Source: Bugula neritina
Lineage: Eukaryota > Animalia > Bryozoa
Reading direction: 5' to 3'
Assembly (NCBI GenBank): GCA_964035545.1
Contig: OZ037766.1
Location: 17,447,081-17,511,080 of the forward strand
Length of the DNA: 64,000 nucleotides
Shown: one piece after another, positions 1 to 64,000 of the stretch
Numbering within the stretch: the stretch's first letter is position 1
How the letters are laid out: each line of letters begins with the position of its first letter
The notes under the pieces: model-generated
Told to the model about the DNA's origin: nothing
The model's database searches: none
The model's input: only the letters and a program-made list of their open reading frames with translations
Translations under genes and position numbers: made by a program

Positions 1-196
1 GGCACAAGTACTAATGGCACCTATAATAAAGACACAAATAAAAGAATAGAAAAAAATGGCACCCTAGTGTTAAATTTTCCCAAACCCCAAACTCAAACCC
101 CCATCCTAAAACACCCAACCCAATATTAAAAATGTGCCATTCTTACCTACCCTACCATTTGTGCCATTTTAACCTGTGCCATTTTTACCGGACACC
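1..196. mobile_element. Partial MITE-like element (right part), same family as 4996-5234
   Basis: Repeated TGGCAC/GTGCCA motifs in inverted orientation around an AAACCC/CCTAA-rich core; ends GTGCCATTTTTACCGGACACC; alignable to 4996-5234. Truncated by the window edge. Confidence 0.7.
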
Positions 197-291
197 ATGC
201 TGCATAGAATTTTTGCCGCCATTTCTATGCTTACTAATATGTTAGCACAATCCTACATACACCGATATTATGCATATAAAGACTACATAAG

Positions 292-830
292 TGTCACAAA
301 TTCTGAGTGTACATATACCTATAAATAGACTTACCGGGTTTTTCCTAATGATTATACAGGAATGTTCATAAATATTCTAGACTAATCAAAGAGATGGGTC
401 ATTGTTCATTGTTACTGTTTTCGTTAGTCATGTTAACTACTGCCCAGCAATGTAAACAAGGTATTGCGCAATAATTGCGAAATAACCATGGAAATTCCGA
501 TGTTTTGTTTTGTTTTGATTTTCTATAAATAGTATTGGCATGTGAGGAATGTTTTCTACTAGAATCTTCTATACTGGAATGCTTGAGAATGTTCTAGAGT
601 GTTTTGTTTACTATAAATACTGAGGCAGTTGGGTTTACGAATCAGTTCCTTTTTATAAGTCCATTCTTGGAGTTCACTCTTATAAGTTCATCTGTGCATA
701 TCTTACTGAAGAAATAAAGTCTACTCTATTTACTCTCAACTGGATTAGCAAGCTGTATGCTACTTGTCTCTATACTTCTGACTACCAGACTTTTCGAACT
801 CGTCACACTGCTACCAACAGTTTTGTGACA
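292..830 (+). repeat. 5' LTR
   Basis: TG...CA termini with 9-bp inverted ends; TATAAATA at 612-619; AATAAA at 713-718; direct repeat of 4127-4665. Confidence 0.97.
546..619 (+). promoter_or_regulatory. LTR promoter with heat-shock-element-like nGAAn/nTTCn array upstream of TATA box
   Basis: GAA(562)-TTC(567); GAA(577)-gap-GAA(587)-TTC(592)-GAG(597) at 5-bp phasing; TATAAATA at 612. A second array GAA(360)-TTC(365)-AAA-TTC(375). The same motifs occur in the 3' LTR. Confidence 0.5.
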
Positions 831-832
831 AT

Positions 833-849
833 TGGGGGCTGCTCCGGGA
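833..849 (+). promoter_or_regulatory. Primer-binding site, tRNA-Pro-like
   Basis: TGGGGGCTGCTCCGGGA 2 nt after the 5' LTR; 15/17 match to the canonical tRNA-Pro PBS TGGGGGCTCGTCCGGGA. Confidence 0.8.
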
Positions 850-926
850 AGTCTCAGTCGCACACAGGGAAGTTATTAGTTACAACGTGAGTATACACAG
901 GATTAATTAACAGTTGTTGAGACATT

Positions 927-3900
927 ATGGCGTTGTTGGAGAGAGTGACACAGATGGGTAAAGATCTTGGATTAGTGGAGGACAAGCTTGTAGCTTTTGT
1001 TGAAAAGAACTTACCCATTGTTGCTGCACAAGAGGAAAAAGAAAAGGACCGAGAGGAGCGTAGATTAGAGCGTGAGGCAGAAAAGATCAGGCAAGAAAAT
1101 GAGAAAGCCCTAATGGAGATGAAGATAAAAGCTGATCAGGAGGCAACGGCATTCAAGGTTAAAGCTGATCAGGAGACAATGGCACTCAAGATAAAAGCTG
1201 ACCAGGAGGCAGAAGAGAGAAGACAACAACATGAATTAGATATGGAAAAGCTGAAAGCTAACACAAGTTTGGAGCACTCAAGACATGAGAGCACCAGGTT
1301 AGAAATAGCTAACAAACCAAAACCAAAAATACCATTCTTTGATGAGAAGGTGGATGAAATGGATAGCTATTTAGAGCGGTTCGAGTGGGTTGCCGAAGGA
1401 TGTAACTGGGACAAGGGAGATTGGCCCTACCATCTCAGTCAGTACCTAAGGGGTACAGCAACAGAAGCTTACATCCGGTTGTCACCTACCGATCGTAGAG
1501 ATTATAAAAGAGTCAAAGAAGCCTTGTTGGAGCGCTTTAACTTGACTCAAGAGGGCTACAGAAAAAAGCTCAGAGAGGCAGAAGCTTACGAGGATGAAAC
1601 TCCTGCCCAACTATTCACTAGGATAGAAAGTTATGTGCACAAGTGGGTGGAGCTTTCAGGGGGCATGGACATAGCCAAACTAGTGGCGACTGAACAATTT
1701 ATATCATCATGCCCAGACGACCTAGCTGTGCATTTAAAGCAAAATTCCTACAACAGCAGTGAGGATATGTGTGATGCAGCGTCACTGTTCTTGCATGCTC
1801 GTGGAAGAAAACTAGCAAAGACTAAGAAAACTAATACAAAAAGGATGGAAAACACACCCGCCGGTAGCACGAATGCTGAACAAGGAAGTAAAAGCGATGG
1901 TGCATGCTTCATCTGCAAAGATAAGTCACACATTGCTCGTAACTGCCCACGGCGAGCCAAGAAGTACTGTTCACATTGCAAGATGAACAACCACAATACT
2001 TCAGACTGCAGAAAGTATGGTGGAAGGTCAGTGCATGCTGCTGCTGCAATAGCGACTACTCAGAATAAGACTGGGGTCACAGATCCAGGAATCTCATCTA
2101 AAGTGGAAGAACCTACGGAAATCACAGTTAATGGTAAAAAGTTTGTCAACGCTGCTGTCTGCAAGAATGGACCTAAATTCAAAGATGGGGGCACAGCGAT
2201 ATTTGATGCGGAAGTTAATGGCCAACGAGCTACTGTAATGCGCGACACCGGCTGTGGTTGCATTGTAGTCAATGCAAAGTATGTGCAACCTCAACATTTA
2301 ACTGGAGAATCAGTTTATCTGAATATGGCTGATGCAAGTGTTAGGGAGGCTCAATGGGCACTTATCTCAGTACGCTCACCATTTTACAATGGTGTCGTCA
2401 AAGCTGCAGTAATGGACAAGACGATTTGTGACCTGCTTATTGGGAATGTGGATGGAGCGAGATTAGCTGACCAGCCGCTGGAAAACTGGAAGGACTGCGC
2501 CGTGACCACAAGAGCTCAAGCTGTCAAGGAAAAGTCAGGAGACAAACCACTGATGATTGATTCAAATGCTAACCCATTAAGTATAGGGAAAGATGAGATA
2601 GCCAGACTGCAGAGGGATGACCCCACATTGGAACGTTTCTTCGATGCAAAAGAAGTGAAGGAGAAAAAGGGATGCACCACTAGGTTTGTGGTGAGGAATA
2701 AGATTCTGTACCGTGAGTACACCGACTCGAAGTCTGCCAGTGTAAAACCTGTTAAACAACTCATGGTACCCAGTTCTCTGAGGAAGGAAGTTCTACAGAA
2801 AGCTCATGACTGCATAATGAGCGGACACCTAGGAGTAAAGAAAACCACTGATAGAGTGCTTTCCAACTTCTTCTGGCCAGGACTAAACGGAGATGTCGTA
2901 CGTTTCTGTCAGTCATGTGACATTTGCCAGAAGACGGTGAAAAAAGGCTCAGTCATGAAAGTTCCAGTACAGGAAACTCCACTAATTGACACCCCATTCA
3001 AGAGATGTGCAATAGACCTAGTCGGACCAATTAACCCTCCAAGTGAGAAAGGACACCGCTACATCCTAACTTTAGTTGACTATGCTACAAGATACCCTGA
3101 AGCTACACCATTGAAGAATATTGACTCAGCTACTGTAGCTGAAGCGCTGCTTGACATATACAGTCGTGTTGGGATACCAGAGGAGGTGATAAGCGACCAA
3201 GGAACTCAATTCATCTCGGACTACATGAAAGAGTTTACCAGATTACTTGACATGCGACAACTTCCTACCTCACCATACCATGCAATGGCCAATGGACTTG
3301 TGGAAAAGTTCAACGGAACCCTCAAGAGTATGTTAAAAAAGTTGTGTGCTAAAGAGCCAAGACAGTGGCATCGATTCATCAATGCGGCTCTATTTGCATA
3401 TAGAGAAGTCCCACAGGAATCAACAGGCTTCGCCCCATTCGAGTTACTCTATGGAAGAACTGTACGTGGACCAATGTACATCCTGCGACAACTTTGGACA
3501 AAAGAAGACACTGCCGATGAAGTCAAGACCTGCTATCAACATGTTTTTGAATTGAGAGAGCGTTTAGATGACATGATGGAAATGGCGCTAGCTTCGCTAA
3601 AAGACAGTCAAAAAAGATACAAACACTATTTTGACAAGAAAGCTAAGCAGAGAGACTTCAAACCTGGTGACAAAGTGCTCATTCTTCTACCTACAAATGG
3701 AAATAAATTGCTGATGCATTGGCAAGGACCATTCAATATTGAGGAGAAAGTCAGACTGAATGACTACATTATCAACATTAGAGGCAAGAGGAGAACATAC
3801 CATGCCAACATGCTGAAGAAATATTTTGAGCGGGAGACGCCTACCGACCCTATGACTGTCGGAGCTGTGATGACTCTAGATGCTGCTGGTGCTGGAATTA

Positions 3901-4067
3901 TTGATCACGATAAGGAAAGAGAAGAAAGCCAAGATGATTTGTTGGACCTGTACAGTAAGAAACAGCAGAATGATGAGATGGGCTATGTATTTACAGAACT
4001 TCAGAATCAAGGTGGAGTCAATCAAAGGAAAGGACAATGTTGGAGCCGATTATCTAAGCCGAATTGA
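927..4067 (+). CDS. Gag-protease-integrase polyprotein (1046 aa), no reverse transcriptase
   Basis: Coiled-coil N-terminus, capsid-like region (YLERFE...W), two CCHC knuckles (CFICKDKSHIARNC, CSHCKMNNHNTSDC), aspartic protease (RDTGC), integrase HHCC (AHDCIMSGHLG...CQSCDIC), DDE core (AIDLVGP, ISDQGTQF, NGLVEKFN) and GPY/F (WQGPF). No YxDD RT motif. Confidence 0.93.
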   Translation: MALLERVTQMGKDLGLVEDKLVAFVEKNLPIVAAQEEKEKDREERRLEREAEKIRQENEKALMEMKIKADQEATAFKVKADQETMALKIKADQEAEERRQQHELDMEKLKANTSLEHSRHESTRLEIANKPKPKIPFFDEKVDEMDSYLERFEWVAEGCNWDKGDWPYHLSQYLRGTATEAYIRLSPTDRRDYKRVKEALLERFNLTQEGYRKKLREAEAYEDETPAQLFTRIESYVHKWVELSGGMDIAKLVATEQFISSCPDDLAVHLKQNSYNSSEDMCDAASLFLHARGRKLAKTKKTNTKRMENTPAGSTNAEQGSKSDGACFICKDKSHIARNCPRRAKKYCSHCKMNNHNTSDCRKYGGRSVHAAAAIATTQNKTGVTDPGISSKVEEPTEITVNGKKFVNAAVCKNGPKFKDGGTAIFDAEVNGQRATVMRDTGCGCIVVNAKYVQPQHLTGESVYLNMADASVREAQWALISVRSPFYNGVVKAAVMDKTICDLLIGNVDGARLADQPLENWKDCAVTTRAQAVKEKSGDKPLMIDSNANPLSIGKDEIARLQRDDPTLERFFDAKEVKEKKGCTTRFVVRNKILYREYTDSKSASVKPVKQLMVPSSLRKEVLQKAHDCIMSGHLGVKKTTDRVLSNFFWPGLNGDVVRFCQSCDICQKTVKKGSVMKVPVQETPLIDTPFKRCAIDLVGPINPPSEKGHRYILTLVDYATRYPEATPLKNIDSATVAEALLDIYSRVGIPEEVISDQGTQFISDYMKEFTRLLDMRQLPTSPYHAMANGLVEKFNGTLKSMLKKLCAKEPRQWHRFINAALFAYREVPQESTGFAPFELLYGRTVRGPMYILRQLWTKEDTADEVKTCYQHVFELRERLDDMMEMALASLKDSQKRYKHYFDKKAKQRDFKPGDKVLILLPTNGNKLLMHWQGPFNIEEKVRLNDYIINIRGKRRTYHANMLKKYFERETPTDPMTVGAVMTLDAAGAGIIDHDKEREESQDDLLDLYSKKQQNDEMGYVFTELQNQGGVNQRKGQCWSRLSKPN

Positions 4068-4080
4068 CTCAGAATTTTAA
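3961..4080 (+). pseudogene. Out-of-frame remnant of the RNase H C-terminus
   Basis: An alternative frame reads NSRMMRWAMYLQNFRIKVESIKGKDNVGADYLSR, the Ty3/Gypsy RNase H end motif (RW...LQ...GK.N..AD.LSR), followed by a stop and the PPT. Confidence 0.88.
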
Positions 4081-4126
4081 GTAGTTAGGAGAAATGATCA
4101 AGATAATTTCTCTTAGAATGGGGGGT

Positions 4127-4665
4127 TGTCACAAATTCTGAGTGTACATATACCTATAAATAGACTTACCGGGTTTTTCCTAATGATTATACAGGAATGT
4201 TCATAAATATTCTAGACTAATCAAAGAGATGGGTCATTGTTCATTGTTACTGTTTTCGTTAGTCATGTTAACTACTGCCCAGCAATGTAAACAAGGTATT
4301 GCGCAATAATTGCGAAATAACCATGGAAATTCCGATGTTTTGTTTTGTTTTGATTTTCTATAAATAGTATTGGCATGTGAGGAATGTTTTCTACTAGAAT
4401 CTTCTATACTGGAATGCTTGAGAATGTTCTAGAGTGTTTTGTTTACTATAAATACTGAGGCAGTTGGGTTTACGAATCAGTTCCTTTTTATAAGTCCATT
4501 CTTGGAGTTCACTCTTATAAGTTCATCTGTGCATATCTTACTGAAGAAATAAAGTCTACTCTATTTACTCTCAACTGGATTAGCAAGCTGTATGCTACTT
4601 GTCTCTATACTTCTGACTACCAGACTTTTCGAACTCGTCACACTGCTACCAACAGTTTTGTGACA
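4127..4665 (+). repeat. 3' LTR
   Basis: Preceded by PPT AGAATGGGGGGT; same sequence as 292-830; followed by TSD ATAAG. Confidence 0.97.
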
Positions 4666-4800
4666 ATAAGCATAACCCTATAGTAAGCACAGTACTACAT
4701 AAGCATATTATGTAGTACCATAATAAGCATCATATAATCAGCTGTGTTTGTGACACACTAGTAATATGACTATAGCACTATAGTACTATAGTGAAGAAGC

Positions 4801-5270
4801 AGCTGTAGTCTAAGGGCTATCGAGTGTTTCACTTAGCAAGCATGGCGTCATGGGTTCCAACCCCAGTAAAAGTCATTGCTGATGCTAGGAAGAGCATCCA
4901 CTCATAATTGCTCCTGTGCCGCATAAATGAATAAGTCCTTAGCTCGCTTTAAAAAATATAACTTTCCCATCATGCAGGTGTTTCTCACAATTTTAGGTAA
5001 AAATGGCACAGGTAATAATGACACGTCTAATAAGGGCACAAATGGAAAAGTAAGAAAAAATGGCACACTGATGTTAAACTTTTTCAAACCCCAAATCTGA
5101 ACCCCCATTTCCAAACCCAAACCCCCATCCTAAACACCTAAAGCCCACCTCAAACCCTAATATTAAAAATATGCCATTTTTACCTACTTCGCCATTTGTG
5201 CCATTATTACCGGTGCCATTTTTACCGGTCACCGTTTTTAACAGGATAGTGACTATAAACTTGCGTGAGT
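4801..5270 (+). mobile_element. tRNA-derived SINE-like element interrupted by a MITE
   Basis: A-box-like TAGTCTAAGGG and B-box-like GGGTTCCAACCC head; the body (AGGAAGAGCATCCACTCATAATTGCTCCTGTGCC...TTCTCACA|GGATAGTGACTATAAACTTG) matches the uninterrupted copy at 23015-23145. Confidence 0.65.
4996..5234. mobile_element. MITE with tandem-repeat subterminal inverted repeats (Mutator/Phantom-like architecture)
   Basis: GGTAAAAATGGCAC...GTGCCATTTTTACC inverted ends, right terminus GGTCACCG, imperfect 9-bp flanking repeat TTTCTCACA/TTTTTAACA. Confidence 0.7.
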
Positions 5271-6066
5271 TACTATAACACTATAGTCACATAACCAGTG
5301 TATTAAGAGGTTTCTTTTTGGAGATTTGTGATAAACACAACGCCTTCTTTACTTAACTTGACAGAGAAAGAAAGAAAGCATATCTCCTCAAACTTTTAGT
5401 GTTACTTTAAGCTGTTTAGTAGTGCTGTCTACTACTGCAACATTTTTATAAACTCCTCCAGATACAGTCAACAGTACAGTGCTCCAAGATTTATTTTCAG
5501 ACATAACTAAACATGCAGCAATGTAATTAATAATTGTATCTCATAAGGAACTGCTGCATTACATTCTCATACATTTGGGGGTTAGTCTTATATTCTGAAA
5601 AGCAAGATATTAGTTCAAAATGTGGTATGCTCACGACTATGGCAGAGGATATCAATATTATTTTTATATACTCTCTGTAGCTTCAAGATACTTAAAGATT
5701 CTATTATTCATAACATATGTGAGCTGTTAAAAATTGAGTTGTGTCTGATAAAAGACCTAATCCGATAAAATTTTATTGATTAAATGGAGCGTAAATTGTT
5801 CTAATATGATTGATTCATGTTTTCCTTTTTAACTTCTAGCGTTGTGAGTTTTAGATCTATGCAATGCGTCTAAGTACGTACGTATGTATGTACGAGTACA
5901 TATATATATAGCCCTATGTACCCTACAATGTTTTATATCTGAAACTTAAACTTAAACTGCTATAATGCTTTGTATTTAGCTTAAATAACAGTGCTTAAGT
6001 TGTGCATTTAGTAATATCCCATAATTATGCTTGAAATAATCATACTAAATTTGTCTTTAATTTCAG

Positions 6067-7494
6067 ACCTATCATCTATGTGTCAAGGAGTATATGGCTA
6101 AAGGCAGAGATGGTTATGCTATGTTAATAGATTGTCCAGTTATAGTTGGAGCTCAATCAGGCCTGGTTCTCTCTACATGTTTACAAAACTTTTTTGAAGG
6201 AAGTCTGCGTCCTTGCAAGTCAAGAGGCTGTTTACACAGGTATGATTCATGTTGTTCAATTACAGTAAGCTACTTAAACAGAATGCTAACAATCTGTATC
6301 ATGTTGTGATATAATTATTTTCTTATTTTACTATGTTTGATTAGGATAATATGACTCTTTTTTGCTTTTTAATCTTCAATGTTATCCACAATATATTGTC
6401 TTTTACCATCTCTTCTTTTCCTTGTACCTTCTACCTCTGCTTACAGTTTTTCACAAACCTTCCCTTCACTTATATGTTCTCTCTTTTTCTTTTCTGGCAA
6501 CTTCTTCACAACATTTTTTTTCACCCAGTACTCATCTCTCCTTAACACCATAAATCACTTTAGTCTAGACTTTTTCAACTTCATTTAAAATCTATCTATG
6601 CCTGTTGTTTATCTGATGAACTCTTTCTATTCCTTTCTATCCTTTGTGTCCTCATCACTTTCATATAGCTATAAGCCAAGATATTTTTGCAACTCTTCTA
6701 AATTATCCCTCTGCATTCTAGTTATTCCTAGACTCTACAATACTGCTGGCAAATATATACATACTTTCCCTTCAACTTAGCTGACACATTCTTACCATAT
6801 GTACTGCCTAAAAACATTGTTGATTCATTCTTTTCTAAACCTCTTGGCCTGCATGGCAGCTCAAAGTATCATAGTAAAAGGTATTTTTTTGTTTCCAGTA
6901 TATGGTTTAAAGCTTCCTTCTTATTCATAAATCACTAATCTAAGACTCAACAGAAATGCTGGGAAGCATTCTTCGCCTCCATAACACTGTTATATCAGCA
7001 AATCTAGTAGGATGTTCCATAGAAATTTATGTTTTGCTCAGCCAGTCAGTCAGTCTTTTAATGCCGCTAATAAAGACGGTGGTAACATATAAGCATTATA
7101 ATATAATTCATTTTAATAGTGTTTGCATTATACAAATGATATTAAAATGTGAAAAAAATTTTTTTGCAGCTACTATGTCAGCTAATTACAAATTTATTGA
7201 CAACAAATATATCTTTGAATGAGTGCATATAATCTGACATCACATTTTATTCAACCTGAGAGATGAGCCATTGTATTGCTAAATGATTTCATGTTACAAT
7301 TTACTTAATGTGTTCAAACTAGACGTAATATTCGTTTAAGTTTTTGTATTTACAGAGGTTGCAACAATGAACAAAATGATGCCATATCACATCACCAGCA
7401 AATGTTGTCACATGAATCTGAAACCAGAAAGATTCCTCCGGTGACGGGTAGAATTCGAAACACAAGCACCCCTAATCTTTTAAGAAGTTTTTAG
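6067..7494 (+). CDS. 5'-nucleotidase family protein, last two coding exons (upstream exons outside the window)
   Basis: Exon 6067-6239 (TYHLCVKEYMAKGRDGYAMLIDCPVIV...GLVLSTCLQNFF) and exon 7356-7494 (...RKIPPVTGRI...stop) have AG/GT sites and matching phase 2; motifs Y.A.G.DGY and P...GRI are typical of the 5'-nucleotidase C-terminal domain. Confidence 0.8.
6470..6800 (-). mobile_element. Degraded RTE-clade LINE 3' fragment in an intron
   Basis: The minus strand reads KNVSAKLKGK...EFIR*TTGIDRF*MKLKKSRLK*FMVLRRDEYWVKKML, resembling the RTE ORF C-terminus (RNE.IR...RLRWFGHV.RRD), with stops and frameshifts. Confidence 0.6.
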
Positions 7495-10282
7495 ACTTGC
7501 CTGCAAAAATATTGTACTTCTGGCACACAACTGAATCTCCTATGCAGAAAAGAACTATTTATTTATTGTTTTCAAATATATTTTTGTACTGCAAAAGTGT
7601 AAGCTCAATTATAAATGAATCAGAAAAGGTTACCAAAGTTTTGAGTTTCTACTAACAATTACACATATTTTGAATTTCAGGTCTAGCTTATCCTAAATGT
7701 CAATGGCGATAAAGACTAATTTCAATGCTTATTATCATAGACTAGTCTACTTGACTTAGTAGCAGTAGTACTCATAGGGCTACAAACAAACTCTGCTCAT
7801 CATTATTTAGCTAGCTTACATTTTGCGATTCAGTTTTATGTCTTTATTTCAAACAATTTTGAATTATTCAGGATAGCAGCGTGATTCCAAAAGGAAATAA
7901 GTTATAACAGGGCAGTTAAGCCATTTGTAAATACAATTTGCTATTCTACTTTTGCTCTGATTGACTACCCTATGTATTGTGTGTGGCAGTGGATGTTCAC
8001 TAATACCGTGTCATACTCCTCATACTTAAACCGCTGCTCAATGTGGGCCTAGCATGCACAAGCTGCCAACCGTGTAATCACACAATATTGCTTTTAGTCT
8101 TATACTGCATTTATGACTTGCTATTCACGTATCAATAATGTGTACTTCAACAACCATGATCTATCTTTTTACTCTTTAAATACTGCAATCAGAAACACTT
8201 TTCTAAAAAGAGTAGCTTATAAAAGTAAGCAAAGCTTCAAAATATACAGCACCTAATTAGGTTAATTACATTTGAGCTGAAACTGTTATACGTTCTTACA
8301 TTCTATCTGTTTATTTTCTTGCTATAGGTTTCTTATAGTTCTGAAACCAAAACAGACTGATTTAGGTTCTAAAATAATTTTTTTTCTGGTTCATTATTTA
8401 TGAAACTGAAAACTACTAGAAACAAAATACGACACTAGCTTGCTAAAATTGACTGCAGTATGCATATTATATAAAAGAGAAAACATCTTCAATTAAAACA
8501 ATAAAAATGCTATACAAGGAGTGGATGAAAGATATGGAAACTAATGAAAAGAAATTGTAGTATTGCTCAAAAGGCTATGTAGATGATAAGCTATATCTAT
8601 ATCAATAAAAGTAGCCTACAATTAAAAAACTGGTAATATGATATGCAGCTTAAATCAGTATACAAAACCAGCATGCAAACACTTCTGAAACTTTAAAAAT
8701 TACTGATTATGGAAAGCAGATGGGAGGTCATAAGGTCAACGTTCATGTATAGATACTCAGTGAGTGTAAGGAAGTTGTCACATAGAAAAGCTTTACTGTG
8801 AGACCTTAACTATTACTGGAAGTTGTGCACTACCCATCAGTTCCAGAAAAGCAAGAGCTGTTTTGACAACTAATATGAATTAGATGTGAAAAATAGTTTT
8901 ATTGATAAAATATATATATGGTTTCAATATACACACTGACAAAACTATAATAGCTTGATCCCCTATATTTATATAAACGAAAAAATGAATAAAAAAAACA
9001 TCCAATGACATTGCTGCCTTTAAAGATCTTTGGATGAAATAAAATTAATAAGCAAAACAAATAATGAAAACAATGAACATAGCAGTGTGCACAAATTCTA
9101 ATATGATCATTATTATGATTAATATTATAATATCTTCAAAGTTTAACTTCTCTTTCTAAGCTTCTGAAATATTTGTGTGCAGTTTTTGCTACGTTCATAA
9201 TTGGATGACTTATATAAAATTCAAGACTTTAGAGTTTATTTTTTCAATAATTCTAACTTAGCAATTTGAAAGTGGTTAGTAAATATATATGACCGCATTT
9301 TATATATTTTATAACTCAGTCATAACACTACCTACTGCAGCAGCTTGGCATAAAATAACACGATATGGGCTGATTATTTTACAGTTGGGCGATAACATAG
9401 CAATATAATTTTGCCTACCTTTGATTGGTGAAAGCTCTGGTAGCGTAAAATTTCGGTGCAAGGCTTCCTTTGCAACTATGACAATTTATATAGTAAATGC
9501 TTATAATAGGCCAAGACAGGAGCTGGTACAGTATGGTGCTTAAATGGAAGTTGCATAATCGGTTCAATTTTTGCAGTCTAATTTTGAAAGGTTACGCATC
9601 ACTTATTAGATAGTGCATGAAGGGGGGGGGGGTGTCGTATAACTATCATATATACTATAATAAGTTATAGTTATATCTTGCGCAATATGTGGCATGACTG
9701 AAACCTGATATTGTTATATTATAAAAACATACTCTTGCTGTATCCATGTAATACTACCACTTTGATATCTTGCACAAACATCACCTCTTCTCTTGAATCG
9801 CTTGGTAAAGCATAATAACCATACTACACACATGTATGTAATGATCGTATATCGTATAATAGTTGATGAATTTTTATTTAGATTTGAAATTATTTTTTTG
9901 TAATTTCAAAAATGACATTCAAATTGAACTTTCTGTCTCGCAAGTCATTGCTAGATAAGAAACGGCACCAAATCTAAATTCTAAACCAATTGCAACTATA
10001 TCAGTTGCCTGACTAATGAGTTTTCAATGTGCTTCAGTCAACTTCCAAAAATACAAGCATTCATTCATAAAATAATTTCAATTCTAGAATACATGATTAC
10101 TGGCAATAATAAATTGCATGAAAGAATTAGGATACCTGCAGCTCATAAAGAATTAATATGTTGATCTTGCTTGTTGAGACAAAAACTGTAGCATTTTGGC
10201 TGCACATAAAATGCACTTTATATAAGTCTGTATTATGTAGTCAAGTTGACACCTGCACTCACTTTTGAGCACAGCAAACAAC

Positions 10283-11477
10283 CACTGAAATAAGCATGTA
10301 TCACTGAAATAAGCATGTATCACTGAGATAAGCATGTATCACTGAGATAAGCATGTATCACTGAGATAAGCATGTATCACTGAAATAAGCATGTATCACT
10401 GAGATAAGCATGTATCACTGAGATAAGCATGTATCACTGAGATAAGCATGTATCACTGATATAAGCATGTATCACTGAGATAAGCATGTATCACTGAGAT
10501 AAGCATGTATCACTGATATAAGCATGTATCACTGAGATAAGTATGTATCACTGAGATAAGCATGTATCACTGAGATAAGCATGTATCACTGAGATAAGCA
10601 TGTATCACTGATATAAGCATGTATCACTGAGATAAGCATGTATCACTGAGATAAGCATGTATCACTGATATAAGCATGTATCACTGAGATAAGCATGTAT
10701 CACTGAGATAAGCATGTATCACTGAGATAAGCATGTATCACTGAGATAAGCATGTATCACTGAGATAAGCATGTATCACTGAGATAAGCATGTATCACTG
10801 AGATAAGCATGTATCACTGAGATAAGCATGTATCACTGATATAAGCATGTATCACTGAGATAAGCATGTATCACTGAGATAAGCATGTATCACTGATATA
10901 AGCATGTATCACTGAGATAAGCATGTATCACTGAGATAAGCATGTATCACTGAGATAAGCATGTATCACTGATATAAGCATGTATCACTGAAATAAGCAT
11001 GTATCACTGAGATAAGCATGTATCACTGAAATAAGCATGTATCACTGAGATAAGCATGTATCACTGAGATAAGTATGTATCACTGAGATAAGCATGTATC
11101 ACTGAAATAAGCATGTATCACTGAGATAAGTATGTATTACTGAGATAAGCATGTATCACTGAAATAAGCATGTATCACTGATATAAGCATGTATCACTGA
11201 GATAAGCATGTATCACTGATATAAGCATGTATCACTGAGATAAGCATGTATCACTGAGATAAGCATGTATCACTGAGATAAGTATGTATTACTGAGATAA
11301 CCATGTATTACTGAGATAAGCATGTATCACTGAAATAAGCATGTATCACTGAGATAAGTATGTATTACTGAGATAAGCATGTATCACTGAGATAAGCATG
11401 TATCACTGAAATAAGCATGTATCACTGAGATAAGTATGTATTACTGAGATAAGCATACACCACTGAGATGAGCATGC
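10283..11477. repeat. 19-bp minisatellite (CACTGAGATAAGCATGTAT), about 62-63 copies
   Basis: Head-to-tail units with single-base variants and no spacers. Confidence 0.97.
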
Positions 11478-13001
11478 ATGCACCAGACTAAGCCTGTACG
11501 GCAAAAACACATTTTGAATCTAATGCAATCCCAGTGGCTAAAACTTTAATATAAATTTGTACTCCTTGGTCAGTACATTAACTGTAGCCTACTACTCGAT
11601 ATATATATTTCTTGTTATTAACACTGGTTGATTAAATTTTTTTCAATAATAATATATGTTATGATTTGCTATTTTTACATAAAAATACAAATATAACAGA
11701 TAAAAAAATTTTAATCCGCATCAGCATTGATTTCTAATATTTGATTTTTTTTCAACAAAATTGTTGCAGCCGTTTCTAGAATTGGGTGATTTCATTTTAC
11801 TGCTTAAAATTTTTAAATGAATCATTATTGAAATTTTTGTTATTATCTAACAGCTTTGCACTGCAAAAGCATTACTTTCTGGTTTACACTCACTGCATTT
11901 CCAAGCTTCCGATTTCAAATGGAGTTTTCATTCGATGATTTATTCATTTTGCGTGGCACAGGAGCTATTATGACTGGATTCGCTTTCTAATACCACCAGT
12001 AGCTGTTACTAAAGATCTCTAACAGGTACTTAAACAATTAACACCTAAAATGTTTCTAAAATAACGATGTATTATATTTTGTTTTTATTATGCACCGCCA
12101 AATTGTAGATCTCTAATATACTAAATTTTTAGAGCCAAAAACAGTTTTTTTCTTTCGCAATGATGTAGAATTGAAGTGAAATCAGCAAGCTTTCATTTGA
12201 TATACTCATTTAGGGTTTTTTAAACTGGAGAAATTCAAACATTGCAAACAAACAAGTTAACTGGTAAAAACTATGCCAGAGTGTCACCACTTTTACACAA
12301 GACTGTATACAAATGTAACTTTACCATGTTGTATTGTGCCTTGCTTTAAGTTGTGTCGTAATTGACAGTGCATTACATAATGTCAAAGCATTGTATCAGT
12401 TTATAGGCTATATACATATATTATAGTGTTACACGGTGTCATAATATAATTTCTTATGATAGCTTGTGGTACATCATGCACTAAAAGTAACTTCTTATGA
12501 GTGTTATTAAAAAGTTAATAGTTGCCATCGCCCATCACTATATAAGAATTCTTGATCGAAAGTTTTCTAAGGGCTATGGACTTTTTCTCTAAATTATGGT
12601 AAAGGAGGAATTATTACTAGATATACCCTTCCTAACATTAACAATGGCCTTTGTTGGTTGTTGGAAATCAACCATGATCTAACTGGTAAACCACACTTGA
12701 CCAAAGCTGATCTCATGAGTGTTACTAACTAGACTTCAATTGACCTGTTATTTTAAATACTATCTAAAAATTTATTTCCTTTTTGGTCTAGATATTGGAG
12801 TTGCCTTGGCTTGTATTAACAACTACTGTGAATACATAAAACTGACAAAAGGAATAATGTATTTTATTCGATTTGGACTAGTATGAATATGGCTGCTAAA
12901 TAGATTTTTTAGAATCTGCTTATAAACCACCTTGGCCCTCACACTTGGCTCTTCAACAAAAAACTAATTTAGTTTGCTTAATCGACTATGTCGTGGTATA
13001 G

Positions 13002-13135
13002 GAAACTTAATAGCTGACACTATGGTAAATTCAACTGGTGTTGATGTGGCTATTATAAACTCTGGAACGCTCAGATCAAACTTTGTACATCCGAAAGGGC
13101 CATTCACCAACAAAAACCTTCTCAAAAGCAACATA
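13002..13135 (+). pseudogene. Orphan 5'-nucleotidase exon
   Basis: After the AG acceptor (13000-13001) reads GNLIADTMVNSTGVDVAIINSGTLRSNFVHPKGPFTNKNLL, the conserved start of the 5'-nucleotidase C-terminal domain; similarity then breaks off and no neighbouring exons were found. Confidence 0.7.
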
Positions 13136-16100
13136 GTGAGCTGGTTACACTTTGTATCCAAATAATTTTGGTTCCTTGATTATTCTGCCAAGACCAGTGT
13201 ATGAGCTAATGAAGTATTAGAATGATGTTTACGTGAGTGAGTGCACTAATGGTGTAGATTCTTTGAAACCTCATATATTAGCATAATGTCGTAATAACTG
13301 AGCTTTCCACGTGTATATAATATATGGTAGTGGCGCGCCAGTAGAAATCTGATGCCAAAAAGAACTTTTGGTTGTATAACCAATGACGTTGCTCGTTACA
13401 TAACTATTTTCCTATCAATGACTCAGTGTTGGCGCCTTTTTATTCAGTGACTGTAAATGATTTTATTACAACATAACATGTAGGTACTTATCTTTCCATA
13501 TCACTATTTTATTTATAAACCACTCCAAACCAAAATTGCAGGTGTTAGTCTTTTTACGTAGAAGATGTGTTTTTAAGAATGTAAAATCAAAGTGCTATAT
13601 TTAATTGTTTGGCTGATAAGCATGGTTAGTGGAATTACTAAATACTTGTTACTTGAAAGCTTTAAAATGATGTTAATAAAATACGAGCTTTAATCCACTT
13701 TGTAACTACAATAAGCTTATTATCTTGCTTATCAACAATTATCAAATATAAAAAGTTCTTGGTGCGTATTTTGTATAATTCTGTTTGTTTTTATAGTACT
13801 ACCAAAGCTTCTTAGAATAAAGATATTTTTAACTATAAATACTCTAATACCAGGATATCTGTGATTAAATAGTTGTTTTTCAGCTTTGCTAAAAATATTT
13901 TTCAGCTTGATTAATCTACCTAATTAGGTATATATTTATAAAAAAAATTCAATTTCCAATTGTACTATTAAAGATAACAATATGAGACCTAATTTTAATC
14001 AGTCTCCAAATTTTAAAGCAAAGAGAGTTTTAAGGCCATCTTGAAGTAGAATAAATCTGTTGATGTGTGTGACTGCCAAACACACAAACCTATTCTTTTC
14101 AGTAGAGCTCTTGAGCTGTTGTAGCATTTTGTTCTCATAACCAAGGAATATGCAAAATCAAAATATCTTAATTATTTTCTATTCTTTGTTTATTTTAGAA
14201 CACAGCTGTTTTGATAGTTAAAACTGTCTCAAATTGTGGTTATTTACCATATCTGGTAATATTTCTGGGTTGTCATGACTACTAACTGCATCAGTTACAT
14301 AAATGTTTATGCATTAGGATTGATCATTTCCTGGTCGAAAATTAGGACAGAGTTGTGACGCAGTTAAGTTTAAGCTCGCCAGGTTATTAATACAATCAAT
14401 GGGATCAAACAATTTGATTGAAGTTTGAATAATATTAAGGTTGCTAATTATGTATGTTATCAAAATGCTTAAAAGTAAAATTGTTACAACTTCAATTTGA
14501 TATGCTTTCACGGCAATTAATGGAAATTTCAAAGCTGGAAGTTTCAGATTTAAAATGTTACCAGACATATAAAGACTTGAAATGAATGTGAAGCTATTTG
14601 TAAGCAGATTTACTTTAAGTATTTTGCAAGACAGCATGAAAGTGTTGCAGGGTCTGTAGTAAGATATAGGTATCTATTACTCCTTAAAAAGGCAATATAA
14701 GGGCGCTGAAAGTGAGCTCTTTTTTTATTAAATAAAATTGTTATTTGTCAGTCACGTTTGGTGAGCCCTATTTGTCAATCTATAAGTTGTTGCACTTGAA
14801 AGGTAATTAATTGGTGTAAAGGTACTAGAATCTAGATATTATAATTACATATATGAATAAGCAACTATATCATATAAATGAATCAGCTGCAGCTAGCAGT
14901 TTACAGTTTTAAGCTTTTTGTTTTGGCAAAAAATTTGTCTAATCTATTAATGCATTTTCTTATAGTTGCTTAGATTTTTATATGCAGCTGTTGATCTAAC
15001 TCAATTTGACAATTTGATGTCAAGCTTTTGGAAGTCTTTATTGTGGAGCTGTAGGAATTTTTTCACAGTATTTTATTTTACCAGTTGGCACCAAACTTTT
15101 GGCCTTTGTCTACATATAATTTACATGCAAGACCCTATGAACTTTATTTTCTTGTGTTTGTAAGTATAACATCATCAGCTTCTTTTCAGAGTTTTTATAA
15201 ACTTTGCTGTTGATTTATTCAACCAAGTGGAAATTATGATAGCGCTTAATTTAGAATGTACAGTTTGTTAATTATCGGGCTTTTTGTGTGGCAAATGTCA
15301 TAAATTGATAAGTAAGATCAATTTTTATTTTTGCGAGCCACTGTCTTTGAAGTTAGTTTAAGTTTTAGGCTTTTAGATATACAATGCTCAGCTTTTTCAT
15401 TATAGTTTCAGTTTGTTGTAGGACTTTGTTTATAGTACCTGCAGGCTGCGTGGGGTTTTCTTGCACAGTTTGAATATCATCTAATGACTTTAGGTAGTAA
15501 ATAGTCAATAAAGGAAGAGAGTTTGACTATTTTATGGCCTTAAGCTTTTCTAGCTTTGGCTATTTTGACACAAATATTTATGGCTGATGCCCAATGAAAC
15601 TCGTTGGTAGTAAAGTTCTGTAAACTGACAATAATTGGTAAAAGTATTTTAGAATGTCAAAAAGTTAAAACTTAATGCGAACTTATATTATAAAAAAGTA
15701 GCTTGTTGATTGCTAAAGATGAGTTCTGGTCATGCATATTACATTATGTAACTATAACTTCACTAATCAGTAAGCATTACTCATTTAACAACAATTTCAA
15801 CTAAAAGCTGTAGAAACACTGCAACTAGTAAAGTTGTTCTAACTTAGTTGTAAGTACAAGATTAACACAGGAATCAGCTTAAAAATCACTTACTAAAATG
15901 CATTGTAATCATACAGATTACCTGTTCCTGATTCGTAGTGATTGATGGCTTCAATTCTCTATGTATGTAAATATACTGTAATTATATAAAATCGTGATTG
16001 TTAGTAAGATTAGCTAGTTGTTATGCCTACATAGTTCTTACTTTTGCTTGATAATAATAATGTTCTAAATTTGCTTAATAATTTGGGATGCTTTCATTTT

Positions 16101-18242
16101 ATGTTGAAATTTGTTTACTCTTTTGATCTGATCATTAGGCCATTTGCTCTGCACCACAGGCATCCTTATCATCTGTGCAGTGAATAAACATGCAGTCAAG
16201 CATAAAAAGTAAATTTAGCAGGGAGGAAACTGACGAAAACTCTTTCACCCTCAAATTTGGCAGCCAAGCATAAACAGATTAGAAATTTGTGCTTCAATTA
16301 ACAGGCCTAACAAAAGTAAAATATTATCAATTGTTTTTGTGAAGAGAAGCTTTCACACATAACATATTATAAGTGTTTCAGGATTTGGTGAAACAACCAT
16401 TCATACTACACCTGCAGAGCCAGTTTTCTGGGTCATCTTGCATTATCCCGTGCTATACATTGATAACCTGCTTCTAGCTCTTTAGCTAACTAAATCCTGT
16501 TGGTTGATTTTATCACAGCTACTCTTTATATTACCATTAACAATGTTTCATTACCTTAGTTATAATTGTTTATGCTCTTTTGCTAGAAAAGAACTTTTTT
16601 CCACTTTCACTAAAATGGCTTAGTCTGCATAATGGTGCCGATAGCTGACAGCATGTACTCACCTTTCACAAACTGCTATCCTACCAAGTTCTTTCTTTGA
16701 CTGGTAATCTATATATGTTGGCTTGAAGAAAGGCGATCACTTGGTTCTTGACATTTCAACAACGACTTTCCAGCTCCCTGTACTACTGCCAAGCCAAAGT
16801 TGCGTGCTGCTGATATTTTCTTTTAATTACTTTTGGTTTGATATTCATGTTATATAACTGCCCTTTGTGGAAAAGGAGTCTTCTCCCCTTCACCCAATGG
16901 TACAGAAGCGGGAGAATTAATGAGCAGTCTATACAATTACTGCTTATTCAGCTTGTAGCAAAATTGCATTTTAAGTTGCAAAACACTTGTATACTAAAAT
17001 AGATCTTTGTAAATATTTGCTTGCAATACACCACTTTTTTAAATGTGCCATGGCATATAATGTAAATGGGGGAAAAATGGTAAAAACATTTTGAAAATTC
17101 AATTTAATTAAGAGTTTATCTTAAAAATAGGGTTAATTTTTTCCAGATTCAACTAGATAGGGAAAAGAGATACAAATTCACATAACTGTACATATCATTC
17201 AATGTGAGAGACCATGCTTCAACTTAGACAATCTAATTTTTTGTGCAACTTAACATACCTGAGAGAGCTAACATCTATAAGTGGTTTAAGGATTATCTAA
17301 GCAATGTGAAAGCAACATTGTACGTCAATAAGTCTTATGAGAATTGCATAGACCTACACAACCTCGCATTGGCTTATAGTTTTATAGTATCTAAAAACCC
17401 AATAAATCATAATTTTCCACATGTTTTAAACAACATTAGCAGTATGGCCAAGACTTAGTGTTAATGCAGTACGAGAGGATATTTGGATCTCATGACATCA
17501 CCTGCTATTTTTCACCCTATAGGATTTATTCAAACTTACAAGCTTAGTTCAACCCTTTCATAGTAGCAGGTTAACATTGCTTTTTACAAGTTGTAGCTGC
17601 ATGTCTCCCTTAACTTAGCATATTAATGTCTAAATAAAACTTAAATGTGGTTTTATATATGTTTTTATTACAAAATAACCTAAAAATGTAAATATCATAA
17701 ATTTTTGCAAAACATAATGATGTAGATGGTCTATTTATTACTATTAATACATTAGCCATTCCTCAGCTGTAAAAAGGTAAGGCTCACTGTAACAGTATAG
17801 CTTGGTCTGTAAGAATGACTGCATGATTGTAATATAACTATGAGTCAGTAAAATAAAAAGAAATATATAGTAAAATATTTAGTATATTGCAAAAATTGAA
17901 ATTGTTTACAGAGAAAACATGTTGGATTTTTAGCCACCCAAAACAAGTATTAGTTTTTTGTTTAAGCAAAACAATATGTGTTTAAATATTTAATTGTCTA
18001 CAAATTAAACAAATCTGTATGTTGCATAGGTTTGCAATTTCCTTGTGCTTTCATTGAAAATTCTCTATCTTTGTAAATTATGTTTAATGTGAGCATAGAA
18101 GCTTGCTATATCTATGTGACATATATAAATATATGCCAACTATTTTGAATATCTATATAATAAACCACCCATAGTAATATGTAAACTAATGTATTTACAC
18201 TGCCTATTTCATTGTCAACTTTTGCGTGCATGCATAACACGA

Positions 18243-25227
<6,985 letters not shown>

Positions 25228-25322
25228 GTCTTAGGTAGCTATACGCCTGACAGCTAGATAGAATAAACTCTCCTATGTGTACAGCTAGCAACTATGGCAT
25301 CAATTCGCTTAAATGAGAATGT

Positions 25323-25381
25323 CTTATATATAAGCTGCAACCAATCAAACGTCGAGCTAACCATGAAACAACCAATCAAAC
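25323..25381 (-). promoter_or_regulatory. Candidate Amt core promoter (TATA plus two CCAAT boxes)
   Basis: TATATAAG about 100 bp upstream of the ATG; two identical AACCAATCAAAC motifs (25339-25350, 25370-25381) 31 bp apart. Confidence 0.5.
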
Positions 25382-28300
25382 AGCTTGTGCATAACCCTTG
25401 ACTCATCTGCACCTCCTATTGCTTGGATGCAAAATGAATATATGAAAAAAGCTCTTATAACATGAATAACTTTACGTCATATATTAAGTGTTTCTATTAA
25501 GGTCACACTTTTTGTGCGTGATACTCGTGCATGATACAGGTGTTTTAACATCTCGATCACCAGAGTATTGTTGCTGGTTGCAGCAGCATGCAGTAGCATA
25601 ATGATCATAAAATCTTTTTAGAAAACGTGCAATTTGATGAGCACAGTGCAACCTTGTACTTATATGAAGCAGATCTAGAAGGCCAACAAGTTTGCTGCTT
25701 ATTGATAATTATCCCTTTTACCTAACTTACATAAATTCAAAATTTTTGCAATTTATTATAAGTAATAGTCTTCAAAAGACAACAAATATGAATGTATAAT
25801 TTAGAATAAATTATTTTTAATACAAGTGCATAACACATCTTAAGTATCAAATAAATAGGTGGGTAAAAAGGTGAAAGCTTACTTTATATGAATGAGTAGG
25901 GAATCTCAATTCACAGCCAACTGAATAACAATGAAATATTATATAACAGTTTGCAACACAGATAACAGTCTATTTTTTCAACTAAAATACCATTATTTAT
26001 AGACTAAAAACATCACTTTTGCATAATATTGTACTAAGTTTTGATGCTAAGACATGGTGCAATTTAGTGTCATAACAGCAATTTCTTTTAGTTAGTAAAA
26101 TTTATAAGACTCATGCATACTTGAAACCTTATTCCAATAAAACCCATTGACAAAGCATGTGCAACAAGACACTGCTGTGGCAAACCTTTGGACTTTTTCT
26201 ATGAAGCATCATGCGCCAATGTCGTGATGAAAATAAAGAACTATAAATTATGATTAAATTTCTAGACTAGTAATGGTGATTGATGAGTTTAGCCTATTAA
26301 AACTGCTACAGACATAAGGTCAACAAAGCAGAAGCTTATGCTATGGTAGTTCACACTCATAGGGAGAATTGCAGTTTAGTACTCAACATATTATTTAGTC
26401 ACTAAAGAAAGAGAAAATAATAGATACATTGCCTGTACCTACCTTTTCTCTTGACTCTCAATAAATTGAATGCTTATAATTATTCCAGATCTAGCCCAGC
26501 AGTGTGAGTTGTCTTTACATAATACCCGGGCTATTTCTAATGAGAAGCTCAGGTTGATCTACTGTTGATGGCTATTTGACTATGATAATGGAAACTTCTA
26601 GTACCTATAAAAAGACATTATTTTCACCAATGGGTCTGATGTTTTGTAAGCTGAATTTTGTTTATATAGAAATAGTATCATAGAGTAAAATGGAAAGGAA
26701 TATGAACCATAATATTTTTATGTTTTAAAGCTACTTAAATTTTATAAGCTCCTGCGAATATGAATTTTGCATCATTTTATAAACTGAGAGAAGTCACAGC
26801 AGTTTCTTATTCATCAACAAAACACTTTGTTAAAACAGTGATTAAGAGCTGGAAATGTATACATATTCATAACATAGAATTTCAACCATATGGATCCTGG
26901 CTGCAACTCACTTTGTACTAAAAACACAGTAAGTAGGTAGATATGTTAAATTCAAAAGAAATAATTTAATAGTTTTGTATTGGGCTGCTACCTTAAGTTT
27001 GCTCTGCATGTACAGGGATTTAGCGGCAACCAGCTAGACCTGCTCATTTGTAGATAGAGCTGAAGATTAGCAAATTGGAGAAAATTTATTATATTATAAT
27101 TATCTGGGTAATGCAACAAAAAATAGTTAGCAGGCAATATAGAATGCAGGTGCGTATGGGTTTTTATGCTCATAAGGATGAGAGACAAGCATACTATTGA
27201 AATCAAATGTGAACAACACCTTTTAGCTTTCTTGTTGCAACTCAATGCTTCAATTATAATTAAAAGTAATTATAGTTTTCAAATGAATATTAAATTGAAT
27301 TTCTCATATTTTGAAAATCTATTGGAAATCTTTTGTATTTTAAAAGGCTTTAAATGTTAACCTCAACGTTTGATTACTTGAAAACCATATAGATGCTCTA
27401 ATCCAATATCACCCATCATACAATTAACCTACATTGTTTTCAATCACTGAAACTGATGTTAATATTGTGAACTTTTTAAAATTTGCTGCTCACACTTTCT
27501 TTTATTTGCTGCTCCCTTTTTCCTTTTATTGTACAAAGACAAATAATGTTATAAATTAGTAACATTTGAGTGTAAATCATTGCTCAAATATTAAACATCT
27601 AAATATTTTATGTATTAGATTATATAGTATTGTAATTTCGTAAGAACTTACCACTAAAAAGTTCTAACACTCCTACACTTTTGAATATATATATAGCTAT
27701 ATTTAGCCCAATTATTGGAAAGCCCAAGTTTTGATAAGATTAACATGTCCACAGCATCAATTAAGATCAATATATCCAATTACCATTTTTTTATTGCCAA
27801 TATAGACTAATAGCTAACAGCATCGATTAGGTAATGATTACATGTGAGAGAATGCTTATTTTGGTGTCAACGTTGTCACAAAAATAGAGTAAAACTCAAA
27901 CTTTGATGAGGCACCAAGAGAGCAGTGAATAGGTTTGCTTGCTACACTAAACCAACACTAGGAAAAGAATGAAATCCCAATGTTGTAAACACCATTACTG
28001 TCTAAATTCTATTGTTCTACAATGATCATAGTTTATTGTACCAGTATATACTATAATTTCAAACTTATAGTAGAGTATACAAGTATGCATACACAATACA
28101 TAAGTTCATACTAGTATACTACAGTTCATTAAGTTTATCCTCATACCACCATCACTATAGGATTAAGATGAATAATTTGGTCAATAATTGCTATGAATCC
28201 CCTTTATGGTATTTAAAACAGACTGTTGAATTGCCAGTTCCAAGTTCTATGGTGTTTGTCCTAAAGTGAATATCTCAATGTGATTATTTGTGCAAAGTGC

Positions 28301-28421
28301 TCGCTTTTGCAGTAAAACAGTAATACAACTTCTCATGACTAGCCAAGCAGGCTAAGTGGAGTAATCTGGATGACCACACATGTTTCCTTGCCAAGGCTAA
28401 TTAACTGTTAAAGATTATTAA

Positions 28422-29190
28422 AGGATTGCTCAATCTTAGTTTATTACAATCACATCATAATTATGAACCACAATTTAATGTGTATGCAAACAATTGTGAC
28501 TTTGCAAAGGGATATGTGCCTAGAAAACAGCTTTTCAAAATTCCAATTTTGAGGGCGGTAAAATTTTCAGCCATGAAAAAGAATAGCCTAATACGTGACG
28601 TGTGAACGCCAGTAACTATGCTGCACGTGCTAACTATAACGCTAGTATTCAAGGTTGCTGAGCACAACATCAACCAATAACGCTCAAGCAGTTACAGTGC
28701 GCTATATAGGTCAGCTTTGGTGTGCCCGTAATATTGCACAATCTGACCTAGTTTAGATCGATCGCAGGCATTCATCCTAAAGAATGCATGTTTTTGCAAT
28801 GCTTTTTTCTAATGTTTACAAGCAAAATATGTCCTAATGTTATCACATACATGTTATTTAAAATGTCAAAAAACTATAGATTGAGATAATTCACATTTGC
28901 ACTTCTATAAATATACAAATTACGAGCTGAAAGATCATATCTCACAGTCATATTTCTATAGTTATTCATTTGTATAGTCACGTGACCAGCAGGAATGCTG
29001 GCGCTGTTACGTCACATTTCCCAGCTCATTTCAAAATCGGTGTTTTGGCTGTTACCAATCTACACCCTCAACTTCAACTAACTTTTTCTACCTTTGGTCA
29101 AATGCTTTTTGTCAATGCATGCTTAGAAAAACACAATATTATGTGTGTTTGACCTAAATGGCCATTTATTAGACAAGATAGAGCAATCCT
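28422..29190. mobile_element. Non-autonomous TTAA-specific DNA transposon, Kolobok-like (copy 1, 769 bp)
   Basis: TTAA on both sides; TIR AGGATTGCTC(A/T)ATCTT starting with AG (Kolobok-type rather than the piggyBac CC); near-identical inverted copy at 39993-40761. Confidence 0.85.
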
Positions 29191-30573
29191 TTAAAGTCAC
29201 TTAGAATATATAGAATTATACGTTATGGCTTATATACTCGTAATAATATAAACACCTTTAATGGTTCAGGTAGATAGAGGGCAGTAATTTAGCAAATATT
29301 CTATGTATCAGCTTTTATTTTGTTACTGCTTACATATCTCATAATAGCACATGGCTAAAAAGAAAACGTGTGACGGAGAAATGTGGCTATTGCCACATAA
29401 TCTTGTCAAGATTTAAACATAATATATCATCTCCTCTTATAACGTGGGTTCTACCAAATAGCAGCCTTCAAAGTGTCATATATAGCTACCTATAGAGGTT
29501 TGCTCATACATATTTCATCCTTTCATTCAATTAATTATACTTTTACCAACAATTTTTTTTCAAATATCATGTGTTGCTAGGTCAACATCTGAATTACTAA
29601 TAAGATTTTACATTGAAAGCTTATTAATTTATATGGCATTGGTCAGGCTAGATATAAGGAATCAAAGTTACAAATAATTATGCATGGTGCCAGAGACACA
29701 AAATGCTTAACTGTATTACTGTCACATGCAATTGCTTTTTGTAAAAAAGAAATAGAATGTTTTTATAGTTAATCAGCCTGATTGAAAATCCTAGATTCTT
29801 TATTAACGTTCTAACTGACCAGTTTCTTTTTAAATTGGGATATTTTTCAAGCATGGCGTCACAGCTGGCATACATAACAGGTGTGTATAAGCTATTTTTA
29901 TCTTCCTGAAGAAAATGTGTTTGATCACTTGACCGTAACATTACCAAGTTACATGTAAAGTTTTAACACAAGCTGCTTACATTTGGCAACGTGTGGATAA
30001 AAACGAAATGTTATTGAAACTTACATCCTGTTGTTTTGTTGGGAAACTTTTGAGAACTCAAATGCTCCGTTAAATTTAGCAAAATTAATATTAATATTTT
30101 GACTATTGTAGGTGTTTTTTTTCTGGAGGCAATGGAATCTAAAACCTAATAAACAATATTTAAGTTATAATTTAGTTTTGTTCAAAAAACAGAGCAAATA
30201 ATATAACAAATAATTAAAAATTATAAATAACTAATGCATGATTAGAGTGTGTTGTAATTCTATTAAGGTTATGACAGGTTTTTAATTTTATTTACCATAC
30301 TGATACTATTAAACTAATATCAGACTAAACCTGTATCTTGGCAAACACACCTTTCAGTTGTGGCTGGAATCTTTAAGTTTTTAGCAGTACACTTTGCGAT
30401 AGGGGTATAGTTTAATGAATTCAATTCAACGTTTCGAGAGCATCATATATAAAATGGAATTAAGACATGATTTTCACCATGTACAATAATACTCATCATA
30501 CAGCCTTTTGCTTGAATTCTTAGCATAATATTATTTTGTAGATATAATTGCATGTGACAGCAATCGCACTCAA

Positions 30574-30666
30574 AGACACACACATAGACACACACAAACA
30601 CACACAGACACACGCACGCACGCTTGTACGCACACACACACACGCACACACGCGCACACACACACA

Positions 30667-30734
<68 letters not shown>
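30574..30734. repeat. (CA)n microsatellite, compound
   Basis: CA run with CG/GA interruptions. Confidence 0.95.
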
Positions 30735-30735
<1 letters not shown>

Positions 30736-31084
30736 GGGTTAAATGATATAACATATCCTTTAACTCTTTGTGCCTTTCTGCAATGGGCATTTAGTGCGGT
30801 ATAATATTATTATACAGTGCTAAATGCCCATTGCAATGCTGTATTAGTAATTGTCTACTTTATTTCAGGTTACTGGGAAAACTGTACAAAATTCACGAGT
30901 ATCGAAATTCGTGTGATAATAAATTCAAATTGATTATTGTTGCATTAAACTTTCAGCCTAGCACCGGATTGATTTTTAAAACCTTCTAGTTGTTTTTTAA
31001 AAATGCAACTAATGTGATTTTTTTTCAATGCAGACTTTCCACGTTCAAGGTGTAAAGCACACCTTTCATTTTGGCTACAACTTA

Positions 31085-31780
31085 AACTATTACTCTCAAG
31101 TATCACTATTACTATTAGTATTAGTATTACTATTAGTATTAGTATTACTATTACCTATTACTATTAGTATTAGTATTAGTATTACTATTAGATTTACTTT
31201 TAGTATTAGTATTACTCTAAGTCTTAGTCTATGACTTAGTCATAGAGTAATACTTATACTATAGTCATTAACTATAGTATAAGTATTAATATTACTATTA
31301 GTATTACTATTACTATTACTATTACTATTACTATTACTATTACTATTACTATTACTATTACTATTAGTATTAGTATTGGTATTAGTAAATGTAATACACT
31401 CACTTTTACTTTTACTTTTAGTCAAATTTTACTTTTAGTTATCAGATTCAATGAGAATATCATCATCATTGTGATAATCATTTACAGTTACTATAACTAT
31501 AAGTATAACTATAAGTATAAGCATTACTATTAGTATTAATATTGCTACTACTACTATTACTATTATTAGTATTAGTATTAGTTAGTATTAGTATTACTAT
31601 TAATATTAGTATAATATTACTATTAGTATTAGTATAAGTATTGCTTATTAGTATTAGTATTACTATTGACTTTTACTGTTGTAATTGCCCTTTGGCTTTA
31701 GTAATACTAATACTAATTCACTAATACTAATAGTAATTGTATTACTATTAGTATTACTACTAGTACTACTAATACTATGT

Positions 31781-31834
<54 letters not shown>

Positions 31835-31873
31835 CAATACTACTACTACTACTACTACTACTAGTACTACTAG

Positions 31874-31909
<36 letters not shown>

Positions 31910-32777
31910 CACTACTACTACCACTACTACTACCACTACTACTACCACTACTACTACCACTACTACTACCACTACTACTACCACTACTACTACCACTACT
32001 ACTACCACTACTACTACCACTACTACTACCACTACTACTACATGTATTAGACTCAGTGCTACTAAAGAGTAGTAGTAATAATGAAGTGTAACTTATGCTA
32101 AGCCTAATAGTAATACTAGTAATACTAATAGTAATAGACAATAGACATGTATAGTAATACTTATAATTTATTAATTATGCTTAACGTTATACTTTAGTTA
32201 TACTTATAATAAATAATAAATGTAATACCCATAATGATATTAATAATCATATTGATATTTATACTTATAGTCTTTTAGATAAATACCAAGAATGATAGTA
32301 ATACTTACAGTTACTTACACTGATAGTAATACTCTTTATCATTATGATTGCTAATAGACATAGTAATACTAATACTATAATAGTTATTATTATTAATATT
32401 AAACTAGAAGTTTATTAAGTGCATTTTGATTCTGGTAATCAGATTATGATTATTATTTTGAGTAATATAGTATTACTATTAGTATATACTATTACTATTA
32501 GCGTTAGATCAACTGATGACCTCTATACTCATGCTAATAATGAGTTAATGTTACTTTATAAAATATAACTATTAGTATTACTACAAGCATAAGTAACCTA
32601 TATCATAAATGAGTATAAGATTAAATAGTAATAATAATAACTATTAGTATTACCGTTAGTGTTACTGTTAGTATTACAGCTAGTGTTTCTATATAGTATA
32701 TGTATAAGACATATTGATATATTGTGATATTTGTGGTATTCATAAAACTAACTCTAAGTAAAAGTATAAGTATTATT
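31085..32777. repeat. TAN-triplet low-complexity field including (TATTAC)n, (TAC)n and (CACTACTACTAC)n
   Basis: Three-periodic TAT/TAC/TAG/TAA sequence that resumes between the downstream insertions up to about 38650. Confidence 0.9.
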
Positions 32778-33318
32778 GGTTTCATCCCAGATAGACGCTT
32801 CCCAGTTAGACGCTTCCCACTTAGACGCTTTCCAGTTGGATGCTATTTTTTATTTTGGTACCGTATATAGTAATATACCTATATATGTAGTTTATATACC
32901 TATATAACTGTTGCATTGATTGCTACATAGCTAATATGCTAATAGCTGTTATAGGTAATATGAGTTATCTGGAATAATATTCCATTTTTTGAAGATTTGT
33001 GTGAGACAAAAAACAATAATACATTAATATTATACATTATCTTTAATGGATGCTTATTAACAAAATATCTTTTCAAACAACAAGTATAAAAAAATGAAAA
33101 GTTAGTAAGTTAATTCAAATCAAAGGAATTTATTTATATGTTAAATAACAAGCAATTGATCCAAGTTTATTTAAATGTACATATATTTCAATATTAAGAC
33201 AAATTGCACATAAAATATATATTTTACCAAAATAAATAAATAGCATCTAGCTGGAAAGCATCCATGGGGGAAATTTAGCCTAGCGTCTAACTGGGAAGCG
33301 CCTATCTGATATGACACC
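32778..33318. mobile_element. MITE with 15-bp tandem-repeat subterminal inverted repeats
   Basis: Left CAGATAGACGCTTCCCAGTTAGACGCT..., right AGCGTCTAACTGGGAAGCGCCTATCTG; asymmetric tips GGTTTC/GACACC; flanked by TATTATT. Confidence 0.75.
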
Positions 33319-33340
33319 TTATTATTATGAGAGTGAGTAT

Positions 33341-33725
33341 TGTTGTGGATTTATGTTATGTGTGTGTGTGTCCTTGGTTGTCGAGATCGGCACTTCGGTC
33401 CTCTGAAACACCGATATGCCGAGAATCGGCATATCGGACTACCGAAGTGCCGAGATGCCAATTCGGCATTTCGGATTCTCGAAGTGCCGATATTCGACAT
33501 TACGGGTCTCCGATCTCGGCAACAAACGAATGTTTTTGTCTTGCTTGTATATAAAAGCCAGCGAGTTCCAGTATAGTTCAGTCTACTACTGGAGCTCGCT
33601 GGATGCAGACCTATCATATTAATCTACTCAATAAAGCTACTATTATTTATACTCAATTTCTCGACCTGTTCTTCATAACAAGCATGCAAGGCAACTGGCA
33701 ACATTCAAACCCACAATTTATCACA
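33341..33725 (+). mobile_element. Solo LTR (385 bp) of a second LTR family
   Basis: TGT...ACA termini, 4-bp TSD GTAT, TATATAAAA at 33548, AATAAA at 33630. Confidence 0.75.
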
Positions 33726-33748
33726 GTATTACTATAGTTAGTATTGTA

Positions 33749-34829
33749 GCTTATTCAGACACGACGAATCTTCCTTCATTGGGTCCGACGGATGCCCAAC
33801 CAACAAACATCGCACCTCTTTGTCGCGCCATCTGCAGTAGTAGTGTATAGTTGCTTAGCAAGGATGTTTTAATAGTAAATTTTTTACTAGTTAAATTTAA
33901 TCATAGTTGTGCGGTAACAAAGTAAAAGTTTTGCGTTAATAAAATAATTATAATCAAATATGACAAATTTAAAATTTATTAGCTAAATAAAAGCTGAAAT
34001 TTTTAGTAATTTTATGTTTAACAACAGTTGGACTGTGAAAATTAAAGGAAAATAACATGTACAACTGAATGCCGTGTTCGTGTCTTTATACCAAATTCAA
34101 ACTGATTATTTATTCTTCGTCGGCCTTTTACTACTTATTACTTATGATTTTTATTGTTGTTGAATAAAAAATTAAAATGACTTTTTTTATAGTATTTTTT
34201 CTATGAAAGAACTATAGCTAAGATGTTTTAGCTGGAATAATTATAAAATAAAATAGAAACTGGTAGTGTCTACTTTAGGTGAAACAATTTAGTTTCATCA
34301 ATTTCAATTTAATCACATCTCAACCTTTTTTCAAATCACTGCTACTCATTATGCACATCAACTCAGTTGTTAACATACATCTGTGTAGTCAGGATCTGAA
34401 AGATTATACTGATGCAGTGCAGCTGGTCAAGCTCTGACAATTTCTATAAAAAATATACTTCTGTCATGGAAACTGCTTGAAATAATTTGAAGATGCTGCT
34501 GACTAGCAAAATAATATGCTTCCTACAAATTTGTTTATTTTAATTTATTATTATTTATTATTAATATTACTAAATATTGATTATTTAATTTAGTTACAAG
34601 CAATGCCGCTTGAGCAACTTGTTTGCCATGTGAATTATGCCACGCTTTTTGCTTTTGGAAATAAGCCAATGGAGGTCAATCAGATAAAATTTGTTAGCTG
34701 AAACTTAGCTGGGTCAGGTTCCAACGGATTTTTGAAAGGTGGATCACGTGATCCAAAACGAATAAAATCTGCATTTGTCATGCCATTATGGCCCGCTATT
34801 CATCCAATTTGTTGACCATCTGAATAAGC
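33749..34829. mobile_element. Non-autonomous DNA transposon with short TIRs, TA-flanked
   Basis: TA|GCTTATTCAGA...TCTGAATAAGC|TA; partial inverted copy at 53990-54590. Confidence 0.75.
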
Positions 34830-35328
34830 TATTACTATTACTATTATAATAACTATTACTATTACTGTTATTAGTGTAACTCTAAAAGTATAAGTATATT
34901 AGTATTAGTATAACTTTAAGATTAAGTCAATGACCATAAATGGTAAAACTAAAAGATATGTGATAAAATTAAATAGTTAAATTCAATGATTAAATGAAAA
35001 GCATTTCTAGCTAATTTTAGTTCAGATCTTGCTTTTTAGTTTTACTTTTACTATTGTTATGTTCACGATTGTTCATTCCATATGATTAACGTTGATAATA
35101 AAATCCGTGATCTAATTGTAATTCAATAGTTCATATTCATGTTATTATATAATAATACCATCATGTCGATATAGATATTGTTTAATCTTCAAGTTTAAGG
35201 TTTAGCAGTGGTAACTAAAACTATAGCATTAAATTTAACTATAACATTAAATATAAGCCCAAGGAAGTTAAATCTAACTGTAAGCATTGTTATCGTAATG
35301 ATAGCTGTTAAACTTGGAGTCAAAGAAT

Positions 35329-38323
35329 AGACCATGTATAATTGGTACGTTTAGTACCTTGTACCAAGTGTAAAACACTCACCACTATAACTTATATAAA
35401 CTTCTGCAAGTTCAAATGCAAAATGCATACTTTAAGAAAATAGCTGTGCAGCTTTTATTACATGCATTCTTTTATTTCATATCCTAAATTTATGAACCAT
35501 GAGTTCATTTTTCAAAATGTTTAAATTAAATGCTTAAAAAATGTATTCCTGCAAAAATGCCCTGGAGCAGCTTGACCACAACCCCAGCTGTTCTGGCAAA
35601 ACACATTTAATGGTTTTTTTATTGACATAGTGGTGAATGGGCTAGTTGTTTTTGGCAATTTTATACGATTCTGATTGGCTGGACTCTACATGACCAGCTA
35701 ATGATTGTATCTGATTGGCCTAATAATGCATTTGCCTTTGAAAATGTAGAGTTTTATATGAGTTATAGTGGTAATATTTTAGAGTTGGTACACGCCCCTT
35801 TTTGGTTGAGTCTGGTCATGCGGTAGTCATTTAAAACACTTGAGTGTATGAGGAAATTATTAGTATTACGAAATCTGTTTTGGCTTATTTTGCTATGCCA
35901 GTTTTCTGACTTAGTTTGTAAGCAACTATGTAGGCAGTTATAACTTAGGATGATTTCATCAAAAGTAGACATTACTTAGGCCTTAAAACATCAAATCAAC
36001 CAGTGCTGTTACTTGGTTGTATTGTAAAGCATTATCGAGAGCATAGCGCACTAGCACAGTCACTGAGCTGCAATGGCAGTGCATGCTACACCAAACTTAT
36101 CAGTTCTATTATAATATCTTATGTAAGGCACGTAAAACACTAGGCTAGTCTCTGTTAGTATGTAGAGCAGTAGCACGGCTACAGCAGTCACACCACCTCT
36201 CTCTATCCTGTCTACCTAACACAGAGGTTGCAATAATGATAATCATTTCATGATTTAGTTTTAAGTCCATCCATACTACTAAATACATTCTCATAGTCTG
36301 GTTACTTTGTGTGCTTCAGTTTACTTTAATGTAATTATTTAAAAAATTCTTTCACACGCTCATTACAAATGCATTAGCCTAGCTATAGCCATAAATTATT
36401 TGCTTGTGTACCCAATACTATTTTATTTTAAATTTGTAGAACAGCATTTTTTTACTCTGTCACATATTCGTCTGCATTGAGTTTAAATGCACAGCTATTA
36501 GCAATAGATAATGTAGACATTTTGTATAAAAATAAGTATTAGCATGTAGTTCCTTGCATGTGGGTCTATATTGTTAGTTGGTATTATCACCATAGTACCA
36601 TGTTGATAACCCTTTCTTGTATACGATTTACTTAGCTTAACAGCATAATTATTCTACAAATGTAATGACATCAGCCATGGGACAATATAGTCTAGTTTCT
36701 TTTAACTGTGAAGTAATGTTTTATGCAATTTGCCACGTTTTTATAAGTGATATTTTTATAAGTTGAACTTCTCAGTCTCAAGTCATTGCTGGATGAAACA
36801 TCTGTACTTAGCTCTAAAGCTAATGCAATAACATCAACAACTTTACTAATGAGTTTTCAACACATGTTTTAGTCAGTTGGGTAAAATACAAAGGCTTTCT
36901 CCTAATAATTTGGAATGTTAGAATAAATGGTCATTAAACATTGGGCTTGAATATTTTTTTCATATTGTGTGATGCAACATGATAGCTACAGAGAAAATGT
37001 CGATTCCATCAAAACGAAGGCATTATATTTCAACATTGACTGCATACAATATTGATACTTACTAACAGAATATTATTTATGCATAAGTTAGCATTTTTTA
37101 AAATGAGTATCACGTCTGAGCTGCCATTTACTTTCACCCAAAATCCTTCTCAACAATCATTGAGGCAAGCAGATATGACAAAATTATTATAATATCAGGC
37201 TTTTATTTATAAAGCTTAGTGTTATAGCACATACGTATACATTAGCACATCAAGAAGAATATTATTATAAAAGTGCTACGCTTCATCGGCTACCAAGGGT
37301 GGCTGCAGATTACAGAGAGCACAGCAGACTATCATTACTTTATCTAAAAGATCATGAAATGATTATCATTATTGCAACCTCTGTGTTAGGTAGACAGGAT
37401 AGAGAGAGGTGGTGTGACTGCTGTAGCCGTGCTACTGCTCTACATACTAACAGAGACTAGCCTAGTGTTTTACGTGCCTTACATAAGATATTATAATAGA
37501 ACTGATAAGTTTGGTGTAGCATGCACTGCCATTGCAGCTCAGTGACTGTGCTAGTGCGCTATGCTCTCGATAATGCTTTACAATACAACCAAGTAACAGC
37601 ACTGGTTGATTTGATGTTTTAAGGCCTAAGTAATGTCTACCTTTGATGAAATCATCCTAAGTTATAACTGCCTACATAGTTGCATACAAACTAAGTCAGA
37701 AAACTGGCATAGCAAAGTAAGCCATAACAGATTTCGTAATACTAATAATTTCCCCATACACTTAAGTGTTGTAGATGACTACAGCATGATCAGACTATAA
37801 AACTCAACCAAAAAGGGGCGTGCACCAACTCTAAAATATCACCACTATAACTCATATAAAACTCTACATTTTCAAAGGCAAATGCATTATTAGGCCAATC
37901 AGATACAATCATTAGCTGGTCTTGTAGAGTCCAGCCAATCAGAATCGCATAAAATTGCCGTGCAGCGTGGCTAAATCCAACTGCCAAAAACAACTAGCCC
38001 ATTCACCACTATGTCAATAAAAAAACCATTAAATGTGTTTTGCCAGAACAGCTGGGGTTGTGGTCAAGCTGCTCCAGAGCATTTTTACAAGAATACATTT
38101 TTTAAATGCATTTTTTAAGCATTTAATTTAAGCATTTTGAAAAATGAACTCATGGTTCATAAATTTAAGATATGAAATAAAATAATGCATGTAATCAAAG
38201 TTGCACAGCTATTTTCTAGAAGTATGCATTTTGCACTTGAACTTGCAGAAGTTTATATAAGTTATAGTGGTGAGTGTTTTAGACTTGGTACAAGGTACTA
38301 AATGTACCAATTATACGTGGTCT
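35329..38323. mobile_element. Foldback-type DNA transposon with 0.93-0.97 kb inverted arms, AT-flanked (ISL2EU/PHIS-like termini)
   Basis: Arms 35329-36254 and 37351-38323 are highly similar reverse complements; termini AT|AGACCA...TGGTCT|AT; the 1.1-kb spacer holds a decayed coding relic. Superfamily assignment is tentative. Confidence 0.85.
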
Positions 38324-39377
38324 ATTAGGATTAAGTTCTGATTCTCATACTCATAGTCATACTGATACTCATTCTGATTCTTATTGTTTTAATTAAGCTA
38401 ATACTTGATTTTGCTTTTAATCTTAGACTTTAACTTATAGGGATTTAAATTTAAGCTTACTCAAAATTATCTTGCAGTAAAAGTTATACTAAATTGAAGA
38501 CCAGTAGTAGTACCAATAGTAATACTCTAATAATAACAGCTGTAGCTAATAAGTATTAAGACTAAGTAACCATAGTAGTTACACTTATAGTTATGCTAAT
38601 ACTAATACTATTACTATTGCTTATCATAGTAGTCTATTACTATTAGAGTAGACTATTATGGAGGCCCACTTTTGCTTTTGTAAATGTATATCATGTACCA
38701 TTGCCATGCATCATTTGTATTTAAGATGGTTGAAAAGCAAGTCTAAATAAACTCTTGCGTTATTTTTTGATTATTTTTACAGAGCATTGGATATGATTGA
38801 GCATAAAATATTGCTTGCGAACATACTAAGACCATACCCATTCTTTGTCCAATTAGCTGTTATAATTTTATTGGTTAAAGAACCAGATAATATGTAGGCA
38901 TCTTTAAATATGATAAACATATTTTGGTAGTAGTTTCTATGACATGCATGCATAGATGAAAATAAACAGTGCATTTGATGTAACTTACTCATTGAGTCTT
39001 CATTCACTCCTTTACTTCTACAAATTTCAATTTTTATGCAGCTAATACTGCTCTTATTGCTACTAGATTACGTAGTTTTAAAAAAGTATAGTTTTTTAAA
39101 TGTAATTGAATTAAAATTTTTAAATTGTTTGTAATAACTTTATTTAATCTTTTCTTAACTAATGCAGCTGAAAATTTTGTATTGATTAGGAGGTTAAATT
39201 ACATCATAAATAAAGTAAAAAGTATTTGCTGGTACCCAGATGCCAAACTAAAATTACACGTCAAAGTCGAGCAAAAACATGCATTTCTATACCTAGGTGT
39301 TGGTAGTGTAGTGAGTTACCATTTTCATGTGTAACAGTCAAGTTTTTCTTTAGGTAATTACTCATGGTTGTTGAATA

Positions 39378-42300
39378 ATGAAACGGGTGAATAAGGAGCA
39401 TATCACTGAAGTTCTAAATGGTTATATGAAGAGACGTAATTTTACGGTGAGTTTATTAACTGGCAAGTATATTCATAAAAATTAATTTGCTGCTATCAAT
39501 ATAATTGTGGCTCTGACGAGTTTCTCCTATGTACTGCTAGTTTTTAAGTCAGCTTTTATTTCAAAGTAACTGTCACCATTTGCATACTGCCTGTGCTGTG
39601 TGTATGTATGTTGCCAGTTGAAACAGGCTTTTTTTAATTTTTTGTGATAACAAATAGATGATGGTATAGCTATATGAAAAAATTAATAAAAAGTGTGGCA
39701 CTGTCATATTTTGCTAAGTCTGCCGTGCAACATATGTTTTTCGTTTTGAGCAATAAATTGTTCAGCTTTGTTTGTGAGAGAGCAAATTCACCTTTTAATT
39801 AGTTAAAATAATAATGGAAGTTTTATGTAGTGATGGTCTGAAGATAATTCTATATTAAAATTTTTTTCAGTTATTAAGCTTTGTTTTTTATACTTAGACA
39901 AACATTATACTACAATGCAGGGGTGGGCAAATGGGGGTTCAAATGCCACCTGTGGCTCTTTGCTCATTTTCAGTGGACCTTTTAATGTTTAAAGGATTGC
40001 TCTATCTTGTCTAATAAATGGCCATTTAGGTCAAACACACATAATATTGTGTTTTTCTAAGCATGCATTGACAAAAAGCATTTGACCAAAGGTAGAAAAA
40101 GTTAGTTGAAGTTGAGGGTGTAGATTTGTAACAGCCAAAACGCCTATTTTGAAATAAGCTGGGAAATGTGACGTAACAGCGCCAGCATTCCTGCTGGTCA
40201 CGTGACTATACAAATGAATAACTATAGAAATATGACTGTGAGATGTGATCTTTCAGCTCGTAATTTGTATATTTATAAAAGTGCAAATGTGAATTATCTC
40301 AATCTATAGTTTTTTGACATGTTAAATAACATGTATGTGATAACATTAGGCCATATTTTGCTTGTAAACATTAGAAAAAAGCATTGCAAAAACATGCATT
40401 CTTTAGGATGAATGCCTGCGATCGATCTAAACTAGGTCAGATTGTGCAATATTACGGGCACACCAAAGCTGACCTATATAGCGCGCTGTAACTGCTTAAG
40501 CGTTATTGGTTGATGTTGTGCTCAGCAACCTTGAATACTAGCGTTATAGTTAGCACGTGCAGCATAGTTACTGGCGTCCACACGTCACGTATTAGGCTAT
40601 TCTTTTCCATGGCTGAAAATTTTACCTCCCTCAAAATTGGAATTTTGAAAAACTGTTTTCTAGGCACATATCCCTTTGCAAAGTTACAATTGTTTGCATA
40701 CACATTAGATTATAGTTCATAATTATAATGTGATTGTAATAAACTAAGATAGAGCAATCCTTTAAGATGAGTAAAAACTATTATATTCACTCTCATTAGC
40801 ACAGTATAGGTTTAGTGACAAATTACTTTGTAGTCTATTATAATAAAATATACCATGTGCAATCATGTGGCCCTTCGTTTTGGCAGACTTCTAACTTGAC
40901 CTCATGCAAAGGAAGTTGCCCACCCCTCCATAAGATATTATAGCATTGATAAACAACTTGCTAATCGGTGACAGTATACATATATTGTTCACTCCAGGGC
41001 ATACCATCAGATTCCAACAAAGTACCAGTCAGTATGGTCTCTTCAGCTGTCAACATGGTGTCATCGTTAGAGTCTAGTGCTTTGGGTACAGTGACTTGTG
41101 CTTCAGTGGCTGATAGTACTAGCAGTGATTATGAGCTCCAGTTCAATAGGTGAGAATGATTCTGTTGAGGTAACTATTTCATGTACTCATTCTTTCCATC
41201 AGTTACACAAACTGATTCCTGCTACACTTGTTCCATGCTGTAAGTGATTATAAAGGGACTGCTCTTATTGATTTATTTGAATGACACTATCTTGCACTAT
41301 AATCTTTATCATACCAACTTCACATTTTAACTAGCTATAGGTAAGTATATAAAATATTTTTAACAAGACATTCATTTTCACAATGCCCCAAGCAAACTTT
41401 ACATGATTACCTCAAATGAGGTAGAGTTCATGGTAATTTAGGAGGCTTTTAGTCTAACATTAATTTGATGTTGTCTTAGATGCTAACTATGGTGGCCTAC
41501 TTAACTTTTTCTTGATGTTTTAGGTTAGTGGTGTTTGTAAAAGATGCAGATGAGAAACACAAGCCATCACTGATTAATATACTTTTCCCAATGTTTGTAT
41601 CCATTTATGTTGATATGATGGTTGGTGAATTGAAATCAATAGGTTAGTTTTTTATTTTATCTCTAGTATTAAGTTGCAGATTTATTAACTGAAAATGCAG
41701 CTCTCATTAGTTTTAAATTTTGTAGAAGTGAGTATTATTACTCAATCTGGTTTTGAAGTCCCTACTTCTCCCCCCAAACAAAAGTTGTGCAAATGGGTTA
41801 GTTTTTATGGAAATTTAAGTGATAATTATGTCTACTTAATTATCACTTTTAGACTATGAGAATATTGGTGGTACGTTCAAACTCAAACTCAAAAAAGGAA
41901 CTTTTTAAATAGTTCTCAACTAAGTACATGAATATCAAGGTATTCATTTGGAAGTTTTTGCTAGGAAATCAGCCTCATGTAGTCAACCTTATCTCCAGAA
42001 GTGCAGCTCAATGATAAAAGAAACTTCAATAAAAATATACTATTTAGGTTATATTTCAGTTTAAGACGGTTATTTCTCCCCAATGTAGCTGTACCCACAT
42101 ATAATTAATAATATTACAGATTAAAAAACAAAGGCTGTATCATTGTAATATTTATATAGTTCCTAATAGATCAGCACCCTTTCCTAATCATGTGTATATA
42201 ATAGAAAACAGACTTGGCTTGTTTTTTATTGCAAACCGTACCCCCTTGAGTTTTCAATATTTTATTTCTTATAAATAGAAGCTGCTAGGGTTAAAAATCA

Positions 42301-45300
42301 AACTGTATTTCCTTGTAAACTAATTCTATTAAACTTTTTTAGCGAACAGATTTCATCAAAATAATAAGAATATCTTTTGCAACCTTCCCACTTATCGAGA
42401 AACTATGGAAAAAATATCCTCTGTAGTACAGAAATGTGATAAAGATAGAAGTAAATCACTGAGTAAGGTGTTGCACTCTGAACTTGGGTAAGTGCTAATC
42501 AAAAAATTTACAAGTGCTTACATATTTAGTGCATAAGTTTTCCGTAGCAAAATAATTGACCATTGGATTGTATTAAAGTTGATTTATTAATGCTGAAAGT
42601 AACCAACCAACATAGAAATGAAAATGCTGTTTTTTAATTTTCTTTACTTGTAGTGGGGGTGCCAACATGCAAAAATGGGCGGGTGGAGCACATCAATACT
42701 AACCTTTGTTGCTATATATCACTGCAAAGCCAACATTCTACTGATCTCAGATCTGCGAGTACCTTTTTTGTATCTGGGGGGGTTCTCTCGTGAGAGGGGT
42801 GGATATACAGGAGTTCAGCATTTTTCAAGGGGGGACTATGGAACTCTAAATATTTAATTTTCTGAGTAGTTTAAGTTTGACATTAAAAATATTTTCAAGG
42901 AATGTTGTACACATATGTAACTTTCTCTAACAGAAGTTTTGACCAAAAATAAAAAAGTGGGCGGAGCCTATAATATGACAAACTACTTTTTTGCGTATAC
43001 CGGATATTCTCTAAACTGCTACTTTTCTGTTCTAGCATTTAGAATGTTGATTTTTGGTATGAAAATACTCTATTGTGTTCTAATAATGCTCCCCAATTTT
43101 TATTACGTTCTGAACTATATAACATCTTTCCCAACCATGACAAATAAAAAACATAAAACGGGAGTTATCTCCTCCGTTAAAAATTATTGCATTTCTACCC
43201 AATAATATTGCTCTTTGTTGATAGGAACAACATTAGCATAATAAAAATGTATTCTTAGTGTATTTATATTAGCTTATTGACTTATTTTGAATAATTGATT
43301 ACGATCAATACTATTAAGTATTAATATTCAATATTTACTGTATAAATTGAGTGTCAGCAATAATTAACAGACCACTAATATTCGATTTTTTTATTCACAA
43401 GTATAGTAACATAAAATATGGTTCATAAAAAAGTAATATTATGATTTCAGCATTACAAGCAATTACTATGCTCTTTTATATCAGATATTGGTAGACATTT
43501 GTAATTGTATTTATTTATAAATAAGATAGTATTTAAAATTTTAATTTACAATAGATCAAGCTTTATTACAAAGTTTTGTTATCTCTAGCGTTTATATACC
43601 AAATTAAATATATTATAATTCTTCATCGGAACTGTGTTTGTTGCCATCATCATCATAATCAGGCTCTTTGTTTGAAAAAGAAGACTGGCCACTTTTGTTG
43701 TTGCAATCGAAACATTCACATAAACCACAGCATTTCATCATCAGGCGCTTGCATTTGCATGCTTTACTCTTACAGCTTGCTTTTTTTGCATTTACATGCT
43801 GTTAAAATCACATCTGCGTTGCTCTCAAAATCATATTTTATCACAAAACTTAGTCAAGAGACATTGCTGAATATGAAAAAGTCACTTGAGGATTCATGTA
43901 ATCTAAATACAGCATGGCTATTGGCAAGACTTGCCCCAATCAAACTATTTCAATTGGACATAAGTCCTTCTACACATAACTGCCCCAGCTGGAGTAGCTT
44001 TAATGTAAGAAATTTGGTTGCCACAGAAGATAATAAAAGATCAGTCATTGGGTATTGCCCAATGATTAATGCACCATCAACAGATCCATCAACAATTTAT
44101 ACAATCCTTCTGCAGCTAAAGAAAACTATGAAAGTTTTAAATCAGAAACATTCAGTAATTACATTTGACCAAGCTATCTACAAGATTGCCAAAGAGATTC
44201 AATGGAAAAAACCAACTGAATTTTCAAACACAATAATTCGAATGGGCGGTTTTCATATCTTGATGAATTACTTGGCAGCACTTGGCAAAATGGTAAAATC
44301 AAGCGGCCTCGCCCAAGTTCTTGTACACAGTGATATATATTCTGAAGTTACAGTGAAACAGGTGCTATGTGGTAAGCATTATAACAGAGGTGTACGGGCA
44401 CACGAGATTTTGTATGAGGCAATATCAAGGCAGAGACTAAAATCTCTTTCGGAATGGCTTCAATAAAATGATCAGTTTGACCCATTAGAGTCTCATAATA
44501 CGTATTTCTATTGATGATAACTTGCGTGAATGGACCACTGTTGCAGATAAAGTTGCTACTGCTATAAAAAAGTTTGATTCTCATACTAAATTAAAATCTA
44601 ACCTTTCAATGTTCTGGAATTCCTACCTTCATGCAGTAGAAGCCATGTTGGGATTTATTCGAGCTGAGCGTAGTGGCAACTGGCAATTATATTTGGACAG
44701 TATGCAGGCAATGCTACCAGTATTTTTTGCGTATGATCGCACAAACTACTCAAGGTGGCTGCCTATATACCTTATTGATATGCTAAATTTGCCTGAATCT
44801 GCTCCAGAAGTTTATGGAATGTTTGCAAAGGGTTCATTCACCGTAAACAGGACAGGAAAAAAAATTGCAGGTATGGCTCCAGATCAGGTCTTTGAGCAAA
44901 CTTTGAACTGAGACAGTAAAACACCTGGAGGCATTATTGGCATTAGCAACCATGAAGAAGCTCGGACAAAATGGTTCTTAACTAGTCATATCAGAGCCCA
45001 ACTGCTTTCTTTGCAAAAGGATTTTTGCCAAATAGCCTCACAGTCATCAACACTACACAAGGAAGACACAATCATTACAACTATGACGGATGAGATTGAT
45101 ACACAAGCAATTCTTTTTACGTTGCAGCAGTTTGATGTTAAGTTGTTTAGCAATACTTCAACTGAACTTATTAATATTGCTACTGGAGTAAGTCTCGATG
45201 CAGAGACCTTCTTGTCAATAGTGACTGGTATGGCTCAGGGAGGAGAAATGGCTCAAAAGTTTTTTCAAGATAGACTTTTAAATACAATAAAACCATTAAT

Positions 45301-48300
45301 TTTTACACTGCTATTCACCGGCTTAAAATCTCTTCCTTTGACTTTGTGGCTAAATCACTTCAATCGGCCATTAAACCAAATGTTCCTAAAATATCATTTG
45401 CTAAACTTCTCATAAGTGCCAAAAGTGTCAAAGATTTGCATACAGTTCTAGAGAAAGAAATTGGTCCCATTCCTCTTGCTCTATTTACTGAAAACGGACA
45501 GATGAGAAAAACATGCAAATTGCAACTAATGCATATTTTGGAACAGAAATATCTTGGAAACAGGGTCTCCAATGATGATAGTCAACTGTCCACCAACAAA
45601 TCGATCATTATTGATGGTATGTGCATACTTCACTCGACAAAAACATCAGGCACTTTTTACAGCTATGCTCTGAAGATGTTGGAAATATTTCTTGAATGTG
45701 GCAAAGGATATACAAGGGTTGATGTAGTGTTTGACGTGTATTCTGAAACATCAATTACAGCACAAGAGCGTATTAGACGGGGTGCCCAATAGATGTGCTC
45801 TATTTCCATTATTCATAACAACCTGCCTGTTCCCAAAAACTGGAGTGCTTTTCTGAGCAATATTCACAACAAAAATGAGTTGGTAGATTACATAGTGAAG
45901 GTGCATGGAGTAGACATATTGAGAAAATTCCAGCTGGTACATTTTTAGTGTGTAGCGCCAAAGAAGTCTGTGTTCTGCAAAACCATTATCGTTAAAATTG
46001 TAACAAATTGAAATCCAATCATGATGAAGCAGACACGAGATTAATCCTTCATGCAGCTGATGCACTGAGTGATTACGATTTGGTAGTAATAAGATCAGTA
46101 GATACCGATGTTGCTATTATTGCGCTTAACATCATCTTAGTAATGTTTTAACTGAGCAGGCTAATAAAGATGTAGTAATCTTCGTTGGAATGGGGAGTCA
46201 CAAAAGATATATATCTCTTTTTGAATCAGCCAAAAAAATCTACAAAAATTTCTCAAGAATCTATTATCACTCCATGCATTTACAGGTTGTGACTCAGTAA
46301 GTTCTATCTTCCGAATATCTAAAAAGCGTGCTTTGGAGGTACTTGAAAAGGAAAGCTATAATCTGTCTTTAGGTTCTGATGATTGGTCCCCAGTATCAGA
46401 AGAAACATACTTAGAGTGTGAATGATTTGTCTCCAACCTATATGGTGCCTATGATGATATCACTGAAGCAAGATATAAAATATTGGCTTTAAAAAATGTC
46501 TCCAGTGAAGCACAGCTACCACCTAGTAGGAATTCCCTAGAATATCACGTGAAACGAGCCAATTATCAAGTTACACTTTGGCAACTTGCTTTTACACCTA
46601 TTTTACTTCATCAGCCAATTTTTGACCATGGTTGGGATACTAACTTGACTCCAATAAAATATGATTTTGAGAGCAACGCAGATGTGATTGTAACAGCATG
46701 TAAATGCAAAAAAGCAGGCTGTAAGAGTAAAGCATGCAAATGCAAGCGCCTGATGATGAAATGCTGTGGTTTATGTGAATGTTTCGATTGCAACAACAAA
46801 AGTGGCCAGTCTTCTTTTTCAAACAAAGAGCCTGATTATGATGATGATGGCAACAAACACAGTTCCGATGAAGAATTATAATATATTTAATTTGGTATAT
46901 AAACGCTAGAGATAACAAAACTTTGTAATAAAGCTTGATCTATTGTAAATTAAAATTTTAAATACTATCTTATTTATAAATAAATACAATTACAAATGTC
47001 TACCAATATCTGATATAAAAGAGCATAGTAATTGCTTGTGATGCTGAAATCATAATATTACTTTTTTATGAACCATATTTTATGTTACTATACTTATGAA
47101 TAAAAAAATCAAATATTAGTGGTCTGTTAATTATTGCTGACACTCAATTTATACAGTAAATATTGAATATTAATACTTAATAGTATTGATCGTAATCAAT
47201 TATTCAAAATAAGTCAATAAGCTAATATAAATACACTAAGAATACATTTTTATCATGCTGATGTTGTTCCTATCAACAAAGAGCAATATTATTGGGTAGA
47301 AATGCAATAATTTATAACGGAGGAGACAACTCCCATTTTATGTTTTTTATTTGTCATGGTTGGGAAAGATGTTATATAGTTCAGAATGTAATAAAAATTG
47401 GGGAGCATTATTAGAACACAATAGAGTATTTCATACCAAAAATCAACATTCTAAATGCTAGAACAGAAAAGTAGCAGTTTAGAGAATATCCGGTATATGC
47501 AAAAAAGTAGTTTGTCATATTATAGGCTCCGCCCACTTTTTTATTTTTGGTCAAAACTTCTGTTAGAGAAAGTTACATATGTGTACAACATTCCTTGAAA
47601 ATATTTTTAATGTCAAACCTAAACTACTCAGAAAATTAAATATTTAGAGTTCCATAGTCCCCCCTTGAAAAATGCTGAACCCCTGTATATCCACCCCTCT
47701 CACGAGAGAACCCCCCCCCAGATACAAAAAAGGTACTCGCAGATCTGAGATCAGTAGAATGTTGGCTTTGCAGTGATATATAGCAACAAAGGTTAGTATT
47801 GATGTGCTCCACCCGCCCATTTTTGCATGTTGGCACCCCCACTATTGGTAAAGTTTTACAAAAATACCAAGTTATAGTTTTGCTTTTATGACCTGAATTT
47901 TAATTCAAAACTGGCCACACTGTCAGTAAATGATTATGAGTTTACTATTATTGCTAAATTGACTGCTACGTTGACTCAGTAACTTGGTTGGTCGAAGGGA
48001 ACCATTTTCGTGCCGACTTTAGCTCTACAGCTTGTGTAATATTGTTTAACTTCTGCATATTTGACGTGGCTGTTGCGATCCCTAGCTTGCATTATGGCTA
48101 TCCTGGTGATATGGTGGCAATTAAAGCAGTATTCATTGTTTTATTTTATTATTTTTAATAAAGGTTACTAGCACTGTAATACTTATCAAAAGCTGAAGTT
48201 GAAAGCTCCGTTGAAGTTATTTTGTTACCAGCTAAACCAACTCTATGATACGTTGTTTTAGGGAATTGAAGTACAGTATTTCTTTCACTCCAGACACATT

Positions 48301-51300
48301 GAGCTACCTTACCAGCTACCTATCTGTGAGTTTTTACAACATTATCAAATATTGTTAGAATAAATACAGTGTTATTACATATATTTCCCCTATTTCACTC
48401 TCCGACTAGCATTCTTAAAATGCTTGCTGTAACACTAAATATGCATTATAATGATGCAAGTGACATATTTATCCTATAAGTACCACACTATCCTGTACTT
48501 CTTAGCTGCTTGTTTGCTATATGATAAAGTTATGTACCGTAAAATCGGGTAACATTGGCCGTTTTGAGACATATTTTGGGTGTCATATGAAAGGATTACA
48601 ATATTCTTCAAAATTTTTGGATGCTAAATGAAGCTTATCAACATATGCACTAAATGAAAGAACCATTTGCAGTTTGGGACTGCTAGATCTCCTGTGGCAT
48701 TAAAAAAAGTAGGTGGCCAAAGTTACCCTATTTTCGGGGTAACTTTGGCCGGTGTCGTTATTCTCCATGTAGCTAAAGTTAGCAGCACTTGGAGCTTTTT
48801 TAGCCAGTTAGAAATTAAAGAACAACATTATTCAACTTCATTACTACAAAAAAAAATTATTTTAGACAAAATGCAAGCTATAATAGTGTAATTATTGCAT
48901 TGAAACCACAGTTATTCGAGATACATTGTTATTAAGTGTAAAAACTTTTGTATATGTATAAAAAATCATGTGATTTGCTGGCAACATTGAATAAATCACT
49001 GTACAAGTTCAAATTTCATTGAATTTAATCTTAAATTCAAGTATGCCCTTTCAAACTATAGGCTGTAGCAGTTGTCTGTAGATTTTTTAAATAATGCGTA
49101 ATGTCTTCAGAATTAACTGTTGCCCATTCCGGTGCTATGTTTTGGCACAACCTGTGAGACAAGCTATCTTTATGTCTTGACATAAAACTGAGACTCCAGT
49201 GATCTTGAGGGTAGTTGCTTTTGAAATGTTGTACTCTTCTCTCACATTTGTCAAAATAGGTCTTGACTATTATTCGAAAGTCTGTTTTATCCAATGGAAA
49301 GCCCCATTGAGCCAGCTTTGTAGTAGGTATGGTCAACAATGGCTACCTCCTCTACTTGTGATAACACAGTTTGGCGTCCAGGCTTCAGCTTGTGTCTTCA
49401 TGCGGCTCTGTTTTGTAGTGTTCCTTTGGTAATATCATATTTCTAGCCACTTCTTGTCAAGACTTTCCAGCTGCCAATTCTTGTGAATAAAGCAAAACCA
49501 ATGATCTCCTCAGATATACCATATCTTGGAGATATTACTTTTCTTTAATATTTTCTGAGTATAATTGTCTTGAAAAATACATTTTACAATGCATGGTCAA
49601 ATTCTTATATAAAAAAAAACATTAAACACAAAATTGCTGTCTGGGAACAAAAATGCATAATTCCCCATGTAATTATTTCATATTTCGGACTCTTAAGTTG
49701 TTTCAAATATATAACTAAAGCATTGGGTATAGGTGAATCAAATGATTGTGCCTTTAGAGAGTAATGTACTATGTGTCTGAAGTAACAGAAAATTCGCAGC
49801 GCTGCCAGAAACCTACTTTGGAGTACCATTTAGTCATGGCCAAAGTTACCCCAAATTCGTCAAAAATTGTACACAGTGAATTCAAGACACATATTTTAAT
49901 TTTGGATTTCAATTTATTTACCTAAATTACAAATATCCTGGTTAAATACTTACCAAAGTTCTTTAATACAAAAAAGAAAATGAGTCCAGCTTTTCTAATG
50001 CCTTCAAATAGATTAAAGTTGGACAGCGCTGAAAATCTTGTTGTCAAACAGGAAATTGAAAATGGCTGACAGCAAGAAGCAGCAAATAAGTATATCAATT
50101 ATTTTTCAGGAATAGGATGCACCAATCTGCAGTCAGTGCATATATACAATTAAAATATCTTTAGACTTCATAGATATAGCACCAGCTACATTTTAAACAT
50201 TTTTTCCAAAGTGGCCAAAGTTACCCCAAGTGGCTAAAGTTACCCCATTTTACGGTACTATGTTGGCCACAGCTCTTCTTTCACTCTAATTTATTTTGTA
50301 CATTTATTTTTTTGTAGCGTGGGTCGAATTCTATGATATTACAAGTGTTCAATGCAAATATTGCCGTTGAAAGTGAGTGGTGCATTCAGTCATTAGTATA
50401 AATTTTAGCTCTAGTTATTGTCTGATAAGAAGCCCATAGCCAATGTACTAAGATCTATATCTTTAATATTTATTTTTGATATTGTTTAACCAGCATGCAG
50501 CTATAAAACTAGTGAGCAAATGATTTAGATTGAAATACAAGTATTACTCATGCATGAAATGACGAGTTCTTAGCTCAGAATTGTGCTGTTGCCTCAAATA
50601 GGTCTTCCACTTTTATCATGCCCTTATGTAGTTCTGCTTTTTAGCTCTTTCCTTGTCTTTTATAGTTACTACTGACAGCTCTCTAGAGCCTATTTACTCT
50701 AAAATGGACAAAGACAACTCCTCTGAAAGCAGTAGTGAAGCTATGGAGAAGCTTAAATCAGCTATAGAAGCTATGCAAGGTGTTGCCCCACCTCAACCTA
50801 GTATACGGCTTCATACCATCAGCTCTCAGTACCCAGGGTCAGTTGCAGTGTTGGAAATATCTGCTTTCCATTTGTTTTAGATGAATATTTAGCACCAGAC
50901 AGACTTGAGTATGAAATATATTTCAGTTTGTTTTTTGTTGTACATTAGGCTATTGTTGAAGTTTTTTGGATACTCCATTGTTTGCTATTTTATTTTGAGT
51001 TGTCATAGGTTCATGAAATTTTAAGGTGTAATAACTGCATGTATGATGCATCTTTCTGAATGAATTGATATGATTTAGGATTTGGTCTGAAAATTTGGCA
51101 GTTCTTGTGACACTGACTGGAGTGTCAAAATATGCTATTATCTTTTCCATAGCACAAAGTTGTGTCATCTACTTGAAACCTCACTTTGTATATTTTAGCT
51201 TGGTTTGTGGTCACGTGACTCCTAGATATTTGGTGCTGGGGTGTCAAGATTCTTCTCTACGCATGTTTAGCCGGACAGGAGGACAGGGTAAACGAAAGTC

Positions 51301-54300
51301 AAGTTTAGAATGTAAAGTTGAGGAGGGAGAATCCTCTTACCAGTTTAACATCTCTACAGTACCACTACAGGGCGACTTTCTGGAAGACATGGAGGATTGT
51401 GCTAAACTTAATCAGTTAGATATATATATTCTTTGTTTGAGTTTTAACTGTTGGCATAGATATTTTTGTTAGTATAAATTTTGGGTTACATAGTTGCAGT
51501 TGGAAATTGTTGGTTTAAATGCTAAAATTCACAATATAGTCGGTTCAATCTGAGTTGATATACTTAATATGTAGGCATCAAGTGTATCATTATTTTATTT
51601 AAATTTGTCTTAAATTTTGTTAGAAAGATCATGAAATAGCACTGGTTTGTATATTCACTGATGTTTGTTACTGCTATTCTTTTAGCACGCATAACACTGC
51701 ACAATGTGATACCCTGAGAGGCCATAGCTCCACTGTATATAGTATAGCCAATTTTGATGATTCTGATTACTTCATAACTGGGTCGGCAGATAAAACCAGT
51801 ATGTACAACTTTTCTCTTCTCCCATATTTTCAAATTATCTTATACATCTGAATTATTTGTTTGCTGTTTTGGGTTAGAGAAGAACATTTTGCTTGTCCTA
51901 TAGTAAGTTGTTTGTTTTCATCAGTAATTATTAAAGATTTGTTAATGGAGAATTATAAATTAATTTTTCTTACCTTGCTCTATTGGGTTTAGTTATTGCA
52001 TTTTACAATTTATTGAGCATCGTTTTATGACAATGATTTCTAATTCCATTGCTACCATATAAATGTCCTCCTGCTATCATGGCCGAAAGAGGAATATTGC
52101 TTCAATGTGCTTTCTCACATGCTTCACTAACTATTGCCATTTAAAGATCTAATCAATTTAATTAAAATTATCGCTAATGAAGACCAATTAAGTCTGGTCA
52201 AGATATCTCCACAACAAATTGAAATATTTTGAGTTGCATCAATATTCAACAACCACTTCATATACACTTGCTTTCCATGGATCGATCTCAGCGAGATCGA
52301 TCCATAGAAATCCGGCGATAATCTCACAACCACCTATGGTGTATAGAGTTTATATAATGTTCAGAATTGTATTATTTTGTCTGGGGAAAGGATAAGATTA
52401 AATACAAGCAAAATTAATGGATATGAAAATTTGTGGGATAGTTTTTACATGGAAAATGTAACTCCTTTTTGATAAATAGGACATACAGAATGTTAATAAT
52501 ACTCAGTGGAGGTAGTGTTGCTTGATGTGCCTCCTTTCTTTGTTAAGTTGTCATTCCTAAAGGAGAACTCAAATATGAAACACAATTTTATAAATGGGGT
52601 ATACCTGCAAGTTCTTTGGGCAAGAAGATAACTTTCATGTATTTTTGAGAGTTTGTAAGCCACTATCCTATTGTTTATAAAGTTCAACAATTGACCTGTG
52701 TTTCTAGCAACATTTGGGGTTTTTACTTTACACTGTATTAGTCATCTGTATTAGTCACCTATGTTGGCCATCTGTATTAGTCATACATATTAGTCATCTG
52801 TAATAGCCATTGAAAAAACTATTTGTGATACAAATTTAGATTAAAGTTATGGCAAGTTACAACATTTCAAGTTGTTATGTGATGATGAATATGGCTTGCT
52901 AAGCTTACTGATACTTCTTTTTGAGCATGTAGTAGTTTCAAGAGCTTGAAGAAGTCTCATTTCTTAATGTATATAATTATTTAAACTATTAGTTGTAGTT
53001 GTAATTAATGATTCAACAATTTTATACCTCATCAAGTTATTGCTGATTCCCGATGGTTTCATCAGTGAGTTTTGTCTCCTCTTTGCTCATCCAAGGTGCT
53101 GCATGCAAGTGCTCTGTTACCCAACAAAGTCATTATACAGCAGACAAATTCTATTTTCTTGTCTCTATTTAGTGACTGAATTTTTTGTAGTTCGTTTGTG
53201 GGACAGTGAGAAGTTAGTAAACAAAGTTATATATCGAGGCCACACGTTGACGGTTTGGTCTCTAGCAACAGCGTGAGTACAGTCAGTACAGTTGTATTTC
53301 TACGAGATTTGTGCTAAGCATGCGCACTAGTTGAAGTAAATGATAAATTTGTTAAATGATAACATACACTCTACTGACTGCTGACTTATTCACTAACACT
53401 TGGCCAATTATCTATTATATAATTAAAAATATTATGCTAGCTGTGACATCAGATGTCAGTTTTTCAAGTGGATCTGTCAAATAAATTGATTATTGCTGAG
53501 TAATTCTCCTTGGATGTTATACTAGTGATGTGAGTCACCAGTCTTGTTCTGAAGATGTTTTCTGTTTGTGCTCCTGAAACCTTTTAACTGATAGAAGCTA
53601 CACTTGTTTGCACATATAAGTTGATTGTGTGGTGGTTTTTAACTAACCATTACATATTAAATTGTATAACTGAAATTTACAAAAAAAGCAAGAAATGCTA
53701 TTCATGGCTCTAAAAATGGACATAGCATGTTGGCAGCATGTTACCTAGCAATATCTGAAGCTAAATCAATTGATCTGTAAACTTAGCAATAAAAGTTATC
53801 TTACTTTAACTGTGTCAAATAACTAGGAATTTCACTTGAAAACTTGATTTAAATTTATCTTATTCTCACCAATTGACTTCAACCATCAATGAACTCTCTG
53901 TTTTGCAGCCTGCATAACAATCTTGAAATAATGAAGGTAACAGTTTTAATAGCTTACTAATCCTGACTACAAAAATGCACGTAAACAACAGAGTCGATGT
54001 GCACAATGAGTAGCAGTGACTTGAAAAAAAGTTAAAATGTAGTTAAATTGAAATTGATGCAACTGAATCATTTCACCTAAAGTTGACACTACCAACTTCT
54101 GTTTTATTTTATATTTGTTCCAGATATAACGTCTTAGCTATAGTTCTTTCATAAAGAAACTACTATAAAACAGGTCATTTTAATTTTTTATTTAGCAACA
54201 ATAGAAAATATAAGTAGAAAAAGTAATGAAAGAATAGGAAAAAATAAATAATCAGTTTGAGTTTGATATAAAAACACTGCATTGCATTTTCACGTGTCAT

Positions 54301-57300
54301 TTTCATTTCCTTTTCACAGTCCAACTGTTAAACATAAATCTACTGAATTTTTAGCTTTTTTTAGATTTGTCATAATTTAAATGTTTCATATTTGGTTATA
54401 ATTATTTTATTAACGCAAAATTTTTACTTAGTTATCGTTAAATCTAACTAGTAACAACTTTACTAGTAAAAGCACTGTTACTACGCAACTATGCACTACT
54501 ATTGCAGCTGGCGCGACAAAGAGGTGCTGGGATGTTTGTTAGTTGGGCATTCGTCAGACCCAACGAACAAAAAAACGTCGTGTGAATAAGCTATAAAGGC
54601 TTGCATTAGTTAATGGACTTGTAGTTCTAAACTCTTTTGTTGAAGGGGGACAAATCTGAAAGGATATGTCACATTTTGTGTGTGTCATTAAAGTTTATGT
54701 AACCTTGTTATTCTGAAACATTTTAGTCACAGCAGTAGTTACTTTGTCAGCTGCTCAAAAGATCGATCTGCCAAACTATGGACTACTGAATGTACATATC
54801 CACTTAGAAGTTATATAGGCCACACTATGTCTGTAGATGTAAGTGTCACTTTACTAAAATAGTATAGAAATTAATGTAAATACTCTTTAGTAACGTATTG
54901 CACACTGTGTATGTGTAAGCATTTCTATTGATTATGTAAAGATCACAGTTGTATGCTTCATGCTTTTGGGATTTTTAGTGGATTATGGGTTAATGGGATT
55001 TGTAATAAAATTTGTCACCCAATTAAAATAGTTGAGTCCAGCATGCAGATGCTATATGACTTGCATAATTTTGCAAAATATCTTCTAAACTACAATTTGT
55101 ATACAATATCCATGGATAGTCATCTTGAACATTGAAAAGTTGAAAACTTTTAAAAATAAAGTTAATATTTTGGTTATATAGTAAACCCCATGAATACTCT
55201 TTGAAAATTCAGCTGTAAACTCCTGACAAAATATAGTACACTATCAATGAGGCAAGTTATTTACTGGTTGCATTTCTCTACATGATTCAAATAATATAGT
55301 GAAGTAGAGTGTGGCAGAGTGTGTATAAATAGTACTGCTTATTTGAATCTTCTGTTACTAGTGTGTCAAGTTTCACCCCAACAACAGTTACATTGCCACA
55401 GCATCTCAAGACCGAACTATAAGGTTGTGGAGTGTGCAGGAGGGCAAGTGTGTAAGGCTGATGCAAGGTCACAGAGGCAGCATTTTTTCTATAGCATTCT
55501 CTCCTACTGGATTGTTACTTGCATCTGCAGGTTAGTGGCAATAAACAGCTCGAGTAAATTCTGCTATATAGTCTTATATTGATAGGTGAATGTCTAGAAA
55601 GTTTAGGTTTAACTTGCCGGACATTCACCCATTAGTGACTGGTTAGATGGCATTCAGTTTTGTCAAATGCATTTCAGTTAATTAATCAATTTCAAACTGT
55701 ATAAATACACACTTTAATAATTCTAACTACAGCTAGTTAGATAATTATATGAATCTTTAGGATAAAGGGCAATGAAGTGCATGCATGATATCATATTTGG
55801 TTTATAGGAGTTATGTTCCTTCTTATCAGTTTTGTTGGGTCTGGCAAATGTAGCTAGACAGTGTTTACTGTGGGTTTCTAGAGTGGAGAGTGTGTAACAG
55901 TGTCATTTTAATTGATTTTCAGAATGCACAGTTAGTCACTGGAGAAGCCATAGATTTTAATAGGCTTACTAAATTGAGTAGGTTTTAGAATTTGATATAT
56001 ATTGCCAACTAGCCCTGTTATAGCACTTTGAAACAGAGTAGTTATGCTCTGCAAACTACAATATCACTGTTTTGTAGTATAACAAACTTTATGAAATAAA
56101 ATACCTTTTATTGGAGTACAAATTAAAATTTGGGTGGCTTAGTGGAATTATGTTTGAATGATGTACACCCTATTGAGTAGTATTTTTATTCAATTTCATT
56201 TTGAGTAACCTGAATACTACAGCATCATAGGAATTTCTATGGTAGTAAAACTGTAAATGTAAACCCAGTGTCAAATACATTTAACTGAAATCACTAAATA
56301 ACATGCACATGTTCATAGGAGAAGACAGGAAAATTAGGCTCTGGGATTTGGCATCTGGAGACCTGATAAAAGAGATGAGAGGTCACACAGACACTGTCAA
56401 ATGTCTGGAGTTTAACCAAGATGGTTCTCTACTTTGTTCAGGTAGTGATAGTATAGTTACACCCACCTAGTGTAGTCACACCCACCTAGTGTAGTCACAC
56501 CTACCTAGTATAGTCACACTCACATAGTATAGTCATACTCACCTTGTATAGTCACACCCGCCTAGTGTAGTCACACTTACTCAGTGTAGTCACACTCACT
56601 TAGTGTAGTCACACTCACCTTGTATAGTCACACTCGCCTAGTGTAGTCACACTCAGTGTAGTCACACTCACTTAGTGTAGTCACTAGTATTTGTCTAGTT
56701 GTTAGTATTGTCAGTATTTCGTCAAACGGACCGAAATACTGTTTAGTACAAACCAAACATGGCGCTCTGATAGTCTCTGAAATCCTATAAACTGCATAAG
56801 TAGCTAAATTGTAAGTTAAAAGCATTTCCCCAATTTCTTATATAAATAATTGTATATTAGAAAGTTATTGCAGTTGCAAACACTTGGTTTAGTTGCCAGT
56901 GTGTTTTATGTGATGATAATTATTATATTTCTGAGGAAGTTGATGTCATCAGAATATACAGAACCTCAAAGCTTGTTGAAATATTTATTAAATAGGTTAT
57001 TATATGTAAAATGTTTATTTATATTTATGTATTTACCCATATGTTTATTTGTCTATGTCTTACTCTCCTTATGTTGTTGCTGCATTCTCAAGTCCAATTT
57101 CCCTAAGTTCATGTTTAGACTAATGGTCAAAACATTTATTCATCCTGAAATTGAATGTATTGAATATTACAGAACATTATGAGTGGTTAGCCACCAGTTA
57201 ATCATATTAGTCATAATATTATTTTTACTTTTTCATCTATTGATCTAGTTTATTTTCTTTTGTTGTTGCTGCATTCTCCAGCCCAGTTTTCCAAATTAAT

Positions 57301-60300
57301 GTTAGGGCTAATTGTTCAAACAATCCTTACTAATCAAAAAGTGTATTCACTCAAAACAATGTAAATAGTTGGCAATAAGCTAGTCAATTGTTTAACATAT
57401 TATTTCTTAACATTTTCTCTACCAAAGGGAACTTTGGCTAAGTCAATACCTTGTAGAAAAAAAAAAAGGGGACGGAGCAATATTCCGAAGGCCCATTAGT
57501 CCGAAGGTCCATCAGTCCGAAGGTCCATCAGTCCGAAGGTCCATCAGTCCGAAGGTCCATTAGTCCGAAAATTAGTAGACACGTGATAGTAAAGAGCATC
57601 CTCACTGAGAATATCATTGATTTCACTCACAATCTAGTTTAAGTTCTTGCTCTGTTAATGCTGTATATGTGGGTGGCATGCGTGTTGCCTACTTGCGATT
57701 GTTTAGCCTGAGATTACACTATGACCAGAAAACAGCTGCCACAATTAGGGCTGCATCATCTATCAACATTCCATTATGGCTGCTTTATAAACTAAGTACA
57801 CAGCAAGCTATTCACTAGCCTGTCAGCTAGCAAGCCTGTAATTAATATTGTACGCATCAGTATCTTTTCACCTCTAAGTGTTCACTGAAGCATGAAGTGC
57901 TGCGCAATGATGATAACTTAGGAAAAAAAATCCTATTTGCAGTGTATAAATCACCTATATTTTATAGAAAATCTATAAAGGCTATTGAAAATTTCAAAAA
58001 AGTTGCTTTGAGGAACAGAAAGATCTACAACATGGTTTTTAAATTTCGATTCTATAGCACAATTAGGTGAGGTTTTATTTGGCTGGACTGAATTCTTATA
58101 TACCAATAGTGTGGCCCCAGCCAGGCAGTTACAGCTAGAAGGTTGCCCTTATCTACATATCTTGTGGATTTGTTTGGTTTGGTATATTATGGTGTGCAGC
58201 TTTGGTTATTTGATTTTAAAGTAGTGTCCAGGATGTTTATAATTTTTAGTCTTCAATGCATATTTACAGATATCCCTAACTGAAGATATTTTTAATTACA
58301 AAGAGATATTTTTAATTGAAATAGATATATGCATAATTTAATTAATATAATAATGCAGTTTAGCCGCTTACAGATAATTAAAGAGATTCAATGTGATACC
58401 AAATAAATAACTACCAAGCCAGAGATTTACTATTGCATTCAATAGCAAAATTCTAAAACAAACCATTATTTTTTTGACGCTAACTTCAAATGCAACCTTT
58501 TTGTATAAGTTATGAGGTGCCCGGTAATTTTTTACCAAGCTTATGATAAATACAGTACAGTAGACACAAAAGGTTTGCTTGGCTTTAATTTTACCGGTTT
58601 CATGTTTTTACTTTAGTTTATCAGTTTATAAATAGTCAACATTAAGGGCCTATATAAGCTGAATGACTGTAGCTAGAATAGAATTGCAGTCCCCTGTCAT
58701 TTTTACACTAGCTGTAAAATAAGTAATACTAATTAAATGCTAGTAATTTTTCTCCTAAGTTATCATCATTGCGCAGCACTTCATGCTTCAGTGAACACTT
58801 AGAGGTGAAAAGATACTGATGCGTACAATATTAATTACAGGCTTGCTAGCTGACAGGCTAGTGAATAGCTTGCTGTGTACTTTGTTTATAAAGCAGCCAT
58901 GATGGAATGTTAATAGATGATGCAGCCCTAATTGTGGCAGCTGTTTTCTGGTCATAGTGTAATCTCAGGCTAAACAATCGCAAGTAGGCAACACGCATGC
59001 CACCCACATACATCATTAACAGAGCAAGAACTTAAACTAGATTGTGAGTGAAATCAATGATATTCTCAGTGAGGATGCTCTTTACTATCACGTGTCTACT
59101 AATTTTCGGACTAATGGACCTTCGGACTAATGGGCCTTCGGACTAATGGGCCTTCGGACTAATGGGCCTTCGGAATATTGACTAGTCACCGTAGAAAAAT
59201 ACCTTTGTTATCGAAGAAATACCTGTGTGATAGAGAAATACCTGTGTGATAGAGAAATACCTGTGTGATAGAGAAATACCTGTGTTATAGAGAATTACCT
59301 GTGTTATAGAGAAATACCTGTGTTATAGAGAAATACCTTGTTATACAAAAAAATCTCTTGAAATTAGTCAAGAGGAATTTCTCTGTTGGAAGATGATGAC
59401 TCACTTAGGAGTGTCTCCTTTAAAAATCAGTAACATGTGAATTACTAATGTATGTTGTAGGATCTCAAGATAATACTATACTAACATGGGACACCAGGAC
59501 TGCACACAGTTCACACAGGTATATCAGCATGTTGATATATTACAGCTTTACTGCTGTTTGAGCTGCTTAGAAAACATGAATATACAAGGTTATGATGGTC
59601 TCGACTGTTTTCACCATAGCAAGGTTTACTGTTTGTCTGCTTACACATGTACACCATATACAAATTCGTAATTGAGGTGTTATTGCTGGTGACAGTCTCA
59701 AACAGATAAGTTTAGTTTTATTAGTTGATGCATCTGCTAATGAGTCTGTTTAGAGACACTTGATAGCTAGACTGAAATTCTTACAGTTTTTGAGGAAGCA
59801 GCAGAGATAAAATTACTTGATAGCTCCGCCCTTTGCAACAGTTTTGATATATTGAAGCATTTGTGCAAAAATTAAAAAAGTGGATTATAAAATTAAAATG
59901 TTTTAACCATCGTCATAGTTCTTGTTAATGAAGTAAATGAGCACTGCTTTTACTCCATATTACTTGTTAACTCTGTCACTCCCATGAGTTGTGATATAGT
60001 GCACCAAGAAAATATGCTGATCGTTATGTTGCATGAAGGCTTAGCCACTCTCTATTGTTGAACCACCTGTAGGCCAGTGAATCATACAGCAGCATACATA
60101 TATTATGTAGTAACAAAGTATCATGGTGTTAATCACCCCAGAAATTATCTGCCCAAAGCTGAGTTTATGCTGAAGAATACTTTTATAATAGAATTCCAAT
60201 TATTTATTACACAGTTTAGTGGTCTTGTTCAGCTCTGCTACACTCACTAGAAGACATACACTGGATTTCTTTTATACTTTTACTATTTTTTCAAGTTACT

Positions 60301-60519
60301 GTAATAGTTGAATTTGCACTCATAATTGATGGCAAATAATATTTTCTTAAAGATTATAACCAGCTTGCCTATCTTTTTAGTATAAACTCTTTGGGCTCAC
60401 CACAGGCAGGGATGCCACCAACTCCCGATCTACTTGCTACCTACTACACTGCAGACAGCTCAATAGTTTCTATCCAAAGACAAAATTATGGCATAATGGA
60501 AGTGATTGGAGCTACCTAA
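39378..60519 (+). CDS. TAF5L: TAF5-like (SAGA/PCAF complex WD40 subunit), 15 coding exons
   Basis: Exons 39378-39446, 40998-41149, 41524-41642, 42343-42487, 48262-48325, 50318-50372, 50666-50837, 51199-51414, 51686-51798, 53191-53272, 54727-54838, 55362-55530, 56319-56441, 59461-59518, 60381-60519; all GT-AG and phase-consistent. N-terminus MKRVNKEHITEVLNGYMKRR resembles TAF5L MKRVRTEQ; NTD2 (YELQFNRL...LFPMFV); WD40 repeats (CVKFHPNNSYIATAS, GEDRKIRLWDLASG...RGHTD). Confidence 0.9.
39918..40928. mobile_element. hAT-like MITE interrupted by the Kolobok-like copy 2
   Basis: TIRs CAGGGGTGGGCAA / TTGCCCACCCCT; right half matches 23150-23308; no clean 8-bp TSD. Confidence 0.6.
39993..40761. mobile_element. 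Non-autonomous Kolobok-like element (copy 2, 769 bp, inverted relative to copy 1)
   Basis: TTAA TSD; same TIRs and length as 28422-29190. Confidence 0.85.
42651..47844 (+). mobile_element. Academ DNA transposon derivative with 1191-bp inverted arms
   Basis: Termini TAGTGGGGG...CCCCCACTA, 3-bp TSD TTG (42648-42650, 47845-47847); arms 42651-43841 and 46654-47844; internal Academ transposase/XPG-like relic. Confidence 0.93.
43842..46881 (+). pseudogene. Academ transposase with XPG/PIN-like nuclease and Cys-rich tail; 5'-truncated, with stops and frameshifts
   Basis: Motifs ITFDQAIYKIAKEIQW, IRMGGFH, GKHYNRGVRAH, ERSGNWQLYL, FAYDRTNYSRW, DQVFEQTLN, IIDGM, DVVFDVY, HDEADTR, DTDV, HAFTGCD, LPPSRNSLEYHVKRANYQ and CKC...CKC...CCGLCEC spread over several broken ORFs. 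Confidence 0.9.
48537..50255 (-). mobile_element. pogo-like (Tc1/mariner superfamily) deletion derivative
   Basis: TA TSD; TIR CCGTAAAATCGGGTAAC / GTTACCCCATTTTACGG; internal GGCCAAAGTTACCC repeats; minus-strand relic at about 49037-49550 with a CENP-B-type HTH (WGFPL...W...FMSRH); no DDE domain seen. Confidence 0.85.
53990..54590. mobile_element. Partial inverted copy of the 33749-34829 element
   Basis: Reverse complement aligns with 33749-34365, including the GAATAAGC|TA end. Confidence 0.75.
56452..56685. repeat. 19-bp minisatellite (TAGTCACACYCACCTAGTG), about 12 copies
   Basis: Tandem imperfect units immediately after TAF5L exon 13. Confidence 0.9.
57468..59191. mobile_element. Foldback-like element with about 450-bp arms and 16-bp subterminal tandem repeats (Mutator/Phantom-like architecture)
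   Basis: Arms 57478-57931 and 58746-59180 are near-identical reverse complements with (CCGAAGGYCCATYAGT)n; asymmetric tips GGGGACGG / AGTCACCG; flanked by TAGAAAAA on both sides (left A-run longer). Confidence 0.85.
59195..59345. repeat. 19-bp minisatellite (AGAGAAATACCTGTGTKAT), about 8 copies
   Basis: Tandem units; a partial unit (AATACCTTGT) also lies left of the 57468 insertion. Confidence 0.85.
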
Positions 60520-60989
60520 CCCTAGAATTACCTCATAGCCTATTTTCTTGGGAATAAATAAGGTGCTTACTAAAACTACTAACTGTTTAGGCTGCAAAAT
60601 TCTAGGGTATCTATCATATGTAACATCAAAATAATCTTCATATATGTTATTTCATGTGCAATCTAAAAGCTGACCACAGAAACCTGTTTGCTTAAAACTG
60701 GATGTTGTTAAAGGAGGTGTTGTTAGCTTGTAATATTGAAGAGTTTTGTAATGTTTTCTTTTTCTTGTAATGTTTGTAATTATTGTATATAATGAAAATG
60801 TTTCTTTGTATCAAATTTTAATTTTTGTAAATACATGAAACAATAAGAATTATTGGCTGAAAATAGATTTATACACTCTCCAACATTCCCAATATAATTT
60901 AAAGTTCTCTACTGTAGCACTCTGCCACGTATGGCAGTAGCAGGTGCCTAATTCTGGGTTGGGCATGTCTTCTGAAGCAACAGAACTCG

Positions 60990-61063
60990 CTCTCTCTCCC
61001 TCCCTCCCTCCCTCCCTCCCTCTCTCTCTCTCCCTCCCTCTCTCTCCCCCTCCCTCCCTCCCT
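60990..61063. repeat. CT/CCCT-rich simple repeat
   Basis: Polypyrimidine microsatellite. Confidence 0.9.
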
Positions 61064-62150
61064 CGCAGGGTCATTATGAGCTGGTACCACTTACATGGTG
61101 CCCTGTGGAATTATGGTAATATCAATATGTTCTCTAGTATTCCAAAGCTATATGTCACCAAGAGTATGAAATTTATGACTTAATTCCTGTGTACACCTGT
61201 TTATTTACTGTATCTAGGTCCCTCTTTGCAGTGCCTGTAGAACAAGTTTCACACCTCATCCTGTCTGATGGCATATCCCTCACTAGCATTGCTAATTATT
61301 GTCTTTATTCAAACTTGTTGACCAACTATAGCTTTTACTTTACCAGAAGATCCACAGTACTTGTGTTCTTACAATCAATCAACTGATGAAGGGACTTGTA
61401 GATAACTCCAAAGTTAAACCTAGAATTAGACCTTTAACAATTCATTAATTTAGCTAACAGCAATGCCAATTCTATAGAGTTTATAATACCTTGAGATGAA
61501 ACTGCAGGATTGGGTTTCTAGAAATATTTAGCAAATACTTATTTCAATACACGCTTTACTAATCTGATGAATGAATAACGTTATTCCTAACCATAAGCAG
61601 TTTCATTTCTAAACTCTATTTATTTGCTTGCCAGTTTCATTATCATAATTAGTTTATTCTAGACTAACCACGTATACAACTAGGCCTTAGCATTTGCTGT
61701 TGCCTTTGTATATTACAATATTTATTTATACTACTTAACAAGACACAAAACTTGTTTGCCCGTTTCTATAGAAGCCATATAATCCACCAATAGCATAGCA
61801 GTAAATCAATACCTCTCTAATAGATTGCAATCATTTAATGTGTTGGCTGTGATACCTTTGGCACCACTATCGACGTAGCTTTGAGATCTGCCATATAAGT
61901 CTCTTAGAAAAGTAAGTAGTTTCCAAGTGACTAGCTTGTGTACTGCAATACTAATATACGACTGTGCATGGGAATCATTTGGAATCAATTTCACGAGCTG
62001 TGCTTATGCTAACAGCTTTTTGACATTTCTCATTATTATAAAAAAATTTCAATTCAGCTTCCCAATTTAAAAACTCACCTCATATTATGCATTATGTATG
62101 ATAGGCACAGTTTTTCCTGTTCAGCTAAAGAGATACATCGAAGCTAAAGC

Positions 62151-63426
62151 ATGGGGTGTGAAGGCTGTGCTCGAATTACTTTGCTTGTGTTCAATATCGT
62201 CTTCTTTGTAAGTATGATTTGCTGGGCTAGTAGTGTCCGGTGTGCTTTCTATTTGCACATGGCAAATACTTTCACATAGTTCTGATTAGTTTCTTTAGAA
62301 AATGTATAATTTGCCATCTAATGTTACTACTTGCTATGTTACTACAGCATATTCTACTAATGAAAAATTACACATTATAGACTAATTTAAAACATAGCAT
62401 CTCATCCATGCCACTATCACCATACAGCTATGATTGTTCAGTATTTCATGAGTAAAATCTTGCAAAATTTTTATTTATTTTTTTTATTTTTTTTTTTATT
62501 TTTACTTATTTTTTTTATGAATGCTATTTGTTGCATCTATCCCAATTTTTAAAACTATAAGCAAGTTGAAGTATATAATTTCTACTGTTTTATATTTTCA
62601 GATTATTGGTTCGGTGTGCCTTGGTGTTGGAATTTGGGTGGTGGTCGATGGAGCTGTTTTCTTAGCGGTCTTGGGGAAAATACCAGAAGACACGTCTGTT
62701 GTTGGCAGTTTAATCCAGGATGCGGCCTATATACTCATAGGTGGTGGTGCTGCTATTTTCCTTATTGCATTTTTCGGATGCTGTGGAGCTTGGAAAAAGA
62801 ACAAGTGTCTTTTAATTGTGGTTAGTAAAACTAGGGCATGATTATGTGAGCATATTGTATTATGTGAGCATATTATATTATGAGAGCATATTATATTATG
62901 AGAGCGTATTATATTTTGTGAGCATATTATATTATGTGAGCATATTATATTATGTGAGCATATTATATTATGTGAGCATATTATATTGTGTGGGCATATT
63001 ATATTGTGTTTGTTGCAACAATTATGGTATGCATGAAATGCATTTTTAGCAAATATTTCTAACACAGATACGTAGCCCCTTTATTATACATGTTTAGGTG
63101 CAACTATACTTAGTTGCAGTAGTAAATTTTAAAACATGGTCACCAAAATGAATTTTTGTTTCACTCAAATTTGTTTGCCTCTAAGTAATACCAGGTTCAT
63201 ATTTTTGTAGTATGCGGTTATCATTGGGGTGTTGTTACTACTGCAAATAGGCGCTTTTGTGACAGCCTATTTTTTCTATGATCAAATTGTTGACGTTCTC
63301 AATGACTCACTTGCCAATGCCCTCAACAAATCATATGACAGTGAATTCCAAGAAACATCTGCTGGAGAGTTTGATTATACTGGTGGGAATATCTTATCTA
63401 AAGGTCTCGATGCTATACAGATTGAG
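62151..63426 (+). CDS. Tetraspanin family protein, first three coding exons (continues beyond the window)
   Basis: Exons 62151-62207 (MGCEGCARITLLVFNIVFF), 62602-62820 (LGVGIW...AYILIGGG...FFGCCGAWKKNKCLL) and 63211-63426 (TM3 and EC2 to LDAIQIE); GT-AG, phase 0. Confidence 0.9.
62839..63008. repeat. 18-bp minisatellite (ATTATGTGAGCATATTAT), about 9 copies
   Basis: Tandem units in tetraspanin intron 2. Confidence 0.9.
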
Positions 63427-64000
63427 GTACAGTGCTGTCACTTTTGCAGTAGAATCTTTTTTGGATTCTTTTACTTAAACTGCAGTGCTTGAAATTAGGT
63501 TATTTTTCACTATTGACTATATTAGATATTTAGTTATATTTTAGACTCCAATAGTTTCTCAGAATAACAGATGGTACATTATACATGAACATCATAAATA
63601 GGCCTATGTTTTACAAATCAACATAATAGTTATATGAATGAAATCACATAGTATTTTTTACCATTCAATACACTGTCTCACTTTACATACCAAGTTTCCA
63701 CATATTATATAAAAAAGATTTGAGTTCATTGGCACCAAAGCCTACTTGGAAAATGTCCAAATGCACTGAGTAGCTGCAGGATGTTTTGAAATTGCCTCAC
63801 CAGGTGACTTACAGAGGGGGCAACTCTAATTAATAAGTTTTGTTACAGCTATGCTACATATACATTGTAACTTACAGGGTTTATTTGTTTCCAGCAGAAA
63901 TAAGCCATCAGAAAAATATACTTGTTTGTGTTTTGCAATCTGTTTTCCTTGCTTTTTTAGTACAATTTAGTTCACTAACTTAGTAACCGGTCAGCTAATT

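Follow-up and report, generated by a model that had tools for sequence, protein, structure and literature searches.

A probable long-armed rearrangement derivative of a 6.6-kb autonomous transposon in the genome of Bugula neritina

The 5.2-kb element at positions 42651-47844 of the window (the whole 64,000-nucleotide stretch of Bugula neritina DNA that was analyzed) is very probably a young insertion of a non-autonomous rearrangement derivative of a 6.6-kb autonomous cut-and-paste transposon found in the same genome. The long-armed structure is real, yet it is an ordinary kind of transposon derivative. An initial annotation, made from the window itself, had described the element as an Academ transposon with two right ends, and much of the structure that it recorded holds, while its reading of the left end does not.

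The two arms (42651-43841 and 46654-47844) form an inverted match of 98.49% over 1193 columns by BLAST, far beyond chance, which a repeat search resolved into four gapless blocks of 94 to 99% spanning 42642-43841 and 46654-47853. This agrees with the original description of the left arm as the reverse complement of 46654-47844, carrying the C-terminal codons, stop, and 3' flank (98.5% over about 1191 bp). The element begins at its 5' end with TAGTGGGGGTGCC, and the opposite terminus is the complement of this sequence. As had also been noted, the same TTG stands at both ends (42648-42650 and 47845-47847). The features of the window locus, with the evidence for each, are as follows.

42648-42650, no strand: left copy of the TSD, TTG (flank comparison of insertions)
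42651-43284, plus strand: outer left arm of 634 bp, the family's normal left TIR, beginning TAGTGGGGGTGCC (TIR pairing in the parent)
43285-43841, minus strand: inner left arm, recruited as an inverted copy of 46654-47210 (not on the parent's left side)
43613-43841, minus strand: inverted duplicate of the final 75 transposase codons and stop, the Cys-rich CXC tail (same peptide read)
43840-43841, no strand: AT microhomology of 2 bp at the rearrangement junction (derivative, right-arm reverse complement, and parent compared three ways)
43842-46881, plus strand: truncated and decayed transposase remnant, parent codons 453-1462 (alignment, window copy D_L001)
46654-47844, plus strand: right arm, with 75 C-terminal codons, stop, and 963 bp of 3' flank (repeat search, BLAST, and ORF reading)
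47211-47844: normal right TIR of the family, within the right-arm 3' flank (TIR pairing in the parent)
47845-47847, no strand: right copy of the TSD, TTG (flank comparison of insertions)

The first base of the right arm is also the first base of a codon in the frame whose stop is at 46879-46881. The peptide encoded by the minus-strand ORF 43613-43741 (stop at 43613-43615) is identical to the C-terminal part of that encoded by ORF 46483-46881. Coding sequence accounts for 228 nt of the arm, and the loop between the arms consists of 2812 bp of transposase remnant. The remnant in the window carries 5 frameshifting indels and 5 in-frame stops. Based on positions taken from the homologue alignment, it keeps the second Asp (~44170) and the Glu (~44895) of the DDE triad, along with the FEN/XPG-like nuclease region (~45440-46530) and the CXC tail.

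The GC content of the window is 31-33%, and its repeats are of invertebrate type, with no sign of human DNA. Three ORFs flanking the element (49040-49339, 51095-51469, and 53040-53273) gave no Pfam match. Beyond each TTG of the window copy lie six mutually complementary bases (CTTTAC / GTAAAG). This palindromic flank was rejected as a family trait, as 18 other sites with perfect TSDs show 0-5 of 12 complementary flank positions; chance explains most of the match, together with a weak preference for c|TWA|g targets.

The initial annotation had called for a search for the parental element and its left end, and both were found. The parent is 6621 bp long and is present in 4 copies in the same genome, with a 2-kb segment specific to it. 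Its TIRs, long at 634 nt and 98% alike, lie outside the ORF (positions 740-1373 pair with 6727-7360 in L037). Three of the copies (C3, C82, and C9) have an open frame of 1462 codons, which is broken in the fourth (C1); "intact" here refers to this open frame alone and not to the 5' end of the gene, where one or two short exons probably lie upstream of the frame.

Comparison with the parent explains which parts of the left arm are old and which are new. Derivative and parent are identical over the terminal 20 bp and about 96% alike over positions 1-628. Beyond position 640, the left and right sides are only 46% alike in the parents versus 97.6-100% in 19 derivatives. Thus, instead of a second right end, the outer 634 bp of the left arm represents the family's normal left end, and only positions 635-1191 (557 bp) are new. 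The 5' region and codons 1-452 are indeed gone, as had been proposed when the promoter and N terminus were reported missing, but the native left end, listed with them, is present.

The abrupt join to mid-transposase at 43841/43842 was confirmed by the three-way junction comparison and maps to parent codon 452/453. Ten homologues from other sources align colinearly with the parent frame across this position, which identifies the parent arrangement as the ancestral one. Parents and derivatives differ by 4-5%, and the present parents are a sister lineage of the true progenitor rather than the progenitor itself. A nested self-insertion was considered and ruled out, as the junction lies 1191 bp inside the arm rather than at a terminus.

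We found at least 19 full-length 5.2-kb copies on 8 contigs, with 95-99% identity. The same join is present in all 17 full-length derivatives whose junction was read, three of them with 2-7 extra bases there; L016 and L017, also full length, gave no match to the junction search string and fall outside these 17. Perfect 3-bp TSDs that differ in sequence flank 16 of the 17 independent insertions of the derivative and all 3 parent insertions examined (19/20 overall). These copies bear out the earlier suggestion that the two-armed unit transposed as such, and the junction, for which other copies with different TSDs were to be sought, recurs at no fewer than 17 independent loci. The many independent copies, each with its own TSD, exclude in-place conversion, which had been offered as the alternative.

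The copies also place the window locus within the history of the family. L002 and L003, which occupy different sites, show no difference over 4 kb. The window copy is 99.3% identical to two other copies and is placed next to L002/L003 in the tree. By these relationships, the window copy is a young descendant and not the site of the original rearrangement. The C3 and C82 parents are likewise ~100% identical with different right flanks. Together, identical copies and open frames suggest that the family has been active recently. The tree is ladder-like, with the parents in a single clade (support 100/100). All derivative copies have at least one frameshift in common, and their additional lesions are nested, which fits non-coding masters mobilized in trans. 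The derivatives have the hallmarks of a non-autonomous family: ends common to an autonomous element in the genome, no functional transposase, and multiple insertions with TSDs.

The structure very probably goes back to a single event in one ancestor, in which ~2 kb of the parent (~635-2636) was lost. This segment included the 5' region and codons 1-452, and with them the first catalytic Asp. In its place came 557 bp, an inverted copy of the sequence that adjoins the right TIR on its inner side, and the arms were extended from 634 to 1191 bp. The most likely route would be interrupted gap repair following excision. A nascent strand that had already copied the left TIR would re-anneal on the right TIR, which has the identical sequence; copying would then run inwards beyond the TIR edge before the strand was joined to the one from the other side at the 2-bp AT. 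The AT at the join is common to the right-arm sequence and the mid-ORF sequence of the parent. With both normal ends kept, the product could be moved in trans by the parent's transposase, and it has very probably spread to ~20 or more sites via successive "master" copies while the coding remnant decayed and arm-to-arm gene conversion kept the arms alike. The earlier proposal of a template switch or end replacement that produced a foldback survives as to a single rearrangement joining mid-ORF to the inverted right side, and finds no support as to the ends, both of which have the family's normal sequence.

Three other accounts of the long arms were weighed against this derivation by repair. The one with most to recommend it, although we consider it unlikely, is a right-end/right-end fusion, in which two head-to-head (or nested inverted) parents underwent a deletion. 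One breakpoint would lie 1191 bp in from the right terminus of the first copy and the other at codon 453 of the second, making the entire left arm a former right end. The final structure would be identical, and a microhomology of a mere 2 bp is compatible with end joining. All three parents show left/right differences at position 75 and along the inner TIR edge (629-640), and at both places the two derivative arms have the right-arm state. However, the remaining left/right-polymorphic TIR sites are mosaic in the derivative, and one parent copy is itself converted. Arm homogenization has erased the left/right markers, and sites so few, mosaic, and affected by conversion are uninformative as to the left or right origin of the outer 634 bp. 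Fusion also takes two events (an adjacent inverted insertion and a deletion) versus one repair event, and a head-to-head parent pair was not seen among the matches. It is very improbable that the family originally had 1.19-kb arms reaching into the ORF end and that the 6.6-kb form arose later, even though long-armed copies are the commonest form in the genome (at least 19 versus 4). The N-terminal 452 codons and the first catalytic Asp occur solely in the 6.6-kb form, which is the form colinear across the junction with homologues from other organisms, and all long-armed copies have frameshifts in common. The relatives point the same way: in L040, which is distant, ~800 bp separate the ORF from TIRs of ~510 bp, and in L038, which is closer, the ORF lies at least 580 bp in from the contig ends. 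TIRs overlapping the ORF end in intact relatives, which the initial annotation had named as evidence against its reading, are thus seen in neither of these nor in the parent. The chance that the palindrome is an assembly or palindromic-read artifact, or a conversion in place at the window locus, is close to negligible. Long perfect palindromes are a known class of artifact, and the structure is known here from the assembly alone, in which we found no empty allele or haplotig of the window insertion site, both flanks being single copy. Yet the junction and arms recur at 17 or more independent loci with private mutations and a TSD at each, and the window copy is nested in the family tree near L002/L003.

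Substitutions in the two arms provide clear evidence that these 0.6-1.2-kb transposon arms evolve in concert: each of the 22 substitutions diagnostic of subfamilies occurs on both arms (22/22, with no single-arm case), and the private substitutions comprise 65 mirrored and 103 single-arm changes. The long-armed copies might also be natural sources of hairpin RNA: read-through transcripts would form double-stranded RNA of 1.19 kb spanning the 3' end of the transposase, which would supply a small-RNA pathway that silences the autonomous element, as Mu killer does in maize. Near-perfect 1.19-kb arms with 228 nt of coding sequence and the 3' region, separated by a 2.8-kb loop, would be a suitable geometry, and conversion maintains arm identity. 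We nevertheless consider this role improbable: the non-coding TIRs of the parent are homogenized too, so no selective explanation is needed, and the autonomous element was apparently active recently despite ~20 long-armed copies. If true, an animal genome would contain a natural counterpart of maize Mu killer that is mobile and multi-copy and belongs to Academ, a superfamily that has been little studied.

Four parts are predicted in the parent protein: a Cys/His region at the N terminus, then the DDE transposase core with an RNase H fold, then a FEN/XPG-like nuclease, and finally a DNA-binding CXC tail that resembles LIN54/TCR; the protein lacks a helicase domain. Sequence searches revealed little of this. 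Pfam searches with seven broken coding pieces, the parent frame, and 11 aligned homologues gave only sub-threshold DUF6589 and TCR/CXC matches, and a PDB search by sequence (protein, then profile) gave only a weak CXC match to LIN54. An AF2 model of the core (residues 255-960, pLDDT 81) best matched the P-element transposase (Z 8.7, 367 aligned), Hermes (8.5), RAG1 (7.6), Transib (7.2), and ISCth4 (7.2); these Z values are moderate, and the weight of the fold call lies on the consistency of the top 26 rows. Foldseek with the 706-residue core was weak (Hermes, E 0.04). D378, D562, and E803 are invariant in 11 of 11 aligned sequences and are the likely DDE triad; in the core model, D378 lies on strand 1, D562 follows strand 4, and E803 is on the next helix. 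For the nuclease, an AF2 model (residues 985-1345, pLDDT 80, pTM 0.80) had EXO1, T5 D15 flap endonuclease, XRN1/2, and FEN1 as its top Foldseek matches (E 1.7e-4 to 3e-2, probability 0.97-1.0, TM ~0.4). The acidic residues D1042, D1082, D1181, D1204, D1206, and D1267 are invariant or almost so in the alignment.

To our knowledge, P elements have neither 3-bp TSDs nor an XPG-like nuclease. The P-element, hAT, RAG, and Transib matches to the core fall within 1.5 Z units of one another, so the fold alone does not decide between the P superfamily and the others. According to PMC10045372, which sums up the Academ lineages of Kapitonov and Jurka 2010 and Kojima 2020, AcademX elements bear a nuclease and have TSDs of 3-4 bp, and AcademH elements have a helicase and TSDs of 9-10 bp. 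Like AcademX, the present family has one large protein with a DDE transposase and an XPG/FEN-type nuclease without a helicase, TSDs of 3 bp, TIRs, and an animal host. Membership in Academ (AcademX), the superfamily name first given to the element, is plausible from this architecture, the moderate fold matches, and TSD length. Relatives of 1434-1653 aa came from Logan, ENA, and JGI assemblies, and the nearest Atlas clusters (1555-1628 aa) have Mollusca and Echinodermata as recorded taxa, in agreement with the abundance of Academ in bivalves (PMC10294476).

The element is an example of TIR growth by taking in internal sequence, for which a single genome provides parent, product, breakpoint, and microhomology. 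The case falls outside Galileo, the sole group with reported recruitment of an ORF end into a TIR (PMC4168063); this published precedent weakens the earlier claim of a direct view of how foldback elements arise. The by-products of the analysis are the structural assignment of the protein domains, with a likely DDE triad, and the evidence for concerted arms. We know of no member of the Academ superfamily that has been experimentally shown to transpose. The parent, with its 1462-codon frame open in three copies and near-identical copies at different sites, forms with its derivative a candidate pair for transposition. For genome annotation, masking all copies together as a single repeat family is preferable to reporting each locus separately.

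Several known systems resemble this family in part. Mu killer of maize is a single non-mobile locus that carries an inverted duplicate of a portion of MuDR and silences MuDR. Here too, a transcribed part of an autonomous transposon is duplicated in inverted form and could in principle form hairpin RNA, but the structure is a mobile multi-copy family. Classical Foldback (FB) elements of Drosophila have arms of tandem subrepeats and usually little or no unique loop. The inverted arms are very long for the length of the element in both cases. Here, however, the arms consist of unique sequence that originated in the ORF end and 3' flank, and they enclose a transposase remnant as the loop. TRF detected no arrays of FB-type subrepeats in the arms, only three trivial 23-24-bp arrays within 42600-47900. 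Interrupted gap repair with filler DNA gives rise to internal-deletion derivatives of maize Ac/Ds and MuDR and of Drosophila P. These derivatives likewise show internal loss, short junction microhomology, nearby filler that is sometimes inverted, and mobilization in trans; the difference is that the filler here is 557 bp, exactly contiguous with the TIR, and nearly doubles the arms, versus a small patch.

The closest parallel is Galileo, a P-superfamily element of Drosophila. In D. willistoni, the last 69 bp of the transposase ORF (>500 bp in one copy) belong to the 3' TIR and recur in reverse orientation in the 5' TIR, and the copies with extended TIRs have their own TSDs (PMC4168063). The authors invoke aborted gap repair with template switching and call this recruitment unique to Galileo (PMC4168063). 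Here, similarly, 228 nt of ORF end and the 3' flank were recruited, in copies with their own TSDs. The likeness is one of TIR-extension process and not of family membership: the superfamily is different, and recruitment coincides with loss of the 5' 2 kb, which leaves the product strictly non-autonomous. In the present case, the parent and the exact breakpoints, with their AT microhomology, were both recovered.

The window is AT-rich (GC ~31-33%) and eukaryotic in character, with no sign of human DNA. Its 5194-bp element (42651-47844) starts with TAGTGGGGGTGCC, ends with the complement, and has TTG on both sides, as the initial annotation had read. A repeat search found the inverted repeat 42642-43841 / 46654-47853 in four gapless blocks, 94-99% complementary, and BLAST of the element against itself aligned 42651-43841 with 46654-47844 at 98.49% over 1193 columns. 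The right arm opens on a codon boundary, in frame with a stop at 46879-46881, and contains 75 Cys-rich C-terminal codons and the stop, followed by 963 bp of 3' flank. Read on its minus strand, the left arm yields the identical C-terminal peptide. At 43841/43842 the arm joins coding sequence abruptly, and the coding stretch 43842-46881 is spread over three frames. The termini (42651-42655 and 47840-47844) read 5'-TAGTG...CACTA-3', the mirror image of CACTA/EnSpm termini.

We searched the 216-Mb assembly, where the window is G000:C2:17447081-17511080, with the 5194-bp unit. At least 19 full-length copies (95-99% identity) were found on contigs C1-C8, along with truncated copies. The join was identical in all 17 copies with a readable junction, three of which have 2-7 extra bases there; copies L016 and L017 fall outside this count, having no match to the junction string. 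Perfect 3-bp target site duplications (TSDs) flank 16 of 17 independent insertions, and their sequences differ (TTG, TAT, TAA, TTA, AGC, ATA, CTA, TGA, ACT, TTC, and others). Copy L015 was excluded from this tally, as its first four element bases are absent and the duplication is unscorable. Copies L018 (C8:2313201-2318313) and L019 (C8:593615-598727), 99.9% identical with the same TSD, were counted once because their flanks are common to both; lying in opposite orientation 1.7 Mb apart, they are one insertion seen twice through inverted segmental duplication or redundant assembly. The sole full-length copy with intact ends and no matching TSD (TCT versus ATA) is L010 (G000:C6:12674799-12679977), which may, by analogy with Galileo in Drosophila, stem from ectopic exchange or an inversion involving two copies. 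Contig C6 also has partial copies at a distance of 30 kb (C6:12709201-12711637). Target sites show a weak c|TWA|g preference.

The number of copies, their common join, and their differing TSDs therefore exclude an assembly artefact at the window locus, and also in-place conversion, which had been raised as the alternative to transposition. The long-armed form has moved as a unit, each of the 16 insertions having its own duplication. The window copy is a young family member, 99.3% identical to copies L002 and L003, which occupy separate sites and do not differ from each other over 4 kb. The long-armed form has itself given rise to secondary deletion derivatives: L029 (C2:7699103-7702677), where the left arm runs from position 1 to 963 and the sequence then resumes at 2568, L030 (C2:17732219-17734816), L027, and L028. 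In L020, a 410-bp insertion flanked by a 14-bp repeat lies within the left arm.

Five genome matches start exactly at element position 1190. Upstream of that point, four of them have sequence in common at 98.8-99.9%, with differing right flanks, and leftward extension recovered the parental element that the initial annotation had sought, together with its left end. It is 6621 bp long (6614 bp on C1), in four copies:

G000:C3:19735739-19742359 (stretch L037:740-7360), parent copy
C82:~421625-428245, parent copy
C9:4654868-4661488, parent copy
C1:19305868-19312481, parent copy

The parent begins with 628-634 terminal bp as in the derivative, continues with 2.0 kb of parent-only sequence, and then follows the 5.2-kb form. 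Its terminal inverted repeats (TIRs) are 634 nt and 98% identical (L037:740-1373 and 6727-7360); beyond them, left and right are unrelated (46%). TSDs of 3 bp (AAA, ATA, TTA) were found at the three insertions for which both flanks were covered. The C3 and C82 copies are ~100% identical at sites with different right flanks, suggesting very recent or ongoing transposition.

L037 has a single open frame of 1462 codons (2019-6404, stop 6405-6407). C3, C82, and C9 retain it uninterrupted, and it is disrupted in the C1 copy. This frame lacks a start codon. In alignment A1, which comprises 11 protein sequences, the homologues have a CxxC motif ~90 residues upstream of the frame start, and the gene model therefore probably lacks one or two short 5' exons. 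A candidate 5' exon is a short open stretch at L037:~1700-1810 (frame of 1301), which encodes KCVYCC, of the C-x-x-C type seen at homologue N termini, and is followed by GT; no start codon was found.

Pfam recognised almost nothing in the protein. A word-index search found 12 relatives (985-1653 aa, 23-51% identity) from Logan, ENA, and JGI assemblies, and look-alike clusters of 1555-1628 aa in Atlas have Mollusca and Echinodermata as recorded taxa. Invariant or near-invariant residues in A1 include D378-N-x-D381...H394, D562, and D799...E803 in the core, and D1042, D1082, D1181, D1204-T-D1206, and H1261...G1265-x-D1267 in the next domain. The AlphaFold2 model of residues 255-960 (pLDDT 81) gave only weak Foldseek rows, and in a second look with VIA the top 26 rows were all DDE recombinases (Z scores: P-element transposase, 8.7; Hermes, 8.5; RAG1, 7.6; Transib, 7.2; ISCth4, 7.2; Mos1, 5.3). 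In the model, D378 lies on the first strand and D562 immediately beyond the fourth, and E803 occupies a helix that follows an all-helical insertion of 200 residues, the predicted arrangement being that of hAT, P, and RAG-type enzymes. An AlphaFold2 model of residues 985-1345 (pLDDT 80, pTM 0.80) predicts a FEN/XPG 5'-nuclease fold, matching EXO1, T5 flap endonuclease, XRN1/2, FEN1, and T4 RNase H (E down to 1.7e-4, probability ~1.0, TM ~0.4). The protein ends in a conserved CxC-rich block, a tail similar to the LIN54/tesmin CXC DNA-binding domain.

The parent stop codon lies 320 bp ahead of the right TIR, and thus the TIR of the intact element does not overlap the open reading frame (ORF). In a marine metagenome relative (L040, protein 29% identical), ~510-bp TIRs also start with TAGT (L040:88-91), and the ORF (1543-6189) ends ~800 bp ahead of the right TIR. 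L038, a closer relative (49% identical), is a 6346-bp Logan contig in which 1431 bp and 610 bp separate the ORF from the two ends. These ends form a 30-nt inverted repeat, as expected if assembly had broken at the inner edge of a long TIR. Long TIRs are therefore a family trait and ORF-overlapping TIRs are not, contrary to the possibility that intact members normally have them.

Compared with the parent, the derivative retains positions 1 to ~634 and 2637 to the end, so the native left end, previously described as missing, is in fact present. In place of positions ~635-2636, the derivative has 557 bp matching, in reverse complement, the sequence immediately internal to the right TIR, and this replacement lengthens each arm from 634 bp to 1191 bp. 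A 2-bp microhomology (AT) marks the inner breakpoint: the arm ends ...TTTTAT, the parent reads ...GGCAAT then CACAAAAC, and the product reads ...TTTTAT then CACAAAAC. The outer breakpoint falls somewhere within TIRs of identical sequence and so leaves no visible trace. The junction falls at codon 452/453 of the parent frame, in mid-transposase as annotated, so that neither the N-terminal Cys/His region nor D378 is left in the derivative. The parental arrangement is ancestral, as 10 homologues from other sources are colinear straight through the junction.

We mapped lesions in the ORF part common to both forms, numbering nucleotides against the parent frame. A 2-bp insertion at nucleotide 2278 is common to every derivative copy, and most also have stops at 1945 and 2575 together with an insertion at 2056. 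The largest subgroup has two more lesions, a stop at 625 and a 4-bp insertion at 657. In the window copy, five frameshifts and five stops interrupt the frame. The maximum likelihood tree is ladder-like, with the parents in one clade (100/100) and L015-17 and L013/14 branching first. Together, the nested lesions and ladder-like tree show that the derivative arose once and then spread through a series of non-coding master copies, which must be mobilised in trans. Derivative and parent have the same terminal 20 bp, and their TIRs are ~96% identical. Since the present parent lineage is 4-5% diverged from the derivatives, it is a sister of the actual progenitor.

Arms within one derivative copy are 97.6-100% identical, whereas copies differ from each other by up to 4-5%. 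Substitutions distinguishing the main group from L015-17 are on both arms in 22 of 22 cases and never on a single arm. Among copy-private substitutions, 65 are mirrored and 103 are single-arm (window copy, 0 and 9). The parents went through this process too. The C3 and C9 parents have 11 left/right differences between TIR positions 212 and 439; at all 11, the left TIR of the C1 parent (L036/L025) has the right-arm state, consistent with a conversion tract of >=230 bp between the arms of one element. Arm-to-arm gene conversion, the simplest explanation of arm identity, would also have erased left- versus right-end origin markers from the derivative's outer 634 bp.

Internal-deletion derivatives with filler DNA are usually attributed to interrupted gap repair. 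We favor interrupted synthesis-dependent repair of an excision gap as the origin of the long arms. A strand primed at the left flank would copy the left TIR, come off, and re-anneal on a right TIR, the same sequence read inwards. It would then copy 557 bp beyond the TIR edge and come off again, and the AT dinucleotide would join it to a strand copied from the right up to codon 453. The template switch proposed initially is retained in this form, although the same product would result if a deletion fused two head-to-head copies; we consider that route unlikely, and with homogenised arms the origin markers are uninformative between the two. The internal position of the junction within the arm excludes nested self-insertion.

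The long-armed derivative is thus real and well explained, and the more useful lead is an apparently live autonomous/non-autonomous pair. The literature on AcademX states that "AcademX generates 3 or 4 bp TSDs" and distinguishes nuclease from helicase (PMC10045372). A DDE core, an XPG-type nuclease, and 3-bp TSDs in the B. neritina element fit this description, and the initial Academ label is likely to hold as "Academ-like," by architecture and TSD length from literature criteria. The arms lack tandem subrepeats, so the derivative does not count as an FB-type foldback. Its nearest published counterpart is TIR extension in Galileo, the same process, which the authors of that work called unique to Galileo and explained, like its defective copies, by gap repair (PMC4168063). 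The B. neritina case differs in belonging to another, Academ-like superfamily, with the parent and breakpoints recovered.
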